A DNA stretch of 61,163 nucleotides, counting the filler. It is 8 parts of 8 records of this genome, joined end to end, with 100 filler letters (N's around TTAATTAATTAA, not from the genome) between each part and the next. Parts side by side here need not be neighbours in the genome. Positions count along the whole stretch, not along the records: positions 25,631 to 34,038 come from SRR31147125_8865; 7 more parts are not named here. The stretch is one strand, 5' to 3'. Position numbers and translations under genes: made by a program. The notes below the pieces were generated by a model. The model made no database searches, was not told the origin of the DNA, and saw nothing but the letters and a program-made list of their open reading frames with translations. Below, piece by piece: positions 1 through 61,163 of the stretch (within the stretch, counting starts at the first letter, position 1; each line of letters opens with the position of its first letter).

Positions 1-877
1 GCCAGTTGGTTGGCAAACAATCTTAAGATCGAAGAATATATATGGACCTTTTGAGAAGAAGGTAGTTCTTGAAAAAGGATCAACGCAAATTAATGGCCCC
101 CATCAAGGCTCTTTAATCGACACACCAGAAGGCGAATGGTGGTTTATGCATTTTCAAATGGTTAGAAATATAGGAAGGGTTGTCCATCTCCAGCCCATGA
201 AATGGAAAAACGACTGGCCTATTATCGGTATTGATATTGATAGAAATGGCATTGGGGAACCCGTTTATGTATGGAAAAAACCAAGTATAAAAGCCAAAGT
301 TCCCATTTCCAAACCCCAAACATCGGATAATTTTGATTCACCTGAGCTTGCCCTACAATGGAGCTGGAATCATAATCCGGCTGATCATGCATGGTCATTA
401 TCAAAAAATCCAAAAAAATTAACACTGCAAGCATTGCAAGCTTCAGTTTTTTTAAAGGCTAAAAATACCTTGACCCAAAAAGTTATGGGAAATACCGGAG
501 AGGCTACTGTTATCCTGAATGGTAAACAGATGGATAATGGACAAAAATCTGGTTTATGCTTAATGGGGAAAGCTTATGCTCTAATTGGCCTGAAGAAGCA
601 AGACGATCAACTCTTTGTATTTTCAGATATAAATGGATTCGAGACAATCATCAAAGCCAAGTCTTCAAAAATATATCTTAAAATCAATATTGAACCTGGC
701 GAAAACCAAAATCAATTATCGTACAGTTTTGACAATAAGCTGTTCATTCCAATAGGTGAAAAATTTCATATTTTGTTTGGCTACTGGAAAGGTCCCAAGT
801 TAGGACTCTTTAGCTTCAATGAATCACAAGATGGAGGAAGTGCTATTTTTGATTCTTTTCAATATAATTTTCAATAA
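1..877 (+). CDS. Glycoside hydrolase family 43 (beta-xylosidase-like), 5'-truncated, with C-terminal beta-sandwich
   Basis: Frame is open from the contig start (NGPHQGSLIDTPEGEWWFMHFQ..GRVVHLQPMKWKNDWPIIG). SDNFDSPELALQWSWNHNP and GYWKGPKLGLFSFN are typical of GH43 plus its C-terminal domain. Confidence 0.85.
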   Translation, partial: PVGWQTILRSKNIYGPFEKKVVLEKGSTQINGPHQGSLIDTPEGEWWFMHFQMVRNIGRVVHLQPMKWKNDWPIIGIDIDRNGIGEPVYVWKKPSIKAKVPISKPQTSDNFDSPELALQWSWNHNPADHAWSLSKNPKKLTLQALQASVFLKAKNTLTQKVMGNTGEATVILNGKQMDNGQKSGLCLMGKAYALIGLKKQDDQLFVFSDINGFETIIKAKSSKIYLKINIEPGENQNQLSYSFDNKLFIPIGEKFHILFGYWKGPKLGLFSFNESQDGGSAIFDSFQYNFQ

Positions 878-955
878 TATTTTAGTCAGGTACAATTAAC
901 CAAATTGTCCCGATTATATATTTCGTATTAGATTTAACTCAATAAATTAATCAAT

Positions 956-3259
956 ATGTCTCGATTAATATATAGCGTTATTGCCTGTTGCCTTACTATT
1001 TTATTAAATGCACAGGTTAAATATCCTAAGGTATCCCCCATGTCAAATCAAGACAAATTCCTTAACCAAATCTCAAATGAATTTATGCCTGTTTTTGGAG
1101 TATGGGTTTGGAACTCTAATGACCTAGAACCTGATGGGTATAAGCAATCGATAGATCAGTTAAGTAAGAATTCTCCTTTTAACATGGTCGTACCATTTCT
1201 ACGCTTTCCCGATAAAGAGATTGTTGATTCTGAAATCTACAATCAAGTTAAACTTGCATCTGAATATGCGGCAAAAAATAATATTGGATTACTTCCAGAT
1301 CTTGATATTCGTTCTGCCCGCCGTGCATTCAAAAAAACACCCGGGAGAACAACAGGAAATGCTTCGCCTAAAAGAAGTATCACTTTCCAAAAGTATCAGT
1401 GTAAACACTGTCATTACCAGCATCAAAGATTTAAACGACCACTATTCCGGAGGAATGATTCCAAAATATAATGCGCTTAAGAATTCACTTTTACGTGTTT
1501 ATGCTTATCAAAAAACAGTTGAAGGAATTGATCCGAACTCATTAACAGATATTACTCAATCATGCGAGCTGTTAGCGATATCAAATGATTCTGTACAGGT
1601 TAAATTTCCGCCTTCTGTTGAAACAGGATTTTCCCATGCATGTGCAATGGTTTCGTTTACACTATTTTACCCGGATATATTTGGTCCTCATTTAATCGAA
1701 TTTCAACAGGACATTTTAAAACAATATTCTGATATTTCATTGCCTGGTGCTTGCAAAGATGAATGGGGCTTTCCCCCATATTATCCACGTTTTTACAGTG
1801 AAGGAGCCTATGATTTTTGGTACTCAAAACACCGGGCAAAAGCCTATGCCCAAAAAACAGGAGGAAGAGAATTATTATCTGACTGCCTTCTAATGGCATT
1901 TAAAGTTAATGGAAAAGAAGTTGAACGACAGGTTGCAATCAATCATTTTCAGGAAATGTCGTATGAGCGAAATGTAGAAATTGAAAATGATTTTTACCAA
2001 ACTGTAAAAGACATTTGGGGGTCAGATGCCGCTGTAACAGTTCATTCAACATGGTGGCCATATCCGGATTTTAATGAATTCAAAAAAAATGGATTGGATT
2101 GGTGGGCTTCAAAAAGAGATTGGGCTCAAACCGATGAATTAACGCCTTTTGGGGTACGAACAGCCTTATGCAAAAAGTGGGGAAGCCCAGTTTGGTATAA
2201 CATGTATTATACCGATAATTTGCAAGATCAAATTTGGGCTTCGGCTTTAGCAGGTGGAAGAATTGATTACCTTCGTTTTTACTCTCTTTTGAGAAAGATA
2301 TCATGCGGGCAGAGAACCGGATCAGGCTATTAAACTACATTAGCAAAAGTCCACTGGATTGTCAGGTTGCAGTTATTTTTGGACATACTGCAGCAATGAA
2401 CTGGGCTAGTTCGTATTTTAATGATGTTGGTATGGAATTGATTGATACACTTTGGAATCGTGGTTATCCAGCTGATTTAATACCATCTAGTGAAATTTCA
2501 AATGGGAGCTTACGTGTTGATGAAAATGGCTGGGTTCATTATGGAGCTCAAAAGTATGCTGCTGTTGTTTTGTATCAACCAGAATTTGAGAAAGAATCTA
2601 CTTCTGATTTCTTGAGAAAAGCGAGCAATGGAAAAACGTCGTTATTTCGAATTGGGGATTGGACTCGTAATTTTGAGGGCGAGTTACTTCAAGGCGACAA
2701 ATTATTTCCGGAAAACGTTGTTAAGGTATCAGATATCAAAATGGCTCTTAATCAAGTACTTGATATATTAAAAAATAGGAAAGTACTTGCACAAACGCCT
2801 GCAACTGCTATTCTAGATAGAAAATATTTTCAACTAAGAGGATATGAACACACATCCTATTTCCCTCCAAATACTGGATTTGCAAGACTTATTGATGGCA
2901 CTCATATTATAGTTGCGGGAACTAATAATGTTAGTGGTGATCCAATTCAATCTGACTTTAAAATAAAAGATACTAATGTCTCAGTTGATGCAATTGGAGT
3001 AGTTGGTGTTCGATTAGATGACAGAGGTGAGTTAAATGCTTTAGCAGCAAGTGACCTGAAATATTTAAATGTAGGAGATTTCTCTATAAAACTAGATAAA
3101 CGTATGGATGTAGCCTTGTGGAAAAATAAAGGTCTAAAATGGGAAGGGATCATCCAAGCAAATAAAATTGAAAAAATTCCTGATGAATTATTAAAGATCA
3201 CAAATAATTGGAAATTTCTTCGATTACCTGTTCCTCCTTCTGCTAAAAATAACGAGTAA
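956..3259 (+). CDS. Secreted hypothetical protein, possibly glycoside-hydrolase-like; one gene split by two probable homopolymer frameshifts (~1331-1337, ~2287-2290)
   Basis: Signal peptide at 956. Three overlapping ORFs (956-1471, 1221-2333, 2303-3259) switch frame at an A7 run and a T run. Confidence 0.6.
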
Positions 3260-3299
3260 ATAATTTTTAGGTTGCTTTCACATTTTTAAATATAAATTC

Positions 3300-5136
3300 A
3301 TGAATATGCACTCAAGTATAAATCAATTTATCCAAACATATAAACATGCAAGTATTATACTGATAATATTTTCTCAGCATCTTGCAATAACAGTAAAAAC
3401 ACAATACCCATTGACCGCCATGCATTAGTAAATAGGCACAACATTACAATTGAACAGTTTAATCCTCTCGCATCCCTAACAGTTGGAAATGGCAACTTTG
3501 CTTTTACAACAGACCTGACTGGCTTACAAACTTTTTATAGAGAGTATGAAGAGGGTGTATCATTGGGAACAATGTCAAACTGGGGGTGGCATACAGTACC
3601 GAATGAAGAAGAGTATAACATCTCCGAAAGTTATCAGTTTTATAATATTAACGGAAGAAAAGTTCCATTTCAGGATCAATTGAGAGATTCGGAAAGAGCC
3701 ATGAAGGCGGCAAACCATTTTCGGGTCAATCCGCATCGACTTCACCTGGGGCTTATCAGATTGGTTATAACCAAGGAAAATGGGAAAGAAATAACGATTA
3801 AAGATGTGCAATTGCCAAAGCATAATTTAGACTTGTGGAATGGTGAAATTACAAGCAACTTCAAGATTGAAGGCAAAGCAGTAAAAGTAAAAGTATTTGC
3901 ACACCAGAAAAAAGACCTTATCTCAGTTAAAATTGAATCAACATTGATACAGTCAGGGCAACTATCTATTGAATGGTTATTTCCTTATGGAAGTACCATA
4001 CATACCCATGCTGGCTATAATTTTGACCTGGCAGAAAAACATACATCAAGTGTAGTTCTAAAAGGAAAACAGGCTGCACTGATTCATCGGAAATTGGATA
4101 ACGACTATTATTTTACGAATATTAACTGGAAGGGAAATGCCACATTTAAAAAAGTTGAAGAACATTGCTTTAGGCTAGATCCACCGTTAAATCAAAGTCA
4201 ACTTGAATTTAGCTGTCTGTTTTCTCCGGAACTAGATAATGAAAAATTACCCGATTTTAACTTAACGCAACAAAACAATACAACTAGCTGGGAGCACTTC
4301 TGGAAAACAGGAGGTGCTATTGATTTCTCGTCCTGCACTGACTCATTAGCCGTTGAGCTTGAACGTCGGGTCATTTTATCACAATATTTAACGAAAGTCA
4401 ATGGATCAGGAGATCTACCTCCCCAGGAAACCGGGCTCACGTTCAATAGTTGGTATGGCAAGTTTCATCTTGAAATGATTTGGTGGCATAGCGCTCATTT
4501 TTACAATTGGCAACGTTCTGAATTCATGGCTGATCAATTAGGTTACTATCAAGATATTTATTCTCAGTCATTCGACTTCACCAAACTACAAGGGTACAAA
4601 GGAGTGCGCTGGCCCAAGATGGTTGGCCCTGATGGTATTAACAGTCCTTCAGCTATTGGTTCTTATCTTATTTGGCAACAACCACACTTAATTTATCTGG
4701 CAGAACAGTTATACCAGACAAATCCTGACTCTATTATTTTGAAAAAGTATGCAAACCTTGTTTTTGCAACAGCAGATTTTATGTCCGACTTTGCCACTTA
4801 TGATAGCATTGAGGGAGTATATAATCTTAACCCACCACTTATACCAGCGCAGGAACACTGGAACAGGGAAACTACAATGAATCCCCCATTCGAACTGGCT
4901 TATTGGCATTGGGGATTGACCATTGCACAGCAGTGGAAAAAAAGACTTGGACAAAAAATTAACCCCGAATGGGAAAATGTACGTCTGAAGCTTGCAGCAC
5001 CAATGTCAGTTGGAGGAATTTATATGGGAATAGGTAATGCATCCGATTCTTACACCAATCCGAAAAATATGCGAGATCACCCAATGGTACTTGGAACATT
5101 AGGTATGATGCCAAATTGGGAAGAAATTGATCCTGA
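3300..5136 (+). CDS. Six-hairpin glycosidase (GH65/GH95-like) lipoprotein, 3'-truncated, with a probable frameshift near 3370
   Basis: IDRHALVNRHN..LTVGNGNFAFTTDLTGLQTF is in frame upstream of ORF 3563. Also PPQETGLTFNSWYGKFHLEMIWWH and RWPKM motifs, and a lipobox-like SASC after a T-run shift. Confidence 0.7.
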
Positions 5137-5236
5137 NNNNNNNNNNNNNNNNNNNNNNNNNNNNNNNNNNNNNNNNNNNNTTAATTAATTAANNNNNNNN
5201 NNNNNNNNNNNNNNNNNNNNNNNNNNNNNNNNNNNN
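5137..5236. other. Artificial contig spacer
   Basis: 44 N + TTAATTAATTAA (stops in all frames) + 44 N. Confidence 0.99.
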
Positions 5237-6454
5237 AAAGAATTGTTCTTTATTAAAGAAAAACTGGATATGAACAGAGCAAAAAGCGTGGAACACTGCA
5301 GTGTGACGCTGTATAAGGAAATTGAGGAAAAGGGTGAAAAGTATTTAGGATCATCAATATTTAAAGCAGCACCCAGCATGAGCGATGATGAGATAATAGA
5401 CTGTATAAAGGACAGTGCGTATAGTGCAACCCTAGTTAAAAATCAAATATATGATTTGGTCAAGCCGGATGGAAGAGAGCTCCCAAAGCTAAAGAGCAAT
5501 ATTAGCTATGAAAAGGGCGCGGAAACGCTGCAAAAGGTAATAGACTTAGTATATGGTCTTGACAAGCAAAATACCGCAAGTGTAAACTCAATGGAAATAT
5601 TCCTGCAGGAAATTACGACAAAGATAGTTAACTCGGAAGGCGTAAATGAAACATTTTCTTCACCTGAACTGATTATAGAATTAGTTCTGGATTGTGACGG
5701 TGAAAAAGAAGAAGTTGAATTGTACGATATGATAAAGGTGTCAAGATTTGATGAAGATATGCTTAAGGAAAAAATCAGTGCAAACTTTATCAATGTGGAA
5801 AGAAGGGCAAAGGCTAAAGAGTTGACGCTGAGTAAAGATATTCCAGTGGTGCTAAAAGGCGAGGCAGTATGTGAAATTTTCTCATACTACACTTTTAAGT
5901 CAGCTGCCTTTGCTGTTTATAAAAAATATTCTCAATATAAACTCAGTGATAAAATACAGGGTGAAAACATACAGGGCGATAAAATATCCATAACATTGAT
6001 GCCGGAAATTCCATATTCAATAGAATCAAGATATGTTGATGAAGACGGCGTAAGACTAGAAGAACTCAATCTATATAAAGATGGCCGGCTATTATCATTT
6101 CACGGAAGCAACAGATATAGTCAATATTGCGGTGTGAAGGTAACCGGATCAATACCTAATGTATGGGTTCACGGCGGAAGCAGTGATTATGATGATATGA
6201 TAAAAAATGAGTGCTTGGAAATAATCGGATTTTCTGACTTTCAAATGGACACTGTAACGGGAGATTTCGGCGGAGAAATTCGTTTAGCTATCTATCATAA
6301 AGACGGAAAGGCAACTCCGGTTACCGGCGGGTCAGTTACGGGAAATATAACGAATATACACAATAATATAAACCTATCAAAGCAAATGGAAATTACGGGC
6401 ATTTACCATCATCCAAAAGCGATAAAAATTAAAGGTGTGAAAATATCAAGTTAA
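5237..6454 (+). CDS. TldD/PmbA-related metallopeptidase (PmbA-like), 5'-truncated
   Basis: DEDGV..LYKDGRL, FSDFQMDTVTGDFGGEIRLA and PVTGGSVTGN C-terminal motifs. Confidence 0.75.
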   Translation, partial: KELFFIKEKLDMNRAKSVEHCSVTLYKEIEEKGEKYLGSSIFKAAPSMSDDEIIDCIKDSAYSATLVKNQIYDLVKPDGRELPKLKSNISYEKGAETLQKVIDLVYGLDKQNTASVNSMEIFLQEITTKIVNSEGVNETFSSPELIIELVLDCDGEKEEVELYDMIKVSRFDEDMLKEKISANFINVERRAKAKELTLSKDIPVVLKGEAVCEIFSYYTFKSAAFAVYKKYSQYKLSDKIQGENIQGDKISITLMPEIPYSIESRYVDEDGVRLEELNLYKDGRLLSFHGSNRYSQYCGVKVTGSIPNVWVHGGSSDYDDMIKNECLEIIGFSDFQMDTVTGDFGGEIRLAIYHKDGKATPVTGGSVTGNITNIHNNINLSKQMEITGIYHHPKAIKIKGVKISS

Positions 6455-6468
6455 GATAACTAAAACAG

Positions 6469-7991
6469 CTAAAAATTATCAGGCGTCTGTGAATTTGCAG
6501 GAATGCTGCCATTATTGAAATTACCCAGTTCAATGGTGGTAGTCATCATATGTTCATGGACGCTTATTACATCAGAGCCTGCAAAATACTGTCCCTCATT
6601 GGAAAACATATGTATATCTCCATACCATGTGGTTCCTGTAGCGTATTTAAAAATATAGTCGCCTTCGGGGATGAAAACCTGCAGTGACTCTCCGTGCTTG
6701 ATATAAGCTACCAGTACAAGACTATTTAAAGTATCTGTAACTGTATCATACGAATACAGCTTAATATAGCAGTCGGTTGTGCCTGTTACTTCGATATCCA
6801 GCTGGCGGTACCTACTGTCTCCTGTGTTGTCTGTAATAATGGTAGTTCCATCAAAAGGACGCTCAATAAAGAAATATTTTTCTTCAATAGTGGTGTAGTA
6901 GTCGTCGAATATCTCCATAAAATTAGTAAATTCTTCGTATATATCATCGACTATCTCTTTGTAAAAATCATCGTTTAAATCAAATTCATTTAAATTTTGG
7001 GAGTAAGTAAAGGTAAAACTTTTTGAATAAAGTTCAGCAGTATCGTCATAGGAGTAAGTTCCTAATTCATCAATGAAATCGTTAATAACCTGCAATTTTT
7101 CAACAGGAGGCTGCTCGTTCATGTAATATGAATTAAGTAAACTATTGCAGACTGTATCTATAGTTGCGCTGCCGTATTCTATTTCGTAGGTAATAGTTCC
7201 GTTTGAAATTGTACCATTGGTATTGGTCATTATAATATTTTTTATTATCAAGGCATTAAGATAATGTTTTGAATAGCTTGTGAAAAGCTCTTTTCCCAGT
7301 CTTCTTCTATTTGATTTTCTGCATTATTCTTATTATAAATATCCACAATATTATCTAATGGAAGCTCCTTAATGCTTTTGCAGAAAAATGCTGTGGACAT
7401 TTCTGAGGTATTAATATAGTCTGAATAAATATCCTCAGCGGCTTCATAATATTCATTTTTTATATTTTCTAAATCATCTTCATTTAATACTGCTTCCTGA
7501 TTACGATAATCTGCATTGTCTTTAAATGTTATCCTAATTTCATACTCTTTTGTATACAGAGTTTCATTATTTAATAATGTGTGTATCTGATGCATTGCGT
7601 TATCTGAAAGCTGGGAAATGTATTCGCTGTAAGCAGAAAAGTCAAATTCAGTATCATTAACTAAGCTCACTTTATCGGCATCTATCAGCTTAGCTGTTAT
7701 AGTTAAACTTTCATTATTATCTGCGAGTTTTTCTTCGACTTGCGAATAATCTATAATCATATTTGACGCTAATGCATTGGCAAGCTTATTAACGATGGAA
7801 TTTTGGCTATCCTCATAGGATGCGTTATAATTTTCAAACGTTTCAGTAATTGAATATAATTTCTGCGTGTTTTCATTGGGAAGTTTGTCTATGATTTCTT
7901 CGCCTCTGAAGGGGTAGAGCATAATTAAGCTGAACGAACTAAATAAAAAGCATAATATTAAAGATGAAACTGCGATTAAAAATTTCTTCAT
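6469..7991 (-). CDS. Membrane-anchored acidic hypothetical protein; probably one gene with a frameshift near 7290
   Basis: N-terminal hydrophobic segment MKKFLIAVSSLILCFLF. The downstream frame is open through the junction (ELFTSYSKHYLNALIIK) after an A run. The C-terminus resembles a beta-sandwich (PEGDYIFKYATGTTWYG). Confidence 0.5.
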
Positions 7992-7992
7992 T

Positions 7993-9612
7993 TTACTCAA
8001 CCTTTTTCCACGGTTCATTATAGTACTCTATTTCAGGTGAATTAATACAGTTTGTAATTTCAAAACTGACTAAGTTCTCATTTGCCCATATGGACTGAAT
8101 AAACTCATCACCTAATTCTGCAAAAGACGGGTTATTATAAATTTTTACATTCATCAGCGAAGTCAGATTATCAAGAGGCTGAGAAAGGTCAAAATTAAGA
8201 CAATTATTTATTTGAATCATATTAAGATTAGGAAGATTTGTGGTTTTAAGCAGGGTAGATAAACCGTCACAGTTTTTTAGCTCAATAATGTGCATATTAG
8301 GGTATGCCGCAATAAAGCCGACGCTGTCTATAAAATTGTTGTAATCAATAGAAAGTTTTTCTAAATAAACTGAAAACAGTCCATACTCGTCAAAAGTCAA
8401 GTTAGGGCAATTATTCAGACTGATTTCCTTGCAGGGTAAATTAACGAAATCTTCGCCTAGATTTATATCCAGCTGGCAGTTGGATAATTGGAGTATGTCC
8501 AGCTGATTAAGCTCAAATATTTTTTTATTATTGACGTTATCTAAAAACAGTTTAGACAGGTTTGGAAGGTTAATAAGGCATGAATAATTATTGATTTGGT
8601 CATTGCCGGTAAAATATAAACTTTCAAGACCTTCAAAGTATTGTAAATAGGAAATTTGTTCAATATCTTCAGAGTTTATTATAAATAAATTTTTGGTTTC
8701 ACTATAATAGGATGCTAATTCATAGAAATCTTCTTGTCCTGCTGCATCATAGCAAAGGGTCTTTTCCATTACATCCACCGCACGGATGCAATTATTATTG
8801 TCAAAGGAAATCATTTTTACATTTCTCATCTGTGAGAAAGTGTCTATTGATACTCTAATTGTATCCCCGTAGTATCTGGATGCAAAAAGCTCATCGTCAA
8901 TATACAATTCCACATGAGTATCCAAATCAAACATCTGGGACTTGTAGTCTCTCAGCTGCAAATAAATATTATCCTCATCTCCCGTCATTTGATACATATA
9001 GATATAAGGATTTGAAAAAACATAGGAGCTAGTCCCTATTTGCTGTAGGAAAAAGTTCTCCAGTTCGAGCTCATCGCCCACTAAATAATGCAGTTCTGTG
9101 TTAATTTCATATTTATATTTTTCACCGTCAATTGGTACAGCTTCTAATAAAAACGAGAAATTGCCTATCATGCCGCTTGCAAGGTATTTGTTATCCAATT
9201 TATACTGCTTTAAATAATTAACTTCGATATCATTTGTAAACATCATATTATAGTAGTTGTAAATTGTGTCAAATTCATCATTTGTGCCGGAGGATATACA
9301 TAATGAGCTAGTTATTTCATCAAATTCATAGCTGGTTACCCTACTGTCAGGGTATAGTGGAAGATAATCAGAAGGATACTCTGGGGTTTGCATAGCTGAT
9401 GCTTTTGAAAATACGTATTTTACGTATGCAAAAAAGTCTGCAATTGAATTCTTTACAGAGTTGTACATAGCTACTGCTTTTTTATCTATGTCCATAAGGG
9501 TCTGCGAGGCATCGCCGTCTTGACAGATAAGGTGGTTAATAAGCAACGCAAGCATTACTACAAGCAATACAGTTATAATAGATATTAATATTATACCTGC
9601 CTTTGATTTCAT
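7993..9612 (-). CDS. Membrane-anchored leucine-rich-repeat protein
   Basis: N-terminal TM helix; repeated LxxLxL..N/C units (LPNLSKLFLDN, LPNLNMIQINNC, LTSLMNVKIYNN). Confidence 0.7.
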   Translation of the reverse strand: MKSKAGIILISIITVLLVVMLALLINHLICQDGDASQTLMDIDKKAVAMYNSVKNSIADFFAYVKYVFSKASAMQTPEYPSDYLPLYPDSRVTSYEFDEITSSLCISSGTNDEFDTIYNYYNMMFTNDIEVNYLKQYKLDNKYLASGMIGNFSFLLEAVPIDGEKYKYEINTELHYLVGDELELENFFLQQIGTSSYVFSNPYIYMYQMTGDEDNIYLQLRDYKSQMFDLDTHVELYIDDELFASRYYGDTIRVSIDTFSQMRNVKMISFDNNNCIRAVDVMEKTLCYDAAGQEDFYELASYYSETKNLFIINSEDIEQISYLQYFEGLESLYFTGNDQINNYSCLINLPNLSKLFLDNVNNKKIFELNQLDILQLSNCQLDINLGEDFVNLPCKEISLNNCPNLTFDEYGLFSVYLEKLSIDYNNFIDSVGFIAAYPNMHIIELKNCDGLSTLLKTTNLPNLNMIQINNCLNFDLSQPLDNLTSLMNVKIYNNPSFAELGDEFIQSIWANENLVSFEITNCINSPEIEYYNEPWKKVE

Positions 9613-9786
9613 TCAAGTCTCCTAAATTTAAACACTTTGTTATCTACTATAATATAATTAAACCATATTATTGTAAATATTAATTTGTTTATATCTTTTA
9701 TGAGGTAATATTATAACACATTACAAATACTTATTATATTGTGGTACAATATTTATGTAGTTATTAGTTTAAGGTTGTAGCAATAA

Positions 9787-10752
9787 ATGGAATATATTGA
9801 CGCTAAGACGATTTTATCGGGATATAACGAGGCTTCCAACTGGTTCGGTCACAATTACAATATGAACCTGTATAAAGGCTGTGCTCACGGCTGCATTTAC
9901 TGTGACAGCAGAAGCGAATGTTACCAAATTGAGGAATTTGACAGAGTCAGGACAAAAAAGGATGCTCTGATAATATTAGAAAAGGAACTAAAGACAAGAA
10001 GAAGAAAGGGAGTAATCGGCTTAGGGGCTATGAGCGATACATACAATCCCTTTGAAAAAGATTTGATGATTACTCGCAGTGCCCTGAAACTGATGGATAA
10101 ACATCGCTTCGGAGTGGGAGTCGCCACAAAAAGCGACCTTATACGGCGGGATACAGACGTTTATAAGAGTATAATGAAACATTCGCCGGTGCTTATAAAA
10201 CTGACTATAATCTCTGCTGAAGATGCGCTTTGCAGGATAATAGAACCTAATGTGTGTCCATCATCTTCACGCTTTGCTGCATTGAGGGACTTAACTGATA
10301 ATGGAATATATGCAGGAGTATTGCTTATGCCTGTGCTGCCATTTGTTTTGGATACGCCTGAGAATATTTTGTCCATAGTAGATAAAACCTATGAAAGCGG
10401 AGGAAAATTCATATACGCAGGTTTGGGAGTTACCCTAAGGCAAAACCAAAGAGCATGGTATTATTATGCGCTGGACAAGCATTTTAAAGGGCTGAAACAT
10501 AAGTATATTGAAACCTACGGCAACAGATATCAATGCGGTATAAAAAACTATGAGCATATATCATCACTTTTTAAACAAAGATGCAAAAAGTACGGCATAA
10601 CATACAAAATGAAAGATATCATAGCAGAATACAGAAAGGGTTATAATAAGGAGCAGGTTTCTTTTTTTAGAGGCCGTTACACTAAAGCCGTAAAACCGCT
10701 AAAATATGCTTACCTGCACTTAATAAATCCAAGCGAGTTTCTCGTATTATGA
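9787..10752 (+). CDS. Radical SAM protein, spore-photoproduct-lyase-like family; true stop is probably ~10670 (EQVSFF*)
   Basis: YNMNLYKGCAHGCIYCDSRS (CxxxCxxC), GAMSDTYNPFE and TKSDLI motifs. Confidence 0.85.
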   Translation: MEYIDAKTILSGYNEASNWFGHNYNMNLYKGCAHGCIYCDSRSECYQIEEFDRVRTKKDALIILEKELKTRRRKGVIGLGAMSDTYNPFEKDLMITRSALKLMDKHRFGVGVATKSDLIRRDTDVYKSIMKHSPVLIKLTIISAEDALCRIIEPNVCPSSSRFAALRDLTDNGIYAGVLLMPVLPFVLDTPENILSIVDKTYESGGKFIYAGLGVTLRQNQRAWYYYALDKHFKGLKHKYIETYGNRYQCGIKNYEHISSLFKQRCKKYGITYKMKDIIAEYRKGYNKEQVSFFRGRYTKAVKPLKYAYLHLINPSEFLVL

Positions 10753-10773
10753 GTAAATCCTTAAAATGCGGAA

Positions 10774-10873
10774 NNNNNNNNNNNNNNNNNNNNNNNNNNN
10801 NNNNNNNNNNNNNNNNNTTAATTAATTAANNNNNNNNNNNNNNNNNNNNNNNNNNNNNNNNNNNNNNNNNNNN
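10774..10873. other. Artificial contig spacer
   Basis: N44-TTAATTAATTAA-N44. Confidence 0.99.
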
Positions 10874-10957
10874 CGGATGGAAAATGGTTCCAGGTGGACT
10901 GAAGCGGGTGCTGAAAATCTCTTGACGCTTAAATTAATTCAGGAAATGAATGTTTAA
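10874..10957 (+). mobile_element. C-terminal tail of a probable ISLre2/ISKra4-type transposase
   Basis: Reads RMENGSRWTEAGAENLLTLKLIQEMNV*, resembling the G-x-R-W-x3-G-A-x2-L-L-x-L-R/K tail of these transposases; lies at a contig end. Confidence 0.5.
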
Positions 10958-12115
10958 TCATGCTCCCAATTTTTGATGCACATTTTTCATTTCATAACTG
11001 ATCTCTATTTGCTGGGGACACATTTCTTCGCATTCCCTACATTCATTACAATTCGCGGCTTTTTGTTGCGGATAAAGAAAATGATTATAATGCATATAAC
11101 TCAAATCTTCATCTTTGAACATAAAAGTATCATTATAAATAGAAAAATTAAAAGGAATATCAACACCCTGGGGACAGGGCATACAATAAGCACATGACGT
11201 ACAATCCACTTTGAGCATGTGTCGGTATTTTTCGGTTACCTTTTTGATGAGATTAAGTTCATTAGGTGCAAGAGATAATGCTTTGGCATCATCCACAATT
11301 CTGAGATTATCTATCAGCTGATCCATTGAACTCATTCCACCTAATGCCATTGAAACCTCCGGATGATTCCAGACCCAGCGCAAAGCCCATTCTGCAGGCG
11401 TTCTTTTTACAGGTGCTGTGTTCCATAGTTTATCAACTTCAGCCGGGATTTTTTCCGTTAATTTGCCTCCGCGTAACGGTTCCATTACCACAACCCCAAT
11501 CCCTTTGTTGCTGGCATATTCCAGGCCCTCTTTTCCCGCCTGATTGTTTTCATCAAAATAGTTATACTGGATCTGACACATATCCCAATCATAACTGTCA
11601 ATGATTTCCTTAAATAATTTTATATTATCATGAAAAGAAAACCCTACATATCTCACCCGACCATCTGACACGATTTTCTCTAAAAAAGAAAAGACATCTG
11701 ATTCCTGCATCTTTTTCCATAACGGTGCATTCAATAAATGTAAAAGGTAAAAGTCAACATAATCTGTCTGTAATTTTAACAGTTGTTCATTAATAAATTT
11801 TTCAAAATCATTGATGCTTTGAACCAAATAAGTAGGCAGTTTTGTTGCTATCATGACTTTATCACGGTCAGATTTTAAATATTTTCCTACAAGTGCTTCA
11901 CCCTTTCCGCCATGATAGGCATATGCTGTGTCAAAATAGTTGATGCCATGGTCAATCCCGTAACGGATCATTCTCTCTGTTTGTTTTTCATCCACAGGTT
12001 TTTCCGGATCAAAAATATCGACTTCACTCGTTTTATTAATCAAAGGAAATCGCATACATCCGAAACCAAGGACAGATACATCACAACCTGTTTTACCTAA
12101 TTTTCTGTAAAGCAT
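10958..12115 (-). CDS. Aldo/keto reductase with C-terminal 4Fe-4S dicluster
   Basis: MLYRKLGKTG..SVLGFGCMRFP, GINYFDTAYAY, ATKLP; CTSCAYCMPCP and CNECRECEEMCP; GGAGG RBS. Confidence 0.9.
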   Translation of the reverse strand: MLYRKLGKTGCDVSVLGFGCMRFPLINKTSEVDIFDPEKPVDEKQTERMIRYGIDHGINYFDTAYAYHGGKGEALVGKYLKSDRDKVMIATKLPTYLVQSINDFEKFINEQLLKLQTDYVDFYLLHLLNAPLWKKMQESDVFSFLEKIVSDGRVRYVGFSFHDNIKLFKEIIDSYDWDMCQIQYNYFDENNQAGKEGLEYASNKGIGVVVMEPLRGGKLTEKIPAEVDKLWNTAPVKRTPAEWALRWVWNHPEVSMALGGMSSMDQLIDNLRIVDDAKALSLAPNELNLIKKVTEKYRHMLKVDCTSCAYCMPCPQGVDIPFNFSIYNDTFMFKDEDLSYMHYNHFLYPQQKAANCNECRECEEMCPQQIEISYEMKNVHQKLGA

Positions 12116-13057
12116 AAGCGCCTCCTCTTGTTTTTTCAAATGACTGCAAATCAACTACTGATTAGATTTTTAATATAGCATTGAGCATCATTGGGTGGGA
12201 AAACAAAAGACAAAACAAAAGCTGCATACTGTGGACCATGACAAACGCTTAAAAAAAACAACGTTTGCAGGCCGGTGCCTGATTTTGTTATACTTTTTGT
12301 CAGTTAATTGAATTTATCCATTCGGCAATGTTAAAACGTGACATGCAACATGCCTAAAAGTACATCTCATTTATTAGATAATTGCTATACCACGAATTAG
12401 ATCAACAACAATCACTATCACGTTCTAAATACAATATACACATCACATTGTAAAAACAGTTAAAATCATCTCGTTAGTAAAACCACATTTATTCCACAAG
12501 ATCCTGAGTACGGACATTTTTGATTAAGCGTTACTTGATTTGAAAGCTGTACCAAAACTTGATCTTGACTTAAACCATAATTTTCAACTACCTTTTAGAA
12601 TACTGTAATATAGGGCGAGGAGAACAAGATGTGTAATGCAAGTGGGGAAGAATATGATTAGCAAAAAATCGAAACCCGCCATCGTCATCAATCGATTATT
12701 TTGTGTTGTTCGCTTTTTAGGAGAAATTTGGAATTTTTATATTTATACATTACAAAACACATGAGGATCAGCAAAGATTCTATTTATATTATCTTTTTTG
12801 CCCTTTATAATTTCCAGATATTTCATTTTTACGATCCACTGAATCTCAACAGTTAAAAATAAAAGAATGGAATGAAATACAATTCGGATAAAGGTAACAC
12901 CCGAATCATGTCTGGGACATCAGGATAGTCCACACACCTCATTGTAAAAGTTTGATACAGAGAACCTGATTTTTTTATCTTTCACTTTATTTTTTCTATC
13001 TTGATACCTTTGTGGCATAATTGTTTCTTTTGTAAGAACTTTTATCAAATACTTTCA

Positions 13058-14068
13058 TTAATACCCGATTCCCTTTGCACTCACCTTAACTCGACACAAA
13101 TACATATCGGCCGTAATATAAAGTTCATCTCCATTGTTACCACCAAAACAGCAATTGGATACTCTGGTTCCAGTATCAATACTACCGAGAAAATTGCCAT
13201 CCGGAGTAAAAACCATCACACCACCCGGTCCGGATGCCCAAATATGTCCGGTCGCATCTACAGCCAAGCCGTCACAAGCTCCACCTGTACCGTATTTATC
13301 AAAATCTGTGGCATCGTGAAAGAGTCGGCCGTTGCGGGTTGATCCATCTGCTGCCACATCAAAGACCATCCATATTTTCTTTTTTCCGGAATTGGCTATA
13401 TATAGTCTCTTTTCATCAGGTGACAAGCCAATGCCGTTCGGCCTTTTCAACTCTCTGGTTACCAGCTCGATCGTGCCAACAGGACTTACATGATACACCC
13501 CGCAAAAATCCAGTTCTTTACCCGGATAGTCCGGCCCGGTCAGACCATATGGAGGATCTGTGAAATAAAGGTGTCCCCTTGAACTGATCACAACATCATT
13601 GGGACTATTGAGTTTTTTCCCATTAAACTGGTCCATAAGAATGGATTTCGTCCAGTTTTTCTGATTTAACATGGCGATACATCGATTGCCATGATCACAC
13701 ATCACAAGCTGATTGTTCACAGGATTGACAAACAGGCCATTACAACCAAGTTCTTTTCCAGGTGGATTATCACCCAAAGCATAACCTGCCGGCCGCAGAT
13801 ATACAGTCAATCCCTCCTTTTCGTTCCATTTATAAGTTGTATTTTGCGGGATATCATTGAACAACAGATATCCACCGTCCTTAATCCACACTGGTCCTTC
13901 GCACCAGTCAAATCCTTCTGCCAGGACTTCAATAATCGAGCCCTCCGGAATGAGCTTGTTGATATCAGGATTATCCCGATGGATTTTACCAATAGTTTTG
14001 TAGGCCATATCCGATGGGTAACAAAGACCGAAAAGTAACAAACATATCAGGAAAGATTTCATTTTCAT
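13058..14068 (-). CDS. SMP-30/gluconolactonase/LRE family protein, secreted
   Basis: GFDWCEGPVW, LNSPNDV, FTDPPYG, PNGIGLSPD and DGLAVDATG motifs; signal peptide MKMKSFLICLLL. Confidence 0.9.
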   Translation of the reverse strand: MKMKSFLICLLLFGLCYPSDMAYKTIGKIHRDNPDINKLIPEGSIIEVLAEGFDWCEGPVWIKDGGYLLFNDIPQNTTYKWNEKEGLTVYLRPAGYALGDNPPGKELGCNGLFVNPVNNQLVMCDHGNRCIAMLNQKNWTKSILMDQFNGKKLNSPNDVVISSRGHLYFTDPPYGLTGPDYPGKELDFCGVYHVSPVGTIELVTRELKRPNGIGLSPDEKRLYIANSGKKKIWMVFDVAADGSTRNGRLFHDATDFDKYGTGGACDGLAVDATGHIWASGPGGVMVFTPDGNFLGSIDTGTRVSNCCFGGNNGDELYITADMYLCRVKVSAKGIGY

Positions 14069-14521
14069 GATGATTATTCCTTTTTTTGAGTTAAAACCTC
14101 TTAACTTGTTCAATATTCGCGAAACTCTTTTGCTCGTATTTTTAAGCCATGAATCGGGAGTTAAAGAGTGATGGAAACATAAACATATAACAAAAAACCT
14201 TGTAGTATCAGGATAAAATGTATGTAACATGACAGAAAAGAACAAGACATCAATGAATCACTTTTTATAATTTCGTTATTATCCTGTTTTATGTTTTCTA
14301 TAAGCAACCAGGCAAAACAAGTGAATAATTCTCTCGATGTCACCAGTTCCGAGCAAACTGACTTGAACGATAGAACTGCTGTTTACAACCAACTGTCCAC
14401 TATATCCCGCCAACAACTCACAACCAACTGGCATTTTGTCACCAACTCCCCCAACCTGGAAATATTTACCCTATTATTGCCGTTAATACTGATAATATTA
14501 TTTAAAACAGGGAGCCTAAAA

Positions 14522-15391
14522 ATGATAAACAGACGATCTTTTATTAAATATAGCACAGCCGTTACTGGTGCCGCTCTTTTACCTATTCCTTCTCTTCTCC
14601 ACGCGGAAGCAAAGAAAAAACACGCAAATGATATCGTCACATTGGGCAAAACAGGCATCAAAGCCTCACGCCTGGCCATGGGCACTGGCACCCATGGCGT
14701 TAATAAACGTTCCAATCAATCCACCAAACTTGGCATTAGTGGCGTGTCGGATTTACTTTACGCCGCATACGATATGGGCATCAACTTTTGGGATTCAGCC
14801 GATCAGTACGGTACTCACCCGCATCTAAAAGAAGCACTAAAACGAGTACCGCGGGATAAAGTGGTTATCCTTACCAAAACACATGCCACTTCAGCAAAAG
14901 AAATGCGGGCCGATATCAATCGCTTCCGCAAGGAATTGGGCACCGACTACCTGGACATTGTTTTACTGCATTTTATGACCAAATCGGACTGGCCGACTCT
15001 CAAACAAGCGGGCATGGAGGAATTGTCAAAAATGCGTGAGGATGGCATTATTCGCGCTCACGGCGTTTCCTGTCACACTCTGGGTGCTCTGAAAGCGGCA
15101 GCCAATTCAGACTGGGTACAGGTGGATCTGGCGCGTATAAATCCTTACGGATCCCGTATGGATGACACGATCGAAAAAGTGGTTCCCGTACTCAAACGCA
15201 TGCACAAACAGGGAAAAAGCGTCCTTGGCATGAAAATATTTGGTGCCGGTCAACTGCGCGATAAAGTCGATGAGTGTCTGCAATTTGTTCTGAAACAGGA
15301 TTATGTGGATGCCTTTACCATCGGTCAGGAAAATGTAACCGAAATGAATGATCTGATCAAACGCATCCCGGAGATGAGTATCAAGGTTTGA
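14522..15391 (+). CDS. Tat-exported aldo/keto reductase
   Basis: MINRRSFIK twin-arginine signal; LGKTGIKASRLAMGT, GINFWDSADQYG and YLDIVLLH motifs. Confidence 0.88.
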   Translation: MINRRSFIKYSTAVTGAALLPIPSLLHAEAKKKHANDIVTLGKTGIKASRLAMGTGTHGVNKRSNQSTKLGISGVSDLLYAAYDMGINFWDSADQYGTHPHLKEALKRVPRDKVVILTKTHATSAKEMRADINRFRKELGTDYLDIVLLHFMTKSDWPTLKQAGMEELSKMREDGIIRAHGVSCHTLGALKAAANSDWVQVDLARINPYGSRMDDTIEKVVPVLKRMHKQGKSVLGMKIFGAGQLRDKVDECLQFVLKQDYVDAFTIGQENVTEMNDLIKRIPEMSIKV

Positions 15392-15412
15392 GAATTTTCA
15401 AATAGCTTTTAT

Positions 15413-15452
15413 AAAAAAAGACAAACGAATCAGATCCCGTTTGTCTTTTTTT
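15413..15452. terminator. Bidirectional intrinsic terminator
   Basis: AAAAAAAGACAAACG-loop-CGTTTGTCTTTTTTT inverted repeat just after the AKR stop. Confidence 0.8.
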
Positions 15453-15952
15453 ATATGTTCAAAATTTCTCATAATACTAAACACAAGGTGCAAAAAGATT
15501 CTATTTAAATACCGTTTTTTGCCCCGAAAATACCGGGTAAAAGGATCCATCGGTTCGTATATAGTGTGTGATTTCAGTTTATCCGAAATTTGTTTTTAAA
15601 CATAAGGAGAACTGATATCTGAATCCAAAAAAAGATACCAGGTATTGGGCATATGCATTAAATGGATTTACCTGAGATTCGCATTCAGGTACTGCAAGGT
15701 AGAGTGCTCTAAACTTTTGATTTAGCAAAATCTTCATGGTATACAGGGATTTTTGAATACAAATTAACGTCCTTGCAGTCACCTGAAATACGTTGTTATG
15801 TTGCTAAAAATTGGTGGTGGTCATATAACGTAGTTAATGGGTCATTCCGTTTGTTTGACTCTGTTTTCATCGAGATTTTTATGAGGGATTGTGCCAGGAA
15901 AATCGTAATCGCATCAGGATTATTGCAGATTCGGCCGTTACTTTTCGTAATG

Positions 15953-16462
15953 TTATATGCGAACCAAATGGAGGCACAAGAATGATACCTGGCTCTCATG
16001 TAAACAGGTAAATAAAATGTAGCAAAGGAAATTATGAACTCTTTTTTGAAAAAATACCTTTACAGGGATCAAAATTCCGGTTAGCCACAAAATAGTCACA
16101 ATCAAATGTAACATCATATTTAAAACATCACCTTCAATAATTTGCAGAACAAGACCGTAACCCTCGCTAATAGCTAAAGTAATAAAAAAAGACCACCAGG
16201 CCCATTGTTCACCTTTTTTGAATCCTGCGAAAAGGATAAAAAGTAGCGCAATAGAGGTTGTCAACGCAAAGATACCTAAATGTCGAGTTTGGGCGATAAT
16301 AGTATTCGCTACTTCGGATTCCTGAATACTTTCGAGCGTTCTTCCACTTCTGGATTCCAGTGTACTTCCACCAATCGTCTCAGGAGAAAAAATGACAAAA
16401 AGCGACATCAAGATAGAAATACCGACGCTAATAGTCAGAATGATTGTGGCTGTTTTTAACAT
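15953..16462 (-). CDS. Four-TM hypothetical membrane protein; true stop is probably ~16032
   Basis: GGAGG RBS and four hydrophobic helices. The C-terminal extension follows T/A runs and is probably an artefact. Confidence 0.6.
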   Translation of the reverse strand: MLKTATIILTISVGISILMSLFVIFSPETIGGSTLESRSGRTLESIQESEVANTIIAQTRHLGIFALTTSIALLFILFAGFKKGEQWAWWSFFITLAISEGYGLVLQIIEGDVLNMMLHLIVTILWLTGILIPVKVFFQKRVHNFLCYILFTCLHESQVSFLCLHLVRI

Positions 16463-16818
16463 TTTGTTACCCTCCTTCTGCTTTCATCATTATGGATGTT
16501 GTTGATTTAGTATTTCTAATGTTCAGATAAAAGTATACATATCACCTCCTTTGTAAAATGGTTAGATGTAAAATCGTTATTTAAATCATTATAGTGCGAT
16601 AAAGCAGGATAATCAAAAAACACAAAACGGATACTATACATAAATTGTACTTGACAATTTAAGTGCTTGAAGAAATCGCATAATTTTATCCACTTGAAAC
16701 GCTTCTCAGACGATGAATTCTTTAGCAGTATATCAATTTGTTGTATCAATCCAGTATCGTCGCAGAATTCGACCTGCTCTATGTGAATAACTTTCCGAGT
16801 CGAGCCTTCCGCCATTTT

Positions 16819-16918
16819 NNNNNNNNNNNNNNNNNNNNNNNNNNNNNNNNNNNNNNNNNNNNTTAATTAATTAANNNNNNNNNNNNNNNNNNNNNNNNNN
16901 NNNNNNNNNNNNNNNNNN
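16819..16918. other. Artificial contig spacer
   Basis: N44-TTAATTAATTAA-N44. Confidence 0.99.
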
Positions 16919-18692
16919 AAAAGATAAATTGGATGAAGGTTGTAAAACCACTGAGCTCATTTTTTCAGCAATTCTGGCTCTCGATATTATATATGATGAA
17001 CTGTCATTCGAAGATATTCAGTTGTGTGAGAAAGTTATTGAAAGTCAGATTTTTAAAGTTAGCAGAACCGGACCATGGGCTGAGGCGCGATATGGAACAC
17101 ATGGAACTTGGGATATTTACAAAGGAATTCGTACTGAACCTCATGATGAGTATTATGATGCCATAATGGTTCAGATTACACCAGATGGAGCAAGCCCGGT
17201 AACTAATCATTACGCATGGGAGCGTGTTGGTGGTGGAGATAGTCGTGTCGCAAAATCAGGATACATGGATGTACTGGAGTTTACCGGTATTGATAAACGT
17301 TATTACAACAACAAGCTAATAAGGAAGTTTCAGCGCTGGTTGTTTGGTTCCAGTGTTAACTGTGCAAAAGAAATGGCAATTTTTGGTGATATGCTGCCAA
17401 CGCAAGAAATTAATAATGATATGCTTCACCGGAGAGTGGTGAATTTCGATATGGAGGCTGCTGGCTATGCGGCATGGTTACATGAAAACAAACCCGCAAT
17501 AGGCCATATTTTGACTTATATTTTACCAAAGCAATCATTGCCTCAGCCAATTGTTCCTTCGAGCAAAATTTTCGAAAATGGCGGTGCCTTTTTTCGAGAT
17601 AAGGAGGATGACCCCAATGGATTACATGCTGTCTTATACAATATAAAAACCCAAGATGAATGGCATACACATAATGAGGTGAATGGTCTTTCTTTGTCTG
17701 GTTTGGGTAATCGTTTGTTGGTTAATGGAGGAAGGCTTGGAGCACCTACACGGGCAGCTTATCTGAATAATACGCTAACCTTAAATGGAGTAAATCATGA
17801 TTCTCGTCTGGGTGGTGGTATTGTTGATGGATTTACTTCTGATTTCTTGGATTTTGCAGTTGGAAATTCAGGTACTGCATTACCGAATATTCTGCATGAA
17901 AGAAATTTGATTCTTATTCATGGAACTGATAACGCTAACGGATATTTTCTAATATTCGATGAGGTTGAGGCTCAACCTGGAGATATAATAAAAAACTATC
18001 TGCATCCTGCCAATCAATCTACGGTTATTTCTGCTAGTTCATTGGCTGAGTATATTGCAAAAATTGATCATTATGCAACTGTGGATGGCACTTCAGTGTG
18101 TTTTTATTATGTAACCCCTCCAACTGAAGTTAACATTGAAAAATCACAGTCTGCAGTTCAAGATACTTATCCAGGGTATCCAGATCACAATCGCTTAGAG
18201 GCAGTATATAATACAAACCAAGAAGGGAGTCTGAATTTGGCTACGGTTGTATATCCTTATAATGAGAGTTATCCAAAAGCTGATTTTAAGAAAATTGAAG
18301 GTGAAGGATTTAGTGGGTGTTCCATTCAACAGCCAGGTGTAAGCGATTTTATCTTCGAATCAATGTCTGGAGAAGAGTTGGTATCAAATGAAATTACTTT
18401 AAATGCTGAGTTCTGCTTAGTGCGAAAATCACAGAATGAGTTTCCATTTTATTTTGTTCGGAATGGAACTAAAATGAAGGTTGGGAATATTGGATTTGAA
18501 TCGATTAACCCCATAACAATTTATACAAAGGGAAAAACCGGTAGAATAATATCGAATGGCTCAGTAGTGAAATTATATGGTGCTGATATGAGTAATATTC
18601 AGTTTGATTCTGATGCCACTGTTTTAAATTCTACTGCAAATTTCATTGAAGTTCAGCTTGTTAAAGGAACTGTCTCTTTTAAAAGTAATTAA
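16919..18692 (+). CDS. Heparinase II/III-like polysaccharide lyase, 5'-truncated
   Basis: FGD motif, WHTHNE..LSLSGLGNRLLVNGG, NNTLTLNG and HERNLILI..YFLIFDEV match the Hepar_II_III C-terminal pattern. Confidence 0.65.
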
Positions 18693-18704
18693 TATAGGAG
18701 CGTT

Positions 18705-21059
18705 ATGATATTAATAGATAATCATTCACGAAAAATCAATAGAGAAGTAGCAATTGCAATAATTATGCTGTTATGCTTATTTCCGTTTTCTACAATTACA
18801 AATGCTCATCGTGTAAACGATGTTGAACCAGTTAACAGGCAAAACATGGTAGGAGTTAATCTTACCGCATATGGAGGAGTTGGAGGAGATTATACTCCGG
18901 AAAAACCCTATGCCGATGCAATGCGATCACATCGGTTCTGGTGTAAATCTTCGAGTAGTATAACTGCTGCTGATGCTCCGCTTGATGAAAATGGATGGCC
19001 TACTGAAGATGCAAAAGTGAGAGTGTATCATGGGTTAACCACTGCCAATAATCATGGTACTTATAAAATATATTTTGAATGTGAAAATCCAGCTGGAGTA
19101 CAATTAAGTGCAGAAGACGGATTCATCGAAAATCAAACTTATTCAGAAAAGCAAGTTAGCTGTGATCTGGTAATTAATGACGATCAGCACTCTGCACAGG
19201 TACTATACTTCACGAATACTAATGGAGGGGTTCGGAATGTTAAACTTATGCGCCCCATAGCTCCTGGTAGTGTAACTTCTTATTCTCCCGACAGAGTCTT
19301 TACTGACCAATTTAAAGCAGCTGTTGAGCCTTTTAAAGTGCTGCGTTGCGTGCATTGGATGAGGACTACTGTCCCAGGATGTGATTCTCTTTGGACAAAG
19401 CGTACAAGGTGGACCTATGCAACCCAACAACCCCAAAATCCTTATGCAAATGGATGGGGGAAGTCACAACCACCTTGGGAATCAATCATAAAATTTGCAA
19501 ATGCTACAGGCAAAGATGTTTGGATTAACACCCCAATACGGGCAAATGATGAATATCTTACTAACCTTGCCAGGTTATTTAAAGAAGGTAATGACGATTG
19601 TGAACCTTTAAATCCAGAGCTAAAGCTCTATGTTGAATACGCCAATGAAGTATGGAACAGTGGCTATGGGAAACAAATGACCTGGATTTATTCGCAGTTG
19701 GACAACCACCCCGAGTTAGCATTTGATGGTACTACGGATGAACTTCTTAAATACTGGCGATATTCGGGAATGCGAACAGTTCAAATAAGCGATATTTTTC
19801 GTTCTGTATTTGGTGATGACCAGATGATGACTCGAATTCGCCCTGTTTTATGCCACTGGAAGGGGCAATACTCTGTTGTTCAAAAGTGCATGCGGTTTAT
19901 TGATAAGTATTATAATAAAATGGACTCTCAATCAGATTATTCAGATCCTCATCCGGTTAATCATTATTTATATGCCTACTGCTCCAGTACCTATTGGAAA
20001 CAAAAAATGCAGATGCCGGAACTTACCATTGAAAATATTTGGGAATCCGGGCTATGGGTCGCAGCAAATCATTATGAAGAGATAGCAGAAAGCTCTACTA
20101 TCGCCAAAATGTATGGTTTGTCCTTTATGGGCTACGAAGGAGGACCTCATCAACATGGAAATAATACAGAGGTTCTTAAAGATGCATGCATCGATCCACG
20201 TATGCGTGAAAAACAAGCAGAAATGCAGAGAATGTTTAATCAAGTGGATGGAGAAATTAATGTTCTTTATACCTTAATTGGTTCACCATCCGGACCAATT
20301 GATATATTACGTCAGGATATTGGAAATCTCGACAGACCACGTTATCAATCGATTCTTGATATTAATCAAAGTGAGCCTGATAATATCACCATGGGGTCAG
20401 TGGCTCCATTTAAAAGGGATGGACGTGATTTTGATATTTCAATTAGTGGAACAGGAGGAACAGGCTCTTTAAACCTTATTGCCGACAACGTTTCATGGAG
20501 TACTCCTTATACAGCTGCCTATTGTTTTCAGGTAAATGCGGTTGATTCTTACAATTTGATGGTTGAGTATAGTACAACACAATCAGCTACATTAATTGTT
20601 GAGTTTGCTGGGAGTGTAGTAGGAACTTTTGATTTGTCAAGTACTGGCGGAAACGTACAAACTACATCAGCCATGAATATAAGTTGTGAACCTGATAAAC
20701 TTTACGCAATACGGTTAGTTGCAAAAACAGGGACAATTACTGTAAAATCGGTTACTCTGGATATTTCCACTTCGTCTGTTGATTTAGAAGAAAATTCTGA
20801 TCCTGAAAACAATATGAAAATTTACCCTTGTCCTGCGAATGATTTAATAAATGTAGAATTCTTTAGCTCTTCTAATAATGCTTCAAATATCGAGATTTAT
20901 GATATGGTTGGCAACAAGGTGTTCAATGAAGAATATAAAACTAGTATTGGAAATAACCTGCATAGTGTATCAACACTTTCGCTTGAAAATGGAATGTATA
21001 CATTCAAATTAACCAGAGGAATTGAAACAGCAATAAGTAAGGTTCTTATTCGAAAATAA
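18705..21059 (+). CDS. Secreted putative clan GH-A glycoside hydrolase with a CBM-like domain and a T9SS type A sorting domain
   Basis: Signal peptide; LYVEYANEVWN and MGYEGG motifs; C-terminal KIYPCPANDLINV..IYDMVGNKV..LENGMYTFKL. Confidence 0.65.
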   Translation: MILIDNHSRKINREVAIAIIMLLCLFPFSTITNAHRVNDVEPVNRQNMVGVNLTAYGGVGGDYTPEKPYADAMRSHRFWCKSSSSITAADAPLDENGWPTEDAKVRVYHGLTTANNHGTYKIYFECENPAGVQLSAEDGFIENQTYSEKQVSCDLVINDDQHSAQVLYFTNTNGGVRNVKLMRPIAPGSVTSYSPDRVFTDQFKAAVEPFKVLRCVHWMRTTVPGCDSLWTKRTRWTYATQQPQNPYANGWGKSQPPWESIIKFANATGKDVWINTPIRANDEYLTNLARLFKEGNDDCEPLNPELKLYVEYANEVWNSGYGKQMTWIYSQLDNHPELAFDGTTDELLKYWRYSGMRTVQISDIFRSVFGDDQMMTRIRPVLCHWKGQYSVVQKCMRFIDKYYNKMDSQSDYSDPHPVNHYLYAYCSSTYWKQKMQMPELTIENIWESGLWVAANHYEEIAESSTIAKMYGLSFMGYEGGPHQHGNNTEVLKDACIDPRMREKQAEMQRMFNQVDGEINVLYTLIGSPSGPIDILRQDIGNLDRPRYQSILDINQSEPDNITMGSVAPFKRDGRDFDISISGTGGTGSLNLIADNVSWSTPYTAAYCFQVNAVDSYNLMVEYSTTQSATLIVEFAGSVVGTFDLSSTGGNVQTTSAMNISCEPDKLYAIRLVAKTGTITVKSVTLDISTSSVDLEENSDPENNMKIYPCPANDLINVEFFSSSNNASNIEIYDMVGNKVFNEEYKTSIGNNLHSVSTLSLENGMYTFKLTRGIETAISKVLIRK

Positions 21060-21069
21060 TATAAAAGCT

Positions 21070-23424
21070 ATGAATAGAAATTTATTTTTGATAATCCTTT
21101 TTTTGTTCTTGGGTTCAAGTTTTTTGGTTGATGCTCAAAATGCGCCTTGGGTAAGTTACCCGTCTGCAAATATTACGCAATACGGTGTTTATCATTTCCG
21201 AAAAGTTGTGGAGTTTAATGAAGTACCTCAGAAACTTGTAATTCATGTTTCTGCCGATAATCGGTACAATTTATTTGTGAATGGAGAACGAGTGTGTTAT
21301 GGACCCGCAAAAGGTGATCTAAAAACCTATAATTACGATGTAATTGACATTGCCAAATACCTGAAATCTGGAAAGAATATTTTGGCTTCAATAGTGTACA
21401 ATGGAGGTGAGGACAGACCTTTGTCTATGATTTCATCACAAACTGCATTTATGCTTCGGTCTGAAGATGAGAGATATAAAATAGTCAATACCAATAGTAG
21501 CTGGAAAGTGTATGAAAATCCAGCGTATAAGATAATCTCTTACAACGAGATGATTTATAAAAATCGATGGTACAACGGTTTTTATGCTTGTGGTGGAGGT
21601 GATGAAGTTAATGCAAAAAAATATCCATGGGGCTGGGCAGAGTCGGATTTTAACGATAGTCATTGGTTGACTGCTGAATCTCTTTATTTTGATAAAGATG
21701 CCCCATGGAATTTGGTGCCTCGCGTAATTGCATATATGGACAACCATATTGAGCAACCTGCTCGAATTCGGAAAGTAACAGGTACTACGATTCCAGTTGG
21801 AAATTGGGATGGAACAAGCAAACTTAAAATCCCGGCGCATACGAAAGCTACCATTTTGCTCGACTTTGATTTGTTAACAATGGGTTATCCTGAACTAACA
21901 GTTAATGGAGGAGAAGAAAGTAAAATCCAAATTAAGTATGCAGAGGCATTGTACGAAGGTTTTAACCTAAAAGCGCATCGCGATTCAGTGAACGGTAAAA
22001 TAATGTATGGTGTTTGGGATGTATTTAAACCCAACGGTGAAGAAAACAGAACCTTTCGTCCTTTATGGAAAAGGACTTTCCGATACGTTCAATTTGTTAT
22101 TGAAACGGGAGTTGATCCACTAGAAATTATTTCGTTTGAGAATGAGTACTCTGGTTATCCGTATCTGGAAATGGCAACTTTTGAAAGCAATAATCAAAGG
22201 CTGAATGAAATATTTGAAATAAGTAACCGAACCTTAAGAATGTGTTCGGGCGAGACCTACTACGACACTCCATTTTATGAGCAGTTAAGTTATGGTGGCG
22301 ACAATTTACCAATTGCTGTAATATCTACCTATAATTCAACTGATGATCGGCTATTAAGGGAAATGATGCGCTTATATTCCCAATCGGTAAATCCTGAAAC
22401 CGGGTTGTTGAAATCGGCATACCCATCTCGTTTTGATTTTGACATGGGAAGTTGGTCTCTTGCCTGGATTCAGAGCTTATATGACTATTACCTTATGCGT
22501 AGTGATGCAGAATATGTACGTCAGTTTATTCCTAATATGAATAGAATTCTTGGTTTCTACAAAAGACATTTGGATGAAAAAACGGGTTTGATTGGAACAG
22601 TTAATAATCAAAATTTCATTGACTGGAGTAATAGCGAGGGCAACCTTCCCCGTAAAAATAAAAACAAGGAAATGATTCAGTCTGTCATGCTTACGCTCTA
22701 TTATACTCACACACTCGATTGTGCCGAAAAGCTATACTCACACCTTGAATTGTATGAGAGTGCAGAGAATTATGCAATGATTTCAAAAGGTATAAAAAAG
22801 GCAATTAATGAAAATTGCTGGGATGAAAATGAACAACTTTTCCGTGATTATGCTGATCATGAAATTTTCTCACAGCATACTAATATTATGGCAATACTGT
22901 GTGATTTACTTCCTTATAAACAGCAAGAAGAGCTTCTTCTGAGAATATTGAATTACGATAAATTTGACGAAATGGCAAGTTCATATTTTTCATTCTTTTT
23001 GTTCAAAGCAATGCAAAAGGTAGGGCGTGAAGATTTATTCATGGACAAGCTCGACTTTTGGTACACTTTTATAGATAGAGGACATACTACCTGTGGTGAA
23101 ACAGGATTCGCATCACACGATCGTTCCGACTGCCATGCATGGAGCGCACACCCATCTTATTTTTTGTTGAATTCCGTTTGTGGAATAAAACCAGCAGATA
23201 TTGGTTTCAATTCAGTAAAAATCACGCCAAATATTGGTGAGCTCACAAGTGTAAAGGCTTCTATGCCACATCCCAAAGGTAGAATAGAAATTCATTATGA
23301 AATAGAAAGAAGAAAAATAATTGCAAACATACAGTTGGCAAAAGGTTTAGAGGGGATATGGGAGTACAAAGGTAAGGAAGTGGAGTTGAAAGAAGGATCA
23401 AATCGTATTATACAAAAATTTTAA
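21070..23424 (+). CDS. Alpha-L-rhamnosidase (GH78)
   Basis: HVSADNRYNLFVNG, YYDTPFYEQLSYGGD, FIDWS and RSDCHAWSAHP motifs. Confidence 0.88.
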   Translation: MNRNLFLIILFLFLGSSFLVDAQNAPWVSYPSANITQYGVYHFRKVVEFNEVPQKLVIHVSADNRYNLFVNGERVCYGPAKGDLKTYNYDVIDIAKYLKSGKNILASIVYNGGEDRPLSMISSQTAFMLRSEDERYKIVNTNSSWKVYENPAYKIISYNEMIYKNRWYNGFYACGGGDEVNAKKYPWGWAESDFNDSHWLTAESLYFDKDAPWNLVPRVIAYMDNHIEQPARIRKVTGTTIPVGNWDGTSKLKIPAHTKATILLDFDLLTMGYPELTVNGGEESKIQIKYAEALYEGFNLKAHRDSVNGKIMYGVWDVFKPNGEENRTFRPLWKRTFRYVQFVIETGVDPLEIISFENEYSGYPYLEMATFESNNQRLNEIFEISNRTLRMCSGETYYDTPFYEQLSYGGDNLPIAVISTYNSTDDRLLREMMRLYSQSVNPETGLLKSAYPSRFDFDMGSWSLAWIQSLYDYYLMRSDAEYVRQFIPNMNRILGFYKRHLDEKTGLIGTVNNQNFIDWSNSEGNLPRKNKNKEMIQSVMLTLYYTHTLDCAEKLYSHLELYESAENYAMISKGIKKAINENCWDENEQLFRDYADHEIFSQHTNIMAILCDLLPYKQQEELLLRILNYDKFDEMASSYFSFFLFKAMQKVGREDLFMDKLDFWYTFIDRGHTTCGETGFASHDRSDCHAWSAHPSYFLLNSVCGIKPADIGFNSVKITPNIGELTSVKASMPHPKGRIEIHYEIERRKIIANIQLAKGLEGIWEYKGKEVELKEGSNRIIQKF

Positions 23425-23435
23425 TAACAAATTAT

Positions 23436-25391
23436 ATGTTGAATATATGTCGGGTTTTATATGGATTGAGGAAGATGTTTTTGTTTTATATGGCTGGGCT
23501 ATTTTTATTTTCATTTGGGATAGTCTTTAATTCATGTCAATTCAGAAACAAAGAGTTAAAATCACCTAATATTATATGGATAAATGCTGAAGACATAAGT
23601 CCAAATTGGGGTTGTTATGGAGATAAATATGCAACTACGCCGAATATTGATAAACTGGCTGAAACTGGCGTGGTTTATTGTCAAGCCTATGCAACAGCAC
23701 CAATTTGTTCTCCAGCTCGTTCATGTCTTATTACAGGAATGTTTGCTACTTCTCTGGGAACACAGCATTTGCGTTGTGAAATTGAAAAACCAGATTTTAT
23801 TAAAACACTTCCTGAACATCTTTCAATGGCTGGATATTTCACCAGTAATAATGGTAAAACAGATTATAATTTTAGTGCACAAGGCGTATGGGATTATGTG
23901 AATAAGGACAATGCTCCATGGAGGCAAAGAACTGAAGATAACCCCTTTTTTAGCATGCTTACCTTTGGGATGACTCATGAGGGATCAATAAATATTACAA
24001 AGAATTGGAAAAATAGCACCAAGGATTTACCTCAGGAGTTGTTTCATGATCCAGATTGTGTTTCAGTACCTCCGTACTATCCAAATACCCCAGAAATAAG
24101 AAAAGTATGGGCACATTATCACGATAATATTACCGCTTTCGACAGGGTGGTGGGGGAAATTATACAAAACCTGAAAGATGATGGGTTATTTGAAGAAACC
24201 ATTGTGTTTGTTTTCAGTGACCATGGTGCCGGAATGCCACGCTACAAACGGTGGTTGAATATTACAGGACTAAAAGTTCCGTTTGTTGCTCATGTTCCTT
24301 CAAAATACCAGCACTTAATTAATTCTAAACCTGGTTCTGAAGAAGATGCAATGGTGAGTTTTGTAGACTTCGCTCCAAGTGTTTTAAGTCTGGCTGGAGT
24401 TAATATCCCTGAAAATATGGAAGGACAAACTTTTATAGGCGAACGTATTTCACCAACTCGTTCTCAGGTTATTGGAGCGAGAAGTCGTGCTGATAATATG
24501 TACGAAATGTCAAAAGCAGTGGTAACTAACGATTATATTTATGTTCGTCATTATCTACCGCATCTACCTTATATTCAACCTGGGATTATTTTTAGCGATT
24601 TGAAAGAATCGTTTCGGGAACTCCGTAGACTTAAAAATAATGGAGAACTTCATGCAGTGGCTCTAAAAATGTGGGAGTCAAAACCAATAGAAGAATTGTA
24701 TGACTTAAAGCAAGACCCCAATGAATTAAATAACCTTGCGTTTTTGCCTGAATATAGAAATTTGATGGATAGCCTTAAGCAGCAAATCCATGATTGGGCA
24801 TTAAAAACGCACGATACAGATTTTCTTCCTGAGGCAGAGTACATGATTCGTTCTGAAGGTTCAACGCCCTACGAAATGGCTAATTCTAAAAAATACAATC
24901 TTCCAGCAATTATTGAAGCAGCTGAAATGGTTGGAGTGGCTTCTACATCAGAATTAATTGAAAAATTAGATGATAAAGACTCTGGTGTACGATACTGGGC
25001 GATAATCGGTATTCAGGCATTGGGTGAAAATGGTAGAGTTGCAATTCAAACTTTAATGAAACTTTTGAAAGACTCGTCACCGTCGGTGCAAATAGCTGCT
25101 GCCGAAACATTATGCCGTTTAGAAATTGTGGATGAAGCACTTCCTGTTTTAGCAAAATGGATGATGGATGATCGGGGATGGTTAGCCTTAAAGGCTGCAC
25201 GTTCAGTTGAATTAATTGGTGAAAAAGCAATTCCGTTAATACCTGTTCTTTATGAAGTTCTTAAAAAAAATAGCTCTACAGATCCAGATGCTCCCCGACG
25301 TTTCAAAGATTTCAATTTTTCTGCATTTACTATGTGGTCGGTAGAGGGAGCTCTAAGTAATTGTGGTGAAGAAATTGAATTAATTCAGTAA
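23436..25391 (+). CDS. Sulfatase with C-terminal HEAT repeats
   Basis: PNIIWINAED, CSPARSCLITG (CxPxR), FSDHG and EELYDLKQDPNELNNLA; HEAT-like LDDKDSGVRYWA and LLKDSSPSVQIAAA. Confidence 0.92.
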   Translation: MLNICRVLYGLRKMFLFYMAGLFLFSFGIVFNSCQFRNKELKSPNIIWINAEDISPNWGCYGDKYATTPNIDKLAETGVVYCQAYATAPICSPARSCLITGMFATSLGTQHLRCEIEKPDFIKTLPEHLSMAGYFTSNNGKTDYNFSAQGVWDYVNKDNAPWRQRTEDNPFFSMLTFGMTHEGSINITKNWKNSTKDLPQELFHDPDCVSVPPYYPNTPEIRKVWAHYHDNITAFDRVVGEIIQNLKDDGLFEETIVFVFSDHGAGMPRYKRWLNITGLKVPFVAHVPSKYQHLINSKPGSEEDAMVSFVDFAPSVLSLAGVNIPENMEGQTFIGERISPTRSQVIGARSRADNMYEMSKAVVTNDYIYVRHYLPHLPYIQPGIIFSDLKESFRELRRLKNNGELHAVALKMWESKPIEELYDLKQDPNELNNLAFLPEYRNLMDSLKQQIHDWALKTHDTDFLPEAEYMIRSEGSTPYEMANSKKYNLPAIIEAAEMVGVASTSELIEKLDDKDSGVRYWAIIGIQALGENGRVAIQTLMKLLKDSSPSVQIAAAETLCRLEIVDEALPVLAKWMMDDRGWLALKAARSVELIGEKAIPLIPVLYEVLKKNSSTDPDAPRRFKDFNFSAFTMWSVEGALSNCGEEIELIQ

Positions 25392-25439
25392 TACAAGTTA
25401 ATCTGCTGATACGCAAAATTTAACCAAAATAAGTATCGT

Positions 25440-25530
25440 ATGGACAAAAACATCTTGATAGGATTAGGATATGCTTTAGTTGCTGGCATCTTCGCAGGAT
25501 CATTTTCATTTCCAATGAAACTTACTAGGG
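25440..25530 (+). CDS. Probable L-rhamnose/proton symporter (RhaT-like), N-terminal fragment
   Basis: MDKNILIGLGYALVAGIFAGSFSFPMKLTR resembles the RhaT N-terminus and sits downstream of GH78. Confidence 0.55.
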
Positions 25531-25630
25531 NNNNNNNNNNNNNNNNNNNNNNNNNNNNNNNNNNNNNNNNNNNNTTAATTAATTAANNNNNNNNNNNNNN
25601 NNNNNNNNNNNNNNNNNNNNNNNNNNNNNN
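25531..25630. other. Artificial contig spacer
   Basis: N44-TTAATTAATTAA-N44. Confidence 0.99.
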
Positions 25631-25719
25631 TTCTTCACGATGTTGTCTGTTTCCATCTGAAGAATTCGCAGCTTAATGTTTTTTAGCTTATTTTCGTCAA
25701 GCTCTAAATTCGCTTCCAT
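25631..25719 (-). CDS. Small protein overlapping the helicase stop, 3'-truncated (not in the ORF track)
   Basis: GGAGG 9 nt before the ATG at 25719; reads MEANLELDENKLKNIKLRILQMETDNIVK and stays open to the contig end. Confidence 0.65.
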
Positions 25720-27877
25720 CGAAATCGTCCTCCATTTCTTCAGGTTTTATATTGTAAACATCTTGTATCTCGTTGATTAACTCATCGGAATCACGTGAAT
25801 TGAGGGCAATTCGACCGAATTCTTCAATACGGTTAAGTTCGCGCTTAGCCAATGCTCGACCGCAACTGTAGTCACTGGCGTAGGTATCTACTTCGTCCAA
25901 TGGCTTAATCAGGGTTACAAAGTCATAAATCACGGCGTATGGCTTATTGGCTGCCAGACGCAACACACGACCACGCCGTTGAATGTATTCCTTAGGATTG
26001 GTAGTGCTTGCCAGAATAAATGCTGTTCTGATACTGGGAATATTAACACCTTCATCTAAACATTTTATTGCAACGATGACTTGATACGGGTCTGCCTCGG
26101 CAAAGTGTTGCTTTATGATTTCACGTTCGGCGGCAGACTCATTGGATGTGAAGTGCGTTATTATCATGCCGAGATCATTGCCCAACAGTTTTGATACAGC
26201 AACAATTTGTCTTTCGCCGTAGTCGTCTGACGCAGTGCTGTCAGAATCGTAATCAAAGATACGGGTGGCGCCACAATAGACTAAAATATGAGTATCATCT
26301 TTATAAGGCTCAATCTGCTCTCGCAAGGCGGTTAACTTTTGCTTGGCTCCGGCAACGATGCGGGACCGTGCAAGTAAAAGAGTTTTACCACGTTCAGTGA
26401 TTTTTAACTCGCCGTGTTTGTTGAAATGACATTCACGAGAGATTTTGTATGAAAGATCTTTATAATTCTCAATCTCGTCTTCATCGAGATAAACTAAGAC
26501 AGGATGGTAGTAATATGGTGTAAGTTTGTTTTCGCGGATAGCGCGCTCCAGACTATACTCAATACACTTCTTACCAAAATATGATTTGAGGATTAGACTG
26601 CCCTGTGGATCGTTGTGTCGTTCAAGTGTTGCTGATAGCGCCAGACGATACTCAAACTTAGGGTTAAGGCTGAGACTCAAATGCTCAGAACCAAAGTTAT
26701 GGGCTTCGTCAACCATGACCAGAGTGCCGTCACCTAACTTATTTAACAACTGCTGCACATAAATGGAGGAAAAAGTAGCATTTGTAGTGACAAAACAGAG
26801 AGAGTCAATGACGCCAAGTTGAAAATCCAGCACATCATTTTCTAAACGCTTCTTCCAGTTCTTTTGAGGTGATGAGGAATACCCGATGGTGGGGCGCATA
26901 TTGAATTTGACTATATCCTCAACCCATTGATCCACCAAGTGCTGGAATGGGGCGACAATGATAATGGCTACCCGTTTCTTTATTTCAAACAGTTTGGCTG
27001 CTGCGCCAAGGCCAGTATACGTCTTGCCGGTGCCGGTAGCCATATCAAAAATGCCGCGGAAGTTATTATTCACCCAAGCATCTATGGCATCTTCTTGGTA
27101 TTCGTGGAGCTTAACGCTCCTGGGCACGAGTGGAACACCCGCAATCACAGGTGATAACTCGTATAGGTCTTCTTGCTCGAATTGGTCGATATCTAGCTGC
27201 TTGGCGGCCTCTTCAAACGGTACAAGTTTATCTCGAACTACGTTGGGAAAGTCCAACACAATGATGTTTTTCTCGCGGCATGCCCAGAGAGAGTCGAAGT
27301 CATCCTCTAAATCCTGGACACGCTGGGCATCTTCTACAACGAGTGAGTTGAAAACGACAATGGATTCGTAGTTGTTGTGAAAGGCGTTAATTGTTTCATT
27401 CATGGAGCCCGTAAACGCTAAGCGGTTTCCGTTCTCGTCATAGATGACCCCAATTTTTTCGTGATACATTCCTGTCGTCTTCTGAGGCGGAGTGAAAGCC
27501 ACTTTGATTTCAAGAATACCATTAGAAATCAGTTGAGAGAGCCAGCCAAGACGCTCTTTATCTGAATTGTTTTTGGGCTCACGCAACTCTCTGGCCAAAG
27601 AATTAGCGATAATTTTGCGTTCGTCATACCCCTGCTGAATTGCTTCTATATCTTCGGTTGAAAGAAGTGGAGAAACGATAAATCGAATCTTGCCACCATT
27701 TTTCACCAAACCAGCAATGCCTTTGGAAAGCTCAATCAATGCGGTGGATGAAAAAAAGCCTACGGCGCGTTTATAAAGCACCGATCTTTTCAAAACGGGC
27801 AGATAAAATTCTTTGACGATGTCGTTTTTATTAGTTTTGTAACTTCGGAGTAAGTCAAGCTCATCATATCCCATCAT
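25697..27877 (-). CDS. PLD-nuclease / SF2 (DEAH) helicase fusion; phosphorothioation-system restriction enzyme-like
   Basis: YHEKIG..FTGSMNET (PLD HxK-type), MATGTGKT (Walker A), VDEAH, LSAT, CLDEGVNIP and QRRGRVLR. Confidence 0.85.
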   Translation of the reverse strand: MMGYDELDLLRSYKTNKNDIVKEFYLPVLKRSVLYKRAVGFFSSTALIELSKGIAGLVKNGGKIRFIVSPLLSTEDIEAIQQGYDERKIIANSLARELREPKNNSDKERLGWLSQLISNGILEIKVAFTPPQKTTGMYHEKIGVIYDENGNRLAFTGSMNETINAFHNNYESIVVFNSLVVEDAQRVQDLEDDFDSLWACREKNIIVLDFPNVVRDKLVPFEEAAKQLDIDQFEQEDLYELSPVIAGVPLVPRSVKLHEYQEDAIDAWVNNNFRGIFDMATGTGKTYTGLGAAAKLFEIKKRVAIIIVAPFQHLVDQWVEDIVKFNMRPTIGYSSSPQKNWKKRLENDVLDFQLGVIDSLCFVTTNATFSSIYVQQLLNKLGDGTLVMVDEAHNFGSEHLSLSLNPKFEYRLALSATLERHNDPQGSLILKSYFGKKCIEYSLERAIRENKLTPYYYHPVLVYLDEDEIENYKDLSYKISRECHFNKHGELKITERGKTLLLARSRIVAGAKQKLTALREQIEPYKDDTHILVYCGATRIFDYDSDSTASDDYGERQIVAVSKLLGNDLGMIITHFTSNESAAEREIIKQHFAEADPYQVIVAIKCLDEGVNIPSIRTAFILASTTNPKEYIQRRGRVLRLAANKPYAVIYDFVTLIKPLDEVDTYASDYSCGRALAKRELNRIEEFGRIALNSRDSDELINEIQDVYNIKPEEMEDDFDGSEFRA

Positions 27878-27889
27878 GTATCACCTCAC

Positions 27890-28087
27890 TTACAGGACTT
27901 TTTGGTATTCCAATTGTTGCAAATATTCAACAGCAAGCTTCAGATCAAGTTCTGCAATTTTAATACAGACTCCACAGTACGCCTTGTCCTGCACGGGCGT
28001 AGGAACAATTTCTGTGACGATGTCATGGCTTTGTAGAATCTCCTCTGCTTCAAAGACAGCGCTGGTCTGATAAAACACAAAATGCAT
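27890..28087 (-). CDS. DUF3343-family putative Se/S carrier protein
   Basis: 65 aa with F..T..VFEAEEIL..IVPTP....CGVC, the DUF3343 signature. Its start directly abuts the desulfurase stop. Confidence 0.75.
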   Translation of the reverse strand: MHFVFYQTSAVFEAEEILQSHDIVTEIVPTPVQDKAYCGVCIKIAELDLKLAVEYLQQLEYQKVL

Positions 28088-29215
28088 TTATCTCAATCCT
28101 CTCAGTATTTCCAACAAAGCATCGATCTCGGCTTCGGTGTTCATAAAATTTAAGCTGATACGCACTGAGCCTGTTTCTACAGTTCCAAGCGTTTCATGCG
28201 CTAAAATCGCACAGTGAATTCCTCCACGAATACAAACGCCATTTTTGTCCAAGGTTGCTACCACATCACTGGAGGGTATACCCTTAACATTAAAGCAGAT
28301 GGTGGAGACTCTTTTTCGATCATGGTTATAAACGATCACATTATCTAAGCCAAGTAAACCTTTCACCAGACGCTCTATTAATTGCGTTTCCCGCTCATTT
28401 ATCTCGGCTAATCTTGGCTTGATATAGTCAATTGCTGTTTTCAGCGACCAAATGGCAGGCATGTTCAAGGTGCCGGATTCGTAGGCTTCGGGGAAAATAT
28501 CTGGGTTCACATAGCTTTCACCATGAATGCCGGTGCCGCCTTGCACAAGCGGTTGAATCGTTAAGGGTTCGCAGGAACATAGACCACCGACACCGGGCAA
28601 CGCCAATAAATCCTTGTGTCCGGTGAAAGCCAAGTAGTCGATATGGTCTCGCTCCATGTTGACCAGGCCTTTACCACCGCCCTGGGAAGCATCGACGAAT
28701 ACGATGATGGAGTGTTCATTGCAGATCTTGCTAAAGCGAGAATTAAAAACCAGTTGTCCGGTCAGGTTGCTTGCTAGGGTTACAGTTGCCAGCTTTGTAT
28801 TTGGCCTGATGTAGGTAACAAGTTCAGTTTCTGGATTGTCGAAAACACTTTCTGGCAATATGGTATAGTCGATAACGCCTTTTTGCTTCAACGTATGGAG
28901 CGGGCGCAATACTGCATTGTGTTCGTAGGAGCTAATTAGCACATGGTCGCCTGTGTGTAAGAACCCATCCAAAAACAAATTAATCGCTTCAGTTGAGTTT
29001 TTTGTGAATATGGCGTTAGTTTTTCCAGGAGCACCGAAAAAGTCAGTTACTGTTTTGCGGCTTTGATAAAGCATCCGAGAAGCCTGGATACCCAAAGAAT
29101 AGCTTCCGCGGCCAGGACTGGTACCAACCTCGCGTACATAGTATGTAAAGGCATCATAGACTTCTTCAGGTTTTATTCGAGATGTGGCAGCATTATCGAA
29201 GTAAATCATCGTCAT
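28088..29215 (-). CDS. PLP-dependent cysteine desulfurase (class V aminotransferase, group II SufS/CsdA-like); SspA/DndA role
   Basis: IYFDNAAT, EHNAV, VDASQ, FTGHK (PLP lysine), ESGTLN and RGGIHCA (catalytic Cys). Confidence 0.9.
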   Translation of the reverse strand: MTMIYFDNAATSRIKPEEVYDAFTYYVREVGTSPGRGSYSLGIQASRMLYQSRKTVTDFFGAPGKTNAIFTKNSTEAINLFLDGFLHTGDHVLISSYEHNAVLRPLHTLKQKGVIDYTILPESVFDNPETELVTYIRPNTKLATVTLASNLTGQLVFNSRFSKICNEHSIIVFVDASQGGGKGLVNMERDHIDYLAFTGHKDLLALPGVGGLCSCEPLTIQPLVQGGTGIHGESYVNPDIFPEAYESGTLNMPAIWSLKTAIDYIKPRLAEINERETQLIERLVKGLLGLDNVIVYNHDRKRVSTICFNVKGIPSSDVVATLDKNGVCIRGGIHCAILAHETLGTVETGSVRISLNFMNTEAEIDALLEILRGLR

Positions 29216-30889
29216 ACACCTCAAGAATCAATATTATCCGTGACGGCATTTTTTTGCCCGCCAATACCTGGCAAGTGATACAGCCGTTATAGAATTTTGC
29301 AACACATTTTGAGCACTCTGAAAGGTTTTGTTTACAACGAGTTTCATCAACAACATATCGTCCATCGCCCATGGTGTTGATTGCACCATAAGGGCAAACA
29401 GAATCGCAAGCGGAGCATCTGATGCAGTATTGATATTTCCTCAATTGGCATTTTAGGCGGTTGACCAACAGCAAGATGTCGGTGCCTTTAGTTGGTAATA
29501 CTTTAAGAACTGGGGTTCCCCAAGTGACTACAAGATCACAGAGCTTATGTTTGGGTGAAATCAAATCGCCACTATCATTTCTGATTTCTGCTTCAGTAAC
29601 TGTTATATAAGTTACATCTTCCTTATCAAAGATATCCAACTGGCCAAATGGCTTGAAGAATTCTAATACATCACGATTGATCTTTTTCTTAATGATAATA
29701 TTCCTAGCCCGATCTGACAGGTTGCATGCTGTATCGGTAATTGAAACATTGCGAATTTGAAGTCCACTGGCACCACGTCTGGTTTTCCACCGCCCATTTT
29801 CAATATAATCGTTGATATCTTCTTTTTCGGTCTTCTTGGCAAAGCAAATCAGTGCGTCCCTCCACTTTGCAGCAAGCTCTGGGAAATAAATATCTGTCAG
29901 CATAGAAGACCATTCTGAGTTGTTTGGGCAACACCAACAGCCGACCCGTTTATATCCCCAACGATATGCGTGATTGAATGCAGTTCCTTTATAGAGGATG
30001 TAAAGCCAGACGTCACAATCCGACCACTCAATGATCGGCATGGCATTGATTTGCGCTCCAATTTTTGAATGGCTTTGAGTGCGCTCATAGTTTTGACGTT
30101 CTCTAGATTCGCTACGACGAATTCCTAGGAAGGTCAAGCTATTACCGTTTAAGTTTTGATACTCAGTATTCAAGTTGCTAGTCTTAAAAATGGTACAGCA
30201 CCAGCGTTCAAATTTGCTGGGCGGTCCAAATATATCGCAAAGTTTAAAAAAATCATTATCGGTCTCACTAAGGATCATCGGTGTGAAAGGATTCTCGACC
30301 CGGAAATCCTGCTCAACATAGGTATGGGTACAAGGGAACTCCAAAGTGGTATCACCAAAATAGTGAATGACCGATTCGCTTTGCAAAGCATCACGCACTA
30401 CTCTACTTACAACGGTAGAGTCTTTCCCCCGGAAAAAGAAATAGTTGGCATATAACTCTGTTTGGAGTCTAATTTCAATTCTTCAATCAAAGATGAAGCA
30501 TATCCCTCAGCTTCATAAATAAGCTCTTTGATATATTGCTCATTGGCAGCAACAAACATATCGGCATGTGGAATGAGATCATCATTGTCAATGTTATTCC
30601 GCAAGTATTCGGCAATAACCAGATGCCTTTTGTTTTTATAAAAATCAATATAAGGCAGACGTATGCGTTTGCCGTCAATAAGATAATAACTGCTGCCAAG
30701 GTACCATACTTCGGAATTAGTTATATCCTGACCAAGAATATGCGAAAGTAATTTGCGCTCTTGCTTAAATACTGGATTGCAAACACCAGAATTTGATAAC
30801 GGTTCACAATCCGCACCGCACAACTTACATATATTATATTTTACAACTGGGATCTTGCAATGCGGACACCAATAAACCGTATTGGGCAT
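29193..30889 (-). CDS. PAPS-reductase-family PP-loop protein (SspD/DndC-like) with N-terminal Zn ribbon and C-terminal 4Fe-4S domain; split by a -1 frameshift at ~30425
   Basis: CPHC..CKLC at the N-terminus. SFSGGK|DSTVVS is restored by a one-base shift. Also DTTLEFP, RWCC, GIRRSES, RVGCWCCP and CIRCSACDSVC. Confidence 0.85.
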
Positions 30890-30890
30890 A

Positions 30891-33800
30891 TTATTTCCCT
30901 TCCATTATGTCATTCAATAACGACAGTAAAATCTGTACTTTATCATCATAAGAAACTGATAAACCGAAGTTGCCAAAAGTAGAAATTATTTTATTTTTGA
31001 CAGTTACACTTATATCAGAGAGACCAGTGTTATCAAAAACAACAGTCTTTTCTTCACCAGTGGCGGTGGAAAGCGTCATTTTAGTTTCACTGTCTTGCAG
31101 TTTAGCACTCATGACATAATTGTTGAGTTTGGTTATGACTTCTTCCAAGCGAGGTTTGAATTCTGCAATATATTTGTCACTCCAGTAAGTCAATTCGATG
31201 CCAGTAAGTAGTTTGGCTAGCTTGGAAATGATATCTTGGTCTGAGTTTTCTAACGCCATGTTGGCGACATAGTCCAGAAATGCGTTGGTATAGTAGTCAA
31301 AAGATTTTTGCCGCTTATCTGCCCAACTATTGAGGTATTCATGATGAAGCGTTTCTGCTAAGCTCACATTAGTATCGGCAGACAAAATATCGCACAAGTG
31401 ATATTTCAAATCTCTACACAGTTTATTTACAGCATCTCCCAACTCTTCTTTGATGCTGCTAATAGCATCAACGCTGGCAAGATAGCTGCCGGTTAATACT
31501 TTGACTTTTCCGAAAAAGAATTTGGAATAGCTGGAGTAGCTCTTTTCCATCATAGTACGGTAGGCTTTGGTTTGCTCAGAAACATAGTCCTCGGTAGTGC
31601 GCGCAAATTTCGATACGCTCTTATAATGCGCCATCATCGCATTATAAATAGCTTTTAGCCGGTTTTTAGAAAGGAGAGCCGTATCAATAAAACTACCAAA
31701 CAATTTCTCGAGTTGGTTGATATAAGTTAATTGTTCCTCGTTCCAATCAGCTACCGTGAAATTAAAATCATCAGGGCGCTTAATAATTTCGTCAATCAGC
31801 TCAGCGGTGATTTCCTGCTCGGTGCCATGACTGCTGATAATTAGCGATTTTTTATATGGAGACAAGACAAAAGCCAGAATTAACGATAAGTAACCATCGC
31901 GAAGTCCAAAAGGCGGCTTTTTTAGTATAGAATAGACTGTGCTAAACTCGACTATTCCTTTCTTTGCTTGACCGATTACTTCCTCGAAAAGCTCCTTCAG
32001 GGCTACCTGCGGGTGTTCGCCTGATGACAGGGCATTGACAGCATCACATTCGTCAACTGCAATAAATTCGTTTTTAGCCAAAACCGATCTTACGGCAATA
32101 TAATCTGGGGAAAGGTACTGCAACCCAAAATAAGTATTTGCCGGTTCACTGCTCAAAATTGCACTTATGGCATTTCTTTTTGCGGAAGTAATACTACCTG
32201 AAATAGTATTTTTGTTGATTAACTCGTTGTTGACCAGCAGGGTTCCTGGATAGGTCTCAAACATAACATCGCTAGCTAATTCTGCAACACGGTTCATTGA
32301 TGTAATTCCGCTTTTAACTTCACCGTTACATACGACGAAGATATCCGCAGAATCAATCCGCATCCAATCATCAATAGCAAAATCAATTTCGGCGGCAATT
32401 TCGCGCATGTGATACTGTAGCTCTTTTTCAAAGGCAGGGTCTTTTGCGACATACTTTGCCTTTTGGGTTTCAATGTATTGCGCAGCAATGTATTTTTTGG
32501 CCGATTCAACCAACGCAGAGCAATTGTTATTCACCCAGATTACACTGCGGGAAAGATTCCGAGAGGCTTCTATAACATCGGCAGCGCTCACATCAGTGTT
32601 CCCGAGCAGCATTACCAACACGCCGTCGTAATGGGCACCGAGTCGGGCTGTAAGGGTTTTGCGTGGCAAGTCATCAAGTGAAGCAAAAACCGGAATGAAC
32701 ACGCGAGTGATTTTATAGGCCCGGTTGTAGGCATTTGGATAAAGAACAAACTTAACAAAGTTGTCGTTCAAAACTTTAATAACAGCTTCTCCGCTGATTC
32801 GCACGCTTTCTTCGTCAATCATGGACTCAACATCAAAAATACTAGCATCAAAAAATTCATAACGGTCGTACGTGCCGGAATATTTTATGATTTTTTTATC
32901 GCAGAGCGCATCCAGGGCGTTTCCCAAAACATCTTTGGGGCAGTCAATAGTGCTTAGGATGGTACGCTTGTCAGAGACCAAAGCGCTAGAATCGTTGACG
33001 ATGCCAATCGTGGCAATGACCTTGAGAATTCTCACCTCCGGTGAATCATCAAAAGCATCACAGCGGTTTTTGGCAAATGCAGTTTGCAAATTCTTATACC
33101 ATTGGTAACTGTCATCGCTTTGCACAGCCTTAATGCTAGGTTCAAAATAATCATAAATATCGCTGATGCCGACAAAATGGAACTCACTTAACTCATGTTT
33201 AATTAAAAAACGGTATAAACTATTTTCTTCTTTGCTGGCCAAATATGTAAAAAAAGTCCGATCGTTTTGTGCCACTTTTTTAGATAGACGATCCAACGCA
33301 AACAGCGCGATGGGGTGTAATGGGAAGCCACCCTCAAAAGGATTGTCTTCGTGGGAGACATCGACTAAAAAGCCTTTGAAGTCCATAGCTTCTGCGTACA
33401 TACGATTAAGGCTTTCACGGTACTTGGTTTTGAAAGACTGCCAAACTGGTTCGTTCTTGATCAGAATACTGCGAATTAACGAGAGACACTGGTCTTGCTT
33501 ATTGTTAATAGAATCAGCCTTATAGCGACCCTCAACTTTCTTCCATTCAGCTACAATAGCTTTACCGTAGCGCTGGGTGTACTGACTTATCTCCTTATGA
33601 GAGACCAGAATAATATGGTTGTTACCATCGCTGTGGTCGCAATATTCTGCTAAATCCTGAATAGATTTAACCTTTATGTTCTTGATGTTATCTTCGATAT
33701 AGCGGCCAAATTCGTCGAACACGAATACAATACCGCTGTAGGTGTTAGCAACAGCCGTGGCGGCTTGCTTTAGAGTCTCGGACATGTTAGAAACTTCATA

Positions 33801-34038
33801 GACATACTTCACGCCGAAAGTCATGCCGGCAAATAGCTTGTCAAATGTTTTTTCGGCATGCGGATCAAAGTCTGCTAAGCTTTTTTGCAGCTCTGCTAGA
33901 TCGATATGTTTTTTATTACATACATCATTGAGGCGAGCAGAAGATTCGTTGCTCTCTTGCCACTGAGATAAAAGAGCTTGAGCTTGATCGTAAAAAGTTT
34001 TATAGCTAATCTTATACCCTTGCGCATCCAACTTTTTT
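30891..34038 (-). CDS. Large P-loop ATPase, SspC/BrxC(PglY)-like, 5'-truncated
   Basis: IVFVFDEFGRYIE (Walker B), EWKKVEGRY, GGFPLHP, AQNDRTFFTYL and KPPFGLRDG; 1 nt from the PAPS reductase start. Confidence 0.75.
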
Positions 34039-34138
34039 NNNNNNNNNNNNNNNNNNNNNNNNNNNNNNNNNNNNNNNNNNNNTTAATTAATTAANNNNNN
34101 NNNNNNNNNNNNNNNNNNNNNNNNNNNNNNNNNNNNNN
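34039..34138. other. Artificial contig spacer
   Basis: N44-TTAATTAATTAA-N44. Confidence 0.99.
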
Positions 34139-34671
34139 TGTGTTTTTGCCTCGCGGTAACGCAAAGTCAAATCAATTTTATAATCGGGAAAAACCTCGGT
34201 AAAATGTTTTCCTTCAGCTAATTCTATTTCTTCCGAGTTAATTAATAAGGCTTTTTCTTTGTTAAAGCCCATTCCCTCGATATACTGTTTCGAAGTAAAA
34301 TTGTATAAACTATTGTGTTGTTCCGGATTAATGGGGAAAAATTCGCCCATCTGTACAAAGGTTAACTCGCTTAAACTTGGTTTTTTTATACCTGCTAATC
34401 CATATTTTCCCAAAATGTTTTTACCCTTCTGGTTATTCCAGTTTTCGAGTAACATTTTGGTGAAATCCATAAAATATTTGGCCGTTTTTCCGGTAGGAAG
34501 GCTAACTACGCCATCAGGATTTTCGCTAACCCACTCTAAAAAACTTAATGCCGATAATAAACCGAGTTTAGGAAAACTCTCGGTTGCGATATAAGGAGTT
34601 TTTGTTGAAATTTTCTGAAGTTGAGTCTCTTTAACAAATTCTTCCTCAACCTTTGTGAAATTGTGTTTCAT
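34139..34671 (-). CDS. Glucosamine-6-phosphate deaminase-like protein, N-terminal part
   Basis: GVVSLPTGKT and LTFVQMGEFFPINPEQHNS NagB-like motifs; downstream of the ROK regulator. Confidence 0.7.
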
Positions 34672-34679
34672 TTAATTTT

Positions 34680-35897
34680 CTATTGTTTTGATAGTTTCTC
34701 CAAAGCGTATGCCGCAGCACCCATTGTTCCGGCTTTGGGACCCAATTTCGAGAACTGGATTTCGGTGTCGTTACTAATGTCGCGGTTACTGAATGTGTGA
34801 ATGGCTTGTTGTATTGGTGCAAGTATAAACTGGTTGGCTACAGCCACCTGACCTCCAATAATTATTAGTTCCGGGTTAAATATTTGAATCAGGTAAGCCA
34901 TTCCTCGTCCGATCCATTTTCCTACTTCCGAAAATAAAGAAATGGCAAATTGGTCGCCCGAATTAGCAGCCTGAATTACTATTGAAATATCTATTTTGTT
35001 TAAATCGTTGTTAACCAAATCTTTTATTAACGACGAACTTCCGTTGGCAATTGCTTCTTTCGCCTGTCGGGCAATGGCGGTTGCCGAAACTACAGTTTCG
35101 AGACATCCTTTTTTTCCGCATACACAAAGTGGCCCGTTTTCAACAATTGGCAGGTGTCCGAATTCGCCCGAGAAACCTGATTTACCCGAGTAAAGTTTAC
35201 CGTTAACAATAATTCCAAGTCCAAGTCCCCAGTCGGCCTGAAGCATTAATACATTTTTTTTGCCTTTTGCCAGCCCGAAATGCTGTTCGGCAAACGTGCG
35301 TACTTTCGAGTCGTGATTAAAAAATACCGGTATGCCAAAGATTTGTTTCAGCTCGGCAAACAGGTTTTTAACCTCGGGGAAATAGGTTTTATTAATTCCC
35401 TGTTTCAGGTTAATCAATCCCGGAAGTTCAATTCCTGCAACCAAAATTTTGTCGCGCGAAATGTTGCTTTGTTTTACAACCTCTTCAAGCTTCTCGCTAA
35501 CTTGTTTGAAAATTTTGAGATTCGACTGCATTTTAATTGGGAAATAGTGTGGCCCGCTAACCTCCTCGTTACAGCTGTTAAAAATTGAAATAATTGTACG
35601 CGTAATGTTAATGGTAATTCCCACTACGTAAAAACCGTCTTCAACCAAGCCATAAATATTCGGACGTCGGCCACCACTTGAATCGCCTCGCCCCAGCTCT
35701 TCCACCAATCCATCGGCGATTAGTTCAACCAAAAGGCTGTTAATTTTTGGAGTACTTAGCTTAATTTGTTTGGCAAGTTCCGAATTTGATAAAGCACCGT
35801 TAAAATAGACGGTTCGCAGTATATGTTTTTTCTGAGCAATCTTCTTTTGTTCTACTGCCTGGCTTTGGTTTCCCGAGATTTTAAATAGTTTTTCCAT
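34680..35897 (-). CDS. ROK-family transcriptional regulator (NagC/XylR-like)
   Basis: N-terminal HTH, SSGGRRP, and GFSGEFGH..CVCGKKGCLE. Confidence 0.92.
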   Translation of the reverse strand: MEKLFKISGNQSQAVEQKKIAQKKHILRTVYFNGALSNSELAKQIKLSTPKINSLLVELIADGLVEELGRGDSSGGRRPNIYGLVEDGFYVVGITINITRTIISIFNSCNEEVSGPHYFPIKMQSNLKIFKQVSEKLEEVVKQSNISRDKILVAGIELPGLINLKQGINKTYFPEVKNLFAELKQIFGIPVFFNHDSKVRTFAEQHFGLAKGKKNVLMLQADWGLGLGIIVNGKLYSGKSGFSGEFGHLPIVENGPLCVCGKKGCLETVVSATAIARQAKEAIANGSSSLIKDLVNNDLNKIDISIVIQAANSGDQFAISLFSEVGKWIGRGMAYLIQIFNPELIIIGGQVAVANQFILAPIQQAIHTFSNRDISNDTEIQFSKLGPKAGTMGAAAYALEKLSKQ

Positions 35898-36096
35898 AAT
35901 TTGTCGCACAAAAATCAGAATAAATTATATAATAACAAAGGTTCTTTTTAAATTTTTTAAGAAGAAAATCATAATTCATCTAAAATTAACGATTCGTTTA
36001 CAATTCATAAAAAATTAATGCAAAAATCTTTCGATGTTGTGTATTTTAGAAGATATTTAACTGTTGGTTTTATAATGCAATAAAAAGTTTACTGTC

Positions 36097-37200
36097 ATGT
36101 TACTGAAAAAGTTTTGGATAATTCTGTTGATTTCCGGTATGTTTCAATTCGCCGGTGCGCAATCGCGAAAAATTATTGATGTTCCTAATATAAAAGGCTA
36201 TCAAACACTAAAGTGCGATTTTCATATGCACACTGTTTTTTCCGATGGAATGGTTTGGCCAACTGTGCGTGTGCAAGAAGCATGGAACGAAGGTTTAGAT
36301 GCCATTTCAATAACCGACCATATTGAATACCGGCCACATTCGAAAGATGTTGTAGCAGACCATAACCGCTCGTTCGAAATTGCAGAACCATTATCGAAAC
36401 AACTGGATATTATTTTGGTGAAAGGCGCCGAAATAACACGCAGCATGCCACCCGGGCATCTTAATGCTTTGTTTATTACAAATGCAAATTTACTGGAACG
36501 CGAAGATGTGAACGATGCCATAAGAGAAGCTCGCGAACAGGGAGCGTTTATTCTTTGGAATCATCCGGGATGGAAGGCACAACAACCCGACACAACACTT
36601 TGGTGGGACGAGCACTCTTATTTGCTCGAAAATAATTTACTGCACGGAATTGAGGTGTACAATTATAGTTCGTATTACCCCGAAGCTCTGGATTGGGCCA
36701 ACGAAAAGAAGCTAACCATGTTTGCCAATTCGGATGTGCATGCGCCAATGATAGTTGAAGAAGGACACCGCCCTTTAACTTTGGTTTTTGCCAAAAGTCG
36801 CACCGAAGGCGGAATTAAAGAAGCTTTGTTTAGCCGACGTACAGCCGTGTATTTCGATAATACTTTAATGGGGCAGTCGGCCCTGCTCGAACCTTTGTTT
36901 TTTGCTTCGCTTAGTTACGATAAGTCGCCAATAAGATTAAACAATGGGGGAACAAAAGTAATTTACATAACCAACAATTCTGATGTTACCTACGAGTTGG
37001 ATCTTGTTCAGCCGGGAGTTGGTTTCGATGCACCACAAACAGTATTGTTAAAAGCACATCAGGTAACACCAATAATCTTAAGTGGTAATTCGGAAGAAAT
37101 ACACAATGTTAAAAATTTGAATGTGTATTACGCCGTAAAAAATATGCTAACCGCATCTAACGAAAATCTGGTGGTTACATTTACTTTTAAGAATAACTAA
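36097..37200 (+). CDS. Secreted PHP-domain phosphodiesterase
   Basis: DFHMHTVFSDG, ITDHIE, NHPGW and NSDVH motifs. Confidence 0.85.
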   Translation: MLLKKFWIILLISGMFQFAGAQSRKIIDVPNIKGYQTLKCDFHMHTVFSDGMVWPTVRVQEAWNEGLDAISITDHIEYRPHSKDVVADHNRSFEIAEPLSKQLDIILVKGAEITRSMPPGHLNALFITNANLLEREDVNDAIREAREQGAFILWNHPGWKAQQPDTTLWWDEHSYLLENNLLHGIEVYNYSSYYPEALDWANEKKLTMFANSDVHAPMIVEEGHRPLTLVFAKSRTEGGIKEALFSRRTAVYFDNTLMGQSALLEPLFFASLSYDKSPIRLNNGGTKVIYITNNSDVTYELDLVQPGVGFDAPQTVLLKAHQVTPIILSGNSEEIHNVKNLNVYYAVKNMLTASNENLVVTFTFKNN

Positions 37201-37417
37201 ACAAAATTCTTTAGCGAATAAATTAGTATTTAGTTGGAACAGAGTTCGACTTCCGACGTTTTGTCGGGACAGGTCCGCTCACTGAGACTGTCAGACAGAG
37301 CAAAGTCTGGTAATCAATCGGCTGAAAAATTATTCTACCAAATAGTCTAAGCAACTTGTTGTTGTGAACAAAGCAGCGCAGTGTGCGTTATCTGCGTGAA
37401 CGTATAATCGGGCAATA

Positions 37418-38085
37418 ATGGCTGCAAAAAAACAAAAAGAATCGTCACTTTTCGAGAAGGTAATTACAAACAACCGCGAAATATCGCCGGGAGTTCATCT
37501 TATTTCGTTTAAACGCGATTTTAATTTTTTACCCGGACAGGTTGTAAAAATTGGTGTCGATACAGAACATCCTCCACGCATTTACAGCATTTGCAGCGGG
37601 AATCACGAAGAAGAAGTACATGTTCTTTTCAATATAAAAGACGATGGTTTTTTAACGCCTAAAATGGCTGCAATGATTCCAGGAGACCAGATATTGATTT
37701 CGGAGCCTTACGGAAGTTTTTAGGGACTGAAGAACCGGCCTGGTGGATTGCGTCTGGTACCGGAATAGCTCCTTTTTACAGTATGTTTCAATCAGGAGAA
37801 GGGGAGAATAAAACATTGATTCACGGTGTAAGTTATTTAAACCAGTTTTATTTCGAAGACGAGCTGGAGTGGGCGTTTGGAGAGAATTACATACGTTGTT
37901 GCTCGCGCGAAAGTTCGTGTAATGTTATTCCCGGAAGGGTAATTAATTATCTGGCATCGGTAGAAGAATTTCCGTCTGTGAAATATTTTCTCTGTGGGAA
38001 TGCGTTAATGGTTGTTGAAGTACGAGATTTGCTTATTGAAAAAGGCGTTCCGTACGAAAATATACTTGCCGAGATTTATTTCTAA
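37418..38085 (+). CDS. FAD/NAD(P)-binding oxidoreductase (ferredoxin-NADP reductase-like), frameshift at ~37720
   Basis: PGQ, RIYSI, PYGSF|LG..IASGTGIAPF and FLCGN..MV; one missing T in a T5 run. Confidence 0.85.
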
Positions 38086-38158
38086 AGTTATTTTGTTACG
38101 GCTTGTAATATTCGTAAATTACGCTTCGAATTATTGTACATAATTTAACAAAACAAAA

Positions 38159-38869
38159 ATGAAACGATTATTTATTTTAACCACCCTGGTGCTGTTTGCA
38201 TTGGTAAGCACACAAGCACAAACCCTCGACAAAGTTCTCGATAAACATTTCGAAGCCACCGGCCATAAAAAAATGGCAGCACTTAAAACCTTTAGTCAGA
38301 AAGCAAAAATGAGTATGATGGGAATGGAAATGCCCATGAATATTCAGTTTAAAAAGCCCAATAAATTTAGAGTTGAAATGGAAATGATGGGCCAAAAAAC
38401 CGTTAGCGCTTTCGATGGCGAAAAAGGTTGGATGATTAACCCAATGATGGGATCAGCTGTTCAGGATTTGGAAGGCGATCAGTTGAAACAGTCAATGTCG
38501 CAGGCCGATATGGAAGGCGAGCTGTTTAATTATGCTGAAAAAGGACACTCGGCCGAGTTAATTGGAAAGGTAAATGCCGATGGTAAGGAAGCGTACAAAA
38601 TAAAACTTACTACAAAAGATGGTACGGAGCAGACCTATTTTATTGATGCCAATTCGTACCTGGTTCTTAAAATGAAAACCAAAGCTGAAGCGATGGGGCA
38701 AGCGGTTGAAATTGAAACCAACATGGTTGAATACAAAGAGATTGAAGGAATAATGGTGCCAATGAAAATTGAAATGGTTATGCCAATGGGAAAAAGCACT
38801 ATGATAATGGAAGAAGTAAAATTTAATATCGATATCGACGACTCGGTATTTGCACGTCCGGCAAACTAA
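38159..38869 (+). CDS. LolA-like / outer-membrane lipoprotein-sorting family secreted protein
   Basis: Signal peptide; KKPNKFRVE, FDGEKGW, YFIDANSYL and NIDIDDSVFARP. Confidence 0.65.
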   Translation: MKRLFILTTLVLFALVSTQAQTLDKVLDKHFEATGHKKMAALKTFSQKAKMSMMGMEMPMNIQFKKPNKFRVEMEMMGQKTVSAFDGEKGWMINPMMGSAVQDLEGDQLKQSMSQADMEGELFNYAEKGHSAELIGKVNADGKEAYKIKLTTKDGTEQTYFIDANSYLVLKMKTKAEAMGQAVEIETNMVEYKEIEGIMVPMKIEMVMPMGKSTMIMEEVKFNIDIDDSVFARPAN

Positions 38870-38892
38870 CTAATACAACATAAATATGTTTG

Positions 38893-38917
38893 GGGGCGGG
38901 AAACTGCCCCTTTTTTT
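38893..38917 (+). terminator. Intrinsic terminator
   Basis: GGGGCGG-GAAA-CTGCCCC followed by T7. Confidence 0.85.
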
Positions 38918-39065
38918 GATCGTTTTTTAAGGATTGAAACAGAACTTAACACGAAATACGCACCGATTTTTATTTGTTAACGTTTTTACTCATCTTATTT
39001 AACTTCCGTTAAAACAATACCCCAAACAATTGTTTAAACTTTGAAAAAAACTTAAAATAAGCAGT

Positions 39066-39581
39066 ATGAAATTTAAATATCTACTTTTAATTATTTCAAT
39101 TTTAATTTTTAGCAGTGGCCTTAAAGCTCAGCAAACCTTAAAAATTGGGCATGTAAATATTCAGGAATTGGTACAAACACATCCAAGTATGGACAGTATT
39201 AGAGCCGTAATTGAAAGAGAGAGGGCCGACATGGAGGAAATCTATAAAGAAATGATTACCGAGCACGAAGCTAATATTAAAGAGTTTGAAGCGGAAAGTG
39301 CCGGTTACTCCGATTTTGTGAAAGAAACCAAGCAAAATGCAATTTTAGAGCAGTCGCAAAAAATACAATCCTACAACCAAAATGCACAACAGATGCTTCA
39401 ACAGCGCAATATGGAGCTTATTCAGCCCATTTACAAGGAAATTAACGATGAAATTACCAACATTGCCGGGCATAACAATTTCAGCTATATTCTCGATGTA
39501 AGTACTGGCTCGGTGGCCTATATATCGCCCGAAAGCGAGGATATTACTCCTTTGGTTTTAGCTGCTATAAAAGGGGAATAA
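39066..39581 (+). CDS. ompH: OmpH/Skp outer-membrane chaperone
   Basis: LKIGHVNIQEL, coiled-coil body, and YILD..DITPLVL. Confidence 0.85.
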   Translation: MKFKYLLLIISILIFSSGLKAQQTLKIGHVNIQELVQTHPSMDSIRAVIERERADMEEIYKEMITEHEANIKEFEAESAGYSDFVKETKQNAILEQSQKIQSYNQNAQQMLQQRNMELIQPIYKEINDEITNIAGHNNFSYILDVSTGSVAYISPESEDITPLVLAAIKGE

Positions 39582-39592
39582 GTCTTTGATCT

Positions 39593-39677
39593 GTTCACGC
39601 AAAGAAAAGAAGGTACGCAAAGTTTGCAAAGAATTATTTTTGCGTCCTCTGCGAAAGCTTAGCATCTTTGCGTGAAC
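39593..39677. repeat. 85-bp palindromic REP/MITE-like element, family A, copy 1
   Basis: Perfect 13-bp terminal inverted repeats GTTCACGCAAAGA / TCTTTGCGTGAAC with internal CGCAAAG / CTTTGCG-like units. Confidence 0.85.
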
Positions 39678-39714
39678 CATATACTCAATAAAATTTAATC
39701 AAAACACTATTCCC

Positions 39715-39749
39715 CGCCGTTAAATAAACCAACTCCACCGTTAAATAAA
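39715..39749 (+). promoter_or_regulatory. Candidate LytTR-binding direct repeat
   Basis: CCGTTAAATAAA at 39717 and 39738 (21-bp period), upstream of the LytS-type kinase. Confidence 0.6.
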
Positions 39750-39811
39750 TTATCCTTTTTATTTCCGATTATTCCTGCCAAATTTGGGTAACATAATTTA
39801 ATTTTAAGGTT

Positions 39812-42800
39812 ATGAAACTATTCCCAATAATACTAACGCTACTTATTTTTGTTTGCAACTTCGCTTTTGCCCAAAACGAAAATATTCTTCTTCGCCCTGA
39901 AAATGGTAAGGAATATTTCTACCGTTTTACCGACGCACAATACATTGCCGACGAAGAGGGCAAAAAATTCTCTGAGTTTAGAAAACAAAAAACTCTGCAC
40001 ATAAAATTTTCGAATGTTCAGCCCGAAAACAAAGAGCTTTTGCAAGTAAAAGTTATCCAAAATAAAGCCGAAAAACCACTGGATAAACCTGTTCAGGTTA
40101 CCGATTATATGTATCCCTATTTTGAGAGTACTTATTTTGGGAAGCGTTACGATGATTATTACGAGGAATTGTTGTGCGACCTTGAATTTCAGTACGAGTT
40201 TGATTACGAAACCAGCGAAGTAAAATTGTACAATCGCACTGATGTTCTTCTTGAAGTTCGTAAAAGGTTAAAGCATAAACAATTCGATGAAAAAGGAATT
40301 GAAAGTTATACTACTGAATTTAACGAAAAAGGTATTCCGGAAATTACAAATCGGTTGAATTCCATTTACCGCATTTCGCAAGATTTCCAGGCCGAGATTA
40401 ATAACGGGGAAAGGTTTAAATCCACTGTTAGTGTGAAAGATAAGTTTGCCAATATTTCTGCAAAAGCATGGGACCGAGAGCCCGGATTAAACGCATTAAA
40501 TATTATTTACAATATAAAAGAATCCTATCTAAAGAATTATAACTGGGTAGAGATTGATTCTGGCAAACAAAACGGATGGTCGCGAAGAAATCCTGAAGCG
40601 CGCTATTATCGCGAGCAAGATATTTGTTTGCTCAGACAAAAAATTATTTCAGAAAATCGGTTTACTGTTTCAGGAAAAATCGAAAATCCGAAATACAAAA
40701 AAGTTACGCTGGCGGTTTTACAAAATCCGTATGGTACAGAATTACATCAGGAATCTGTTTTTCTGGATGAAAACAATACATTTCATATCGAAACCGAATT
40801 AAATCATCGGGGAATTGTAATGCTGCAATTTGGGCACACCAACCAATCGCGCGAATTACCAATTCTTTTAATATATGCCGAACCGGGTGGCAGAATTGAA
40901 CTAAACGACAGCGGTGAAACATTCCTTGAAAACCTTGAATTTACCGGCGATTTTTGCAATGCCTCCAAAATGCTTTACGAGTTTCGGAAGAAATATAACC
41001 TCGATGATAAATACACTTTGGAAACTACTTTTTGGCGAACCATAAGTTCTAATATGGTATATACAGACTTTGAAGGTGCAGTAAAAAATTATGATGCTTT
41101 TGCAGCTACCTGTAAAAATGAAATTGATGAAACGGCTTTTGAGTTTATCAACAAAGAAATGAAGGCATACCTTAGTGCCGGAACTATGTACTATCTCGAT
41201 GGATACAGTAGAACATTAAATGCTAAATTCAAGAATTATTATTTTAAAGATGTTGAGAACGTTGACGTTCAATTATTTCAGAGCTTTTTTGACAACAATT
41301 CTGTTTCAGAGCTTTATAACGAGTTTGGAATTTTTTCGCGTTTTTTTGCCCGGGAATATTTGTCGTATCAAATTGGCAATACAGTTAAATCACAGAAATT
41401 ATTTAGAACAGGATTTGATCGTTATGTAACTCTTACCTCCTATTATTGGCTTCGTTACGATTTTTCTTTAAGTCTCGAACTTGGTCGGGTTATTCTAAAC
41501 GGCCATGCCTATTATTCCTCTGTAGCCGATGTTATTCAACAATTAAAAAGAAAAGCAAAGAATGAGGTTACTCAAAACGATGAAATTGTTGAAAAAGAGA
41601 TAGATGAGTATGCCGACTTGTTAATGCGTTTGTGCAACAATAAGGAATTTACGCAAGGCTTAAAAGAATTATACGCCAACCATAAAAACTGGGAAAAACA
41701 AGATTTTGTGCCGTCTGATAAATTTTTTAATACCAAAGGCGAAGAGGTGTATTTAAAAGATTTTATGGGCGAAAAACCAACGGTATTTTATGTTGCTAAT
41801 AATTGGGGTGCCGAGCGTTATTATTTCGACGATTTAAGTAAAGAAAACCCCGACATCAATTTTGTGATGATAATGGAAGGTAACATTTTTCAGGAATGGC
41901 AAGATTATATGAAACGAGCTGAACCGGTTGCGCACCAATTGCTACTTATAAATACCGATAAAGGCTTAAAGGATATTTTTAGAAAAGGTACGCACCATTT
42001 TATTATTTACGATAAAAACGGAGTTCGTTTTGCCTTTGCCGGAAATATGGCGAGTGCTAAAGACCTGGCTAAACAAAGCCTGTTTCCTAAAAAAAGAGCT
42101 GAATAAATCGCAACTGCAAATTGTTATTTGGGTTTTACTTATTGTCCTAACCACCTTAATTATAGGTTTAATTATATGGAAGTGGAGGGTTCGCCGGCAA
42201 TTCCGAAAGGAGGAGCAAAAACGAAGGCTTCGCGAGCTGGAACTAACAGCAATTCGGAGCCAGATGAATCCCCATTTCCTTTTTAACTCGTTGAACTCGG
42301 TGCAAAATCTTGTTCAGCAAAACAAGGGCCGTGAGGCCCATTTGTATTTATCCGACTTTGCCGGATTGATACGAAAAGTACTTAACAACTCCGAGAAAGA
42401 AGAGGTGTCGCTGGCCGAAGAACTGGAAATGATTCAGCAGTATTTAAACCTCGAAAAATTACGATTCGATTTTGAATTTGATATCTGTGTTGATGAGAAA
42501 ATAGATACGCACAACACGCTGGTGCCATCGATGCTTTTGCAGCCTTTTGCGGAGAATGCAGTAATTCATGGCCTGCAAAATAAAGAAGGGAAGCGGCAGT
42601 TAAAGCTCAGAGTAACAAAAGAAACTACGCGCTTAGCGGTTCCAAACCGCTTAGCGCATAATACAGGCGGCATCATTAAAATTACCATCGAAGACAACGG
42701 AATTGGTCGCGAAGCAGCAAAAGAAATAGCCAAACAAAAAAATGGCAAAGGCACAAAACTAATGAAAGAACGCCTCGAAATCCTTCAGCAAAAACAAGGC

Positions 42801-42875
42801 GAAAGATATAGTTTAACAACAGTTGATTTGGAGGAAGGAACGCGGGTGGAAATTGTTTTGCCGGAGGAAAGCTGA
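39812..42875 (+). CDS. LytS/YehU-type sensor histidine kinase with a large periplasmic domain; frameshift at A7, ~42089-42095
   Basis: Signal peptide, TM helix, AIRSQMNPHFLFNSLNS, LLQPFAENAVIHG and IEDNGIG; removing one A fuses the two ORFs. Confidence 0.85.
42626..42660. repeat. 35-bp hairpin repeat (family B) located in-frame inside the kinase
   Basis: TACGCGCTTAGCGGTTCCAAACCGCTTAGCGCATA; 30/35 identical to intergenic 44312-44346. Confidence 0.7.
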
Positions 42876-42880
42876 AAAGA

Positions 42881-42964
42881 GTTCTCGCAAAGGAAAGAAG
42901 GAGCGCTAAGAGCGCGAAGACTTTTTTGTGTCCTTTGCGTAATCTTAGCGCACTTTGCGTGAAC
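42881..42964. repeat. Family A palindromic repeat, copy 2 (5' flank of GxxExxY)
   Basis: GTTCTCGCAAAGGAAAGAAGG...CTTTGCGTGAAC. Confidence 0.85.
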
Positions 42965-43011
42965 CGGCTCTTATTTGTAAATTGGATAATCAAACATTAA
43001 ATCCACAAATT

Positions 43012-43389
43012 ATGAATGAGAACGACCTTTCTTACAAAACTATTGGAGCGGCTATTGAAATTCACAGAGTAGTAGGTCCTGGATTATTAGAATCGTGTTA
43101 CGAAAATGCATTAGTGTTTGAATTAAGAGAAATGGGATTTGACGTAAAACAACAAGTACCAATGCCTTTTGTGTATAAAGACGTTAAACAGGATGTTGGT
43201 TACAGAATTGATTTAATAATCGATAATAAAATTTTGGTAGAAGTGAAATCTGTAGAAACATTAGCTCCTGTTCATTATGCACAAACTTTAACATACTTGA
43301 GATTATCTGGTCTAAAACTTGGGCTTTTGATTAATTTCAACTCTCATATTTTGAAAGAAGGAATACATAGAATGGTAAATAATTTATAA
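43012..43389 (+). CDS. GxxExxY protein (PD-(D/E)XK nuclease superfamily)
   Basis: IGAAIEIHRVVGPGLLESCY, RIDLII..VEVK, AQTLTYL and GLLINF; 125 aa. Confidence 0.92.
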   Translation: MNENDLSYKTIGAAIEIHRVVGPGLLESCYENALVFELREMGFDVKQQVPMPFVYKDVKQDVGYRIDLIIDNKILVEVKSVETLAPVHYAQTLTYLRLSGLKLGLLINFNSHILKEGIHRMVNNL

Positions 43390-43394
43390 AATTG

Positions 43395-43469
43395 GTTCAC
43401 GTAAAGGAAAGAAGGAGCGTGAACATTTTTTTGCGTCCTCTGCGAAACTTTAGCGCTCTTTGCGTGAAT
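43395..43469. repeat. Family A palindromic repeat, copy 3 (3' flank of GxxExxY)
   Basis: GTTCACGTAAAGGAAAGAAGG...TTTGCGTCCTCTGCGAAACTTTAGCGCTCTTTGCGTGAA. Confidence 0.85.
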
Positions 43470-43477
43470 TTTTAAAT

Positions 43478-44221
43478 ATGCAAATTAACTCAATACTAGT
43501 AGACGACGAAAAACACGGCCGCGAAAACCTGGCCGGGATACTTAACGAGCATTGCCCGGATGTTGCGCTTGTTGGCGAAGCCGATTCGGTTGAGGCTGCC
43601 ATTCATCTTATTCAAAACAAAAAGCCCGACCTTGTTTTTCTCGATATTGAAATGCCCAAAGCCAACGGTTTTCAGTTGTTGGAATATTTTTCGGAAATAA
43701 ACTTCGAGGTGATTTTTGTAACGGCCTACGACAATTACGCCATAAAAGCCATTCGTTTTTCTGCTGCCGATTATATTCTGAAGCCCATAAACTACAACGA
43801 ATTAAAATTGGCTGTAGAAAAGGTAGCTCAACGCATTCGCCAAAAAGAAGAGAATGAACGAATTCGTGAACTGCACCGTAATATAAGACAACCTGAAAAC
43901 CCTCGCATTGGCTTACCCACCGGCGACCGTATTGAATTTGTTGATGTACGAAATATTATTCATTGCAAGGGAGAAGGCAACTACACCCACATTTACCTTG
44001 CTGACAAAAGGCATTTGCTGGTGGCAAAAACGCTGGTTGAATTTGAAGAATTGCTTCACGAATATTCCTTTATCCGCACCCACAAATCGCACCTGGTAAA
44101 CTTAAAACATGTTACCGCATACTTAAAAAATGATGGTGGAATTTTACAGCTTTCGAATGGTGATGAGGTGGCCATTTCGCGGCGAAGGAAAGAGTTGGTT
44201 TTGGAAAAGCTGAGGGAATAG
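43478..44221 (+). CDS. LytTR-family response regulator
   Basis: VDDE, PDLVFLDIEMP and DYILKP receiver motifs; FIRTHKSHLVN and ISRRRK LytTR motifs. Confidence 0.93.
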   Translation: MQINSILVDDEKHGRENLAGILNEHCPDVALVGEADSVEAAIHLIQNKKPDLVFLDIEMPKANGFQLLEYFSEINFEVIFVTAYDNYAIKAIRFSAADYILKPINYNELKLAVEKVAQRIRQKEENERIRELHRNIRQPENPRIGLPTGDRIEFVDVRNIIHCKGEGNYTHIYLADKRHLLVAKTLVEFEELLHEYSFIRTHKSHLVNLKHVTAYLKNDGGILQLSNGDEVAISRRRKELVLEKLRE

Positions 44222-44587
44222 TTTCTCGCAAAGGAAAGAAGGAACGCAAAGTTCGCTAAGAATTTTAGAACAGGGCAGAGGGCTAAACGATAAAGTTATG
44301 CGCTTGAGAGATACGCGCTAAGCGGTTCTATACGGCTAAGCGCATAGAATGCTGCGTTGAAAAAGGATGTTCCTGTAAATTGATAATGAGAAGTTCACAT
44401 GTAACGAAAAATGCCGTCAGGAACAAGTACGCTGACGGATTTTGTTGCAAGAACCTGACAGCGTCAGCAGACCTGTCAGCGTTCGAATTAATGTTCGATA
44501 CGCGTTAATAAATAAAAACAAAAAAAAGCGCAAAGTAAAAAGATATACTTTGCGCCCTTTGCGAAATCTCCGCGTCTTTGCGTGAAC
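44222..44587. repeat. Mosaic of palindromic repeats between convergent genes (family A arms at 44222-44261 and ~44527-44587, family B at 44312-44346, other hairpins)
   Basis: TTTCTCGCAAAGGAAAGAAGGAACGCAAAG; CCGTCAG..CTGACGG; CTGACAG..CTGTCAG; CTTTGCGCCCTTTGCG..TCTTTGCGTGAAC. Confidence 0.7.
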
Positions 44588-44590
44588 TTT

Positions 44591-44888
44591 CTATATCGAA
44601 TTATTCTTGATAAAATCAATTAATTCCTGTTTGTAGGCAAAAGCCATTCCAACCACAGTATCGGCAGCACCGTAGTAAACTGCAATTTTTTCACCATCGC
44701 TAAGAGCAGCACAAGGGAAAACTACGTTTGGCACATCGCCTGCTAATTCGTACGGAGCAGCCGGAGCCAATAAATAAGATTGTGTGCGGTACAGCACTTT
44801 CGACGGATCTTCCAGTACGAGTAAAGCAGCACCCATCGAGTAACGGAAACCGTTACAAGTGTTAATTACTCCGTGGTAAAATTCCAGC
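44591..44888 (-). CDS. Glycoside hydrolase family 130 (mannoside phosphorylase-like), C-terminal fragment
   Basis: [28 protein letters not shown] and YYGAADT. Confidence 0.85.
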
Positions 44889-44988
44889 NNNNNNNNNNNN
44901 NNNNNNNNNNNNNNNNNNNNNNNNNNNNNNNNTTAATTAATTAANNNNNNNNNNNNNNNNNNNNNNNNNNNNNNNNNNNNNNNNNNNN
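44889..44988. other. Artificial contig spacer
   Basis: N44-TTAATTAATTAA-N44. Confidence 0.99.
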
Positions 44989-45125
44989 CGGCAGATGATA
45001 TCGCCTTTTTGAAATGCCTGCTTTGTAAACAGCCCTGCAATCTCCTTCACCTGTCCTTTGGGCACAGACGAAAAAAGCGGGGCGTTTGAAAGGAAATCTA
45101 CAAGGTCCTGTACATCTGTTTCCAT
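44989..45125 (-). CDS. Cyclic-nucleotide-binding domain protein, N-terminal fragment
   Basis: FLSNAPLFSSV..FQKGDIIC; GGAGG RBS. Confidence 0.7.
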
Positions 45126-45129
45126 GGTC

Positions 45130-45519
45130 TCACGTTGTTGTCCTCCTTTTGATGAATCCAAATGCGGCGACACCTATAACAGCCCCTACCGCATTTAGAT
45201 AAATATCCAGCAGGCCTCCATACCGTCCTCTGACAAAAGACTGATGAAACTCATCCATACAGCCATATGAGATGGCAATGAAAAGCGAAAGAATCAGGGC
45301 TGATACTTGATTATACCTTAGTAAGGTAAAACTTCTGAACCATAAAAAAGAAAGGGCTGCATAAAGTGGAATATGCAAAAAATTTTGAAGAACAGGATCA
45401 AGGTTGGTTAAAAATGTAAAATTATCCGGACCACCATCCATGGGTATGGAAGACTCAATAAAGATCAGCACCATTAACGAAATGGGCCATACAAATATAA
45501 AGGATCTCTTTTTCGACAC
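45130..45519 (-). CDS. VanZ-family membrane protein
   Basis: IFIESSIP, HIPLYAAL and YGCMDEFHQSFVRGR..DIYLN. Confidence 0.85.
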   Translation of the reverse strand: MSKKRSFIFVWPISLMVLIFIESSIPMDGGPDNFTFLTNLDPVLQNFLHIPLYAALSFLWFRSFTLLRYNQVSALILSLFIAISYGCMDEFHQSFVRGRYGGLLDIYLNAVGAVIGVAAFGFIKRRTTT

Positions 45520-45520
45520 A

Positions 45521-46881
45521 TCACGCCTTATCAAATGCACCCACCTTTGAAACCACATACCGGTATTTTCCCGATGCATCCCTTGGAATGTCGTCCACTC
45601 TATTTATGGTAACCTTTACAGCATCTCCCATCCGTTTTTTAAATCCGGCCACGATCCGTGAATCTCCATCCCCAGGATAGAGGTTCTCATGAATTTTCAC
45701 CAATACCTCAACGTCATCCACGCTGTGCTGAAGAATCTTGAATTCATCCACCCCTTCAATATCCCGAACCACATAAATCAATGACAATGCATGCTGCCAC
45801 CGGCCGTCAGGGGTAACGATAAAATCCGTGGTCCGGCCTTTGATATTCTGGATAATACTCCAGGTCCGGCCGCATTTGCACCCAGGCGCTCCGGGTTGGG
45901 CCACATCCCCTGTCCGGTAGCGGATAAAGGGCATTCCCCATGCATCCAGATGGGTCAGGACCACTTCCCCGTCCTCCCCAGGCCCCACAGGCTCTCCGTT
46001 TTTCAGATATTCAACAATATAGTTTGAATCTATAACATGGTATTTGCCTTCTTTGCATTCCTGGCATACAAAGCCGCCTTCCCGGCTGCCGTAACAATCC
46101 ACAACAGGAACCTTGCCGAAAAACCGGCGAATGGATTTTCGCTGATTCTCATAAAGGACCTCAGCAGTGGAAAAAACCACCTGAACTCCGATATTTGTCA
46201 GATCATATCCCTGTTTTTCTGCCATATCGCAGAACAGCGCAATGGTGGAGGGGTATCCGAACACACATTTGGGTCTGAACGCCTTTATTTTCTTCACCAT
46301 ATCAGGAACCTGGGCCTGGGATATTTCAAATGCACTGATAAGCAGGTCATTGGTTATCTTATCCCTGAAGTCCTTGATCTTGTCCTGCTTGGTGATTTCC
46401 AGGGGAGAGCCCCATAGGTACAATTCCTTATCCCCTATGTCACAATCCCACCACTGGTGGGTCAGTGCCCTGGCTGCTGCATCATAGGCCTGGCGCCGCC
46501 TGTCAAAATAAAATACCAGGGGTTTTCCCGAAGACCCTCCTGTATTATAGCGGGTGAGCCCCCTGGAGAATCATGCCACTTCATACCTTCAAGGTTCTGC
46601 CGGATCTCTTCCTTGGAAAGCAGGGGCAAAACCTTTATATCATCAATGCACGTCATTTTTTCCGGATCAAAGCCGGCGCCCTTAAATCGTTTTGTGTAAA
46701 ATGGAATATTGTTCTTGGCATGGATTAAAAGCGCCTTCAGTTTTTTGAATTGCAGCGCTTTCAATTCCGGTTCAGGCAGGTACTGCTCTTTTGAAAGCTG
46801 ATCCAGAAACTTGTAGGTATCCCGGCCTAAAATTTTTTCGTGCAGGGGAAAAATAAGATGCTTTACAATTTTACTATGCAT
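45521..46881 (-). CDS. Phenylacetate-CoA ligase/CapK-like adenylate-forming enzyme; frameshift ~46560
   Basis: IPFY..LPLLSKE, NTGGSSGKP (after the shift), YGSREG, MPFIRYRTGD, GR.TD and RDASGK. Confidence 0.85.
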
Positions 46882-46901
46882 AGGGATCTCCTTTTTTATG
46901 C

Positions 46902-47733
46902 CTAATTCAACAAGGTTGACACAAGGAACAGAAAGCGTTCTGCCAGTATTTTTCTTCCCTTTTCATTCAGATGGGTGCCGTCGTAGGTATAGGAAGAAAC
47001 CAAATTATTATACCGTTTACCCTTAAAAACGAAAAAATTACGCTCTCCATTGACCTTTGTTGATTGAATTTTTGCAAAATCAAAAAATTCGCTTTTATTT
47101 CCATAATTTTTTCTGAGTAATTCATTATATTTATTGGCCACAAGATTATGCCGGTACTCCCATATTTCATCATAATCCAAAAGCTTTTTATCCGGGTTTT
47201 AATCGTTGTTTTTGAATGAATTAAGGGAAATGTGCCATGAAGAAAAATGGTGTCGGGATATCTTTGCTTCAGCAGGGCATAGGCCTCTTTATAATCCTGC
47301 AACACTGCGTTTAATTCATGTCTTTTATAAAACGGCGTAAATCGCAGATACGCAATATCAATTGTTTTTCTCAGCGTATTGTCAACCAGGTGGATATATT
47401 GTGCAGCAATCTTTTGGGGTGACCCATCACCGCTGACCCAGGCATGAAAAATACCGTTGGCACCGAATTTTGAAGAAACAGCAAGATCCGTGATCGTGAT
47501 CTTTACGTCAGAAGATTTTTTCTGAAGCTCACCTATGCCCTGGATCAAATTGTTCCCCACAGAACGGTGACCTATGAAAATATTACCGGTCTTTAGCTTT
47601 TTCCACTGGTTTAAGGAGATTCTTTGATTATTGTTTGCCTCACTCCCCCAAAGGATTCATTGGGTATTCCAATAATCAAAAAACAAAAAATACTGATCAG
47701 AAGAAGGTTTGAAAGGCTGTATTTTTCACCCAT
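46902..47733 (-). CDS. SGNH/GDSL-like hypothetical protein (two homopolymer frameshifts)
   Basis: Signal peptide from 47733, IFIGHRSVGNN, and C-terminal DGTHLNEKG. Confidence 0.6.
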
Positions 47734-47746
47734 AAAAAACGCTTCC

Positions 47747-49108
47747 TTATTTCAACGATAGTGTTTTTTGATTCAGTTCATAGGCGCCGATATCAATTCT
47801 CTTCTTAATCTTTCGCTTCAGTTTCCCGGGAAACGGCAGGGGCATATATTTTACTTTCAATGGTATTTTTATTGTTCCCCTATCAACCAACAATGAGGTC
47901 TTTGATGGCAGATAAGCAATCTTTCCCTTGGTTGTTACCTGTTCCATCCCTCCGAAATAGTTGTTCATCATCCCTTTAAGGTCTGCTCCAAAGGGTAAGA
48001 GGTTATTTGAGCCCTGAACACTGCCCGTTCCTATCCAGATCTGCTTTCCCCCGAAAAAGGCGTTATTATATAAAATGGCGCTGCATCCCATCCTGTTGAT
48101 ATTCAAAAAACCATCAAGCCCTTTATTCCTATAATGAACCGTATTATTAAAAAAATAAAGAATCCCGTTTCGCCCCTGGCCAATAATTTTTCCCTTTTCA
48201 TCGGTTTTATCGCCGCCGAACAGAACCATTTTGGGATTTCGCACCTTTTTTCCGCTGATGATAACATTTCCGTAAACAAAAGCATTGGCCCTTGGATATT
48301 TTGGAGATTCAACCAGATCTATCTGCCGGCTCATCCCCCCTGGATCCAATTGTACCTGATCACGGCCGTCTGGCTCCGGTCTTTTATATTATTCCCGTCA
48401 GAGTGCAGCTCTCCGAAGCGATTAAATTCAACAATGGTTGTCTTGGCGCATAAATAAACATTGTGCCCCCAGTGGGTACCTGAAAAATCCCCGTTGTTAT
48501 ATATGATATTCCGGGACAATAAGAGATTATCCACCCAGGGATAGTAAGAAGACTGCACACCGACACAGCATGAATGGATCCGGCATTTTCTTATTTTAAC
48601 ATGTTTCCCCTTTTTCACCAAAATACCATTGGCATTGGATGCATATTTAACCTTTTTCCCTTTAAAATAAAAATATTGGGAATTATTTGCATTTTTTATT
48701 TCCAGGCCTTCGATGATAATATTGTCAGCAGGCTTATCGCAGCCGACTATGATCAACCCTCTATCGATTAAACTCTTATTTTCAGATTCCTGGAAATGGA
48801 CAGCACCCCTGCCGTCCAGCACAGGCAACCGGCCTTTGGCATCTGGAATTCCCCTGATAATAATAGGCTTTTTACGGGTGCCGGACCGATTTATGGATAT
48901 TTTTTCCCGATATGCTTTTTTATTATAGTGTATTTGGACAATATCTCCAGAAGATAGTGAATCCCAATCCAGATCAGATAGCTTTTTATATGTTTTGCTG
49001 TGCCCGATACCATAAACCTCGGCGTATGAATCTACCGATAATATACAAAAAAAGGTAAAAAGCCGTGATGAGGATCTTATTACACTTTATTTTATTATTA
49101 GGCCGCAA
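47747..49108 (-). CDS. Right-handed beta-helix polysaccharide-degrading-like protein (frameshifts ~49050 and ~48337; start approximate)
   Basis: GDIVQIH..YREK..SGTRKKPIIIRG..PVLDG, GHNVY, NNIKDRS..IRYNWI and IDIGAYE. Confidence 0.65.
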
Positions 49109-49135
49109 AGCGTTATATATCCATATTGATTTCCA

Positions 49136-50223
49136 TTAGACCAATTCTTTATATATCAACATGAGTCTCTCAACCGAGAGTTCTATACTAAACTCCTGTA
49201 ATAGTCTTTTATGACCAGCTTGCCCCATTTTTAAAGCCTGGGCGGGATTATCCAAAATAGATACAATGCTTTTGCATAATGCGGCCACATCTCCGGCATT
49301 ATACAGGTATCCTTCTTGCCCATCAGTCACAGCCTCGGGAATTGCTCCTACCCGGGTTACTATAACGGGAATGCCTTCTGCCATCGCCTCTAACATCGCC
49401 ATTGGAAGACCTTCATCGTAGGATGGCAAGCAAAAAATATCTGTACGGTCCAAATACGCTTTTTTTCTAAACCTAGCTTGGGACCCGGTATGTCAATCTG
49501 GTCCGTAATTCCCAAATCTTCTGCTAATGATTGTAACCGACCTCGCATACCCAATTCAGCTTCTGAACCGAGAAGGGCAACTTTTACTTGCTGAGAATTA
49601 GAAAGCTCGGCAACGGCTCTCAACAAGTCGGATTGCCCTTTTCGCCTTTCATAATTTGCCACGCAGGTGATACGCTGAGGCGTATGCCATTTTCGAAACA
49701 CTTTAGAAGAGACTGGAACGCCATTAGGCACCACCGCAATGCGCTCCGGTTCAACCCACCCAGAAAGAACACTGCGCCATTCTTCGCCCAATACCACCAC
49801 CCGATCACACAATTGAAATACTCTACGAGCCATCCAGGCCTTAGGTAAATTAAAGGATTTAAGAAACCTATGAAATTGAGCACCGTGGATGTGTAACACG
49901 ACCTTACCGCCAAGTAAATGAACAAGCATCACATCAAGAGCATTTCGCCAAAAAGTAAACCAACTGCAAGTATGAATATGCACGACATCTGGTCGCCAAT
50001 AGAGGACCAAGCGGCACAGCCTCATAACCAAGCGTAACTGGGCCATAATTCCTTGAAACAGAGATCGGTCAGCCGAAGTTGTTTTGGCATTATTATGAAG
50101 CCGTACTTGACAGTGCTTTTCCAGTGTACAGAGTAAATTTTCAACAACGACGGCCATTCCACCAATAGGAGGAGGAAGGGGGCCAACTTGTAGGATTTTG
50201 AGTTCAGAACCTGGTTTTTTCAT
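49136..50223 (-). CDS. Glycosyltransferase family 4; frameshift ~49460
   Basis: GPLPPPIGGM, HIHG, VVPNGV, KGQ.DL and LPSYDEGLPMAMLEAMA. Confidence 0.88.
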
Positions 50224-50226
50224 TAT

Positions 50227-51186
50227 TCATTTTTTTCCGTCATAGTATTCATCATTTTTAACTGCCAAAATTAATGCGCCGCTTGTAGTTAGATCTTCAC
50301 TCGAAATCGATTTAAATCTGGAAGACAAATCTCTAATCTTTAAATTAGAGTGTTTCTTTACTTTTTTCACACACGCGATTTCAAATCCTTCTTTTTCTAA
50401 AATACTTATATGTGTCGCTATAGGCTCTCTATTCAATAGATACGGTCTTTTACCTTTTATAAGCTTCCACACAAAGTCTGAATAGGCCCAATGACCATTC
50501 CACTCGTCAGCAGTGCCATGACATTTAAAATCAATCTGATGAGACATGAAACCCGATGATTTCAGCCACATATACATTAATTTATAGGCATTTCTCAAGT
50601 CAGCAACATGTTCAAGTACGGCCTGGGAAAATATCAGATCAATAGATCCTTCTTCAAGGCAACTCTGATCATCCCATGGCGCTCTATATTGTATTAAAGA
50701 CTCCTTATGTTGAGGGTTTTTGATAGAATCTTTAATTTTTTGAATCCGGTATTCTGATAATGCTGATTGCATCATTTTTTCATCCCAGATGCTATGGGGA
50801 AAATCATAATTGTCTAAATAGGGTTTTGTATGGGGAAATTCGTCTTCCCCCGGGATAGCTTCACGATGTTTAAAGAGATCTACGAGTTCATCGAAAATTT
50901 TTAAATTTTTCTCGATAGATGCATATTCAACAACATCAAAAGCGAAATATTTTTCACACCCTGAAAGTAACGCAGCCAAACCGACACCTAACGAATCTCC
51001 CGGACCTAGTTCTGCAATTCTTTTAGGATATGGATCAAGCCCGTTGATCTTTGCCATTACCATATGCCTTAACCAAACTGAATAGCAATATCTTGCGGAA
51101 TCCGTACCTCCTGTTGTTTTAGCCCGAAACTGCTTCATGCCTGGTATAAAAGTTATAATACCACAAACCACCTCTTTATACTTCAT
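50227..51186 (-). CDS. Class I SAM-dependent methyltransferase-like protein
   Basis: AELGPGDSLG, DLIFSQAVLEHV and LKSSGFMSHQID. Confidence 0.8.
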   Translation of the reverse strand: MKYKEVVCGIITFIPGMKQFRAKTTGGTDSARYCYSVWLRHMVMAKINGLDPYPKRIAELGPGDSLGVGLAALLSGCEKYFAFDVVEYASIEKNLKIFDELVDLFKHREAIPGEDEFPHTKPYLDNYDFPHSIWDEKMMQSALSEYRIQKIKDSIKNPQHKESLIQYRAPWDDQSCLEEGSIDLIFSQAVLEHVADLRNAYKLMYMWLKSSGFMSHQIDFKCHGTADEWNGHWAYSDFVWKLIKGKRPYLLNREPIATHISILEKEGFEIACVKKVKKHSNLKIRDLSSRFKSISSEDLTTSGALILAVKNDEYYDGKK

Positions 51187-51276
51187 GGCACCACTCCCCC
51201 AACTTATAAACCTGGCAACAAAAACCGCGTAAAATCTCCTGAAAAAAGCGATACTTTTTTCAGGAAAAAAGAGATG

Positions 51277-51376
51277 NNNNNNNNNNNNNNNNNNNNNNNN
51301 NNNNNNNNNNNNNNNNNNNNTTAATTAATTAANNNNNNNNNNNNNNNNNNNNNNNNNNNNNNNNNNNNNNNNNNNN
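51277..51376. other. Artificial contig spacer
   Basis: N44-TTAATTAATTAA-N44. Confidence 0.99.
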
Positions 51377-51579
51377 TTTTGTTTTGAAAAATTTCAACAC
51401 ATGCTGCCCATCCACAAATGGGTGATCGATATGATCGAGGCCGGGTTATAGGATAAGGTTATTCATACTAAAATAACACACCGCCAACTTGACTGATTTA
51501 CAAAATGTAACAGCACAACGTTCAGGAAACTTTTTGATTTGGACGAGCAGTGAAAAACATAAAATTACTTATTTTTCTA

Positions 51580-52659
51580 CTACACACTCACATTAATTCC
51601 CAAAGGCAAAAATCCGAGCGATAAACCCAGGACCACATTTCTATCACGGTTGAAAAGCATAAAAACTCCAGGGTTTAATTTACCAAAATAAAACAAACCG
51701 GGATAGATATTCAACGTAAGCATATTGTCCTTTTTACCGGCATATTGTAACGATGCCAATAGTGAGTTATTGCGATCGTAAAACAAGCCTACATTGGGCA
51801 CAAGTTCAGCACCCATTCTGTGGCCATTGCTCTCAGATGATGTTTCTTTTAGCTGTTTAGCAATGAGTCCAACACCAAACGAAATAGAGTCGCCATTCTT
51901 TTGTCTGCGGGAAAATCCAAATTCACCGTGGGTGCCAAAATGATAAAACAGGCTATATCGTTTTGAACCTGGTATTCGATATTTAAAGACAAAATTCTGC
52001 CCGTTATTCTGCAGTTGTTTGCTCCATGGATTATATGCAATCATATAGGACCAATCCGCCATATTGAGTGTTTGGCTAAAAAAGCGACACACCGAATCCA
52101 TATTAAACAAAAGCATCCCCAAAGGATTAAAAATATAAAAATCAGCAATTGGATCTACATTAACGCCTTTATAACTACCGTTTTCCACGACTTCATTCAA
52201 TAAATGATAAACCGAAACCGTTGTAAATGCCCAGATTTTCTCATGTCTATAACCATGATGGCGAAACCACTCCACCATCATACGGCTTGTCATACCGCCA
52301 CCAATAACGTGCTGTGTATAATTCGGCCAGTAATTTGCCCGGTCACTGTTCATGCTGAACGGCACAATTTCCGTTGTTATAAAATCCCTCCATCCGAATT
52401 CATTAATCGAGCCAAAGGGATCCGACAGGTTTCGCCAGATGTTGTTTACTCCGGTATCATAATCGACGTCAAAAGGTGTATTCGGACGGTTTTCAATCTG
52501 CATGATCCCAAAGCCGCCGTGAAGAATCAACGAGACCGGATTTATCATGGATTCTGAGCCGTATGTTCGTCCATGATAAAAATACACCTTTGATTCCTGA
52601 GCAAAAAGGGGATAAAAAGAAGAAAAACAAACAATAATAAAAACGATAATCCTTTTCAT
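51580..52659 (-). CDS. Secreted/outer-membrane hypothetical protein
   Basis: Signal peptide MKRIIVFIIV..AQE; aromatic beta-strand-rich C-terminus; HLLNEVVE motif. Confidence 0.6.
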   Translation of the reverse strand: MKRIIVFIIVCFSSFYPLFAQESKVYFYHGRTYGSESMINPVSLILHGGFGIMQIENRPNTPFDVDYDTGVNNIWRNLSDPFGSINEFGWRDFITTEIVPFSMNSDRANYWPNYTQHVIGGGMTSRMMVEWFRHHGYRHEKIWAFTTVSVYHLLNEVVENGSYKGVNVDPIADFYIFNPLGMLLFNMDSVCRFFSQTLNMADWSYMIAYNPWSKQLQNNGQNFVFKYRIPGSKRYSLFYHFGTHGEFGFSRRQKNGDSISFGVGLIAKQLKETSSESNGHRMGAELVPNVGLFYDRNNSLLASLQYAGKKDNMLTLNIYPGLFYFGKLNPGVFMLFNRDRNVVLGLSLGFLPLGINVSV

Positions 52660-53117
52660 TACGCAGGGGTCTTTTTCTGTATTAGCAAACCAATTCACTA
52701 TTCCATATCATATTTTTAGGTCTATAAATTTTACATTAAAAAATCAGGCAGGGCATAGACTGCTCATCTTCAATGTCAGAGTCCGTTAGAATACATACAA
52801 TTCATCAGCACAAGTCATGCTAATGTACTAAAAAAATGTGCTTTCGTATATAAAGAATTTTTTTACAAATTTATTAAATAGGGAAAATAATAATGAATTT
52901 GGTGAAATTCTTTCAGGTGTCCCCTGTATGAAATATTCTTTTCTTTCGGAATCCTTTTATTACTGGTAAAAATAAATATTTTTTCTATCTTATCAATAAT
53001 AAAGATTATACTGTTCATAATCAATCAGAAAAATTACCCTTGTTAGCAATCCAAACTTTTCACTATATTCCATGCAGAATTTCTAAAATATCTACAGATA
53101 CCAGAAAGGAGTTTTGA

Positions 53118-54509
53118 ATGCTGAACGGTCCGCTGCTTGTTGGCTTGTTGCTCTTTGCAATTCTCTTTATTATCTTTGCTACCGCTCGTGTAAAATTACA
53201 TCCATTCATTGTACTACTCGTTGCCTCCTATGGCGTTGGACTTTTGGCTGGAATTCCAGCGTCCGAAACAATTAAAACAATTACAGGTGGTTTTGGCGGC
53301 ACTCTGGGATCCATTGGCATCGTCATCGCTGCCGGTACGATTATTGGTTCTATTCTTGAAAAAAGTGGCGGCACTCTGGTTATGGCCAACACCATCATCA
53401 AGTGGATTGGTCAGGCCAGATCAGCTCTGGCAATGAGCATCACCGGCGCTATTGTTTCTATCCCGGTTTTTTGCGATTCCGGTTTTGTTATTCTATCTTC
53501 CCTCAATCGAACATTGGCCTCCAAAGCAAATAAATCCCTGGCACTCTACGCTGTTGCGCTCAGCATGGGTTTATATACGACCCATGTTTTTGTCCCTCCC
53601 ACTCCAGGCCCTATTGCTGCGGCTGGAACTCTTCACGCTGACCTTGGCTCGGTTATATTTTTAGGATTACTGTGCACAATTCCTGTCGTGATCGTCACAT
53701 ACTTTTTCGCACAATTTATTGGCAACCGGATATACATTGATCCAAATAGCGACCAGTTGACGAAATCGTCAAAAGAGCCCCTTCCGGATTCTCCATCTGG
53801 TCAGGATAAAACGGACTTGCCAAAACCTCTATTGGCATTTTTACCCATAGTCCTGCCCATGATTCTCATTGCACTGAAATCCGTGACCGAGTTACCCTCT
53901 AAATTATTCGGAACCGGACTATTTGCTAAAACCCTGCTATTTCTTGGTAATCCGAATACAGCCCTGATATTGGGGATCTTTATCGCCTTTTTAACCGTAC
54001 GACATCGCGGTGCTAAAGTCTATAGCGATTGGGTTGGTGCAGGACTTACAAACGCGGGTACAATCATTCTCATCACCGGTGCCGGTGGAGCTCTTGGTGC
54101 CGTTTTACGGGCAACGAATATAGGCGACTATCTTGGCACAAGTATGGCTTCATGGAATTTGGGTATTTTTCTCCCCTTCCTTATTGCCGCTGGTATTAAA
54201 TCAGCACAAGGCTCTTCTACTGTGGCCATTATCACCACCGCATCCATAGTGGCACCCTTACTGCCGACAATTGGACTTGAAGCTGGAATGGGACCCGTTC
54301 TTGTAACACTGGCTATTGGTGCCGGATCCATGACCGTTTCTCATGCCAATGACAGCTATTTCTGGGTTGTCAGTCAGTTTTCCGGTATGAATGTTTCACA
54401 AGCCTATAAATTGCATACAGCTGGTTCGGCCGTTGCTGGTTTAACCGGCATATTGGCCGTCTTTGTATTGAGTTTGATTTTTAAACCAATACTCTTTTTA
54501 AAAAATTAA
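53118..54509 (+). CDS. GntP-family permease
   Basis: KLHPF, IPVFCDSGFV, VPPTPGP, AQGSSTVA and SHANDSYFWVV. Confidence 0.92.
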   Translation: MLNGPLLVGLLLFAILFIIFATARVKLHPFIVLLVASYGVGLLAGIPASETIKTITGGFGGTLGSIGIVIAAGTIIGSILEKSGGTLVMANTIIKWIGQARSALAMSITGAIVSIPVFCDSGFVILSSLNRTLASKANKSLALYAVALSMGLYTTHVFVPPTPGPIAAAGTLHADLGSVIFLGLLCTIPVVIVTYFFAQFIGNRIYIDPNSDQLTKSSKEPLPDSPSGQDKTDLPKPLLAFLPIVLPMILIALKSVTELPSKLFGTGLFAKTLLFLGNPNTALILGIFIAFLTVRHRGAKVYSDWVGAGLTNAGTIILITGAGGALGAVLRATNIGDYLGTSMASWNLGIFLPFLIAAGIKSAQGSSTVAIITTASIVAPLLPTIGLEAGMGPVLVTLAIGAGSMTVSHANDSYFWVVSQFSGMNVSQAYKLHTAGSAVAGLTGILAVFVLSLIFKPILFLKN

Positions 54510-54568
54510 TTTGATCCCAAATAAGCGGATCACGTTAAAACCATTAATAGCTAGCCGAGGAAAAGAAA

Positions 54569-56002
54569 ATGTCACAAAACAAATCGAGTTCAAGACGTCA
54601 TTTTTTAAAAACTTTAAGTATCGGCGCGGCATCATTAACCATGGCACAACTCCCGGCATGTAAAAAAACGTGGAGTAAGAGTAAAAAGCCGAATATTATC
54701 ATTATATTTTGTGATGATTTGGGCTATGGAGATCTGGGCTCCTTCGGTCATCCCACGATTCGTACCCCTAATCTGGATCGAATGGTGCAGGAAGGACAAA
54801 AATGGACCAATTTTTATGCTGCAGCGAGTGTATGTACACCAAGTAGAGCAGCCATAATGACAGGAAGACTCCCCATCCGCAGCGGAATGTGCAGCTCAAA
54901 ACGGCGCGTCTTATTCCCGAATTCAGCTGGCGGAATCCCGCAAAAAGAAATCACCATTGCCGAAGCCATGAAAACCAAAGGCTACACTACAGCCTGTATC
55001 GGAAAATGGCACCTGGGGCATTTGCCACAGTATTTGCCGACCAATAATGGTTTTGATTCCTATTTTGGTATTCCGTACAGCAATGATATGGATCGCGTCA
55101 AAGGCGAGGGACGAAAAGCATTTAAATATCCAAAAGTCGAATACTGGAACGTACCCCTCATGCGCGACACAGAAATCGTCGAACGCCCGGCCGATCAGAC
55201 AACCATTACCAAGCGATATACTGAAGAATCGATAAAATTCATAAAAGAGAATAAAAACAACCCATTTTTCCTTTACCTGGCTCACAACCTGCCCCATGTA
55301 CCGTTATTTGTATCGAAAAACTTCAAAGACAAAAGCCTGCGTGGTTTATATGGCGATGTCATAGAAGAAATAGATTACGGTGTCGGTCAAATACTGAAAA
55401 CTCTTCGCCAGCAGGGATTGGCAGAAAACACCCTTGTTGTCTTTACTTCGGATAATGGCCCCTGGCTCTCCTATGATGAACAGGGTGGCTCAGCCGGTCT
55501 GCTCAGAGGTGGTAAGGGAGCCACGTTCGAGGGTGGTATGCGGGAACCAACCATCTTTTGGTGGCCCGGGAAAATAAAACCGGGTGTGGTGACGGATATT
55601 GGCTCAACATTGGATCTATTCACGACAAGTTGTAAACTGATTGGTGCAGATATACCGCAAGATCGCATCATGGATAGTGTGGACCTGAGACCAGCCATGT
55701 TTGGCACCGGACCGAGCCCGAGAAATACCATGTTCTACTATCGGGGCTCAAAACTTTATGCCGTTCGCAAAGGTCCGTTCAAGGCACATTTTTTTACCCA
55801 ACCGGCCTATGGGCGTGATAGAAAAGAAACCAAACATGATACACCCTTGTTATTCAATCTGGAACACGATCCATCGGAAAAATATGATATTGCACCAGAT
55901 CATGCTGACATCATCGCGGATATCCGTAAAGAGGTAGAAAATCATGTGGCACATCTGAAAAAAGGAAAAGACATGTTAGCGGACAGGATCAAAACCAAAT
56001 AA
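54569..56002 (+). CDS. Tat-exported arylsulfatase
   Basis: SRRHFLK signal; DDLGYGD, CTPSRAAIMTGR, GKWHLG and FTSDNG. Confidence 0.93.
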   Translation: MSQNKSSSRRHFLKTLSIGAASLTMAQLPACKKTWSKSKKPNIIIIFCDDLGYGDLGSFGHPTIRTPNLDRMVQEGQKWTNFYAAASVCTPSRAAIMTGRLPIRSGMCSSKRRVLFPNSAGGIPQKEITIAEAMKTKGYTTACIGKWHLGHLPQYLPTNNGFDSYFGIPYSNDMDRVKGEGRKAFKYPKVEYWNVPLMRDTEIVERPADQTTITKRYTEESIKFIKENKNNPFFLYLAHNLPHVPLFVSKNFKDKSLRGLYGDVIEEIDYGVGQILKTLRQQGLAENTLVVFTSDNGPWLSYDEQGGSAGLLRGGKGATFEGGMREPTIFWWPGKIKPGVVTDIGSTLDLFTTSCKLIGADIPQDRIMDSVDLRPAMFGTGPSPRNTMFYYRGSKLYAVRKGPFKAHFFTQPAYGRDRKETKHDTPLLFNLEHDPSEKYDIAPDHADIIADIRKEVENHVAHLKKGKDMLADRIKTK

Positions 56003-56136
56003 TGGTTTTTAAAAATCATTTTTTTTCGTAAATTATATAATGGTGTTTATTATATCCTGAAAAAATGAGTAAGCAAATCCAAATCTCTTTGTGTTGACAG
56101 CTAAACATCCAGGTTACAGAATAAGGAGTATTAATA

Positions 56137-57234
56137 ATGAGTAAAAAATTATCCCTGGGATCATTTTGGGGTATGTTAATCCTTGCGTTGTTAAATGTTC
56201 TCATATTTACGTTTGTGTGTTATGCCTTTCCACCAAGGGGACACAAGTGGAAAGTTCATGATATGTCCCGTCCAACACCAAAAATTGTAACTCCAGGTAC
56301 ATTTAGTACTGAGAATACCCCAGGTCAACCCCCATCAGACGCAATTATAGTCTTTGATGGTAAAGATCTTACAAACTGGCGTTCTATGGATGGCAGCCCG
56401 GCAAAATGGAAAGTCAAAAATGGCTATATGGAATCGGTTAAAGGCAGTGGTTATGTTCGCACATTACAAAATTTTGGCGATTGTCAACTCCATATCGAAT
56501 GGGCCGCTCCGGTACCGGCAAAAGGCGTTGGACAAGGTAGAGGCAACAGTGGTGTTTTCCTGATGGGTAAATATGAAATCCAGGTACTTGACTCCTATCA
56601 AAACAGAACATATGCTGATGGTCAGGCATCTGCTGTATACGGTCAATATCCCCCACTGGTGAATGCCAATCGCCCCCCTGGAGAATGGCAAACCTATGAT
56701 ATCATTTTCCATGGACCACGATTTGATGCCAAAGGCGAACTAACCCGTCATGCGCGGATTACAGTATTACATAATGGTGTACTGGTTCAGGATAATGTTA
56801 AGGTCTTAGGCCCAACAACATGGACTGAAAGACTGGCATATAAAAGCCACCCGGAAAAACTGCCTCTTTCACTTCAGGACCATGGTAATCCGGTTCGGTA
56901 TCGAAATATTTGGATTCGGGAGCTTTTGCCTCAGGATGCACCTGAAAGTGTAAAACATAAGAATATCAGTCTTTCCACAGAAATCCTGGATCGCTATGTT
57001 GGTCAATATATGACAGATTTCCAAATGATCATCACCATTACCCGGCAAGGGAATAACCTCATGGCAAATCTGCAAAAACCAACAAACCAACTTTTACTTG
57101 CCGCTTCAGAAAAAGAATTTTTCTTTGAGGACGTGGATGCCCGAATCGTTTTTCAAACATCCGACGATGGCGTAGCAAAATCTCTCGAGTTAACAATTGG
57201 AAGAAGCACAATGCCGGCAAAAAAAATGAACTAG
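56137..57234 (+). CDS. DUF1080 (3-keto-disaccharide hydrolase) domain protein with C-terminal DUF3471-like domain
   Basis: PPSDAIIVFDG, GNSGVFL..YEIQVLDS, LQDHG..YRNIWIREL and LDRYVGQY. Confidence 0.85.
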   Translation: MSKKLSLGSFWGMLILALLNVLIFTFVCYAFPPRGHKWKVHDMSRPTPKIVTPGTFSTENTPGQPPSDAIIVFDGKDLTNWRSMDGSPAKWKVKNGYMESVKGSGYVRTLQNFGDCQLHIEWAAPVPAKGVGQGRGNSGVFLMGKYEIQVLDSYQNRTYADGQASAVYGQYPPLVNANRPPGEWQTYDIIFHGPRFDAKGELTRHARITVLHNGVLVQDNVKVLGPTTWTERLAYKSHPEKLPLSLQDHGNPVRYRNIWIRELLPQDAPESVKHKNISLSTEILDRYVGQYMTDFQMIITITRQGNNLMANLQKPTNQLLLAASEKEFFFEDVDARIVFQTSDDGVAKSLELTIGRSTMPAKKMN

Positions 57235-57486
57235 TCTAAAATTTTTATATACTCTCATATTAACCTGAGCTAACATATAATGTGGGCAGCTTTCGAGTCA
57301 AATGGATATTTATATTACAGCAGGTTTTATTTGAGAGTTATTCATTTGATTCATGAGCTGCATTACACAGGATGTGGCATGAAAAATCCTTAACAAATCA
57401 AAATAAATTTTCCAGACTGGAGATAAAAACAAAAAGTTGTAAAATTATAATTAGTAATCTTGAACATTCAGACAAAGGACATATAA

Positions 57487-58524
57487 ATGAAGATCCTGGT
57501 TACAGGCGGAAGCGGATTTTTAGGCATAAATGTGATCCGATATTTATTAGATAAAGGATATAGTGATATCGTTACCCTTGATATGGCTGAATTTGATTAT
57601 CCGGAAAAAGATTGGATTACTATTATCACCGGAGATATACGAGATAAACAAGCTGTGGAAAAAGCGATGCAAAATGTGGATTTCGTCATCCACAGTGCCG
57701 CCGCCTTGCCTCTTTATACCAGGGAAGAAATTCTTTCAACAGATGTTCAGGGTACAAAATTATTACTCGAACAGGCTCGTGAACAACATGTCAAAAGGTT
57801 TGTGCAGGTTTCTTCAACGGCTGTCTATGGTATTCCGGATCATCACCCTCTCTATGAAAACGACAAATTAGTTGGCGTTGGTCCGTATGGTGAGGCCAAA
57901 ATTTTAGCTGAAGAGGCGTGTCTGCAGTATCGCAAGAAGGGTATGTGTGTTCCGATTCTAAGACCGAAATCGTTCATCGGCCCGGAAAGACTTGGCGTTT
58001 TTGCCATATTTTATGAATGGGCACACGATGGTAAGAATTTCCCAATGATCGGTAACGGTAAAAATCGCTATCAATTGCTCGATGTTGAAGACCTTTGCGA
58101 GGCAATCTACCTGAGCCTCACGCTTGACGAGCAGACTGTAAATGATACATTTAATATAGGTGCCAAAGAATATACCACCATGAAAGAAGATTACCAGGCC
58201 GTGCTGGATTCTGCCGGATTTGGTAAAAAAATTATCAACTTTCCAGATACACCGGTTATATTTCTTTTAAGGGTGCTGGAAGCTCTTCATCTCTCCCCGC
58301 TTTACAAATGGATTTATGAAACAGCATCCAAAGATTCTTTTGTATCTGTCGAAAAAGCGGAAAGCCAACTAAAATTTATCCCCAGATACTCCAACAAGGA
58401 TGCCTTGTTACGAAATTACAAATGGTATCTGGATAACATCGAATCCATTCGGGGCCAGCAAGGTATTTCTCACAGAGTTCCATGGAAACAAGGTATTTTA
58501 AAACTGGCTAAAATCTTTTTTTAA
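57487..58524 (+). CDS. NAD-dependent epimerase/dehydratase
   Basis: VTGGSGFLG, SSTAVYG and YGEAK. Confidence 0.9.
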   Translation: MKILVTGGSGFLGINVIRYLLDKGYSDIVTLDMAEFDYPEKDWITIITGDIRDKQAVEKAMQNVDFVIHSAAALPLYTREEILSTDVQGTKLLLEQAREQHVKRFVQVSSTAVYGIPDHHPLYENDKLVGVGPYGEAKILAEEACLQYRKKGMCVPILRPKSFIGPERLGVFAIFYEWAHDGKNFPMIGNGKNRYQLLDVEDLCEAIYLSLTLDEQTVNDTFNIGAKEYTTMKEDYQAVLDSAGFGKKIINFPDTPVIFLLRVLEALHLSPLYKWIYETASKDSFVSVEKAESQLKFIPRYSNKDALLRNYKWYLDNIESIRGQQGISHRVPWKQGILKLAKIFF

Positions 58525-58540
58525 GCACACTCTACTACGT

Positions 58541-58566
58541 TAACAAGGGGTTAAAACCCCTTGTTA
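58541..58566. repeat. Perfect hairpin (REP-like or terminator) between convergent genes
   Basis: TAACAAGGGGTT-AA-AACCCCTTGTTA, 12-bp perfect arms. Confidence 0.6.
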
Positions 58567-58693
58567 GGGCAACGGAACTCTTCATATGCCTACTCTGATA
58601 TATTCAGAGTTAAAAAATAATCAGTCATAACATAATAGTATTGCGATACCGGAAATATCGACAGGATCGGGCAATTCAAAAATAACCTAACAT

Positions 58694-60055
58694 TTAATCT
58701 GAATGTATTTTTTCGCTGCTGATCGCTCCTGTCACCTTGAGGTGAGGTCGGTCTGCTTTAAAACTGGCAACCAGCAGGACAATCTGAATAAAGATACATA
58801 TCCCGGCAGCCCAGTGGTAGCTTTTTGTGTAACCAAAAGACCAGCCAAAAATAGATGGGCCAATAGCGCTAAAAAACACAATATAGGACATATTATAACC
58901 GGTAATTTCCCCCAAGTGTTTTCTGCCAAAAAACCTCGGCCAGGGTATGTTGCTTAAAGTTCCAAATAATCCGCTGGCAATTCCATTACCAATAATTATC
59001 CAATATTTACCCGTACCTGCTTCCAGAGTCATTATCCCTACTCCAACCAATAAAAGGCTAATTGACATCAAACTGGCCAGATATTTTAGCTTGTATTTAA
59101 AAGGCTCCCAATCACATAACCAACCTGCTATTATGTTCAAGATAACGGCAATAACTGAAGATGGCAAAAATATGGAAATAGCCTCTTCACGCGCCAAACC
59201 AGCCATCTTAAAAATGGAAACAACATGAAATGTTAAAGCCGTAATTAATAAAGCGGCCATCGCAATAGTGAGGTTAAATATCCAAAAAGTTTTTGAACGT
59301 TTTACCTCTGCGAGTGTCCAGTTTTCTTCTTCTACTGACAAATTACGCAAAGAGGTGTGCTCCTTGTTACCATCCGGATACAGCCTACACGCCTCTGGCG
59401 TATCCCTGAAAAATATGGCAAGTATTATTGAAAACACAAAACCAATCAACAAACCCATAACGATCCACGCACCACGCCATCCAAAACGCTGAATTAACAG
59501 ATCAAAAAAGAGGGGTGCTGCTGAAAAGGTCAGGCTTATGAATACACCCATAATACTGTTTACCCGGCCACGTTTATCAATAAACCATTTCATGAGCATG
59601 GTGCGGCTGGCCAAAGCAAGTAGTCCTTGTCCAAAATATCTTAGCGAGACAAATCCAATGGTGATACATATCATAGCCGTAAAGATGTGATAACTTTGAC
59701 CAACCATATTAGATAAATAACCAGCAATATAATCTACTTGGCTTAAATAGACAAGTGTCATGCCAAGAAAACACGTTGAGAAAAAGGCAACGATTCTGAC
59801 GCTTCCGGAATCAAGCAGTTTACCCGTTCTGATAATTAAGAACGCACTACCGATTGTGCCAATAGTATAAGCTAAACTGAGTTGAAATCGGGACAGGCCT
59901 AAATGTTGAATTAAATAATCTGTAAAAACAGAAACACCCACTGTCTGGCCAGGCGCACTTAAAACCATGCCCAGCGTACTACAAAAAACGATAAAGTAAC
60001 CATAAAAAAAAGGCCATTTTCGTGGAGAAAATGGAAAATTTTCATCAAGACGCAT
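58694..60055 (-). CDS. MFS transporter
   Basis: About 12 TM helices; PFFYGY, WF..KRG, GWRGAW and RFFGRKHLGEI. Confidence 0.9.
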   Translation of the reverse strand: MRLDENFPFSPRKWPFFYGYFIVFCSTLGMVLSAPGQTVGVSVFTDYLIQHLGLSRFQLSLAYTIGTIGSAFLIIRTGKLLDSGSVRIVAFFSTCFLGMTLVYLSQVDYIAGYLSNMVGQSYHIFTAMICITIGFVSLRYFGQGLLALASRTMLMKWFIDKRGRVNSIMGVFISLTFSAAPLFFDLLIQRFGWRGAWIVMGLLIGFVFSIILAIFFRDTPEACRLYPDGNKEHTSLRNLSVEEENWTLAEVKRSKTFWIFNLTIAMAALLITALTFHVVSIFKMAGLAREEAISIFLPSSVIAVILNIIAGWLCDWEPFKYKLKYLASLMSISLLLVGVGIMTLEAGTGKYWIIIGNGIASGLFGTLSNIPWPRFFGRKHLGEITGYNMSYIVFFSAIGPSIFGWSFGYTKSYHWAAGICIFIQIVLLVASFKADRPHLKVTGAISSEKIHSD

Positions 60056-60406
60056 AAATATTCTTTCATTTACCCTGGCATTCAAAAATCAGCATTGTAT
60101 CGTTTTTCGATAAACCGATCTGCCAGGCATTACAAGTTTAATGATTTTAATAATTGTTCGCTAGCTATAGTAAAAAACGTAACCAGGTGAGAGCAGGCAG
60201 GATCTCGAATAAAATCCTATTTTTCGTAAACCAGGAAACACTGAAGGAAGGAAATTTGCACGTGTAACTACTCTAATTTATGAACTGCAGGAAATAAAAA
60301 CAATTGCCAGTTAATGTTAAAAAAATAAAACACGAACAGGCTTTACCTCATTATCACCTTTAAAAAAAACCTCTCTTTTCTTAAAGTACAAAGATAAAAA
60401 AACATA

Positions 60407-61121
60407 CTATCTCACAGCACTGATCACAGCGAGATTCAGAAATCGCCATGGAACCTCAACAGAATCAAATCCAGCCTCCCGCAACCATTCAACTTTTTTA
60501 TCCACAGTACAGACATGATGTTCCTGCCGCAGGATAGTGGACTTTGCCAACAGATCAATCTGTTCTTCATTCACAGTACCCTTTTTCAACGCATTTTGGA
60601 TATACTGGATCTCGAGATCGTGAAAAATCCGATTAATTCGATTATCTTCAGAGCGAAAAAACTCACAGGTCACAAACCGTCCTTTTGGATTCAGGATGGC
60701 AAACACTTCTGAAGCTAATTGTTTATGGCGTTCAAACGCCAGGTAATCAAGAGTAAAGGAGGACACGACCGCATCCAAAGGCTGTAATTCATTGGACCAA
60801 ACATCTTTATTCAAATCCCGCTCAAAAGGTAAAAAATCGATCGGGAAACTTTTCGAGGTTTTTTCGACCCTTTTCAAGAATTTCTTTATTTTTATCCAGG
60901 CCAAAAACAAGAGCTAAAGGAAGCATTTCCAACAGACGACGAGATAATTCTCCATATCCGCATCCCAATTCAGCAATTCTACTCTCCTGATCCACCTGAA
61001 GATCAAGCATAGAAACAATAATATCATGTGCTTCACGGTATTTGGGTACAATAAATTCAAATAAATGTTCCAAAAGTTCTATTTCATCAGAACAACTCTT
61101 TTGATCATTTTTACTTTTCAT
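60407..61121 (-). CDS. Class I SAM-dependent methyltransferase (CmoA-like); frameshift ~60833
   Basis: ELGCGYG, GLD, DAVVSSF, LNPKGRFV and WLREAGF; one extra base in a T6 run. Confidence 0.8.
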
Positions 61122-61163
61122 AGTCGAATAAACTCAATTTTTAAAGGTGGGGATTGGATCTTT

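What the first reader, a model, noticed from the sequence alone, without database searches (positions are those of the whole stretch)
25631..34038. Ssp-like DNA phosphorothioation/defence operon variant: ATPase, Zn/Fe-S PAPS reductase, SufS-type desulfurase, DUF3343, PLD-helicase, small protein
Seen: six co-oriented genes separated by 0-12 nt or overlapping, with intact motifs (Walker B DEFG and FPLHP; SGGKDS, RWCC and GCWCC; GHK and RGGIHCA; PTP..CG; HEK..GSMN plus DEAH). Known: a desulfurase plus a PP-loop PAPS-reductase-like protein plus a large ATPase is the core of SspABCD, DndACD and BREX type 4 phosphorothioation. Inference: this is a Firmicutes-type single-strand PT modification locus with its own sulfur-delivery pair and a nuclease-helicase effector, possibly an SspFGH-like arm. 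The DUF3343 and group II desulfurase are not part of the described SspABCD gene set as I know it. Both ends are truncated, so an SspB/DUF4007 gene upstream and an SMC-like ATPase downstream are predicted, not seen.
Basis: partly seen in the sequence, partly recalled or inferred. Interest (0 to 1): 0.85.

Follow-up and report, generated by a model that had tools for sequence, protein, structure and literature searches.

The report
Ssp-type DNA-sulfur marking joined to PbeABCD
This short contig is a piece of an anti-virus gene island of gut Clostridia, in which genes that put sulfur into the DNA backbone sit in one operon with a known nuclease-helicase defence module; both halves are known kinds, and only their pairing and two accessory features are unusual.

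Summary
The finding is one whole 8,408-bp contig (25631-34038). The window is eight contigs joined by N linkers, so its flanks are not neighbours. All six genes and all quoted motifs are present on the minus strand. The PAPS-reductase gene, however, is broken twice in the window by 1-nt homopolymer deletions, one inside SGGKDS. Contigs assembled independently from the best-holding run restore both frames, so these are probably assembly errors.

Twenty related loci from Clostridia show the full operon: SspB(DUF4007)-SspC-long BrxP-like PAPS reductase-group II desulfurase-DUF3343-PbeA-PbeB-PbeC-PbeD. The effector arm is therefore PbeABCD, not SspFGH. One relative carries DndFGH-like genes in its place.

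In a sample of Clostridia genomes, 5 of 9 with SspB and 5 of 10 with PbeA carry this pairing. I found no searchable paper describing an Ssp-Pbe pairing or DUF3343 in phosphorothioation. Two earlier notes of this scan report the same pairing on other DNA. Verdict: a new variant of a known kind. Function is inferred, not shown.

The parts
30891..34038 (-). SspC-like (BrxC-related) ATPase, 5'-truncated by the contig end. About 141 N-terminal residues, including the Walker A region, are missing relative to the 1190-aa L002 protein.
   Evidence: PADLOC SspC 2.5e-96 (profile 157-1051 of 1054) and BrxC 2.4e-37. tblastn to L002 SspC covers q142-1189 at 64% identity, reaching window 34037. DEFG and FPLHP are present. 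No Pfam hit.
29221..30889 (-). Long BrxP-type PAPS reductase (the SspD-equivalent): N-terminal Cys-rich Zn-ribbon-like domain, PP-loop domain and C-terminal ferredoxin-like Cys clusters. In the window it is split by two 1-nt homopolymer deletions (G run at 30426-30430, A run at 29249-29255).
   Evidence: PAPS_reduct 9.5e-23 and Fer4 3.7e-4. BrxP 4.7e-60 against SspD 9.6e-6. Frames. Alignments to relatives. X1 contigs carry an extra base behind +30425 and +29248.
28088..29209 (-). PLP-dependent cysteine desulfurase (SspA/DndA role), a group II enzyme of the EF2568/SclA-like family.
   Evidence: Aminotran_5 7.2e-72. PADLOC SspA and DndA both 1.3e-45. TIGR01977 8e-105 (350.9 bits, cut-off 377) and DndA TIGR03235 only 8.3e-34. 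H198-K199 and C333 are invariant in 15 sequences.
27890..28087 (-). DUF3343 / Se_S_carrier small protein (65 aa), a putative persulfide carrier.
   Evidence: PF11823 7e-11. PTP..D.AYCGV is invariant with Cys38 in 15 of 15 sequences. Present in 16 of 16 related loci that reach past the desulfurase. Model pLDDT 93, beta-alpha-beta-beta-alpha-beta fold.
25697..27877 (-). PbeA: HKD (PLD-like) nuclease domain fused to an SF2 helicase.
   Evidence: PADLOC PbeA 9.3e-237 (residues 5-696 on profile 2-680 of 682). PLDc_2 4.9e-10, ResIII 2e-21, Helicase_C 5.8e-13. TIGR04095 'DNA phosphorothioation system restriction enzyme' 1.2e-142, 476 bits, below its cut-off of 600. Helicase core matches archaeal XPB/RAD25 at 2.9e-21.
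25631..25719 (-). First 29 codons of PbeB (small protein), cut by the contig end. Its ATG overlaps the 3' end of pbeA.
   Evidence: Sequence. tblastn to the 59-aa L002 PbeB covers q6-37 at 81% identity.

Best explanation
The contig is the middle part of a nine-gene mobile defence island of Clostridia. The island joins two known modules in one operon.

(1) A phosphorothioate (PT) DNA-modification module of Ssp architecture:
- SspB/DUF4007, a DNA-recognising protein (lost here at the contig end).
- An SspC ATPase.
- A long BrxP-type PP-loop PAPS-reductase-like sulfurtransferase with Fe-S-type Cys clusters. It is BrxP without its fused DUF4007 domain.
- A dedicated sulfur supply, made of a group II (EF2568/SclA-like) cysteine desulfurase and a DUF3343 small protein with an invariant Cys.

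(2) The PbeABCD module: the PbeA HKD-nuclease/SF2-helicase and the start of PbeB are in the window, and the PbeC CxC-type ABC ATPase and PbeD lie beyond the contig end.

Inferred mechanism:
- The desulfurase takes sulfur from cysteine as a persulfide and passes it, probably through the DUF3343 cysteine, to the PAPS-reductase-like enzyme.
- That enzyme, guided by SspB and SspC, installs PT at specific sites of host DNA.
- PbeABCD then blocks DNA that lacks the mark, as shown experimentally only for the archaeal Dnd-Pbe system.

Shown here: gene identities, conserved order and module swapping. Inferred: the modification itself, its strandedness, the sulfur relay and PT-dependence of the Pbe arm. 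The two frameshifts in the PAPS-reductase gene are most likely assembly errors, so the gene is probably intact in the organism.
For: -
- Full operon in relatives: L002 (Pseudoflavonifractor intestinihominis isolate) has SspB (DUF4007 1.5e-57; PADLOC SspB 1.3e-44), SspC (4.1e-102), a 556-aa PAPS reductase (BrxP 2.6e-70), a desulfurase, DUF3343, PbeA, a 59-aa PbeB, PbeC (2.8e-112) and a 203-aa ORF.
- Counts in 20 related loci: SspB in 17 of 17 that reach upstream; DUF3343 in 16 of 16 that reach past the desulfurase; PbeA in 15 of 16 that reach past DUF3343; PbeC in 14 of the 15 that reach that far. The one locus without Pbe (L020) has DndF/G/H-like genes in the same position (1.1e-99, 1.5e-61, 3.9e-239). 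An interchangeable restriction arm at that site is what a modification-restriction pair predicts.
- The two halves reassort: L005 has SspC 62% and PbeC 46% identity to L002, while L015 has SspC 41% and PbeC 64%.
- Survey of the class of G001: PbeA in 10 of 399 scored genomes, and 5 of those 10 have Ssp genes adjacent. DUF4007 is in 9 of 401, and the same 5 of those 9 have Pbe adjacent.
- The canonical SspD in the same sample is a 268-aa protein (SspD 1.3e-109, BrxP 2.1e-11). The protein here scores the other way.
- Frame restoration in run contigs.
- Experimental precedents, read as passages: PbeABCD needs PT and halts viral DNA replication (PMC6459918). sspBCD-bearing gut isolates carry CpsC, and brxP plus brxC with a host desulfurase suffice for PT (bioRxiv 10.1101/2024.06.03.597175).
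Against: - No modification, expression or phage data exist for this locus or any relative examined.
- In the window itself SspB, the Walker A part of SspC, most of PbeB, PbeC and PbeD are not present. They are inferred from relatives at 64-89% protein identity.
- The PAPS reductase fails the canonical SspD test, so transfer of Ssp biochemistry (single-strand CpsCA) is uncertain.
- The PbeD-equivalent has no family hit in L002, and only a weak PbeD hit (5.3e-4) in the divergent L033.
- The role of DUF3343 rests on its Pfam name, an invariant Cys and gene position. Its model has a generic fold with no PDB match at E <= 0.001.
- Rakesh et al. (PMC10853773, section 16 read) argue that Pbe-type systems may act independently of PT.
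- The frame-restoring X1 contigs have low depth (5.9 and 3.2), and X1 may be the same sample as the assembly.
Confidence: 0.8

Rival explanations
1. The two modules are only neighbours. The Pbe arm (a CxC ABC ATPase-centred system) acts independently of the PT mark, for example as an abortive-infection nuclease held in check by the small PbeB protein. The Ssp-type module would then serve another purpose, such as epigenetic or redox functions.
For: Rakesh et al. propose this for CxC/Pbe systems, which also occur without any PT genes (PMC10853773, section 16). Xiong et al. found 320 of 553 PbeAC without dndCD within 10 kb (PMC6459918). In my sample, 2 PbeA loci (L038, L039) showed no hit to the Ssp, DUF3343 or DndFGH-like queries used. 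The Ssp and Pbe halves reassort.
Against: There is tight operonic linkage, with 0-12 nt gaps or overlaps. 15 of 16 loci keep Pbe directly after DUF3343, and the sixteenth puts a DndFGH-like restriction module in exactly that slot. In the archaeal system protection was lost when PT was abolished by a DndA Cys mutant (PMC6459918).
Confidence: 0.2
2. The locus is a decaying pseudogene cluster. The two frameshifts in the PAPS reductase are real, so no modification is made in this organism.
For: The window sequence as given has both shifts. Degraded Ssp loci do exist in the sample: SspB with an internal stop in G007 and G048.
Against: X1 contigs, otherwise identical to the window (record 6: 1752 nt, 0 other letters, 1 gap), carry the extra base at both sites. 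The relatives in X2 and X3 also keep the frame. Both sites are homopolymers. The other genes on the contig are intact at 64-84% identity to full-length relatives.
Confidence: 0.08
3. It is a BREX type 4 (brxPCZL) system, because the PAPS reductase scores best as BrxP and the ATPase also hits BrxC.
For: BrxP 4.7e-60 and BrxC 2.4e-37. BrxP is described as an SspD-SspB fusion and BrxC as an SspC homologue (bioRxiv 10.1101/2024.06.03.597175).
Against: The match to BrxP stops at profile position 512 of 779, so the fused DUF4007 part is missing and is encoded as a separate SspB gene. The ATPase scores far better as SspC (2.5e-96). No PglZ or BrxL hit appeared among the 10 L002 proteins scanned around the operon.
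Confidence: 0.03
4. The SclA-like lyase plus the DUF3343 'Se/S carrier' deliver selenium, not sulfur, so the system would make a selenium-containing DNA backbone modification.
For: The desulfurase also matches selenocysteine lyase SclA (2.8e-80, 270 bits). DUF3343 is linked to Sec lyase and YedF genes in Se-utilising organisms (PMC5322559).
Against: The SclA score is far below its cut-off of 525 bits. SelD scores over its cut-off in only 2 of 5 host genomes that carry the island. Lin et al. found no Se-specific DUF3343 subfamily.
Confidence: 0.02

Closest known systems
PbeABCD of Haloterrigena jeotgali A29 (Xiong et al. 2019, PMC6459918), equal to the CxC ABC ATPase-centred system of Rakesh et al. 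2024 (PMC10853773)
   Same: PbeA is an HKD nuclease fused to an SF2 helicase (full-length PADLOC match 9.3e-237). It is followed by a small protein, a DndD-like ABC ATPase (PbeC 2.8e-112 in L002) and a small fourth gene, in the same order and next to PT-modification genes.
   Different: The described system is paired with DndCDEA (double-strand PT) or with cytosine methylases. Here the partner is an Ssp-architecture module. The fourth gene has no PbeD or DndE family hit in L002. Only PbeA and 29 codons of PbeB lie in the window.
SspABCD single-strand PT modification system (Vibrio cyclitrophicus FF75), as described in passages of PMC8092258, PMC7464106 and bioRxiv 10.1101/2024.06.03.597175. 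The original Xiong 2020 paper is not held.
   Same: The gene order is SspB(DUF4007)-SspC-PAPS reductase with an adjacent desulfurase. SspB and SspC match the PADLOC Ssp models strongly.
   Different: The PAPS reductase is 556 aa and BrxP-like, not the ~270-aa canonical SspD. The desulfurase is a group II EF2568/SclA-like enzyme. There is an extra DUF3343 gene. The restriction partner is Pbe, not SspE or SspFGH.
BREX type 4 brxP/brxC PT module (Bacteroides salyersiae; bioRxiv 10.1101/2024.06.03.597175)
   Same: The PAPS reductase aligns to BrxP profile positions 101-512 (23-514 in L033), including the regions that flank the PP-loop domain. The ATPase is BrxC/SspC-like.
   Different: There is no fused DUF4007 on the reductase. 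No PglZ or BrxL was seen in L002's surroundings. It is paired with Pbe.
SspABCD-SspFGH and DndFGH restriction arms (Wang et al. 2021, PMC8092258)
   Same: They occupy the same position downstream of the modification genes. L020 carries DndFGH-like genes after an otherwise identical module, and G052 carries canonical SspBCD with SspFGH-like genes.
   Different: The window's effector gene is PbeA and has no match to SspF, SspG or SspH models.
Sec-lyase/desulfurase plus DUF3343 gene pairs of Se/S trafficking (Lin et al. 2015, PMC5322559)
   Same: A group II desulfurase/lyase sits directly beside a DUF3343 protein with a conserved Cys.
   Different: Here the pair is embedded in a DNA-modification operon, and it occurs in hosts with no SelD over the cut-off (3 of 5).

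Membership tests
SspABCD PT-modification system | SspB (DUF4007) DNA-recognising/nicking protein encoded with SspC and SspD | tested here: inconclusive
   Not in the window, because the contig ends inside sspC, and no hit elsewhere in the window. Present directly upstream in 17 of 17 related loci that reach that far. L002: DUF4007 1.5e-57, PADLOC SspB 1.3e-44.
SspABCD PT-modification system | SspC large ATPase | tested here: met
   PADLOC SspC 2.5e-96 over profile 157-1051 of 1054. The N-terminal ~141 residues are missing at the contig end.
SspABCD PT-modification system | Canonical SspD (short PAPS-reductase-domain protein) | tested here: not met
   SspD model only 9.6e-6 (window) and 8.1e-12 (L002), against BrxP 4.7e-60 and 2.6e-70. 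A canonical 268-aa SspD from the same class scores SspD 1.3e-109 and BrxP 2.1e-11. The PP-loop domain and function class are shared.
SspABCD PT-modification system | Cysteine desulfurase (SspA or IscS) | tested here: met
   Aminotran_5 7.2e-72 and PADLOC SspA 1.3e-45. PLP Lys and catalytic Cys are invariant. It belongs, however, to the group II EF2568 family.
SspABCD PT-modification system | Single-strand CpsCA phosphorothioate in host DNA | not testable with these tools
   Needs LC-MS/MS or PT-seq.
PbeABCD (CxC ABC ATPase-centred system) | PbeA: HKD nuclease fused to SF2 helicase | tested here: met
   PADLOC PbeA 9.3e-237, full length. PLDc_2, ResIII and Helicase_C hit. HEK...GSMN and DEAH are present.
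PbeABCD (CxC ABC ATPase-centred system) | PbeB: small protein directly after PbeA | tested here: met
   A 29-codon 5' fragment at 25631-25719, 81% identical to the 59-aa L002 PbeB.
PbeABCD (CxC ABC ATPase-centred system) | PbeC (DndD-like/CxC ABC ATPase) and PbeD (DndE-like) | tested here: inconclusive
   Beyond the contig end. PbeC is in 14 of the 15 related loci that reach that far (L002: PbeC 2.8e-112). The fourth gene is present in those 14 but without a family hit in L002. There is a weak PbeD hit of 5.3e-4 in L033.
PbeABCD (CxC ABC ATPase-centred system) | PT-dependent block of viral DNA replication | not testable with these tools
   Shown only for the archaeal Dnd-Pbe system (PMC6459918).
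BREX type 4 (brxPCZL) | BrxP with fused DUF4007, plus PglZ and BrxL | tested here: not met
   The BrxP match ends at profile 512 of 779. DUF4007 is a separate gene. No PglZ or BrxL hit among the 10 L002 proteins scanned.
SspFGH / DndFGH restriction module | Three-gene F-G-H cassette | tested here: not met
   No SspF/G/H or DndF/G/H hit for any window protein. Such a cassette replaces Pbe in L020.
DndABCDE | DndC with DndD-DndE pair as the modification core | tested here: not met
   DndC models reach only 4.9e-4 to 9.2e-8 and TIGR03183 5.3e-7, far below its cut-off. The only DndD-like protein is PbeC, which scores far better as PbeC.

The most novel reading that the evidence does not exclude
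A previously undescribed hybrid PT defence is the commonest Ssp context seen in my Clostridia sample. Its modification half is a 'split BrxP' module: free SspB/DUF4007, SspC, and a BrxP-type Fe-S PAPS reductase. This half is fed by its own persulfide relay, a group II EF2568-type desulfurase passing sulfur to the invariant Cys of DUF3343. That would be the first assigned biochemical role for DUF3343. The mark is read by PbeABCD. If so, Pbe can use Ssp-type (probably single-strand) PT as well as Dnd-type PT. This would account for part of the 'solitary' pbeAC loci (320 of 553) of Xiong 2019 and part of the roughly 84% of sspBCD loci reported with neither SspE nor SspFGH nearby in Wang 2021.
Probability: 0.45. 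Interest if true: 0.55.

Novelty: new variant of a known kind. Interest (0 to 1): 0.4.

Why it matters
PT-based defence is usually described as three pairings: Dnd-DndFGH, Dnd-Pbe, and Ssp-SspE or Ssp-SspFGH. Here Pbe is the partner of an Ssp-architecture module, and in the sampled Clostridia it is the most frequent partner (5 of 9 SspB-bearing genomes).

- That gives a testable explanation for many 'orphan' sspBCD and 'solitary' pbeAC loci.
- It offers cultivable gut isolates (for example the L002 strain) in which to ask how Pbe reads PT.
- The BrxP-like reductase with a separate SspB links the Ssp and BREX type 4 modification machineries.
- The always-present DUF3343 next to a dedicated desulfurase is a concrete candidate for a missing sulfur-relay step, and a first functional context for that family.

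For genome annotation, the practical point is that the apparent pseudogene is probably an assembly artefact.

Tried and rejected
- **Own genome:** no whole genome is held, so the missing ends could not be sought in the assembly. tblastn of all operon proteins against the whole window found nothing outside the contig.
- **Composition:** the tetranucleotide comparison of the 8 contigs was inconclusive. This contig correlates 0.77-0.85 with the others, which correlate 0.78-0.95 among themselves; GC is 0.421 against 0.345-0.420. I cannot say whether the contig belongs to the same organism as its window neighbours.
- **Complex prediction:** Complex prediction on desulfurase plus DUF3343 gave no verdict (median 0.31, mark 0.34). 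It is reported here only.
- **DUF3343 fold:** confident model but no PDB match at E <= 0.001, only generic beta-alpha-beta-beta-alpha-beta domains. A PDB sequence search with the profile gave 0 hits.
- **Other PDB sequence searches:** none for SspC. Only marginal hits for the reductase (PAPS reductase 5.9e-3, ferredoxin 8e-3).
- **Sequencing runs:** no RNA holder listed. X7 covered only 11 of 30 bins.
- **Rejected readings:** SspFGH-like arm, BREX type 4, canonical Dnd and selenium delivery (see rival explanations and membership tests).
- **Literature:** searches, and passages, gave no description of an Ssp-Pbe pairing or of DUF3343 in PT systems. The Xiong 2020 Ssp paper is not held, and supplementary tables were not available. 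These include Data S1 of PMC10853773, Data 3-4 of PMC6459918, and Tables S3-S5 of the bioRxiv preprint. Such loci may be listed there without being discussed in the text.
Full report
**What the window is.** The 61,163-base window is not one stretch of genome. It contains seven linkers of the form N44-TTAATTAATTAA-N44 (seen at both ends of the finding), so it is eight contigs placed end to end. The finding, 25631-34038, is exactly one contig of 8,408 bp. Its window 'neighbours' say nothing about it. No whole genome is held for the window, and no other contig in the window encodes any further part of the system.

**Check of the observation.** All six genes lie on the minus strand. Their family assignments are:
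- A large ATPase, open to the contig end: PADLOC SspC 2.5e-96, BrxC 2.4e-37, no Pfam hit.
- A PAPS-reductase-like protein: PAPS_reduct 9.5e-23, Fer4 3.7e-4, PADLOC BrxP 4.7e-60, SspD 9.6e-6.
- A class-V aminotransferase-fold desulfurase: 7.2e-72; SspA and DndA both 1.3e-45.
- A 65-aa Se_S_carrier/DUF3343 protein: 7e-11.
- A 726-aa PLD-helicase: PLDc_2, ResIII, Helicase_C; PADLOC PbeA 9.3e-237 over its whole length.
- The first 29 codons of a small ORF.

There is one correction. The PAPS-reductase gene is broken in the sequence as given. At the PP-loop the window reads TCC GGG GGA AAG ACT ..., which gives SGGKTLPL-stop, and KDSTVVSR continues in another frame. Six-way DNA alignment shows the window lacks one base at the second Gly codon. 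A second shift in an A7 run (29249-29255) replaces the conserved C-terminus ...AGKKNAVTDNIDS by an unrelated tail that overlaps the next gene.

**Are the frameshifts real?** One public run (X1) holds 84% of the contig's sampled words. Of its 18 laid Logan contigs, 16 are at least 99% alike to the window. They differ by exactly two indels: one extra base behind +30425 (depth 5.9, one contig) and one behind +29248 (depth 3.2). Each lengthens the homopolymer and restores the frame. Contigs of two runs holding ~90-95%-alike relatives (X2, X3) also keep both frames. All 15 full-length relatives aligned have one uninterrupted gene with SFSGGKDS. I therefore read both breaks as consensus errors of the assembly. 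Two caveats apply: depth is low, and X1 may be the very sample the assembly came from.

**The complete system, from relatives.** A scan of one genome per species with the 401-aa piece gave 20 loci, labelled Oscillospiraceae, Lachnospiraceae, Ruminococcus, Coprococcus and other Clostridia. One carries a Caulobacteraceae label. In L002 (Pseudoflavonifractor intestinihominis, Clostridia) the operon is:
- SspB (296 aa; DUF4007 1.5e-57)
- SspC (1190 aa; 4.1e-102)
- PAPS reductase (556 aa; BrxP 2.6e-70, SspD 8.1e-12)
- desulfurase (373 aa)
- DUF3343 (66 aa)
- PbeA (726 aa)
- PbeB (59 aa)
- PbeC (666 aa; PADLOC PbeC 2.8e-112, DndD 2.8e-33)
- a 203-aa ORF with no family hit

Across the 20 loci:
- SspB is present in 17 of 17 that reach upstream. 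The other three are contigs of 1.5-3.2 kb.
- DUF3343 is in 16 of 16 that reach past the desulfurase.
- PbeA is in 15 of 16 that reach past DUF3343.
- PbeC and the fourth gene are in 14 of the 15 that reach that far.

The window's last ORF is 81% identical to L002 PbeB. The single locus without Pbe, L020, carries DndF, DndG and DndH-like genes in the same slot (1.1e-99, 1.5e-61, 3.9e-239).

The two halves also have discordant similarities. L005 has SspC 62% but PbeC 46% identity to L002, while L015 has SspC 41% but PbeC 64%. This indicates that modification and restriction halves are exchanged as modules.

**How common is the pairing?** I sampled the class of L002's genome.
- PbeA (E <= 1e-60) occurs in 10 of 399 scored genomes; 2 further genomes could not be scored.
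- I fetched the surroundings of all of them and found Ssp genes beside PbeA in 5 of the 10 genomes. Three have the window's order B-C-D'-A-DUF3343 (G001, G375, G182).
- Two have a divergent lineage ordered D'-B-C-A (G383, G364). Its SspC is 23% identical, and in L033 there is no room for DUF3343 between the desulfurase and PbeA.
- Of the other five genomes, two showed DndFGH-like genes (L037, L041). One showed only a weak, 23%-identical PAPS-reductase hit (L040). One showed no hit to my Ssp, DUF3343 or DndFGH-like queries (L038). G357 has two loci, one of each of the last two kinds (L042 and L039).
- DUF4007 occurs in 9 of 401 genomes, and the same 5 are the Pbe-linked ones.
- The remaining four are: G052, a canonical SspB-SspC-SspD(268 aa; SspD 1.3e-109) with SspFGH-like genes; G236, D'-B-C-A followed by an unassigned 725-aa protein; and G007 and G048, two degraded loci.

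**What kind of parts these are.**
- The reductase is not a canonical SspD. It is twice as long. It has an N-terminal Cys-rich Zn-ribbon-like domain, the PP-loop domain with RWCC and GCWCCP, and two C-terminal four-Cys groups of ferredoxin type (Fer4). It aligns to BrxP profile positions 101-512 of 779 (23-514 in L033). That is BrxP without the C-terminal part, which the Dedon-lab preprint equates with DUF4007/SspB.
- The desulfurase is closest to the EF2568 family (TIGR01977, 350.9 bits, cut-off 377). It is nearer to SufS (1.6e-65) and SclA (2.8e-80) than to DndA (8.3e-34) or IscS (1e-28).
- DUF3343 has an invariant PTP..D.AYCGV motif. Its model is confident, with pLDDT 93.
- Lin et al. 2015 proposed the DUF3343 family as a Se or S carrier on the basis of linkage to Sec-lyase and YedF genes and a conserved Cys (PMC5322559, passages).
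- SelD scores over its cut-off in only 2 of 5 host genomes with the island, so I favour sulfur.

**Mechanism.** Gene identities and order are shown. The following steps are inferred from established Dnd/Ssp/BrxP biochemistry as cited:
- The desulfurase forms a persulfide.
- DUF3343 relays it.
- The PP-loop/Fe-S reductase, with SspB and SspC, installs PT on host DNA.
- PbeABCD acts on unmarked incoming DNA.

Experimental precedent exists only elsewhere. DndCDEA-PbeABCD of a haloarchaeon reduced plaquing about 10^4-fold, needed PT, and halted viral DNA replication without visible cleavage (PMC6459918, passages). Rakesh et al. argue from the HKD domain that cleavage is involved, and that the system may act independently of PT (PMC10853773, section 16 read in full). 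That rival cannot be excluded here.

**Comparison with what is known, and novelty.** Both modules are published and both are recognised by PADLOC models. What I did not find in print is their pairing. The searches were 'PbeABCD' (14 papers), SspB/PbeA/SspC, phosphorothioate+sspBCD+pbe (2 papers, both passing mentions by count) and CxC/ABC ATPase/DndE/PAPS reductase. Passages of the main papers couple Pbe only to Dnd genes or methylases. They couple Ssp only to SspE or SspFGH. In Wang et al., of 2,678 sspBCD loci, 196 coexisted with sspFGH (7.3%), 199 with sspE (7.4%) and 36 more with both. 'DUF3343' and 'phosphorothioate' share no paper. Supplementary tables and the 2020 Ssp paper could not be read, so unlabelled listings may exist.

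Two earlier notes of this scan (e1-1091269, e1-1180614) report the same Ssp-Pbe pairing on other genomes. I reached it independently before seeing them, and they are not independent evidence. I class the locus as a new variant of a known kind. The variant-level features are Ssp architecture with a BrxP-type reductase, a dedicated group II desulfurase-DUF3343 pair, and a Pbe restriction arm.

**Limits.** Nothing here shows modification, expression or defence. A third of the operon lies outside the contig and is inferred from relatives. The complex prediction for desulfurase plus DUF3343 gave no verdict. Fold and PDB searches added nothing.

Noticed in passing
window 5137-5236, 10774-10873, 16819-16918, 25531-25630, 34039-34138, 44889-44988, 51277-51376: The window is eight contigs joined by N44-TTAATTAATTAA-N44 linkers. 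Any finding in this window that spans a linker, or that uses 'neighbouring' genes across one, is unsafe.
   Followed up: yes
window 29249-29255 and 30426-30430: Both differences between the window and the X1 contigs are single-base homopolymer shortenings. Other contigs of this assembly may carry the same kind of error and show false pseudogenes.
   Followed up: partly
L015 11091-13260 and L016 (same coordinates): In two Lachnospiraceae loci, two extra genes are inserted between the PAPS reductase and the desulfurase. One is a 563-aa HATPase_c_3 protein (PADLOC MzaB 6.9e-24) and the other a 169-aa protein with a weak GIY-YIG hit (4.7e-3).
   Followed up: partly
L002 17523-20288: After the fourth Pbe gene come a 341-aa and a 239-aa ORF with no Pfam, PADLOC or NCBIfam hit, and then a WYL/WCX regulator. 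The 341-aa ORF recurs in 9 of the 14 loci that have PbeD, namely those whose PbeC is 64-79% identical to L002. It may be a further component.
   Followed up: no
L002 3115-4515; also L004, L015, L020, L052, and a fragment in L001: A MobA/VirD2-type relaxase (5.4e-33) lies within about 10 kb of the island in several loci. This suggests carriage on mobilisable elements.
   Followed up: no
L005 (same contig as L035, G375:C168): The record title calls this MAG Caulobacteraceae, yet the genome was drawn as a member of the class of a Clostridia genome, and its island is 62-77% identical to Clostridia loci. The label or the binning looks doubtful.
   Followed up: no
window 25933-27615, in run X2: One contig of a ~92%-alike relative skips 1,681 bases inside pbeA. 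Only 21 letters lie on the shorter side, so it may be an artefact or a deletion variant (table 5).
   Followed up: no
G001:C27:18410-19330 and G375:C9:27733-28656: The selD genes of two host genomes carry one in-frame TGA, as expected for selenocysteine-containing SelD.
   Followed up: no

Follow-up and report, generated by a model that had tools for sequence, protein, structure and literature searches.

A cysteine desulfurase and a DUF3343 protein as the putative sulfur-mobilising pair of an Ssp-type DNA phosphorothioation cassette

A group II-type cysteine desulfurase gene and a small DUF3343 gene form a fixed pair within one Clostridia-type lineage of phosphorothioation (PT) defence cassettes, and the best reading of the two genes is that they mobilise the sulfur for a DNA phosphorothioation module of the Ssp type. 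On balance, the two proteins probably work as a persulfide donor-acceptor pair resembling SufS and SufE that feeds the DNA-modifying enzyme SspD. In PT systems as described, the desulfurase passes sulfur straight to DndC or SspD, and a fixed third player in one lineage would add a step to this pathway. The pair lies in a window of 61,163 nucleotides (the whole stretch of DNA that was analysed), in which contigs are joined by linkers (N44, a 12-base stop linker and N44) at seven places.

The cassette is carried alone on a contig of 8,408 bp (25631-34038, no strand assigned), which is flanked by linkers at 25531-25630 and 34039-34138, as located by an N-run scan, so that the neighbouring genes of the window give no context for it. 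Its GC content is 0.42-0.45, as against ~0.35 in most other parts of the window, and homology to the nearest relative, locus L007, spans exactly 34037..25631 at 82.8% nucleotide identity. An SspC short by ~143 codons, the lack of sspB and pbeC, and adjoining sulfatase and T9SS genes had suggested that a Bacteroidota genome had acquired the cassette horizontally and that it had since eroded to a remnant; this reading was rejected because the window consists of joined contigs and the ends of the cassette are contig ends.

The genes for SspC, SspD, the desulfurase, DUF3343 and PbeA all lie on one strand. That for the SspC-type ATPase (30891-34038, minus strand; PADLOC SspC 2.5e-96) has its 5' end cut by the contig end and misses ~143 codons compared to relatives of ~1,190 aa (range 1,156-1,192 aa; tblastn identity 37-84%), and since the contig ends within sspC, sspB is not visible in the window. 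SspB (DUF4007) is encoded upstream in L007 and in 38 further loci, in 5 of which the start of the locus cuts the gene. The adjacent gene (29224-30889, minus strand) encodes an SspD/BrxP-like PP-loop protein (PADLOC BrxP 4.7e-60, SspD 1e-5) with the PAPS-reductase fold (PF01507) and a C-terminal 4Fe-4S ferredoxin part (Fer4 in Pfam). In the window it is spread over three frames (30889-30422, 30437-29250 and 29265-29224) by two single-base homopolymer differences, the first of which falls inside the SGGKDS PP-loop; its relatives have a single ORF of 531-559 aa. Independently assembled Logan contigs of run X1, the probable source sample (depth ~6), show one extra base at both breaks, and the PP-loop break is closed by an additional base in the contigs of X1, X2 and X3, so that a single frame results. 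Only 5-7% of the sampled words are present in each of the runs X2, X3 and X6, and X2 and X3 contain contigs of relatives at 90-95% that span the cassette.

Behind the desulfurase-DUF3343 pair, the restriction-side gene is that of a PbeA-type fusion of a PLD(HKD) nuclease and an SF2 helicase (25697-27877, minus strand; PADLOC PbeA 9.3e-237; TIGR04095 1.2e-142; Pfam domains PLDc_2, ResIII and Helicase_C). Intact relatives have the order SspB(DUF4007)-SspC-SspD-desulfurase-DUF3343, followed by a restriction module of the PbeA/PbeC or the DndFGH type. These gene identities are direct observations, and with SspC-type, SspD/BrxP-like and PbeA-type neighbours on the same strand, the description of the pair in the earlier note as embedded in a DNA-modification operon holds.

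The desulfurase (28088-29215, minus strand, start at 29215 or 29209; 375 aa; PF00266 7e-72) is an EF2568-like class-V aminotransferase with an RGGIHCA motif. Group II desulfurases are marked by a PLP-binding lysine and a catalytic cysteine in a stretch of the type R-x-G-x-H-C-A. Across 35 aligned desulfurases, K201 (within H200-K201), C335, H99, D175, Q178, R330 and G332 are invariant; K201 is the PLP lysine and Cys335 in RGGIHCA the catalytic residue, and both are observed intact in the window enzyme, which is predicted to act as the functional SspA of the cassette. Among the models compared, TIGR01977 gave the highest score (351 bits, cut-off 377), with lower scores for SufS (221), DndA (TIGR03235; 117.5 bits, under the cut-off of 480) and IscS (97). 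The cassette relatives L061 (345.6 bits) and L019 (348.2 bits) are also below 377 for TIGR01977, and such top scores just below the cut-off indicate that the cassette desulfurases are a divergent sister group. In a tree of 39 rows, from which L004 was left out because a contig end truncates it, a branch with 100/100 support sets E. coli IscS and one IscS-like row apart from SufS, CsdA and all cassette rows, and the cassette desulfurases form a separate clade (100/100). The tree thus places the cassette enzyme on the SufS/CsdA side, away from IscS, where the order of clades, including that of the cassette and the DUF3343-linked desulfurase clades, is an open polytomy.

No spacer separates the desulfurase stop codon (TAA, 28090-28088) from the DUF3343 start codon (ATG, 28087-28085), in agreement with the abutment reported earlier, and 12 nt lie between the DUF3343 stop and the PbeA start. 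The DUF3343 gene (27890-28087, minus strand) encodes a protein of 65 aa whose translation contains IVPTPVQDKAYCGVC and which matches PF11823 (Se_S_carrier; E 7e-11) with 41.9 bits against a cut-off of 25, residues 3-58 aligning to profile positions 4-59 of 69. Its motif VPTPVQDKAYCGVC includes Cys38, the proposed persulfide acceptor site, and the nearly invariant Cys41. The invariance of Cys38 is observed directly in 38/38 aligned DUF3343 proteins, of which cassettes contribute 18 and other contexts 20; conservation across the alignment is at least 90% at P29, P31 and G39. The available text of Lin et al. 2015 (PMC5322559) describes a highly conserved cysteine, here located in the P-x-P...C-G stretch, and a typical length of 80-100 aa for this family. 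Of the 30 Bacillota genomes sampled in the present analysis, 19 contain the family, some with as many as 5 matches. The cassette form keeps the core domain and misses the C-terminal tail, with a length of 65 aa in the window and 61-71 aa in 41 cassette copies, compared to 73-103 aa in 20 other members.

The pairing of the two genes was examined in related loci collected in two ways. Among 20 loci found through SspD, 16 extend beyond the desulfurase, and in each of these 16 the next gene is that of DUF3343; among 41 loci found through the DUF3343 motif, the desulfurase is directly upstream in each, and SspD is upstream in 39, the remaining 2 being cut by contig ends. Together with L013, L061 and the window, the latter loci make up 44 cassettes, in every one of which the desulfurase directly precedes DUF3343, so that the pairing is far beyond chance. 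The pair is intact in 4 loci with a ~2.1-kb gap between SspD and the desulfurase, the insert of which consists of GHKL-ATPase and GIY-YIG-like genes (ORFs identified in L019 only). It is also kept without PbeA in L119, L122 and L127, and in L122 (listed also as L020) DndFGH-like genes take the place of PbeA. Five Ssp loci of another gene order have PbeA and no DUF3343, and DUF3343 therefore goes with the desulfurase and not with PbeA. Thus, the strict synteny and the independence from restriction genes are plain observations, and desulfurase and DUF3343 behave as one unit. Such strict co-occurrence, and the small size of a protein shorter than the usual 80-100-aa members, would also fit a DUF3343 that carries nothing and serves as an allosteric activator or as an adaptor tethering the desulfurase to the SspBCD complex. 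This seems quite improbable, given that a cysteine invariant in 38/38 cassette and non-cassette members would be hard to explain for such a role. A predicted complex of desulfurase and DUF3343 reached a median score of 0.32 (mark 0.34), with controls at 0.00 and alignments unused, and weighs on neither side of the question of binding.

In the favoured donor-acceptor reading, the PLP desulfurase would move sulfur from L-cysteine to its catalytic Cys335 as a persulfide, DUF3343 would accept this sulfur on Cys38 as a dedicated acceptor, and SspD, a PP-loop/Fe-S enzyme, would receive it from DUF3343 and place it in the DNA backbone; we infer both the sulfur transfer and its direction. The role of DUF3343 may be likened to that of SufE serving SufS and of CsdE serving CsdA, with the same gene order: in E. 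coli K-12 the acceptor genes sufE and csdE are directly behind both group II desulfurase genes, and both E. coli systems share with the cassette a group II-type desulfurase followed by the gene of a small protein with one key cysteine. The cassette differs from them in that its putative sulfur target is a DNA-modifying enzyme and not Fe-S assembly, and in that sequence and fold searches detected no relation of DUF3343 to SufE, CsdE, SufU or TusA. The AlphaFold2 model of DUF3343 (pLDDT 88.7) has a beta-alpha-beta-beta-alpha-beta fold in which a loop of lower confidence leads up to Cys38 at the start of strand 3. Foldseek gave no match to the PDB at E <= 0.001, and PDB sequence searches with the protein and the profile returned nothing meaningful. 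The VIA wide fold search gave a best Z of 7.5 (UreE C-domain) among generic ferredoxin-like folds, with GolB at 5.8, both in the noise range, and had no row for SufE, TusA or SufU. It is possible, although we give it somewhat less than an even chance, that DUF3343 represents a dedicated persulfide acceptor of a new class, obligatory for the divergent group II desulfurase clade, and that its ferredoxin-like fold has no relation to SufE, CsdE, SufU or TusA.

The near-invariant second cysteine, which completes a CxxC, fits a redox or a metal role equally well. DUF3343 might thus be a small dithiol reductant rather than a carrier. Its substrate would be an intermediate on the desulfurase or on SspD, be it a persulfide, a disulfide or of thiosulfonate-like nature, and its action would release or regenerate the enzyme, as thioredoxin does for PAPS reductases. 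The PAPS-reductase fold of SspD, the presence of CGVC in 42/44 cassette copies and a CGxC variant in 4/20 DUF3343 genes outside the cassette would agree with such a role. On the other hand, serine replaces the second cysteine in L013 and L061 and this cysteine is absent in the other 16/20 non-cassette genes, Cys38 being the residue that does not vary, and the modelled fold is not thioredoxin-like; a reductant role is therefore considered unlikely.

It has also to be considered that DUF3343 is an Fe-S or metal chaperone, building or repairing the 4Fe-4S clusters of SspD with cluster sulfur from the desulfurase, and does not feed sulfur to DNA. The C-terminal ferredoxin-type part of SspD would provide a client for it, the DndA enzyme is reported to assemble the DndC cluster (as cited in the available text of PMC7188994 and PMC7464106), and the radical-SAM maturase HydE, encoded beside HydG, begins with a fused DUF3343 domain in 2/30 sampled genomes. 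The nearest folds likewise include small metallochaperone domains (UreE and GolB, above), although chance arrangements reach similar scores. Furthermore, a 65-aa monomer has only one or two cysteines and cannot by itself hold a cluster, and another Ssp lineage, which is devoid of DUF3343, has an SspD that aligns by tblastn over nearly the full length of the window protein (compared as whole proteins). A chaperone role is thus distinctly unlikely.

The donor-acceptor reading applies to an accessory of one lineage, and DUF3343 is not universal to Ssp chemistry. A sample of 401 Bacillota genomes yielded 30 loci of the Ssp or BREX-4 type; DUF3343 adjoins the SspD/BrxP gene in 1 of them, and 11 of them, all Ssp loci, have a desulfurase of the same family without DUF3343 and without room for another small gene. 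DUF3343 is therefore a lineage-specific add-on. In the tree, the desulfurases of these 11 loci branch at sister level as a clade that likewise belongs to the SufS/CsdA side, and all 5 tested pass the TIGR01977 cut-off. The suggestion that DUF3343 tracks the desulfurase family was rejected, as the DUF3343-less Ssp loci share the NCBIfam family and the clade order is a polytomy. Thus, the ground for refutation named in the earlier note, absence from most homologous operons, applies to DUF3343 at the level of the family (present in 1/30 loci), whereas the gene is invariant in the sub-lineage (44/44), and the dedicated persulfide relay put forward earlier stands as the most economical reading without a general role of DUF3343 in Ssp chemistry.

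Vibrio cyclitrophicus SspABCD shares with the cassette an SspC-type ATPase, an SspD of PP-loop/PAPS-reductase fold, a linked desulfurase and, in cassette relatives, SspB (DUF4007). The cassette is distinguished by the order B-C-D-desulfurase; by an SspD nearer to BrxP, with an extra ~150-aa N-terminal domain and the C-terminal ferredoxin part; by its EF2568-like desulfurase (351 bits to TIGR01977 versus 154 bits to PADLOC SspA/DndA); by the extra DUF3343 gene; and by a restriction partner of PbeA/PbeC type, or DndFGH type in some relatives, instead of SspE. In Vibrio, SspA binds SspD directly, and no carrier is described in the available portion of that study (PMC7188994). The contrast drawn earlier with characterised PT systems is supported on this point, but not for the desulfurase type, which is found also in the 11 DUF3343-less loci. 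In gut Bacteroides, BREX type 4 (BrxP-BrxC-BrxZ-BrxL) writes PT with sulfur from the housekeeping SufS, according to the accessible text of PMC12914056. BrxP is the closest counterpart of the PAPS-reductase enzyme encoded in the window, and BrxC resembles SspC, whereas BrxP itself is an SspD-SspB fusion of ~780 aa, and neither a linked desulfurase nor DUF3343 was found at any of 15 sampled BREX-4-type loci. Taken together, the carrier-less Ssp loci, BREX-4 without linked desulfurase and the SspA-SspD binding in Vibrio indicate that a carrier is dispensable in principle.

The same two families are also adjacent in selenium contexts: pairs of DUF3343 and Sec-lyase-family enzymes are described in the available text of Lin et al. 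2015, and EF2568/SclA of Enterococcus faecalis is a further case of this kind. Their proximity, which the earlier note calls frequent, is hence in print (PMC5322559), and of 20 DUF3343 genes outside PT loci, 5 are immediate neighbours of an EF2568-like desulfurase gene and 7 are within 2 kb of a desulfurase. Cassette enzymes are 33-41% identical to these adjacent non-PT desulfurases (35-41% for the four aligned, 33% for L086), and the cassette DUF3343 differs from the selenium-context form in its shorter length and its own VPTPV(Q/T)DKAYCGVC motif. EF2568 and SclA are linked to selD loci; the cassette, by contrast, is without a selD link. It had been speculated that the pair mobilises selenium from selenocysteine and that the cassette writes phosphoroselenoate into DNA, and membership of the desulfurase in the wider EF2568/SclA-like group, together with the enrichment of DUF3343 near selenium genes in the portion of PMC5322559 at hand, would be in line with it. 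This is nevertheless extremely improbable. In the genomes of five cassette-bearing relatives, the selD search passed its cut-off in only 2, selD being absent in the isolates Senimuribacter sp. DSM 106208 and Lachnospiraceae bacterium A4 and in one MAG; the score to the SclA selenocysteine lyase model (NF040779) is 270 bits, far under the cut-off of 525. In addition, there is no selenium-specific DUF3343 branch, the family also occurs in organisms lacking SelD (available text of Lin et al. 2015, PMC5322559), and Ssp and BREX-4 systems have been shown to write sulfur (as far as PMC12914056 and PMC7188994 are available).

DUF3343 is widespread in anaerobes and has had no function assigned since it was flagged in 2015; a full-text literature search found no biochemical function for any DUF3343 protein. 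Its most likely interpretation as the small acceptor of a sulfur donor gives this uncharacterised family a testable job, and the cassette, being compact and portable with an unambiguous chemical output, is a practical test bed. If DUF3343 is indeed a new acceptor class, the PT cassette would be the first genetic readout of its function (PT yes or no), and an acceptor role could also explain the links of the family to Sec-lyase-type desulfurases and HydE. Cultured carriers of the cassette that are not pathogens include Pseudoflavonifractor intestinihominis, Senimuribacter sp. DSM 106208, Anaerobium acetethylicum, [Clostridium] fimetarium, Ruminiclostridium sufflavum and Acetatifactor aquisgranensis.

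The earlier note's reading that a desulfurase gene abuts a DUF3343 gene inside a DNA-modification operon is borne out by the annotation of the window. The desulfurase, a 375-aa class-V aminotransferase with the motif RGGIHCA (28088-29215, minus strand; PF00266, 7e-72), ends in a stop codon at 28090-28088, which on sequence reading is directly followed by the ATG of a 65-aa protein carrying IVPTPVQDKAYCGVC (27890-28087, minus strand; PF11823, DUF3343/Se_S_carrier, 7e-11, 41.9 bits, cut-off 25). On the same strand, genes for an SspC-type ATPase (PADLOC, 2.5e-96) and for a PP-loop protein of PAPS-reductase fold that includes a 4Fe-4S part of ferredoxin type (BrxP 4.7e-60, SspD 1e-5, DndC 5e-4) lie upstream of the pair, and one for a PbeA-type PLD nuclease-helicase (9e-237; TIGR04095, 1.2e-142) lies downstream. 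The pair is genuine and forms part of a phosphorothioation (PT) modification module. The 556-aa SspD of the nearest relative, locus L007, is spread over three reading frames when mapped to the window (30889-30422, 30437-29250 and 29265-29224), and the window gene is broken by two single-base differences in homopolymer runs, at ~30422-30426, within the SGGKDS PP-loop, and at ~29248. Logan contigs of sequencing run X1 (at least 99% alike), which stem from the probable source sample and hence form no independent sample but are an independent assembly, have one extra base at each break, and relatives in runs X2 and X3 (90-95% alike) are likewise one base longer at both; for this reason the breaks are most likely record or assembly errors at low depth (~6), a dead gene not being favoured. 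No difference separates the X1 contigs from the record over the desulfurase gene, nor over the larger part of the DUF3343 gene that they cover (to 28065 of 28087).

Sequence inspection revealed seven artificial joints between the eight contigs of the window, each composed of N44, a 12-base all-frame stop linker and N44 (5137-5236, 10774-10873, 16819-16918, 25531-25630, 34039-34138, 44889-44988 and 51277-51376), so that neighbourhoods across them are artificial; ORFs such as 34087-34671 extend across their N stretches. The cassette is by itself on an 8,408-bp contig (25631-34038), exactly the span that aligns to L007 (82.8% nucleotide identity), and the sulfatases, rhamnosidases, T9SS-tailed proteins, OmpH and LolA-like genes encoded on the other contigs are therefore uninformative on its operon. 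Because the contig ends there, SspC is short (1,046 aa versus ~1,190 in relatives) and sspB and pbeC are missing. The G+C content of this contig (0.42-0.45) is above that of most of the window and its relatives are Clostridia; genes of Bacteroidota type (T9SS sorting tail, OmpH, LolA-like, sulfatases) are found on the other contigs.

Intact relatives display the order SspB (PF13182 DUF4007, 1.5e-57), SspC (~1,190 aa), SspD (531-559 aa), desulfurase, DUF3343, PbeA and PbeC (1e-109), followed by two more small or medium genes. Among 20 loci from a search with SspD, DUF3343 stands behind the desulfurase in all 16 that extend that far, L002, L004, L010 and L012 being cut before its position. A second search, with the cassette-type DUF3343 alignment and the pattern [QT]DKAYCGV, yielded 41 loci, with a desulfurase directly upstream of DUF3343 in every one, SspD upstream in 39 (the other two are cut) and PbeA downstream in 38; together with L013, L061 and the window, the pair is present in 44/44 cassettes. 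It remains abutting in four loci where SspD and desulfurase are ~2.1 kb apart (L138, L139, L142, L143), and PbeA is missing from L119, L122 and L127. In L020 (=L122; 12449-21008, plus strand), SspBCD-desulfurase-DUF3343 is followed by DndF (1e-99), DndG (1.5e-61) and DndH-like (3.9e-239) genes in place of PbeA/PbeC; the modification module exchanges restriction partners. PbeA without DUF3343 occurs in five Ssp loci whose genes are ordered differently. Given that the pair stays intact across the SspD gap, PbeA loss and the DndFGH swap, and that PbeA occurs without DUF3343, the latter belongs on the modification side, with the desulfurase. In L019 (same region as L138; 11091-13260, plus strand) the gap is occupied by a gene for a GHKL ATPase (HATPase_c_3, 7.6e-27) together with a weak GIY-YIG-like one (E 0.005), which may represent an extra effector or a mobile insertion; a matching gap occurs in L018, L139 and L143, within a Lachnospiraceae sub-group.

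Of the 41 loci, 39 are labelled Bacillota (Lachnospiraceae, Oscillospiraceae, Ruminococcus, Eubacterium and others). Cassette contigs L110 (=L009) and L137 occur in MAGs labelled Caulobacteraceae and Paludibacteraceae, one each, the carriers beyond these and the window being Clostridia; these two MAGs and the Bacteroidota-type company in the window could reflect mis-binning or cross-phylum transfer.

When NCBIfam models were scored against the window desulfurase, the EF2568-type model TIGR01977 ranked highest (351 bits, cut-off 377), followed by SclA (270 bits, cut-off 525), SufS (221), NifS (146), CsdA (137), DndA (117) and IscS (97). The PLP lysine and catalytic cysteine are invariant among 35 aligned sequences. 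In a tree of 39 rows (truncated L004 omitted), the 18 cassette desulfurases form a single clade (support 100/100) and 11 from the other Ssp gene order a separate one (99/88). A 100/100 branch divides both clades, together with E. coli SufS and CsdA, from IscS; how these clades and the 'free' desulfurases next to DUF3343 genes branch relative to one another is not settled by this tree. The earlier note's contrast between a group II enzyme here and group I enzymes in PT systems fails for Bacillota Ssp, since Ssp desulfurases without DUF3343 also fall on the SufS/CsdA side, and all five tested pass TIGR01977 (381-423 bits).

How general DUF3343 is in homologous operons was assessed by searching the BrxP model against 401 sampled Bacillota genomes and fetching the best 30 loci, of which 15 carry SspD-like genes (~550 aa) and 15 match BrxP over most of its length (the majority ~780 aa). 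Only one of the 30 (genome G280, locus L061), which has the gene order of the window, carries PF11823 next to its SspD/BrxP gene. A desulfurase adjoins in 12 of the 15 SspD-type loci, 11 of them ordered SspD-SspB-SspC-desulfurase(-PbeA); where checked, the gap before the next gene is merely 40-70 nt, which leaves no space for a small gene. No linked desulfurase was found in the 15 BrxP-type loci among these best 30. DUF3343 is thus missing from most homologous operons, an outcome that the earlier note had named as counting against its reading, and is fixed in one sub-lineage. In G048 (C21:23534-23731), a PF11823 match lies ~15 kb downstream of an other-order Ssp locus on the same contig.

The speculation that selenium enters the DNA backbone found no pointer: selD is above cut-off in two of five cassette genomes (G001, G004) and below it in G002 (Senimuribacter sp. 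DSM 106208), G003 (Lachnospiraceae bacterium A4) and G005; as G002 and G003 are isolates, its absence from them cannot be put down to MAG incompleteness. Full-text literature searches found neither PF11823, nor DUF3343 together with phosphorothioation (none of the DUF3343 papers concerned PT), nor sspD together with 'sulfur carrier' and phosphorothioate. The words carrier, TusA and persulfide are absent from the main text of the 2024 NAR reappraisal of PT machinery (PMC10853773), and carrier from that of the 2026 BREX-4 paper (PMC12914056), although the supplementary neighbourhood tables of both could list the gene.

An alignment of 38 DUF3343 proteins (18 cassette members and 20 encoded elsewhere in the same genomes) shows an invariant Cys38 and conservation of P29, P31 and G39 at 90% or above. 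Cassette members are short, at 61-71 aa, and carry the motif VPTPV(Q/T)DKAYCGVC, whose second cysteine is kept in 42 of 44 copies and replaced by Ser in L013 and L061. An AlphaFold2 model (pLDDT 88.7; beta-alpha-beta-beta-alpha-beta) places Cys38 at the end of the lowest-confidence loop, at the entry to strand 3, and fold searches with it returned nothing beyond common ferredoxin-like arrangements. Outside PT cassettes, five of the 20 genes are immediately next to an EF2568-like desulfurase gene, with either of the two coming first, and for seven a desulfurase is found no more than 2 kb away, which agrees with the linkage to Sec-lyase-family and YedF genes described by Lin et al. 2015 (PMC5322559), who noted the conserved Cys and recognized no Se-specific subfamily. 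In E. coli K-12, sufE directly follows sufS and csdE directly follows csdA, a group II gene preceding its acceptor gene, and the cassette pair has the same layout; in the characterised Vibrio system, SspA has been reported to bind SspD directly (PMC7188994). The best-supported mechanism, which we hold with moderate confidence, is a SufS/SufE-like pair in which the desulfurase would act as sulfur donor and DUF3343 as acceptor, together supplying SspD. The rival explanations assign DUF3343 a redox role, a function as Fe-S chaperone or one as adaptor. The cassette offers a clean assay for this uncharacterised, widespread small protein family.

In two of 30 sampled genomes, the [FeFe]-hydrogenase maturase HydE carries a DUF3343 domain as an N-terminal fusion (L144:1527-2900 and L145:1614-3002, both minus strand; TIGR03956, 322 and 312 bits, cut-off 254.6), the L144 fusion adjoining HydG (595 bits); this is a second, independent tie of the family to sulfur and Fe-S chemistry. 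In L146 (2477-3496, plus strand), just after a gene named by eye from its translation as a ClpC-like ATPase, a DUF3343-like N-terminal part is joined to ~250 further residues that match no NCBIfam model.

Follow-up and report, generated by a model that had tools for sequence, protein, structure and literature searches.

Insertion sequences with terminal inverted repeats can have MITE derivatives, and TnsA requires TnsB/C. Another arrangement is the REPtron, in which a RAYT/TnpA-REP gene goes with REP, BIME and REPIN repeats (PMC3333891, PMC3733652). The available part of PMC3333891 describes E. coli REPtrons from which the gene was excised while the BIMEs remained, or where hicAB stands in its place. 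PDDEXK_3, the family to which the GxxExxY proteins belong, is given in the accessible sections of PMC3424549 as a family of unknown function with multiple transfers, and those sections do not name repeats. One further source, in the portion available, mentions GxxExxY as the neighbour of a reverse transcriptase. A literature search on GxxExxY/PF13366/TIGR04256 and on REP/RAYT, REPIN, MITE and heptamer repeats, which left subscription journals mostly uncovered, returned no description of the system reported here.

We analyzed a stretch of 61,163 nucleotides (the window) made of contigs joined by N spacers. The GxxExxY gene lies in a 10.7-kb contig (34139–44888), as do all the tandem-heptamer arms of the window, and the genes, palindromes, and arms located below in the window are on the + strand. 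The original prediction was that a GxxExxY gene is framed by two palindromes and lies between a sensor kinase and a LytTR regulator, with gene-free copies of the repeats nearby, and both parts of this layout were confirmed. The host gene upstream of the element is the 3′ part of a LytS-type sensor kinase (42030–42875; PF06580). Palindrome 1 (42881–42964) begins 5 bp past the kinase stop, with heptamers at 42886, 42904, and 42913 in its left arm and at 42933, 42944, and 42953 in its right arm. It is followed by the GxxExxY gene (ATG at 43012, stop at 43389; 125 aa, PD-(D/E)XK fold, TIGR04256/PF13366), by palindrome 2 (43395–43469), which is degenerate and has a shortened left arm, and by the downstream host gene, a response regulator with Response_reg and LytTR domains (43478–44221). 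The gene-free copies are a palindrome of the same family just past ompH (39593–39678), with arms in the equivalent position in G004 (D. orientale) and G009, a left arm abutting the LytTR stop (44223–44261), and a right arm (44547–44587). Between the last two lie some 285 bp of non-coding sequence that contain other hairpins; within this interval (44262–44546), unrelated CTGACAG-type hairpins near 44420–44490 match high-depth contigs of other organisms. The GC content of the GxxExxY gene was 31% versus 42% in both neighbours, and among 54 related loci exceeding 8 kb it fell below that of the surroundings in 52.

The 5′ part of the kinase (39812–42106) and the 3′ part are in different frames, the break lying at an A-run (42089–42095). 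The run counts 7 A in the window and 10 in one contig of a possible source sequencing run; relatives have 9 A and encode the kinase in one frame as a single protein of 1004–1009 aa. Either an assembly error in the homopolymer or a slippery tract may account for the split. The contigs of one DNA run, possibly the source of the window, contained no joint bypassing the GxxExxY gene, and the promoter and terminator scans gave results at chance level.

The repeats consist of arrayed 7-bp units of the CGCAAAG type, with heptamers mostly spaced 9–12 bp apart (most often 9, 10, or 12 bp). The arm end, GTTC(A/T)CGCAAAG, was invariant across nine aligned copies, seven of them from the kinase/LytTR junction. 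Unlike REPtron repeats, which have GTAG at the hairpin foot, these arms are heptamer arrays, and the GTAG tetranucleotide was not found in the alignment of palindrome copies. When folded as DNA and compared with shuffled sequences, palindrome 1 (z −4.7) and the copy at 39593–39678 (z −5.4) were both far better, and palindrome 2 folded weakly (z −1.7). Stably pairing arms, together with inserts that occupy the stop/start junctions of operons, could indicate a cassette acting at the RNA level in the manner of a 23S rRNA intervening sequence, with base-pairing of its arms in the transcript allowing the insert to be excised or tolerated within operons. We regard this as highly improbable: many repeat copies sit between convergent or divergent genes; the GxxExxY gene has the orientation of its upstream neighbour in only 41 of 56 cases and of its downstream neighbour in 38 of 52 (about 73%, counted without a control); the variation among repeats preserves a clade-tied heptamer sequence and not pairing alone; and the spread of the DNA would be left unexplained.

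Among profiles, the window protein matched only TIGR04256 (E 9.2e-42, 142 bits against a curated cut-off of 35) and PF13366 (PDDEXK_3; E 9.5e-40, 136 bits against a cut-off of 22). A structure model built on 91 sequences reached a pLDDT of 94.8, compared with 38 without an alignment. VIA-align related this model to restriction-endonuclease-like folds (Z up to 8.2). The top Foldseek rows were lambda exonuclease, Cas4 SSO0001, and the Hjc resolvase, all of them weak (E 0.003 or weaker); these fold scores do not separate Cas4, lambda exonuclease, and Hjc from other PD-(D/E)XK proteins, nor do they single out a function. Unlike the Cas4/RecB-like nucleases, GxxExxY has neither the Fe-S cysteine set nor a helicase partner. 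The window protein contains the motif H88-x2-Q91-x3-Y95, and we take the conserved HxxQxxxY of GxxExxY to resemble the RecB/Cas4 motif. In 214 proteins, the catalytic residues D67, E77, and K79 were present in 214, 212, and 214 sequences, respectively, and E27, D67, E77, K79, Q91, and Y95 were conserved in 210–214. The model and the conservation support the view that GxxExxY is a minimal PD-(D/E)XK protein with an intact catalytic site, predicted to be an active nuclease. No real match was obtained in a PDB sequence search, no usable match in an Atlas search outside PF13366, and no family at E 0.1 when two proteins were searched against PADLOC (2023 library). The profile and fold matches of the GxxExxY protein included no transposase of DDE, HUH, tyrosine, or serine chemistry. 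With TnsA, XisH, YhgA/Rpn, and PDDEXK_2, which the available parts of PMC3424549 and PMC5350276 tie to DNA rearrangement, GxxExxY shares the fold superfamily; it differs from them in belonging to another Pfam family.

A genome scan provided 66 loci of relatives from several phyla, 62 of them with 150 bp on both sides of the gene, and an arm was called when two or more heptamers occurred in tandem within 150 bp. Arms were present at 52 of the 62 GxxExxY genes; the other ORFs at these loci, a control that excluded two additional GxxExxY genes, had them in 28 of 525 cases. Both sides carried arms at 34 of the 62 versus 2 of the 525. The repeats are thus strongly enriched beside GxxExxY genes, contrary to what would be seen if they were as frequent beside other genes. 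With the wider motif, no arm was called at the remaining 10 loci, several of which show variant heptamers by eye. The heptamer motif had been widened after inspecting the 62 loci, so the held-out sets matter: arms were found at 50 of 58 loci in Prolixibacteraceae, 21 of 26 in the phylum of a Desulfobacterales genome, 14 of 22 in archaea, and none of 20 held-out loci with distant viral GxxExxY homologues. The homologues on viral contigs (L270–L296) have 32%–40% identity, no arms, and another loop after the NF motif.

GxxExxY was found in 85 of 121 genomes of the D. orientale family (Prolixibacteraceae), with 351 matches; the family is also present in other bacterial phyla and in archaea, often in multiple copies. 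A narrow arm pattern occurred 336 times in the 121 genomes versus 19 times for a reversed control. It was detected in 49 of the 85 genomes with the gene versus 7 of the 36 without it, and at least four copies were present in 22 of 85 versus none of 36. The expected relation between repeat count and gene copy number was also observed (Spearman 0.49 over the 121 genomes; 0.44 after genome size), with counts that ignore phylogeny, come from many incomplete genomes, and miss other heptamer types. Other types escape the narrow pattern, which was absent from 36 of the 85 gene-bearing genomes. Forty regions with repeat copies, fetched from five genomes, were nearly all gene-free and intergenic, between ordinary genes. 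A nuclease gene flanked by dispersed intergenic palindromes, whose presence goes with repeat abundance, is also what the available parts of PMC3333891 and PMC3733652 describe for REPtrons. The GxxExxY enzyme is of the PD-(D/E)XK type, whereas the REPtron enzyme is HUH/Y1, and GxxExxY differs further in having multiple copies per genome (the 351 matches fall in 85 genomes) and near-identical units at unrelated sites.

The commonest layout was left arm–gene–right arm, with the gene within one palindrome (18 of 62 loci), and this is another difference from the REPtron. A palindrome on each side of the gene, as originally proposed, holds for the window; full palindromes on both sides were present at only 3 of the 62 loci.

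Repeat sequence followed the protein clade, as had also been predicted. On a tree of 87 labelled proteins, the heptamer class required 9 changes versus 28.8 when shuffled, and none of 500 shuffles was as low. With 214 proteins, heptamer position 7 required 6 changes versus 34 shuffled (187 rows), and position 2 required 17 versus 61 (183 rows). Several protein–heptamer types occur side by side in the D. orientale genome, which indicates that the heptamer type tracks the protein and not the host. Clade covariation would also arise from plain co-inheritance of the gene and its arms. At residue 113, in the loop after the NF motif, T-ending cases had Asp in 7 of 9 and G-ending cases in 0 of 78; the held-out types gave 5 of 6 and 0 of 72, respectively. 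In a subfamily whose loop is shorter, 20 of 21 cases were T-ending. The Asp113 link rests on about four changes, two of them on well-supported branches, and an independent-pairs test could not reach significance. The loop at residues 110–117 is a candidate recognition loop and residue 113 a candidate recognition residue. Other loops were seen with other heptamers: NFY(T/V)KSL-like loops with CACAGTG in L373, L387, L411, and L413 (Y110 in three of the four), NFHCVNI with CACATAG in L316 and L318, and NFGxxPK with CACGAAA in L343 and L398.

Near-identical copies were found in the archaeal genome G191, a single contig with six GxxExxY matches. Two arm–gene–arm units of 627–628 bp are 98.7% identical, have unrelated flanks, and lie 1.46 Mb apart. 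A second family comprises three proteins that are 95%–97% identical, in a common block with sharp inverted ends. Of 20 regions chosen by arm matches, 17 had gene-free arm pairs of 204–690 bp, one pair having a degenerate arm, and a few of these pairs appear to carry the element of the other family in their loop. G221 and G222 carry no element at the site of L364, one of the G191 copies, where G212 has a palindrome of another family; at the site of L365, also a G191 copy, G212 has a degenerate arm of the same family. At five of the six positions that differ, the left arm of L365 carries the base of the gene-free consensus, which is the one hint that arms may recombine with each other. This organization resembles insertion sequences with MITEs, or the TIRtrons of the available part of PMC3733652: a single gene between long inverted arms, gene-free derivatives with the same arms, and nested insertions. 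Unlike those elements, it has no DDE, HUH, tyrosine, or serine transposase, its protein has only 125 aa, and visual inspection of five gene-bearing and 17 gene-free copies, for which there was no strain-level empty site for comparison, showed no target-site duplication. No strand-transfer domain was found either.

Two other proposals were set aside. A RAYT as the true mobilizer was unsupported, as G191 gave no Y1 match and, in four Prolixibacteraceae genomes, an arm was near only 1 of 22 Y1 loci (three long-ORF hits excluded). A 13-nt extension common to two G191 copies was considered as a co-conversion tract; a similar tract borders the degenerate G212 arm, so the extension is probably part of the element end.

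To follow the kinase/regulator junction across relatives, 115 loci were examined. In 68 of them the regulator followed the kinase directly, and 47 were dropped (contig ends, other gene order). Sixty distinct regulators of sufficient length were compared; L001, which is filled, was left out as partial. The regulators with at least 70% identity had five junctions filled with GxxExxY, six with repeats only, and four empty, so that the predicted empty sites do exist in relatives; the remaining three held a palindrome–MNT/HepT–palindrome, an Xre-RES module, and, in one case, another arrangement. Among more distant regulators, 38 of 42 junctions were empty. In the regulator tree, the filled L004 and the empty L175 are sisters. 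Where the gene is syntenic it retains its repeats, contrary to the refuting case of a stably syntenic gene without them. Six syntenic GxxExxY copies had a pN of 0.05–0.14 and a near-saturated pS, like the neighbour genes. Taken together, the mostly empty distant junctions, the filled and empty sister regulators, and the purifying pN/pS values suggest by parsimony a junction that was ancestrally empty and an element that has long been resident there, was lost later in some lineages, and was replaced in one. The best explanation for the window element is that it entered an ancestor of several Prolixibacteraceae lineages and was vertically inherited under purifying selection; in sister lineages, it is best explained as lost, reduced to arms, or replaced. 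A gene that at one locus is vertical, lost leaving its repeats, or replaced by a toxin–antitoxin pair is a further likeness to the REPtron (hicAB in E. coli, as far as the available part of PMC3333891 describes it). An all-against-all flank search gave no strain-level empty site for these arms; seven pairs were listed, none of them clean.

The replacement qualifies the view of the palindromes as the flanking repeats of the gene: they are enriched beside GxxExxY, and in L139/L140 a matching palindrome pair at the junction encloses an MNT-HepT toxin–antitoxin pair instead. ParDE and Xre-RES are also inserted at the junction, without GxxExxY-type arms. Since MNT-HepT, ParDE, and Xre-RES have all been accepted there, the junction appears to be a general landing site. 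Small modules (Xre-RES, ParDE, a PIN gene) recur upstream of the regulator in L096 (G011), L100/L174, L126, and L130–L134, and the Xre-RES module is flanked by direct copies of a different palindrome.

These junctions bear on two other readings. The palindromes could be attC-like sites for an unlinked site-specific recombinase, GxxExxY being one frequent cassette of several. Two different cargos in a palindrome–cargo–palindrome order at one junction (the window and L140) would fit this, as would L209 (G092:C107), where an identical GxxExxY gene and palindrome form a tandem duplicate. The commonest layout, however, has inverted arms around the gene, no integrase was found among the ORFs of 36000–50000, and within single genomes the heptamer type goes with the GxxExxY clade; we therefore think this reading has very little chance of being correct.

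In the second, GxxExxY would be a nuclease with a host role, defensive or toxin-like, the heptamers would serve only as operators or packaging marks, and the repeats would be spread by host recombination or another enzyme, with the gene as cargo. Toxin–antitoxin pairs at the same junction, one of them between the same palindromes, favour it, and strong purifying selection at a stable site is compatible with a host function too. The L365 left arm, with its hint of arm recombination, agrees with it as well. Rpn/YhgA proteins, also PD-(D/E)XK, are listed as putative transposases (PMC3424549) and described as toxic and antiphage (PMC10400941), as far as the available parts of both sources go. MNT-HepT between the same palindromes and this history of the Rpn proteins are the reasons why we keep a host role open. 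We nevertheless consider it unlikely, given that the two proteins had no PADLOC match, that dispersed gene-free copies beside ordinary genes follow gene presence, that so few other ORFs had arms on both sides, and that G191 offered no Y1 match.

Gene and repeats are associated and covary, near-identical copies occur at unrelated sites, both empty and filled sites exist, and the catalytic residues are intact; these findings support the reading of GxxExxY and its arms as a selfish element. We think it probable that they form a family of such elements in bacteria and archaea, in which the nuclease recognizes its own heptamers and cuts the arms while host repair or recombination spreads the copies. 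Of the proposed analogy to RAYT/REP systems, what stands is the link of the gene to repeats of its own, which it probably propagates; the enzyme is not a RAYT, and the near-identical units of G191 are closer to insertion sequences with MITEs. The element works like a REPtron or an insertion sequence with MITEs and lies outside both in its enzyme chemistry.

In the mechanism that we propose, left arm–GxxExxY–right arm would be the gene-bearing form and gene-free arm pairs the non-autonomous, MITE/REPIN-like copies. The 125-aa nuclease would bind its own heptamer type, reading the 3′ bases through the loop after the NF motif (residues 110–117), and would nick or cut at the arms. Host repair or arm–arm recombination would then copy elements into intergenic positions, frequently right behind a stop codon, and the DNA between the arms could be exchanged or dropped, including a swap of cargo. 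Direct binding, cleavage, mobilization, a role of host repair, and action in trans on the repeats are what we infer from the patterns above. There is perhaps an even chance that this is a new class of mobile element, with a 125-aa PD-(D/E)XK nuclease as its sole gene and a heptamer read by a loop, forming orthogonal protein/repeat pairs, several per genome, and moving copies with and without the gene, at times together with foreign cargo, for example a toxin–antitoxin pair, without a classical transposase or target duplication. If GxxExxY drives its repeats, a common and often multi-copy family would gain a function, a large undescribed class of intergenic palindromes would be explained, and mobilization chemistry would extend beyond DDE, HUH, tyrosine, serine, and Cas1. 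Such a nuclease, sequence-specific, very small, and with specificity variants available in nature, might be useful as a tool as well.

Long tandem arrays of gene-free arms were seen in L234 (G004:C66). A short imperfect hairpin of another repeat type lies in frame inside the kinase coding sequence of the window (42629–42661, RLAVPNRLAH); it is also present in L004, where it is doubled, and in L091, and is missing in eight other orthologues. A second copy of this hairpin type is located after the LytTR gene (44314–44345).
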